DNA from: Candidatus Wukongarchaeum yapensis | Lineage (GTDB): Archaea > Asgardarchaeota > Wukongarchaeia > Wukongarchaeales > Wukongarchaeaceae | NCBI GenBank assembly: GCA_016840425.1 | Contig: JAEOSI010000054.1 | Span: forward strand, 1 to 11,383 | Reading direction: 5' to 3' | Length of the DNA stretch: 11,383 nucleotides | In this document: positions 1 through 11,383 of the stretch, one piece after another | Numbering within the stretch: position 1 is the first letter of the stretch | Layout: the number at the start of each line of letters is the position of its first letter | Program-made: the position numbers and the translations under genes | Notes under the pieces: model-generated | Told to the model about the DNA's origin: nothing | The model's input: the letters and a program-made list of their open reading frames with translations, nothing else | Database searches by the model: none

Positions 1-2
1 TC

Positions 3-635
3 AGTACCCGTATTCAAACCTATGGCTTTAAGAGTGAAAGCACATTGTCAAAAGATAACGTAAGTTTGACCGTGGATGCAGTATTGTTCTTTAAGGCGGT
101 CAATGTAGAGGCGGCGATCCTTCAGGTTGAAGAATACCTTAACGCAACCCAGTGGGCGGCTCAAACAACTCTTCGTGAGGTTATAGGTCAAAGCGAATTA
201 GACGAGGTTTTGACCCACAGGGAGGCAGTAGCCCACAAGGTTCAAGAGATAGTTGATGGCAAAACGGAGCATTGGGGGATAAAAGTTACCTCTGTTGAAA
301 TAAGGGACGTCATTTTGCCTCACAGCTTGGTTGATGCCATGGCGAGACAGGCAGAGGCAGAACGGGAACGCAGGGCTAGAGTAACCTTAGCCATTGCAGA
401 AGCTGAAGCAGCTCATAAGATGGCGGAGGCTTCGCAAACTTATGATAAACATCCTACGGCTTTGGCTCTTCGTTGGATGAATCTTTTGTTTGAAGCTTCT
501 ACGCAGGGTAATAGTACGATAATCTTAGTGCCTTCGGAAGTTCCTACAGCTGGGTTTAGTGCGTCACAACTTGGAGTATACGGGATAAGGTCAGTAACGG
601 AAGCGGCGAAAGAAAAAAGAAAGGAAGGAGAATAA
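3..635 (+). CDS. SPFH/band-7 (stomatin/slipin-like) protein, 5'-truncated by the window edge
   Basis: The frame is open from position 3 (STRIQTYGFKSESTLSKDNVSLTVDAVLFF), so the TTG at 45 is not the true start. Typical SPFH motifs: AQTTLREVIG, ELDEVL..RE, WGIKVTSVEIRDV, MARQAEAERERRA, ALRW. Confidence 0.95.
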   Translation, partial: STRIQTYGFKSESTLSKDNVSLTVDAVLFFKAVNVEAAILQVEEYLNATQWAAQTTLREVIGQSELDEVLTHREAVAHKVQEIVDGKTEHWGIKVTSVEIRDVILPHSLVDAMARQAEAERERRARVTLAIAEAEAAHKMAEASQTYDKHPTALALRWMNLLFEASTQGNSTIILVPSEVPTAGFSASQLGVYGIRSVTEAAKEKRKEGE

Positions 636-717
636 TAGGAATAATGGAGAAAATAAGTTCTTTACTGTCTCGTTTATCCAAAAATCCGTCGATAAAACTA
701 GTTAGAAGAATTGATCC

Positions 718-736
718 TTTATTTTTTTTCTTTTTG
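718..736 (+). terminator. Oligo-T tract, candidate archaeal terminator of the SPFH gene
   Basis: TTTATTTTTTTTCTTTTTG about 80 nt downstream of the stop at 635. Confidence 0.4.
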
Positions 737-818
737 AAAGGTAAAAAGAGTCTTCAAAGTAATGGAAAAATTTGAATAGTTTTAGAAAGGTAGTATTTTG
801 TGCGGGTGGAGTATCTTA

Positions 819-1280
819 ATGATGGAAAAGTCTCATGTTTGGAAAGTAGTTTTTGAGGGACCAGAAACGGGTGCAGAGGATGATTATGTTTTAGATTTTA
901 CTGATACTAAGACTGTTTTAAACGAGGAAATTTTCCTTAAGAAAGAGTATATAACTAAGTTAACGAGTATAATGCGGGAAGACAAAATTCGATATCATTT
1001 TATAGGTAATATAAAGTCGTGCTTAGACCCTGATGAAGTAGAAAGAATAGGAGAACCATTTTACGCATTAGTAGGTACGGAAAAGGAAGAAGATCACAGA
1101 TGTGGCATTCTTTTCACAAAAGAACCTGAAAACCTTTTTCCGGTGGTAGGGATTTGGCCTAAAGAGTTTGCTGAGGCTTGCAAAAAATCTTCAAAAATCC
1201 TTGACCAAGTACTTGTATCTTTTATTGAAAAACCAGAAGTATGGCGCCATGTTGGTTTGATAGTAAAAACAGCTAAATAA
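819..1280 (+). CDS. Hypothetical soluble protein (~153 aa)
   Basis: Long ORF with globular-protein composition. Start placed at ATG 819 (or 822), which follows GGGTGGAG at 804-811, rather than at TTG 798. No family recognised. Confidence 0.8.
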   Translation: MMEKSHVWKVVFEGPETGAEDDYVLDFTDTKTVLNEEIFLKKEYITKLTSIMREDKIRYHFIGNIKSCLDPDEVERIGEPFYALVGTEKEEDHRCGILFTKEPENLFPVVGIWPKEFAEACKKSSKILDQVLVSFIEKPEVWRHVGLIVKTAK

Positions 1281-1330
1281 AAAAACACTAATTTAAAACT
1301 GTTTTTGCTTTCCTTTAAGGGGACCAAATG

Positions 1331-1364
1331 TATTTTTTGTGCTCTTTTGGGGGCACCAAAAATA
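1331..1364 (+). terminator. Hairpin downstream of the hypothetical gene
   Basis: TATTTTT-t-GTGCTC-ttttgg-GGGCAC-c-AAAAATA forms a 13-bp stem with one mismatch and one G.U pair. Confidence 0.35.
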
Positions 1365-1449
1365 CAAATATCATTTTCACAATTTATTATTATTAAGAAC
1401 ATACTTTGTTTTCGTTCCTTGATTTTTAAAGTATTAGTCTGGGGTCTCT

Positions 1450-1989
1450 ATGGCGTTAAAACATACCTGTAATAAAGCAAGGATTAGAAGGTCAAAGGAA
1501 AGGAAAAAAGAAAAGGCAGCTTATGAATGTCTTTTATATGGGGGTAAGTGTCTAATAGGTCCTAAAGACTATGAAGGTGTTGTTAATTGTCGTTTGGGAG
1601 TTTTTTCTTCTTCTAAACAGTTTAACTCAAAGAGAATGAAGGAAAAAATAAGTTTTGATTTTGCTACTAAAATGAAACATGCTAAACTTTTTGTAAGAAA
1701 CGTGATTAAACGGAAAATAGGGGGAAAACACTTATGCACATACATACGTTTCGAAAAAACAACTGATGAATCTCAGCAGTTAAAAATGAATTTGCTATTA
1801 CACCCTCTTTTATGTGTAGCCTGCGACTATTTTATAAAACCAGCACCAAAGAGGCTAGAAGGAAAAAAATTGGAAAAACGTAAAAAAATATTCTTAATCG
1901 ATGGAAAAGAGTATATCAAAGCTGAGAATTGCACTTATAAAGCTAGAAGACGGCAAGCACTCAAAGCATTCCTTAAAGACAAAAAATGA
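1450..1989 (+). CDS. Hypothetical, very basic, Cys-rich protein (179 aa)
   Basis: ATG-initiated 540-nt ORF with no competing long ORF. K/R-rich, 8 Cys including a CVAC motif. Convergent with rps25e. Confidence 0.7.
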   Translation: MALKHTCNKARIRRSKERKKEKAAYECLLYGGKCLIGPKDYEGVVNCRLGVFSSSKQFNSKRMKEKISFDFATKMKHAKLFVRNVIKRKIGGKHLCTYIRFEKTTDESQQLKMNLLLHPLLCVACDYFIKPAPKRLEGKKLEKRKKIFLIDGKEYIKAENCTYKARRRQALKAFLKDKK

Positions 1990-2028
1990 AGAAGAAACGA
2001 CCTTTTCTAAATCGCTTTGTCTTAAAAA

Positions 2029-2343
2029 TTAAGTCGTTTTCTCTTTTTCTTCTGTTTTTTTAGCTTTCTCTAAAGGTACATATATTGCCACACGGCCGGA
2101 TTTAAACCGTTTTTCAATGATTCCTTTTGAAACCATCTCTTCCAAAACTTTCTTAGCTACACTTACCCGGATGCCATATTTTTCAGCGATAAAAGTAGGG
2201 GTAACTACGGGCATTCGGGGTATCTCTTTTTCCATAGATTTTTGAACCTCATCACTTATTAAAAGGGCTCTTTCATAGGGAAAATGTTCCCGTATTTTGC
2301 CGAATTTTTTACGTACTTTACGAGAACCCTTTCTTTCAGCCAA
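2029..2343 (-). CDS. rps25e: 30S ribosomal protein S25e (eS25)
   Basis: Winged-helix core VVTPTFIAEKYGIRVSVAKKVLEEM..KGII......RVAIY matches remembered archaeal and eukaryotic eS25. Basic N-tail. Start placed at TTG 2343 (MAERKG), which follows GGTGGGTGG; GTG 2352 is the alternative. Confidence 0.92.
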   Translation of the reverse strand: MAERKGSRKVRKKFGKIREHFPYERALLISDEVQKSMEKEIPRMPVVTPTFIAEKYGIRVSVAKKVLEEMVSKGIIEKRFKSGRVAIYVPLEKAKKTEEKEKTT

Positions 2344-2391
2344 AAAGACCACCCACCAAGGTAAAACAATAGAGAAGTGAAGATTTCAAAA

Positions 2392-2399
2392 TATTTAAA
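2392..2399 (-). promoter_or_regulatory. Candidate TATA box for rps25e
   Basis: TTTAAATA on the minus strand about 50 nt upstream of the start. No clear BRE. Confidence 0.35.
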
Positions 2400-2602
2400 G
2401 GATGTTGTTTAGACTATTCTCAGCTCTTCTTTTTTGCTAGAAAGTTGAATTTTGTTTTAAGCTATTTATATTTGTCGGACTTTAAATAATTCCCAAAGAG
2501 TTGAAAATTCTCCAAGATCAAATGAAGAAAAATTTAAGGGAGGAAAGATTAATATTAATGACATTATATCTGTTTTGCACCGTAATTTAGCTGTAGATTA
2601 CC

Positions 2603-2616
2603 GTTAAGTTTATATA
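2603..2616 (+). promoter_or_regulatory. Candidate BRE-like element plus TATA for the ABC operon
   Basis: GTTAAG-TTTATATA, with the TATA at 2609-2616. The box is near-symmetric and could serve either direction. Confidence 0.45.
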
Positions 2617-2741
2617 CGTTTGAATATATTAACACGTTTGATAAAATTAAAACGTATTAGAAATTTCAAATGAGGTTATCTTTAAACAAAACCATAAGTC
2701 AAAGGTTAAGATTTTAGAACTCTCCCTCATATTTTTAGAAG

Positions 2742-3710
2742 TTGGTTAAAATGGTTGAAAATGCCCCCGTCATTGAAACGTTTAGAATTTCGAAAAACTA
2801 TGGCCTTGTCGAAGCAGTCAAAGATTTGACTGTTAGCATCCCGCAAGGGGGAACTGTTGGTCTGCTGGGTCCGAACGGCGCAGGAAAATCCACCACGATT
2901 AAATTGCTTTTAGGTTTGGTTAATCCTTCTCTCGGCGAAGGGAAGGTTTTAGGGATGGATATACGAACCAAGGGACTAGAAATACGGGATAGGGTAGGTT
3001 ATATGCCTGAACATGACTGTTTCATCGGTGACATCGATGCGGTTAAATATGTAATGCATCTTGGTCGTATGAATGGGATGTCTGTAGCAGATGCTCTTCG
3101 GAGAGCTCATGAGGTTCTTTATTATGTGGGGCTAGGGGAGTCTCGATATAGGAAAATTGAGACCTTTTCTTTGGGTATGAAGCAAAGAGTGAAGCTTGCC
3201 CAAGCTTTGGTTCATGATCCTGAACTGTTGATCCTTGATGAACCGACAACAGGAATGGATCCTGATGGTCGTATAGATATGCTTGAACTTATTAAAGATA
3301 TAGCAAAATGTGAAGATAAGACGTTGGTTATGTGTAGTCATATTCTTGCAGATGTTGAGAGGGTGTGTGATAGGGTAGTGATCATGAATAGGGGAAAGCT
3401 TGTTAGGACGGGATCTTTAAAAGAGCTGGTTGAAGGGAAAAAGGAGGCAATAATACTTCGCGTTAAAGGCGATTCAAACCTTTTGATTGATAAGTTTGAG
3501 AGGGAAGGAATTTCAGCTGAGTTGAGGGATGATGCAATCTTAGTTTTTGCGGGAAATAATCCCTCAATTAAGAAAAAGGTTATGGAAATAATGGCAGAAG
3601 CGAAGATGCAACTGAGATATTTTGGAAAGCCTACTGCTTCATTGGAAGACCTCTTTTTGTCAACTATTTCCTACGAAGAAGAAGCAGAGAGAGAAAAAGC
3701 AAGCATCTGA
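2742..3710 (+). CDS. ABC-2-type transporter ATP-binding subunit 1
   Basis: Walker A GPNGAGKST, Q-loop region GYMPE, signature FSLGMKQR, Walker B LLILDEPT, H-loop SH. The true start may be ATG 2751. Confidence 0.97.
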   Translation: MVKMVENAPVIETFRISKNYGLVEAVKDLTVSIPQGGTVGLLGPNGAGKSTTIKLLLGLVNPSLGEGKVLGMDIRTKGLEIRDRVGYMPEHDCFIGDIDAVKYVMHLGRMNGMSVADALRRAHEVLYYVGLGESRYRKIETFSLGMKQRVKLAQALVHDPELLILDEPTTGMDPDGRIDMLELIKDIAKCEDKTLVMCSHILADVERVCDRVVIMNRGKLVRTGSLKELVEGKKEAIILRVKGDSNLLIDKFEREGISAELRDDAILVFAGNNPSIKKKVMEIMAEAKMQLRYFGKPTASLEDLFLSTISYEEEAEREKASI

Positions 3711-3750
3711 AGGAGAAAAGTGTTGCCTTTGAAAGGAGGTTATGTTTCTT

Positions 3751-4620
3751 ATGAGTATTGAAAGTTTAGGTTATAAGGAGTGGGAGGGACAGAAACACGG
3801 TAGGTTTTACAAGGTTTTATCTTTGGTTGATTATGAGGTTAGGCATGCTTGGAGCAGTATTTGGGTTAAAATTCTCATAATTATAGCGTGGCTTCCTGTT
3901 TTAATCATATTTTTAGTGCCTGTAACGGAGATTAGTGAGGAAGGTGTTGATAGGGCGTTTTATAATCTTGTGAGTTTTACCACAAGTATAACAATTTGGC
4001 TCCCGATTATGGCTGGTTTGATTGGTGGGGGTTTGATTGCAAATGATAAAAATAACAAGATGTTTTCCATGTATTTTTCCCGCCCTCTAAGGCGAGAAGA
4101 TTATATCGCGGGGAAAGTTGGAGGTTTTGCTGTTTTAATGAGTATTCCCACCATCGTCCCTGCCCTCATTATTTATATCGTGCTTATCGGAAAATCAGAT
4201 CTTAGCCTTTTAGTTTTTATTAAAAAGTCTTGGTTGTTGGGAGCAGCTTGGCTTTACTTCATTTTATTGATAGCGCTCTTTGGTTCCCTTGTTCTGTTTC
4301 TTTCATCTGTGGTGACTGATTCAAAGTATGCTGTTGTTGGACTTTTCACCATAGTCATCTTGTCAGACCTTATAGCAAACCTTCTTTGGTTAGCTTCAGA
4401 TAACGAGATTTACCGACTGGGATCTTTAACTTTCAACTTAGAAAATATACTTGCAGAATTTTTAGGGATTGACCAATCAACTCTTCAGTTGGCTGATCAG
4501 CAAAATGGGGGGGTAGGTGGTTTGGTTTCTGCGTGGAAAAGTCTTGTAGTGATTGTTGGGATAACTAGTTTTATGTCGGTACTTACCCTTTTAAGGCTCT
4601 TATCTTTGGAAGAAGAATAA
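3751..4620 (+). CDS. ABC-2-type transporter permease 1
   Basis: About 6 hydrophobic segments; 'IANDKNNKMFSMYFSRPLRREDYIAGK' is the typical ABC-2 cytoplasmic loop. SD AGGAGGT at 3734-3740 is only 1 nt from ATG 3742 but 10 nt from ATG 3751, so 3751 is preferred. Confidence 0.93.
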   Translation: MSIESLGYKEWEGQKHGRFYKVLSLVDYEVRHAWSSIWVKILIIIAWLPVLIIFLVPVTEISEEGVDRAFYNLVSFTTSITIWLPIMAGLIGGGLIANDKNNKMFSMYFSRPLRREDYIAGKVGGFAVLMSIPTIVPALIIYIVLIGKSDLSLLVFIKKSWLLGAAWLYFILLIALFGSLVLFLSSVVTDSKYAVVGLFTIVILSDLIANLLWLASDNEIYRLGSLTFNLENILAEFLGIDQSTLQLADQQNGGVGGLVSAWKSLVVIVGITSFMSVLTLLRLLSLEEE

Positions 4621-4626
4621 GGTTGG

Positions 4627-5580
4627 ATGATGGTAAAAATGAGAACTATAGTGAGACTTGAAAATGTTTCAAAGTGGTTTGGCGAAGTTGTGGCAGTAAA
4701 CAATCTAACATGTGATCTAAAAGGAGGCATTACGGGATTTCTTGGCCCTAATGGGGCTGGTAAAACCACCACGCTTAAGATGATTAATGGGATTATTGCT
4801 CCAAACCTTGGAAGGGTGACTGTTTTTGGGGAAGATCCTTGGGATAATATGGAGTTGCGTAAAAAAATCGGTGTAGTTTTTGAGATGGGAAATCTTTACG
4901 ATTGGATGACGGGGGAAGATTTTGTTCGAACCATGGGAAGACTTAGCGGTTTGAGGAGTGAAGATCTTGATAAAGGTGTGGAAAGAGCTTTAAAAATCGC
5001 TAATCTATATGAGGCAAAAAACAGGAGATTAAAAGGGTACAGTCACGGGATGAGGCAGAAAATTAAGATTTCTCAGGCGATTGTCCATGACCCTCAAATC
5101 CTTATCTTAGATGAACCTTTAGGGGGTCTTGATCCCATATCAAGGAGGTATATATCGGATCTGATAAGGGATTGGGAGAAGGAAGGAAAAGATTTGATAA
5201 TGAGTTCTCACGTGCTTCATGAAGTAGAAGCTGTGGCTAAAAAGATCGTTCTACTCTTTCAAGGAAAACTCCTAGCACAGGGTAGTATAGAGGCGATTAG
5301 GCGTTTGATTGATGAGCGGCCTCACACGATAAAGGTGAAGATTGATAAGCCTAAAGAGTTTGTGAAAGAGATCCTTGAATATGATTTCATATCAAGCGTT
5401 GTGTTTTTGGATAAAGATTCCTTAATTGTGAGAACTAAGAATCCTGAGGAGTTTTACACAGTTTTCCCTCAAATAGTGGCTAATAAAGGGTTTGAAGTAG
5501 AGTTTATGGGGGTAACGGATGAGAGTTTAGAAGCCGTCTTTAAATATTTAACAATGAGGACTAAAAGAACGAGTATGTAG
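4627..5580 (+). CDS. ABC-2-type transporter ATP-binding subunit 2
   Basis: Walker A GPNGAGKTT, signature YSHGMRQK, Walker B ILILDEPL, H-loop SSH. Confidence 0.97.
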   Translation: MMVKMRTIVRLENVSKWFGEVVAVNNLTCDLKGGITGFLGPNGAGKTTTLKMINGIIAPNLGRVTVFGEDPWDNMELRKKIGVVFEMGNLYDWMTGEDFVRTMGRLSGLRSEDLDKGVERALKIANLYEAKNRRLKGYSHGMRQKIKISQAIVHDPQILILDEPLGGLDPISRRYISDLIRDWEKEGKDLIMSSHVLHEVEAVAKKIVLLFQGKLLAQGSIEAIRRLIDERPHTIKVKIDKPKEFVKEILEYDFISSVVFLDKDSLIVRTKNPEEFYTVFPQIVANKGFEVEFMGVTDESLEAVFKYLTMRTKRTSM

Positions 5581-5630
5581 GAAAGAAGTGTAGTAATAGG
5601 ATAGTAAAAAAAGAGAAAGGAAGGGTTAAA

Positions 5631-6485
5631 ATGAGAATGGAAACAGGAACAGGTTCCCGATTAAAAATGGTGAACGAGGTAAGTTATCGGCTAGAAATTT
5701 TCAAAATGACCCTTAGATCTTATGCTAAAGATAGAAAATCGTGGATTTTAGAGATTTTTCTTTTATTCCCTCTTTTTGTTATTTTCATAATTACTCGAAG
5801 GTACGCGGATGAGGATTATAGGGAGACTGCTCAATTTCTTGGCGAGGAAGCGGCGAAACAACAGGCTTTGGGAGATATAATGGATCTAACAATTTATCTT
5901 TATATGGTAATTTTAGCTATTTTTGTGACCATAGTCTTAGGAACCTCTTTGCTTGGAACTGAGAAAAACGATAAAACGATCTATTATATATTGACTAGGC
6001 CTATTCATCGATATGAAATTCCTTTGCAAAAATTTCCAGCATATTTAATCTTTTCAACAAGTCTTTTCATAGTACCTTTAACCCTTTTACATATGACGAT
6101 GATGTCGGTGGTCCCTGGATCTAATGCCTTCACGGGAATAGGACTTGTGCCAAAACTTATATTCATCGCCCTTTTGTGTAACGCAGCTTATGGCTCCATA
6201 TTCATGTTTATAGGGCTTATTTTAAAACGTCCACTCCTTGTAGCTCTGATTATAGGCTTTGCAGGAAATCTTTTAACCTCACTGATTTTCTCAGGAAGCA
6301 CACAAGCCCAAACAACGATACCCTACCATCTTGAAGTCATAGGGAAAAGCTTTGTATCCTCGGGCCAAATAGCGACTATGGAGACCTTTAACACCGCGTT
6401 AACGTCAGTATTAACCCTCATATCATTAACAGCGTTTTTTGTAGCCCTTACAAGCATGAAAATCCAAAAGCAAGATTTCGAATAA
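5631..6485 (+). CDS. ABC-2-type transporter permease 2
   Basis: About 6 TM segments; loop 'LGTEKNDKTIYYILTRPIHRYEI..QK' parallels the loop of permease 1. Confidence 0.93.
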   Translation: MRMETGTGSRLKMVNEVSYRLEIFKMTLRSYAKDRKSWILEIFLLFPLFVIFIITRRYADEDYRETAQFLGEEAAKQQALGDIMDLTIYLYMVILAIFVTIVLGTSLLGTEKNDKTIYYILTRPIHRYEIPLQKFPAYLIFSTSLFIVPLTLLHMTMMSVVPGSNAFTGIGLVPKLIFIALLCNAAYGSIFMFIGLILKRPLLVALIIGFAGNLLTSLIFSGSTQAQTTIPYHLEVIGKSFVSSGQIATMETFNTALTSVLTLISLTAFFVALTSMKIQKQDFE

Positions 6486-6950
6486 AAAGCAACATCATAA
6501 ATAATAAAAAAAGAAAAGGGAAAATAAAAGATTTTGATTAGACGACAGTTAGTTAATTTTTGTTAAACCTCTTGTAAAACTGTTTTCGTTTTCAAGTTTT
6601 TAAGTTTTCAAGTTTCTTGTTTTCTCAGGCTGTGAATTTACCGCTCCGAGATTTTCAAGAATTAACCCTGTTTCGACACCTTTTATGAGAGAGTTTAAAG
6701 CTAGGAAAAATAAACGGAAAAAATCAACCTGTAAAAAAAAAGAGAACAAAAAAAATAAAAAGAAACGCTTAGCAAGTCCTTTCGGACCCAATATCCGCTA
6801 CTGAGATTTTTTAACTCCTCCGCTTTTTGCTTGCTGCCGTTTAACCGTTTCTCAAGACATGGCAACTCAAAGCAGTGTAGGCTAGGAGAGGAGATGATCA
6901 CTATGTAACTAACTCCCAAACAACCCACAAAACACCATCGCTGTACATAG

Positions 6951-6963
6951 AAAAATAAAAAAA
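6951..6963 (-). terminator. Oligo-T terminator of the desulforedoxin-like microgene
   Basis: TTTTTTTATTTTT on the minus strand, 28 nt after the stop codon at 6992-6994. Confidence 0.5.
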
Positions 6964-6991
6964 TCATAAACAAGTTTTACAACAGGTTTAA

Positions 6992-7099
6992 CTATTCTAC
7001 TTTTTTCATGGGTTTTCCACAACACATGGGCTGACTTTCCCAGTCCCAGACTTCAATTTCTGAAGTGCAGAAATCACAAACGTACCTAACCTTAGGCAC
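6992..7099 (-). CDS. 35-aa desulforedoxin-like (CxxC...CCG) metal-binding microprotein, absent from the ORF track
   Basis: Hand translation: MPKVRYVCDFCTSEIEVWDWESQPMCCGKPMKKVE*. GTG start 6 nt after a perfect AGGAGGTGA SD. The Y-x-C-x2-C-x14-CCG-x2-M pattern matches the desulforedoxin / desulfoferrodoxin N-terminal iron site. Confidence 0.88.
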   Translation of the reverse strand: MPKVRYVCDFCTSEIEVWDWESQPMCCGKPMKKVE

Positions 7100-7105
7100 T
7101 TAACT

Positions 7106-7114
7106 TCACCTCCT
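7106..7114 (-). promoter_or_regulatory. Shine-Dalgarno site of the microgene
   Basis: AGGAGGTGA, fully complementary to the 16S rRNA 3' end (UCACCUCCU). Confidence 0.8.
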
Positions 7115-7479
7115 CTATAAACGGGTGGGAATGGTGTTTTTGCAATTGAAGGTAATTTTTCTGGTGTAATTGTGAAGATAGGGGAGAAATTTTTATGGAA
7201 CTTAAAGACGACAAGGTTACTCGATGGTGTATGGTAGTGGAGGTATTTTTTGATTTTCACAACCACTATTCCCCTTAAAAAACTTTAGAAATGCTCCCAT
7301 TTTTAATCCTATCTTTAAACTATTATGTCAAAAAAATAAGAATAAAAAAAAGAAAATTAATTAAAAAAAGTCTATTTTTTATCATAGATTATCTGTTTTT
7401 TCTCTCTAAGATATAGGGTTAATCTCTATAATAAGGGGAAGAAGAGAATTTGAAGCGCAAAAAGCGTTAATTACCTACA

Positions 7480-7734
7480 TCAATCTTCTTCATTTTTCTC
7501 TTTTTCTTCTTTCGCTCCTTTCTTTTCTTCAATGGTTTTGATTTTTTCTTCTATTTTTCTAAGCCTGTTTTCAAACACCATTTTTATAAATTCAAGCAGT
7601 TTGATCTCTTCCTCTGGGGAAAGGATTTGAGGCAGGTCTTCGTCGCGGGCGAATAACAGCCATTTTTTAAACCAAGGACCTAAAAAAGGACCTAAAAATC
7701 TATCATACCAATAAGGCCTAAATTCATCCATCAT
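7480..7734 (-). CDS. Small protein with aromatic/Pro N-terminus and C-terminal coiled coil (DUF5320-like)
   Basis: Its start (ATG 7734 or 7731) overlaps the 3' end of padR. The C-terminal motif SPEEEIKLLE..K..FE..L..IEEKI..I resembles the DUF5320 tail from memory; the family call is tentative. Confidence 0.75.
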   Translation of the reverse strand: MMDEFRPYWYDRFLGPFLGPWFKKWLLFARDEDLPQILSPEEEIKLLEFIKMVFENRLRKIEEKIKTIEEKKGAKEEKEKNEED

Positions 7735-8419
7735 TTCCAACCTCTTTTTCTGCTTCTTCTACCTCTTCCCTTGCCTCTTCTTCTACCTCAATTTTTACTA
7801 ATTTAGATTCGTCTATTTTAAAGCTTAATTTGTCAATCTTTCGTTCTAGCTTCTCAATCTCCTTTTTTAATAATGTTTTACGTTTTTTAAGCGAGTCTAG
7901 GTAGTCTTTTTCTTCTTCTTTTTCTTCTTCTTCGTGTCTTTTGTAAAGATGTTCAGGGAAACTTGTTTTTAGGGCTGATCTTAAACTTTCAATAGCGGTT
8001 TGCATTGCAGATTTTACGGTGTATTTGGTGAACTTTCCGATCTCTTTTCCTAAATGTTCCCAATAATGAGATTGGAAAGCTATTTCTTCTTCAAATTCGT
8101 CCATGAAACGGTCTTCTTGAAAGACCTCTTCTAAAACCTTTTCGCCTTTTTCTGTTATTTCGTACAGAAGTTTATCAGGGACATCTTCCTGTGCTATCTT
8201 GCCTTTTTCCGCGATCAAGCCCTTTTCTTTTAGCTTGTGGAGGGCTGGATAAAGGGTTCCGGACTTTAGCTTCCATAGTCCTGCGAATTCGTTATCTAAC
8301 TCTTTTAGTATGTCGTAGCCGTGGGCTGGTTCTTTTGTTAGTTTAAGAAGTATTAGTATTTGTATTGGGGTGATTTTTCCTGCGCTTGTTTGAATTCCTT
8401 TTTTTCTTAACCAGAACAT
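7724..8419 (-). CDS. PadR-family transcriptional regulator with extended acidic/coiled-coil C-terminus
   Basis: ILILLKL..EPAHGYDILKEL......W.LKSGTLYPALHKLKEKGLI.......KLLYEITEKG is the PadR wHTH signature. SD AAGGTG lies just upstream of the ATG. Confidence 0.95.
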   Translation of the reverse strand: MFWLRKKGIQTSAGKITPIQILILLKLTKEPAHGYDILKELDNEFAGLWKLKSGTLYPALHKLKEKGLIAEKGKIAQEDVPDKLLYEITEKGEKVLEEVFQEDRFMDEFEEEIAFQSHYWEHLGKEIGKFTKYTVKSAMQTAIESLRSALKTSFPEHLYKRHEEEEKEEEKDYLDSLKKRKTLLKKEIEKLERKIDKLSFKIDESKLVKIEVEEEAREEVEEAEKEVGNDG

Positions 8420-8504
8420 TTTAAAAGCACCTTGCCTGAAGTTTTGGTTATGTAGTTCTCATTATATGTAGATTACTATATAGTTGGAAATATGGACAAA
8501 GACC

Positions 8505-8520
8505 TATATAAACCTTTCTA
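8505..8520 (-). promoter_or_regulatory. Archaeal BRE plus TATA promoter of the padR operon
   Basis: Minus strand reads TAGAAAGG-TTTATATA. The predicted start site is near 8480-8485. Confidence 0.7.
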
Positions 8521-8612
8521 TCAAAACCCCGCGCCAAAAAAAGAAAAAACAATGACAATCAGTAAGAGACAAATATAAATGTTTAATTAACTAGCATTTT
8601 TTCATATTACTG

Positions 8613-10730
8613 CTAACGAAACTCAAAAGAAACTAACCCCTGCCCATCCTTTTTCGTAGGAATTTTGGGAGGGTTATTCAGTTTTTCTGTTCCTTTTTCC
8701 CCCGATTTTATTTTTTCTAGAGTTTCTTTTACACTTTCTCGAAAGCAGTATTCTTCATCATTCAAAACTTGTTTGAGGGTCTCTATTGCTGCTTCTCCTA
8801 CTTTTGCCACTTTCCTCCATTCTCCCCTTGCTAATAGGTAGTAGGCTTTTTCTAGGTCGTTTGCAGGCTTCCACCCTAATTTTTCAAGAACTCTTACTAC
8901 TCCAAATCGAACATAGCAATCTTCATCCTTGAGAGCCTCAATAAGAGGTTTTAAAGCCCTTTTGCCACCTATTTTTCCAAGAGCCCACACCGCGCCATCT
9001 CGAACTGTGGAATCCCGATCTTTTAACGCTTTTACGAGAGGTTCTACCGCCCTTTTGCCACCTATTTTTCCAAGAACCTCCGCTGCTACTCTTCTAGCAT
9101 ACCTATTTTCATCCTTCAAAGCTTGGAGGAGGAGGTCAACAGTACTGCTATCTCCTATCTTTCGAAGGGCCCATGCTGCTCTCCTTCGAACATCACGATT
9201 TTCATCCTTCAAAGCTTGAATGAGAGGTTCAGCGGCCCTAACATCCCCTATAGCGCCAAGGGCCCATACCACGGCTCTTCGAACACCTTCATCTTCCTCT
9301 TCATCTTTCAGAGCCTGGCCGAGGGCTTCTACCGCCGGCTCTCCTATCTTTTCTAGAGCTTCTGCTGCCCACCATCGAATATAATTATTCTCATCCTTCA
9401 AAGCCTGAATGAGCTGTTCTACTGCCGGCTCTCCTATCTTAACAAGGGCCTCTGCTGCTCTCCACTGAACATCACTATCTTCATCATTTAAAGCCTGAAT
9501 TAAAGGTTTTATTGCCCTTGAATCCCCTATCTCTCCAAGAATCCATGCTGCTAACCTTCGAACGTCCCTATTTTCTACTTTCAAGATTTGAGTAAAATTG
9601 TTCAATATTTCAACTATACATCCCCATCTTAAAAAGATTAAATTATCAAAATTTGAAAAGGTGGAAACATTTCCTTCCCACCCTTTTTCAAATATATGGC
9701 CAAAATTTAACGTGAATAAAGAAGCCATATCTTTTAAGAAAAGCTCAGCTTTTTCTGGTAGAAGTTCGGGTTCAGCTAGCGTAACAAAAAGTAAGGCTAC
9801 CGTTTTAAATCTTTGCTTCAAACAGTAAAAGCTTGCTCCTTCTAGTTTTAAATGGTTTACTTCTCCACCGCCAACTTCTCTAGCAAATAGATTTATAGCA
9901 GAAAGAAGGCTACCTAACATCTCCAACTTTTGTTCATCTGCGCGCAGCTTTTTCGGCTGTGTCGCGTAGTTAAATATGCAAATTCCACCTTCAGTAAGAA
10001 TGAAAACGGCGTGTATCTCATCGAATATTTCTTTCCTTTTTTGTAATGTAAGCATATCAGACATCAAGAGTTCAGCCCATGCTACGTCTCTTCGAACATC
10101 ACGATTTTCATCCTTCAAAGCTTGGATGAGAGGTTCAACAGCCCTAGCATTCCCTATAGCGTCAAGGGCCCATGCTGCGTCTCTTCGAACACCTTCCTCT
10201 TCATCTTTCAGAGCCTGGCTGAGGGCTTCTACCGCCGGTTTTCCTATCTTTTCTAGAGTTTCTGCTGCCCCCCACTGAATATAGCCATTCTCATCCTTCA
10301 AAATCTTAATGAGCTGTTCTACTGCCGGCTCTCCTATCTTAACAAGGGCCTCTGCTGCTCTCCACTGAACATCACTATCTTCATCATTTAAAGCCTGAAT
10401 TAGAGGTTTTATTGCCCTTGAATCCCCTATCTCTCCAAGAATCCATGCTACTAGCCTTCGAACGTCCTTATTTCCTACTTTTAAAGCTCGTAGGAGGAGA
10501 TCAACCGCCGGTTCTCTTATCTTTTCAAGAGCATCTGTTGCTTCAAATCGAACCTCTAAATCTTCATCTTCCAGAGATTGAATAAGGGGTTCTACAGCCC
10601 TAACATCCCCTATCTCACCAAGAGCAAATGCCGCTTCCCTTCTAACATACCTATCTTTTTCTTTCAAAGCCTGGATGAAAGGTTCTACTGCCTGCTCCCC
10701 TATCATAGCAAGAGTAACAGCTGAAACCAT
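8613..10730 (-). CDS. PBS-lyase-type HEAT-repeat protein with an internal longin-like domain (705 aa)
   Basis: Many 30-31-aa repeats (AVEPLIQALKDED..VR..AA.ALG.IG) and a C-terminal LGWKP...Y.LA..EW motif seen in archaeal HEAT proteins. A non-repeat insert occupies roughly aa 220-382. SD GGGGAG lies 8 nt before the ATG. Confidence 0.93.
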   Translation of the reverse strand: MVSAVTLAMIGEQAVEPFIQALKEKDRYVRREAAFALGEIGDVRAVEPLIQSLEDEDLEVRFEATDALEKIREPAVDLLLRALKVGNKDVRRLVAWILGEIGDSRAIKPLIQALNDEDSDVQWRAAEALVKIGEPAVEQLIKILKDENGYIQWGAAETLEKIGKPAVEALSQALKDEEEGVRRDAAWALDAIGNARAVEPLIQALKDENRDVRRDVAWAELLMSDMLTLQKRKEIFDEIHAVFILTEGGICIFNYATQPKKLRADEQKLEMLGSLLSAINLFAREVGGGEVNHLKLEGASFYCLKQRFKTVALLFVTLAEPELLPEKAELFLKDMASLFTLNFGHIFEKGWEGNVSTFSNFDNLIFLRWGCIVEILNNFTQILKVENRDVRRLAAWILGEIGDSRAIKPLIQALNDEDSDVQWRAAEALVKIGEPAVEQLIQALKDENNYIRWWAAEALEKIGEPAVEALGQALKDEEEDEGVRRAVVWALGAIGDVRAAEPLIQALKDENRDVRRRAAWALRKIGDSSTVDLLLQALKDENRYARRVAAEVLGKIGGKRAVEPLVKALKDRDSTVRDGAVWALGKIGGKRALKPLIEALKDEDCYVRFGVVRVLEKLGWKPANDLEKAYYLLARGEWRKVAKVGEAAIETLKQVLNDEEYCFRESVKETLEKIKSGEKGTEKLNNPPKIPTKKDGQGLVSFEFR
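8956..9075. repeat. Exact 27-bp repeat pair at HEAT period (93 nt)
   Basis: GCCCTTTTGCCACCTATTTTTCCAAGA occurs at 8956-8982 and 9049-9075. Confidence 0.95.
9169..9584. repeat. Long direct repeat, copy B (416 bp)
   Basis: Aligns to 10075-10484 at an offset of 900 (906 before a 6-nt indel near 9291-9296). About 34 mismatches by hand count. 9408-9549 versus 10308-10449 has a single mismatch in 142 bp. Confidence 0.97.
9636..10016 (-). other. Predicted longin-like domain (aa ~239-365 of the HEAT protein)
   Basis: Pattern beta(IHAVFILT)-G-beta(ICIFNY)-alpha(LEMLGSLLSAINLFAREV)-beta(VNHLKL)-beta(FYCLKQ)-beta(ALLFVT)-alpha(AELFLKDMASLFTLNF)-WEGNVSTFSNFDNLI. This fits the bb-a-bbb-aa longin topology and the F..F...W.G....F..F...I tail of archaeal longins. 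Confidence 0.8.
10075..10484. repeat. Long direct repeat, copy A (410 bp)
   Basis: See copy B. For example, lines 9421-9480 and 10321-10380 are identical. Confidence 0.97.
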
Positions 10731-11192
10731 CTAATCGACTCCCCGTCTCCTTAATAAGCTCTTTCAACTTTTTTAATAATCTTAATGTCATGCCTTTTTT
10801 CTCCACTTTGATATTATCTATTTTTAGAATAAATTCACAATACTTTCAAAGTGAAACTATTCAAACCTAAACAAGACCACTATTTTAAAAATTGTGATAG
10901 GAATTTGCGCATGTTTTATTATAAAAACAAATAATAACATTAAATTACAAATTTTGTATTTATAAAAAATATCTAGTATCTATCAATAAAAAAAATCGAA
11001 AAAACGCTTCCAACAACTTGGAACTTTTCAAGAAAATCGTGCAAGAACTATTTGAAAAAACCATGCATGAGTTTGAATCAAAGGTGAGAAGAGTGTAGGT
11101 GTCAGACTCTCAAACCTTGTAAAAGAGGAAAAGAAACAGATACAAATCATGTGTTATCTAAAGGCAGGTAAAACCTGAAAACAGGCTCTTTG

Positions 11193-11226
11193 TTTATTCG
11201 AATGTCCATTTATTCGAATGTCCATT
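11193..11226. repeat. Perfect 16-bp tandem duplication
   Basis: TTTATTCGAATGTCCA x2 plus TT. Confidence 0.95.
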
Positions 11227-11383
11227 CATCTTTATTCTCTGACATGTCCTTCAATATTGATCGGGACATTTTTTCAGGGAGGATGAGAAACAGTTTTACC
11301 AAGTGTTTGCAGATCTTTTTCCTGTCTTTTCTTCTTTCCCAGTCAACGCAGTCATGCCGGATAATCTTTTCTTCCTTGTCGAT
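11210..11383 (-). CDS. C-terminal 57 aa of a protein with a SWIM-like Zn finger (5' part beyond the window)
   Basis: Hand translation: IDKEEKIIRHDCVDWERRKDRKKICKHLVKLFLILPEKMSRSILKDMSENKDEWTFE*. The H-x-C-x12-C-x-H spacing resembles SWIM (CxCxnCxH). Confidence 0.8.
   Translation of the reverse strand: MDKEEKIIRHDCVDWERRKDRKKICKHLVKLFLILPEKMSRSILKDMSENKDEWTFE

Follow-up and report, generated by a model that had tools for sequence, protein, structure and literature searches.

Eukaryote-like domains have been heavily shuffled in Asgard genomes, and the shuffling events themselves are seldom visible. Longin-GTPase, longin-TRAPPC3, and NPRL2-like longin fusions have been described in Asgard archaea, together with extensive domain shuffling (10.1101/2020.10.19.343400; PMC10933270). 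The fusion gene analyzed here resembles such Asgard multidomain longin proteins (Liu et al. 2020; Tran et al. 2024) in the lineage-specific joining of a longin to unrelated domains, but its partner is a PBS-lyase-type HEAT array, its longin is nested rather than terminal, and the parent gene and the two breakpoints can still be recognized. We found no HEAT-longin-HEAT architecture in the literature searched. A second point of comparison is provided by the tri-longin Rab GEF subunits. The first longin domain of MON1, FUZ, and HPS1 (Pfam PF19036) gave the best match to the profile of the insert family, and MON1-CCZ1, CPLANE, and BLOC-3 were structural matches to the insert (Z of 12 to 13). However, these subunits carry three tandem longins, whereas the fusion carries one and is otherwise made of HEAT repeats, and the 272-aa parent of the insert has space for at most two domains. 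Also in contrast to the tri-longin Rab GEFs, there is no Rab near the fusion, and the insert falls under all Pfam thresholds. The AP and COPI adaptor cores, like the fusion, combine a longin with an alpha-solenoid, and their sigma, mu-N, zeta, and delta longins were among the structural matches; nevertheless, in these adaptors the longin and the solenoid belong to different polypeptides of an ancient, conserved complex, whereas the fusion is one recent chain whose HEAT repeats are not of the adaptin type. Finally, the two arms of the fusion share their repeat type with the PBS-lyase HEAT-like repeat proteins (PF03130), which include CpcE/CpcF, NblB, and many uncharacterized archaeal paralogues; the inserted domain was seen in the fusion and in no other member found here.

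The gene lies in the 11,383-nt stretch of DNA from Candidatus Wukongarchaeum yapensis that was analyzed as a whole (the window), and it is probably a genuine fusion that arose from one traceable rearrangement and has been kept under selection, possibly as a two-armed scaffold displaying a longin. As seen in Table 1, the encoded protein has a HEAT-longin-HEAT architecture. The sequence-only reading had noticed about 160 non-repeat residues breaking the HEAT array, and this was borne out by a 164-aa block at aa 223 to 386 with HEAT repeats on both sides. The last unit of the N-terminal arm is a half repeat (..DVRRDVAWA, with junction codons GCA TGG GCT), and the C-terminal arm resumes at a full repeat (NRDVRRLAAWILGEIGD); in the 705-aa chain, the two junctions read ..AAWAELLMSDMLTLQK and ..QILKVENRDVR. 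The two copies of the direct repeat are 90.5% identical overall and 97 to 100% identical over their first 150 nt. The C-terminal tail is missing from a 592-aa orthologue.

Table 1. Features of the fusion gene and of the direct repeats within it, in window coordinates
Feature	Position	Strand	Description
Fusion ORF P0001	8613..10730	(-)	705 aa, stop-free translation
N-terminal HEAT arm	10074..10730	(-)	aa 1-219, ~7 PBS-lyase-type repeats; Pfam HEAT_2 and HEAT_PBS
Linker ELL (GAA CTC TTG)	10065..10073	(-)	3 residues encoded by 5' leader sequence of the parental gene, captured with the insert
Longin domain	9573..10064	(-)	aa 223-386, 164-aa non-repeat insert, copy of parental codons 1-164
C-terminal HEAT arm	8808..9572	(-)	aa 387 to ~641, ~8 repeats
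Non-HEAT C-terminal tail and stop codon	8613..8807	(-)	aa ~642-705
Direct repeat copy A	10075..10484	(-)	HEAT codons ~83-219; repeat search
Direct repeat copy B	9169..9584	(-)	HEAT codons ~383-521; starts just within the longin end

Direct scans of the insert by itself gave no Pfam or NCBIfam match, and a Pfam scan of aa 215 to 390 gave none at E ≤ 0.2. The family was then represented by 30 aligned sequences: the insert itself, 4 standalone homologues of it, and a further 25 remote relatives. Of these, 12 matched Pfam Fuz_longin_1 (best E of 3.9e-7) and 5 matched Longin, mostly under the gathering scores; others matched Sybindin and Intu_longin_1. The sequence link of the insert to curated longin families is thus an indirect one. 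Comparison of the insert-family profile with the PDB retrieved MON1 LD1 (8c7g_C) with an E of 2.9e-5 and BET5 with an E of 1e-3. For the fold, a single-sequence AF2 model of aa 205 to 400 (pLDDT of 40) was replaced by an AF2 model of the insert built with a 36-row alignment, with a pLDDT of 82.3 and a pTM of 0.78. The modeled elements (H2-15, E17-24, E29-34, H44-65, E71-73, E78-85, E90-97, H103-127, and H139-163) follow the order a0-b1-b2-a1-b3-b4-b5-a2-a3, which corresponds to the longin order b1-b2-a1-b3-b4-b5-a2-a3 preceded by an extra N-terminal helix (H2-15). When this model was compared with 48,161 chains by VIA-align, ranks 1 to 19 were all longins, and the top matches had Z scores of 12 to 14 over 125 to 139 residues. 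The best was Trs23 (Z of 14.1, rmsd of 2.9, 129 residues aligned), and others included CPLANE (13.2), BLOC-3 (13.1), delta-COP (12.7), and MON1A-CCZ1 (12.7), placing the insert nearer to solved longins than to other folds. Roadblocks ranked below the longins and aligned residues 10 to 126 only, the best being MglB (Z of 11.4 over 109 residues). Foldseek returned roadblock and longin matches intermixed, with E of ~1e-4, and the insert model has an N-terminal helix, as do Roadblock/LC7 proteins, whose order is a1-b1-b2-a2-b3-b4-b5 and which lack two C-terminal helices packed in the longin manner; the 25 Pfam families seen most often in the relatives did not include Robl_LC7. Overall, the predicted structure and, indirectly, the family profile identify the insert as a longin domain. 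The longin identity put forward from the letters alone was therefore upheld by the MON1 LD1 and BET5 profile matches, the AF2 model, and the VIA-align ranking, which longins headed, while the Foldseek output was mixed with roadblocks.

The HEAT arms were assigned by profile scores. Pfam scans of the fusion gave 360 bits for HEAT_2 and 271.9 bits for HEAT_PBS (gathering cutoff of 20.9; 13 stretches), on both sides of the insert, as in the PBS-lyase HEAT-like repeat proteins (PF03130), which are defined by multiple repeats of ~31 aa. The best stretch for Adaptin_N (PF01602) reached 49.9 bits and covered profile positions 81 to 183 only (~100 of 524), far under the HEAT_2 and HEAT_PBS scores; the fusion was thus rejected as an adaptin or COPI large subunit, in agreement with the initial view that its HEAT repeats are of the PBS-lyase type. 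The NCBIfam equivalog scores for CpcE (179 versus a cutoff of 330), CpcF (131 versus 220), and NblB (169 versus 300) were all far under their cutoffs, indicating that the fusion is not a bilin lyase. Many PBS-lyase HEAT paralogues are present in the host genome, including an uninterrupted one of 321 aa.

The origin of the insert can be traced to a specific gene. Standalone 272-aa homologues start exactly at M223 of the fusion, and the homology ends at ..ILKVE. A full-length 272-aa parent is kept in the window's own genome (contig C257), and the insert is 79% identical to it in amino acids and 88% in nucleotides (G000:C257:1190-1681). The DNA homology between insert and parent begins in the leader, ~9 to 12 nt upstream of the start codon, and 12 nt of the fusion (GAACTCTTGATG) match the standalone gene on L017 exactly, from its leader through its start codon. 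The 3' junction falls within a short stretch common to both source sequences (AAAGTAGAAA), and a HEAT duplication of ~410 bp flanks the insert. The 321-aa HEAT paralogue without the insert (L018:1738-2703) has the same N-terminus as the fusion (MVS.VTLAMIGEQ), which is also found in the 592-aa orthologue, and it likely represents the ancestral state. A segment of the standalone gene, made up of ~9 to 12 nt of leader and codons 1 to 164 and hence the whole N-terminal longin, was thus placed as a copy in the middle of a HEAT gene, and ~410 bp of the HEAT target became duplicated on either side in the same rearrangement. The captured segment, the flanking duplication, and the shared 3' stretch together fit a two-jump template switch or illegitimate recombination as the putative route. 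Judged from the sequences, the architecture is a young, lineage-restricted product of a traceable capture from another gene, rather than an old or widespread one.

The sequence-only reading had named an assembly chimera, that is, a HEAT gene wrongly joined to a longin gene, as an outcome that would refute it, and such an error might be suspected in a repeat-rich gene inside which one deposited assembly (L021) breaks and loops. However, Logan contigs built separately from public runs of several studies span each of the two junctions with 0 to 7 mismatches, so that the contiguous ORF is real. Four runs, each of a different study, supplied contigs that cross the 3' junction; among them, X1 covers 9520-9854 without a mismatch and X4 covers 9522-9884 with a single one. 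The 5' junction was bridged by contigs of three runs (X1 and X2, 9904-10119; X6, 9904-10127). The samples in which the locus occurs are of marine sediment and seawater. Both junctions are in frame, and the insert's DNA identity of only 88% to the genome's standalone copy indicates a separate locus, leaving a misassembly with a vanishingly small probability. At least six assemblies contain the fusion ORF, as five 705-aa copies and the 592-aa orthologue (L020), which is 88% identical and adjoins the same PadR gene. A joint from 9539 to 10111, present in all four runs, was considered as an excised form and rejected; its sides are 33 nt long, 37 of its letters are foreign, and it fits a HEAT unit of a paralogue. 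The retained parental start codon offers another way of reading the locus, since the parental ATG and 9 to 12 nt of its leader are kept in frame: translation could start also, or only, at M223, so that a 483-aa longin-HEAT protein would accompany or replace the 705-aa chain. We consider this highly improbable, as the parental Shine-Dalgarno-like GGTG (-13 to -8) sits on the upstream side of the breakpoint, where both fusion lineages have HEAT sequence (TGGGCT/TGGACT) in its place, and the 222 upstream codons are open with a dN/dS of 0.27. No RNA run was listed among the runs carrying the locus.

Between the window and the 592-aa orthologue, the insert differs by 10 nonsynonymous and 8 synonymous substitutions (dN/dS of 0.32; one-sided binomial p = 0.02, on only 18 substitutions), a ratio near that of the N-terminal HEAT arm in the same comparison (0.27). 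All four family-invariant residues (G27, A56, F60, and F117) are kept in the insert, and the fixed differences from the parent are concentrated in a0, b5, and a3, whereas b1, b2, a1, and b3 have none. By these comparisons, purifying selection has kept the fusion open in two or more diverged lineages. The constraint after fusion, the unchanged longin core, and an ORF that is intact in at least six assemblies, also in an orthologue whose protein differs by 12%, speak against a tolerated by-product without a function of its own, in which a modular HEAT array would harmlessly carry a longin passenger whose decay is pending. Such a passenger would fit the narrow distribution of the fusion, which was found in the Wukongarchaeum-type lineage only, and a genome of the same genus (G001) shows the standalone copy only; nevertheless, the PadR orthologue of that genome lies at the first bases of its contig (C70), so the apparent absence there is uninformative. 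It would also fit a gene neighborhood that gives no functional hint, flanking repeats of 410 bp that make the locus recombination-prone, and a long branch to the fusion copies (0.10 substitutions per site) with a dN/dS of ~0.4 by a three-point estimate, versus 0.13 to 0.27 among the standalone orthologues, which suggests that constraint was relaxed, or that adaptation took place, directly after the fusion arose. On balance, we regard the by-product as unlikely. A 718-aa open frame with a related longin in another genome (G051) was rejected as a second HEAT fusion, the protein being of 696 aa and consisting, apart from its N-terminal longin, of helical sequence that is not HEAT. A functional alternative is that the protein is a single-chain analogue of the AP/COPI adaptors, with the longin packed on the solenoid and the protein serving as a small-GTPase platform. 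The insert's fold is like that of the AP sigma/mu-N, COPI zeta/delta, and TRAPP longins, its longin family is present in 299 of the 301 Asgard genomes searched, and Asgard longins are fused to GTPases in other proteins (PMC10933270). Yet no GTPase gene lies beside the fusion, the parent, or three distant relatives, the arms are of the PBS-lyase HEAT type with partial Adaptin_N coverage, and the architecture is young and came from a rearrangement instead of being inherited, all of which makes this analogue very unlikely.

As for the role of the selected fusion, the protein would be a two-armed alpha-solenoid scaffold with one longin, a module for protein binding, presented between the arms. Relative to the parent, the longin core (b1, b2, a1, and b3) is unaltered, suggesting that the fused longin would most likely still bind the partner of the parental longin, which may be either a small GTPase or a dimer partner of the longin/roadblock type. 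That partner would thereby be coupled to whatever the HEAT arms hold. We put forward this combination of partner binding and a scaffold role tentatively, as a possibility. In the window, the fusion is accompanied by genes for a PadR regulator, an SPFH protein, and two ABC-2 transporter pairs, and no small GTPase, roadblock, or trafficking gene is present. The three distant relatives (P0006, P0021, and P0009) had no GTPase or HEAT neighbor, two of the contigs being very short, and no GTPase gene adjoined the parent, the nearest being seen ~7 kb off on one contig. The parent's 108-aa C-terminal domain is absent from the fusion, so the parental function may not be kept; a feature search with these 108 aa gave scores of ≤0.83, with roadblock-type families as weak leads only. 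The downstream neighbor of the parent (273 aa) showed a weak longin-profile match (hhalign probability of 58%, E of 1e-4), and a complex prediction of the insert with this neighbor, which was folded without an alignment, gave 0.01 against a mark of 0.32, a score that counts neither for nor against pairing.

The donor gene, the uninterrupted recipient paralogue, both breakpoints, the flanking duplication, and a second lineage with constraint have all survived, which makes the locus a clean worked example of a longin module entering a new protein context. By itself, the fusion says nothing about the origin of adaptors or of membrane trafficking. It does offer a natural experiment, with the same longin both free and nested in a scaffold, for asking what such longins bind. 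It is distinctly unlikely that the protein is a working single-chain platform, a recent and independent reinvention in which the longin would dock a small GTPase or a longin/roadblock partner between the HEAT arms. If true, however, this would be an Asgard reinvention of the solenoid-longin pairing of eukaryotic adaptors and coats, with the free ancestral parts in the same genome.

A single open reading frame (ORF) of 705 amino acids (aa) was found to carry PBS-lyase-type HEAT repeats at both ends (Pfam HEAT_2, 360 bits; HEAT_PBS, 272 bits in 13 stretches), and aa 215 to 390 had no match in either Pfam or NCBIfam. As seen from the translation, one chain holds a HEAT arm of about seven repeats with a terminal half repeat, a complete longin domain, and a second HEAT arm of about eight repeats. 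The sequence-only reading had noticed a non-repeat block interrupting the HEAT array; since such a block lies amid HEAT ends and is blank in both databases, the observation was correct. Identity as the bilin lyases CpcE or CpcF, or as NblB, was rejected because the HEAT scores fell far under their cut-offs. An Adaptin_N match was restricted to about 100 of 524 profile positions.

Features of the fusion gene, its surroundings and the parent gene (positions in the window unless a contig is named)
Feature	Position	Strand	Remarks
Single 705-aa ORF	8613-10730	minus	ORF translation and Pfam
Non-repeat block (insert)	10064-9573	minus	aa 223-386; ELL are the three residues immediately before
Direct repeat, upstream copy A	10075-10484		about 410 bp; HEAT codons ~83-219; flanks insert
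Direct repeat, downstream copy B	9169-9584		about 410 bp; HEAT codons ~383-521; flanks insert
PadR-family regulator	7724-8419	minus	between ABC pairs and fusion gene
Full-length parent gene, own genome	C257:1190-2008		separate contig from the window
Parent and downstream gene, own genome	L005:1190-2945		contig C257

The insert was searched exhaustively against 1.84 billion representative proteins; a single close cluster emerged together with 25 remote relatives, and the domain is N-terminal in all of them. Fuz_longin_1 (Pfam) was matched by 12 of the 30 aligned sequences of the insert family, with further sequences matching Longin, Sybindin, Intu_longin_1, SRP-alpha_N or Clat_adaptor_s. In the PDB, the family profile matched longin domain 1 (LD1) of MON1 (8c7g_C; E = 2.9e-5), and further BET5/TRAPPC1, the VAMP7 longin, SRX and AP mu. 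The fold was predicted by AF2 with a 36-row alignment (pLDDT, 82.3; pTM, 0.78), giving helices (a) and strands (b) in the order a0-b1-b2-a1-b3-b4-b5-a2-a3. Foldseek did not separate longins from roadblocks for this model. In an all-against-all comparison by VIA-align, ranks 1 to 19 were longins only, headed by Trs23 (Z, 14.1; rmsd, 2.9; 129 residues) and followed by CPLANE (13.2), BLOC-3 (13.1), delta-COP (12.7) and MON1A-CCZ1 (12.7), and the top roadblock, MglB, reached a Z of 11.4 over 109 residues. Matches among Swiss-Prot models were TRAPPC4, AP sigma, COPI zeta and Bet5. The earlier proposal of a longin was thus borne out by the profile matches, the model and VIA-align. Profiles and predicted fold identify the insert as a longin domain that carries an additional helix at its N terminus, its nearest sequence type being MON1/FUZ LD1. 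Of the 301 Asgard genomes searched, 299 contained this longin family, chiefly in free proteins about 140 aa long.

The concern that the ORF might be an assembly chimera did not hold, since Logan contigs, assembled separately for each run, spanned the junctions (3' in four runs from four studies; 5' in three runs) with 0 to 7 mismatches. Marine sediment (2017), seawater (2021) and sediment (2025) were among the materials sampled; one zero-mismatch run may come from the source sample itself. Five members of the fusion protein's 90% cluster are 705 aa long and derive from NCBI, JGI and ENA assemblies; one is labelled as a HEAT-repeat protein of Candidatus Wukongarchaeota archaeon. The cluster also contains a 592-aa member (contig L020), 88% identical, which keeps the HEAT-longin-HEAT order upstream of the same PadR gene. 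The sister genome was deposited under Candidatus Hodarchaeota archaeon; the window's own genome comprises 2,156,567 bases in 277 contigs, at 92% completeness. In GCA_030587675.2 (L021:1-2027), the fusion gene begins at the contig end and runs through a longin tail, a hybrid B/A HEAT block, a second longin and HEAT, the frame then being split into 390-aa and 275-aa pieces. Either the assembly looped through the 410-bp repeats, or unequal crossing-over produced a true tandem amplification. In a same-genus genome (L022; G001:C70:3-593), the PadR orthologue occupies the contig's first bases, so that the break in the assembly falls exactly at the expected place of the HEAT or fusion gene.

The close cluster consisted of standalone 272-aa proteins, whose start, MSEIPTVQKRKEIFD, coincides exactly with the insert start at M223, MSDMLTLQKRKEIFD, and whose homology ends exactly at the insert end (..NNFAQILKVE). 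The own-genome copy of this parent shares 78 to 79% protein and 88% DNA identity with the insert. In five assemblies (L005, L001, L002, L003 and L017), the parent's neighbourhood differs from that of the fusion, the order being CutA1, the 272-aa gene, a 265- or 273-aa gene (4 of 5 assemblies) and phosphoglucomutase. The parent joins its N-terminal longin to a 108-aa C-terminal domain, and the N terminus of the 273-aa neighbour weakly matches the same longin profile (hhalign E = 1e-4, probability 58%); therefore, a longin-longin pair is a candidate partner set. The parent and its 265- or 273-aa neighbour may constitute a pair of longin proteins, each with two domains.

The 5' junction places GAA CTC TTG ATG directly after the HEAT codons GCA TGG GCT; these 12 nt are identical to the parental leader and start codon in a sister genome, and the parental Shine-Dalgarno-like GGTG, situated just past the breakpoint, is absent from the fusion. 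The 3' junction has AAA GTA GAA A from the longin gene, which continues into AT AGG GAC GTT of a HEAT repeat. The homologous place in the upstream HEAT copy reads AAA GTA GGA AAT, so up to about 10 nt may be common to both at the crossover. These codons of copy A (KVGN; window 10470-10484, LKVGN) resemble the junction AAA GTA GAA AAT, compared with AAG GAT GAA AAT (KDEN) in an uninterrupted paralogue; they would be either the ancestral source of the crossover homology or back-copied from the junction by conversion. The flanking copies are 90.5% identical overall and 97 to 100% over their first 150 nt (window 10335-10484 versus 9435-9584). In the L020 orthologue they are 85% identical to each other and about 93% to their respective window counterparts; therefore, the duplication is older than the split of the two lineages. 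The 97 to 100% stretch, versus about 85% in L020, suggests recent gene conversion in the window's lineage. Contig C34 encodes a 321-aa HEAT paralogue with the same N terminus and no insert, which therefore probably shows what the ancestral form was like. In the simplest reading, one replication template switch would have left the HEAT gene for the longin gene and then returned to the HEAT gene at an earlier point; the alternative route would be two successive illegitimate recombinations. We infer from the junctions and repeats that the template switch, or else the two recombinations, made the fusion.

The inserts of the window and of the 592-aa orthologue lineage differ by 10 nonsynonymous and 8 synonymous changes (dN/dS, 0.32; one-sided binomial p = 0.02; 18 changes), and the N-terminal HEAT arm has a dN/dS of 0.27, as in a chain under constraint. 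In a nucleotide tree, the two fusion inserts grouped as a separate clade, whose branch is long (0.10 substitutions per site) and has a dN/dS of about 0.4 (three-point estimate); by this branch length, a burst of change followed capture. The branch attaches at the node that separates the standalone genes of two sister lineages from those of the window's species, and thus the capture dates back about as far as this small genus-level group. Fixed differences from the parent were concentrated in a0 (4/14), b5 and the next loop (5/13) and a3 (7/25), with 0/39 in b1, b2, a1 and b3; all four family-invariant residues were kept. The altered terminal helices may reflect adaptation to new neighbours or the loss of the parental C-terminal domain.

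Besides the fusion, the window encodes an SPFH protein, two ABC-2 transporter pairs and the PadR regulator, whose adjacency to the fusion gene is kept in L020 and L021. The two tandem ABC ATPase and ABC-2 permease pairs lie on the plus strand at 2742-6485 (322 and 292 aa; 317 and 284 aa). No GTPase neighbours were present at the distant longin relatives examined (n = 3), and nothing supports a GTPase link other than general knowledge of the longin fold. The HEAT-armed chain would act as a putative scaffold presenting a single longin interaction module, and since the longin core is unaltered from the parent, the fused longin would most likely keep binding the parental partner. This role as a whole is put forward tentatively, as one that may well prove wrong.

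Lineage-specific longin fusions and extensive domain shuffling have been described in Asgard archaea (10.1101/2020.10.19.343400; PMC10933270). Outside the fusion's own narrow lineage, neither the literature searched nor the relatives found in protein and Asgard-genome searches offered a further longin embedded in HEAT repeats. Another Asgard genome (G051; L030:415-2505 on contig C28) encodes a 696-aa protein with the same longin family at its N terminus. It was rejected as a second HEAT fusion, the remainder being long helical, probably coiled-coil, and free of HEAT repeats. Overall, the HEAT-longin fusion is not evidence for an adaptor-like machine; its chief value is that the DNA directly records how the architecture was born.

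Follow-up and report, generated by a model that had tools for sequence, protein, structure and literature searches.

A HEAT-longin-HEAT gene of Candidatus Wukongarchaeum yapensis as the probable scar of an old duplication with a templated insertion

In the genome of Candidatus Wukongarchaeum yapensis we analyzed a gene for a 705-aa protein in which a longin-like module lies between two direct repeats of HEAT units. This layout is most probably a fixed trace of a single old rearrangement rather than a device for active excision. Between the repeats lie 490 nt copied from a stand-alone longin-like gene, of which they represent the 5′ end, and from the final structure we infer that both junctions arose in a single event, given the similar synonymous divergence (dS) of the insert from its donor and of the two repeats from each other in a diverged ortholog, together with the tree of the repeats.

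The gene and its direct repeats

The window is the whole stretch of 11,383 nt that was analyzed, and its genome is called G000, of which C34, C210 and C257 are other contigs; G001 is a sister species. Twenty sequencing runs, from 15 studies, are listed as containing this stretch wholly or partly. The features of the gene, including the upstream (U) and downstream (D) copies of the repeat, are collected in Table 1.

Table 1. Features of the HEAT-longin-HEAT gene, in positions of the window
Feature	Position	Strand	Basis or detail
HEAT-longin-HEAT gene P0001, 705 aa	8613..10730	-	open reading frame
Unique N-terminal HEAT part, codons 1-82	10485..10730	-	90% nt identity to HEAT-only paralog C34
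Upstream repeat copy U, gene nt 247-656, aa 83-219	10075..10484	-	repeat comparison
Near-identical core in U; D partner 9408-9549	10308..10449	-	142 nt, one mismatch
U start, compared at the 3′ junction	10471-10484	-	reads TTAAAAGTAGGAAA
Short, recent gene-conversion tract in U, gene nt 627-633	10098..10104	-	strain comparison
Captured 490-nt fragment	9585..10074	-	gapless 87.3% identity to C257:1180-1669
Donor leader remnant, 10 nt, now translated ELL (Glu-Leu-Leu)	10065-10074	-	
Donor ATG inside the captured fragment	10062-10064	-	
Downstream repeat copy D, gene nt 1147-1562	9169..9584	-	6-nt insertion ~9297-9302
3′ junction microhomology	9571..9584	-	reads TTGAAAGTAGAAAA; donor reads TTGAAAGTAGAAAC
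Further HEAT units and C-terminal tail	8613..9168	-	open reading frame and Pfam

Both arms of the protein matched the Pfam families HEAT_2 (6.7e-110, 7 stretches) and HEAT_PBS (1.8e-85, 13 stretches), and they consist of tandem helix-turn-helix units of ~30-31 aa, as in PBS-lyase type HEAT proteins, with a period of 90-93 nt in the gene. The members of its protein cluster carry the name Candidatus Wukongarchaeota HEAT repeat protein. The N-terminal HEAT part is present in a single copy within the gene. Beyond approximately aa 562 there is no similarity to the diverged ortholog L044 (592 aa, 88% aa identity), whose tail is of the type found in C34 and C210. In a full-length AF2 model, built from an alignment of 6 sequences, the HEAT arms were confident and the longin insert had a pLDDT <50. 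No recombinase or mobile-element gene was found near the HEAT-longin-HEAT gene.

The direct repeats of about 410 bp in reading-frame register, which the initial annotation had reported, are both located within the open reading frame; in the window they have substitutions at 35 of 410 ungapped columns (91.5% identity) and one 6-nt indel, extra in D. Its arithmetic was correct as well: the start-to-start offsets are 900 and 906, both multiples of 3, and a crossover between U and D would leave an in-frame product of 405 or 403 aa. We also reproduced its 142-bp core with one mismatch, which is longer than expected by chance (P=1.5e-4 under random placement of the 35 substitutions), as is the longest perfect run between U and D, of 95 nt (P=2e-3). 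The other in-register HEAT units within the gene share an identity of only 62-71%, so the U-D pair is far above the usual similarity between repeat units. The two copies are not homogeneous along their length: their identity decreases to 86% in L044, and position-specific differences are common to both lineages.

The longin module and its candidate donor

The module enclosed by the repeats adopts, as modelled, a longin fold. Precisely, the AF2 model of the insert (pLDDT 89) has the order beta-beta-alpha-beta-beta-beta-alpha-alpha and, as is expected of a longin superfamily domain (~120-140 residues), it can be superposed on solved longins; VIA-align gave Z 15.4 and rmsd 2.2 Å over 123 residues to TRAPP Trs23, Z 13.6 to the Sec22b longin and Z 13.5 to AP sigma, and Foldseek matches had E values of 1e-4 to 1e-5. 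A profile of 29 insert sequences run against the PDB retrieved MON1 longin 1 (4.6e-5), BET5 (6e-4) and TRAPPC1 (3e-3). Between aa 205 and 395 no Pfam family was matched at E<=1, hence no curated Pfam longin family. The insert is like the longins of TRAPP (Trs23/TRAPPC4, Bet5), of the adaptor and coatomer small subunits sigma and zeta, of Sec22b/VAMP7 and of Mon1-Ccz1 in fold and strand order (Z 12-15, rmsd 2.2-3.0 Å, 117-130 residues), and its profile resemblance to MON1 and BET5 is weak but significant; its sequence identity to these longins is 9-20% and, unlike them, it is covalently built into a HEAT solenoid. Adaptor and coatomer complexes offer a parallel, at the fold level only, in that their longin small subunits nest in large subunits that are solenoids. 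No other HEAT-longin fusion emerged from the searches for insert homologues, which covered long proteins and 40 relatives, the latter checked for HEAT by a crude motif count.

The donor is a stand-alone longin-like gene of 272 aa on contig C257, and nowhere else in the genome is the insert found again; the gene has an ortholog in G001, and the source locus is thus identifiable and still intact elsewhere. The insert corresponds to the last 10 leader bases of the donor followed by its codons 1-160. The leader, TGAACTCTTG, is identical at 10/10 positions to the G001 donor and at 7/10 to the G000 donor. The donor showed no significant similarity to its neighbour gene of 273 aa.

The donor-derived stretch runs exactly from the end of U to the start of D. 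At the 5′ junction, the 3′ end of U is the exact start of similarity to the donor gene, and there is little or no microhomology (at most GGG, offset by one base). At the 3′ junction, the donor similarity stops at codon 160, inside a short AAAGTAG..AA stretch shared with the start of a HEAT unit. Both junctions are identical in L044, which argues for a single origin. Two details of these junctions count against the preferred reading. One is the near lack of microhomology on the 5′ side. The other is that U starts with Lys-Val-Gly, while the paralogs have Lys-Asp-Glu and the D junction has a donor-derived Lys-Val-Glu, which U resembles; U must then have matched by luck beforehand or been converted afterwards.

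The gene was compared with its HEAT-only paralogs C34 (321 aa) and C210 (324 aa), each of which has one copy of the 410-nt segment, continuous across both junction sites. In the tree, ((U_win,U_L044)90,(D_win,D_L044)80)91 is joined first by C34 and then by C210, the numbers being bootstrap values. The dS between insert and donor was 0.25-0.28 +/- 0.06 and that between U and D was 0.29 +/- 0.065 in L044 and 0.12 in the window, the orthologous parts of the window and L044 differing by 0.08-0.16; all of these values are based on ~90-100 synonymous sites and are distorted by gene conversion. C34 was also considered as a deletion derivative of the filled gene and rejected: recombination between U and D should give a gene that resembles U in its left part and D in its right part, and C34 tends, if at all, to the opposite pattern.

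The same product could result from two or more separate events, which we regard as unlikely: either a tandem HEAT duplication came first and an unrelated insertion occurred at the joint later, or two neighbouring HEAT genes and an intervening longin gene were fused by two in-frame deletions, in which case U and D would be remnants of paralogous genes and the C257 gene a sister copy and not the donor. The genome does offer material for this, with dozens of PBS-type HEAT genes (39 matches), and U is 89.5% identical to C34, nearly as much as to D (90.9%); in the right-hand part outside the core C34 and D are equally close to U (87.6% for both U-D and U-C34), and without the core the support for U and D as sisters relative to C34 decreases from 91 to 72, which weakens that sisterhood. 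Against separate events stand this same sister grouping, the agreement between the dS of U and D in L044 and that of insert and donor, and the precise coincidence of the insert with the duplication joint, expected from a single event but not from independent ones. In addition, the N-terminal part, one segment and an L044-type tail would together form an ordinary family member of ~292 aa, and separate events would require two independent in-frame deletions or insertions.

Strain comparison, gene conversion and the switching idea

Six separately deposited assemblies of the 705-aa form (the window, L045, L046, L047, L048 and L049), from different samples and sources, hold repeat, longin and repeat in a single contig, and in L044 they are likewise spanned by one contig. 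Since seven contigs each span the whole arrangement, a misassembly was rejected. That an assembler joined a HEAT gene and a longin gene is an extremely remote prospect, even considering that the genome is a fragmented bin of 277 contigs, that contigs of the sister genome are broken at HEAT genes and that, as described below, L043 shows mis-joining to be possible at this locus. The seven contigs agree although they differ in sample, source and assembler; with 12.7% divergence from the one other genomic copy, the insert does not come from the same reads; the junction overlaps, of 0-10 nt, are far under any assembly word size; and both junctions are in frame, with an insert that evolved under selection.

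Strains that are ~99% identical differ by clustered substitutions that equal the other repeat copy. In the window, L046 and L043, six changes within the 7 nt of gene nt 627-633 give U the D state, and U of L045, L047, L048, L049 and L044 has the alternative state; in alignment columns 178-182, U of L046 again has the D state. Short gene-conversion tracts between U and D are thus real, and on this point the initial annotation, which had attributed the patchy identity to recent gene conversion, was right. Such conversion does not account for the whole core: with the paralogs C34 and C210 these 142 nt share 95% and 90% identity, against 80-88% in the flanks, so that part of the core identity does not come from recent conversion.

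The initial annotation had further proposed that the repeats work as a recombination substrate, in which a crossover frees a 0.9-kb circle of repeat plus longin while what remains encodes a HEAT-only protein, with the gene itself built by Campbell-type integration; in the fuller form of this reading, the module would come back by re-integration or unequal exchange, or be amplified by them, with on/off or copy-number switching as the result. We consider this quite improbable. It is true that the 95-nt perfect run and the 142-nt core should be long enough for homologous recombination, for which such repeat lengths suffice in bacteria and archaea generally, and that conversion between U and D is ongoing. 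As in known systems of direct-repeat deletion and amplification and of Campbell integration, 410-nt repeats bracket a 490-nt module and a crossover between them would be in frame; in contrast to these systems, the HEAT gene has no supported deletion, circle or amplified form and no nearby recombinase or mobile element, and its repeats have diverged by position.

One contig gives an order of the kind that a circle junction or a tandem amplification would produce. L043 starts with the 3′ end of the longin, followed by a hybrid D/U repeat and then by the longin, i.e. in permuted order. However, its first 250 nt differ at 3 sites from its own longin/D junction and are identical there to the junction of other strains, and the switch point lies inside the shared core, at the contig end. 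For these reasons the permuted end is more likely a strain-chimeric assembly path.

At the assembly level the layout is fixed. The initial annotation had itself named an architecture fixed in relatives, with no deletion variants in deep data, as evidence against switching, and as far as assemblies go the comparison of orthologous loci gave this picture: the six strains and the diverged ortholog were all filled, with neither an empty nor an amplified allele. U and D copies clustered by position and not by genome (bootstrap 90 and 80), and hence have been distinct since before the lineages split. The insert, with an omega of 0.32, is under purifying selection. Among 5.8 billion clustered proteins there was no HEAT-only protein with the C-terminal tail of this gene (the 403/405-aa allele); no two-longin protein was found in the insert homologue search of long proteins, and the cassette occurs only once in the genome. 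We therefore consider the switching idea unsupported; Campbell-type integration is also unnecessary, since the donor and both junctions fit a duplication with a templated insertion.

For G001, the ortholog of the HEAT gene is not assembled: C96 ends at ~aa 77 and C70 ends inside the PadR gene. A PadR synteny search of metagenome contigs retrieved two more distant loci, L050 and L051, in neither of which a HEAT gene was present, the position upstream of PadR being taken by another gene; they are uninformative on the pre-insertion allele.

Highly doubtful, too, is the combined reading in which the flanking repeats are both a scar and in use, the L043 junction is real, and rare crossovers or unequal exchange remove or multiply the longin in Wukongarchaeota populations. 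If true, it would mean a transposase-free toggling or dosing of a eukaryote-type trafficking domain inside a scaffold protein.

A copy-and-return route and its meaning

For a duplication with a templated insertion, the following course may be envisaged. While the HEAT gene was being copied, in replication or in the repair of a break, the new strand would leave it after gene nt 656, copy 490 nt of the longin gene and then re-enter the HEAT gene at AAAGTAG..AA, 410 nt behind the exit point. Such a course would leave the 410-nt segment duplicated in tandem, with the templated piece at its joint and the frame ensured by selection. The product is a HEAT solenoid with an embedded longin, held by purifying selection since before the two lineages split. 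Ongoing short conversion tracts between the two copies keep the core nearly identical; a deletion by crossover is physically possible, but it has left no trace in any assembly.

The same final structure, in which a segment is followed by a foreign templated piece and again by the same segment, is known from FoSTeS-MMBIR, break-induced replication and polymerase-theta type end joining, the last being a eukaryotic pathway. In FoSTeS-MMBIR-type scars the foreign piece comes from a locus that is intact elsewhere and the return takes place via a short shared sequence, as in the HEAT gene. The Asgard case differs from these in that it is known from its product alone, has a 5′ junction nearly without microhomology and yields a selected in-frame domain insertion, not a somatic or disease lesion. 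Scars of this kind are the subject of PMC8654963 and PMC13167724.

Asgard archaea have many lineage-specific combinations of eukaryote-type domains, whose shuffling is inferred from their patchy distribution; to our knowledge, the DNA-level route of this shuffling is rarely visible. In the passages of Liu et al. (bioRxiv 10.1101/2020.10.19.343400) considered here, extensive domain shuffling of roadblock/longin eukaryotic signature proteins is inferred in Asgard archaea, and the HEAT-longin-HEAT architecture was found neither in these passages nor among the 40 relatives searched. As in the cases of those passages, a longin-superfamily domain is here part of a non-eukaryotic architecture in a narrow Asgard group; in contrast to them, the donor, the recipient family, both junctions, the translated ex-leader and an approximate date are all legible from the sequence. 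The evidence points to a copy-and-return error of replication or repair, without a mobile element, and the gene would thus offer a concrete, testable example of how a longin domain entered a HEAT solenoid.

The gene and its direct repeats

The window is a complete 11.4-kb contig of a 2.16-Mb genome bin (G000, 277 contigs), and the members of its protein clusters carry the label Candidatus Wukongarchaeota, which is a lineage of the Asgard archaea. Both arms of the HEAT-longin-HEAT protein P0001 are PBS-lyase-type HEAT repeats (Pfam HEAT_2, 6.7e-110; HEAT_PBS, 1.8e-85), and residues 205-395 matched no Pfam family. The direct repeats that the initial annotation had placed around the longin module are present.

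Features of the HEAT-longin-HEAT gene in the window
Feature	Position	Strand	Remarks
HEAT-longin-HEAT ORF	8613-10730	minus	705 aa; contains both repeats and the module
Repeat U	10075-10484	minus	upstream copy in gene orientation; repeat finder and pairwise alignment
Repeat D	9169-9584	minus	repeat finder and pairwise alignment

U and D are 91.5% identical (35 substitutions in 410 aligned columns, plus one 6-nt indel), and the remaining in-register HEAT units of the gene share 62-71% identity. The two copies include a 142-nt core with one mismatch, the longest perfect run being 95 nt (P = 1.5e-4 and 2e-3, respectively, with the 35 substitutions placed at random). Their offsets are 900 and 906 nt, and the earlier arithmetic on frame register, by which an in-frame crossover would leave 405 or 403 aa, is right.

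A stand-alone longin gene as donor

We modelled residues 215-390 from a 29-sequence alignment. The model (mean pLDDT 89; element order beta-beta-alpha-beta-beta-beta-alpha-alpha) was matched to TRAPP Trs23/TRAPPC4 (Z 15.4, rmsd 2.2 A, 123 residues), the Sec22b longin (Z 13.6), adaptor sigma and coatomer zeta/delta (Z 13-14), Mon1/Ccz1 and Fuzzy (about Z 13) and, slightly lower, Roadblock/LAMTOR proteins. In the PDB, the module-family profile matches the first longin domain of MON1 (4.6e-5) and BET5 (6e-4). Because of these structure and profile matches, the name longin is justified for the modelled domain at the fold level, and weakly at the profile level. This longin-like family is a module of varied proteins across the phylum (L003:1318-3348 on G000 contig C145; loci L009-L022), for example in a 676-aa protein that has a large N-terminal part and a predicted membrane span, where it makes up the cytoplasmic C-terminal end; no HEAT motifs were seen in the family proteins inspected at these loci.

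A search of G000 found a second copy of the module on contig C257 (79% protein identity), where it forms the first 160 residues encoded by a stand-alone gene of 272 aa, so that the proposed capture of the module holds; besides this donor, no further copy of the insert was found in the G000 genome. The donor family also occurs in the sister species G001 and a few metagenomes. An ungapped alignment pairs the 490 nt that separate U and D with C257:1180-1669 (87.3% identity), and the copied piece spans from 10 nt 5' of the donor ATG through codon 160. Within the HEAT gene the 10-nt leader is TGAACTCTTG, identical to the donor leader at 10 of 10 positions in G001 and at 7 of 10 in G000, and it now encodes Glu-Leu-Leu ahead of the former start Met. 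At most GGG is shared at the 5' junction. At the 3' junction the donor similarity stops at TTGAAAGTAGAAA; the HEAT unit start in U is TTAAAAGTAGGAAA, with AAAGTAG..AA common to the donor end. Since the stand-alone family is wider, and the copy includes the leader and breaks off midway through the donor ORF, the direction is clear, namely from the stand-alone longin gene to the HEAT gene.

U starts with Leu-Lys-Val-Gly-Asn (window 10471-10484, compared with 9571-9584) and the HEAT-only paralogs have Leu-Lys-Asp-Glu-Asn; in every strain, and also in L044 (the contig of a diverged 592-aa ortholog), U has its Val codon GTA in common with the donor-derived Lys-Val-Glu of the D junction. This GTA may be either a pre-existing match that guided strand return or the result of later conversion bringing donor-derived bases into U. 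At the donor locus (L002:1190-2945), the next gene after the longin-like one encodes 273 aa and has an N-terminal pattern, G..L.......D..L.S.LISA...F, that resembles the donor's, with no significant BLASTP similarity between the two; the upstream genes are CutA1 and a zinc-ribbon/RING-like membrane protein.

Age of the duplication and conversion between copies

Two HEAT-only paralogs in G000, on contigs C34 (321 aa; 90% nucleotide identity to the N-terminal codons 1-82 of the P0001 gene and to U) and C210 (324 aa), hold the 410-nt segment once, unbroken across both junction positions, which probably represents the state before the event. By the Nei-Gojobori method (own script), dS was 0.25-0.28 (+/-0.06) for insert versus donor, 0.29 (+/-0.065) for U versus D in L044 and 0.12 in the window, 0.08-0.16 for the orthologous parts of window and L044, and 0.22 for the donor between G000 and G001. 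The maximum-likelihood segment tree was ((U_win,U_L044)90,(D_win,D_L044)80)91, then C34, then C210, the U+D node keeping 72% support without the core. From these dS values and this tree it follows that the duplication is older than the split of the window and L044 lineages, that position-specific U/D differences have been retained since then, and that U and D are each other's nearest relatives. A single event would predict both the comparable U/D and insert/donor divergences and the position of the insert exactly at the duplication joint; an origin in two steps, or by fusion of neighbouring paralogs, seems rather unlikely.

In the core, the L044 copies differ at 12 positions, each of them a singleton on L044's own U or D; the window lineage has one such difference. 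Branch lengths show a rate asymmetry, with U_win 7 times shorter than U_L044 and the two D branches equal.

Conversion between the repeats, as had been proposed, is borne out by clustered differences among strains about 99% identical. At gene nt 627-633 the window, L046 (a further 705-aa contig) and L043 (a contig with a permuted start) share six changes within 7 nt, all to the D state, the alternative state being kept by L044 and the remaining strains; in L046, U columns 178-182 equal D, and one D stretch of L044 is U-like. Because these clusters match the other copy, short-tract U/D conversion is real and some of it recent. As the source of the near-identical core, recent conversion stands only in part: the core is also 95% and 90% identical to C34 and C210, whose flanks are at 80-88%. 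This similarity to the paralogs suggests that constraint or family-wide concerted evolution has contributed too.

L043 (GCA_030587675.2) begins with 134 nt of the longin 3' end; next come a repeat that resembles D over about 110 nt and, past the core, U, and then longin, D and the remainder of the gene, an order expected of a circle junction or of tandem amplification. Since the permuted junction is located at the contig end, the D-to-U switch falls within the shared core, and the first 250 nt show 3 differences from the contig's own longin/D junction and none from that of five other strains, we read this start as a probable strain-chimeric assembly path. The gene is called there as two ORFs of 390 and 275 aa (L043:1-2027), a GAG to TAG change in D ending the frame after ...QWRAA; the strain also has 15 nt inserted in the C-terminal tail and 6 nt in U. 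The broken gene may represent either a pseudogene or sequence errors. G000 and G001 have 39 and 36 matched stretches of PBS-type HEAT genes, several at contig ends, and these genes seem to be among the chief reasons why contigs break in both bins.

Fixation and mechanism of origin

The 90%-identity protein cluster includes five distinct 705-aa sequences, among them P0001, and the 592-aa ortholog on L044 (88% identity). The seven contigs that carry the 705-aa sequences come from NCBI, JGI and ENA assemblies of different samples, and one of them, P0001's own 12,589-nt record, is presumably the window's. The N-terminal part, U, longin and D lie within one contig in five further 705-aa contigs and in the ortholog's, and the two lineages compared, the window type and L044, have identical junction sequences; misassembly of this layout is scarcely credible. 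Insert omega is 0.32 (window versus L044).

Among proteins of 387-1234 aa, a search with the C-terminal tail specific to this gene gave high-identity matches only in this cluster and no 403- or 405-aa form, and a search of long proteins with the insert matched only this cluster, with no two-longin form. With the layout kept in the window, the five further 705-aa contigs and the ortholog's, the suggested switching is not supported, and a working excision/integration cassette is very improbable.

The gene 3' end is exchanged between lineages (window 8613-9045 versus L044:1940-2035): past about aa 562 the window type has some 140 aa of its own tail, and the ortholog 30 aa, with the ending ...EALEKIIAKKS typical of C34 and C210. 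The same PadR gene lies 3' of both versions. More distant relatives (L050:9-527, L051:605-1027) have the PadR neighbourhood without the HEAT gene, with a conserved 142-aa gene and a 140-172-aa protein, roadblock/MglB-like by eye.

Campbell-type integration, the route initially envisaged, was not upheld, and the best reading is instead a duplication with templated insertion. Precisely, template switching in replication or repair would have given a tandem duplication of the HEAT segment with templated insertion of the longin, and the rearranged gene would have been retained because its in-frame product was useful. We consider this account probable. The donor, the junctions, the single-copy paralogs, age, fixation, selection and conversion can be read from the sequences, and we infer the pathway and the origin of both junctions in one event. 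The gene represents a well-resolved case of a known kind of rearrangement giving a new Asgard domain architecture.
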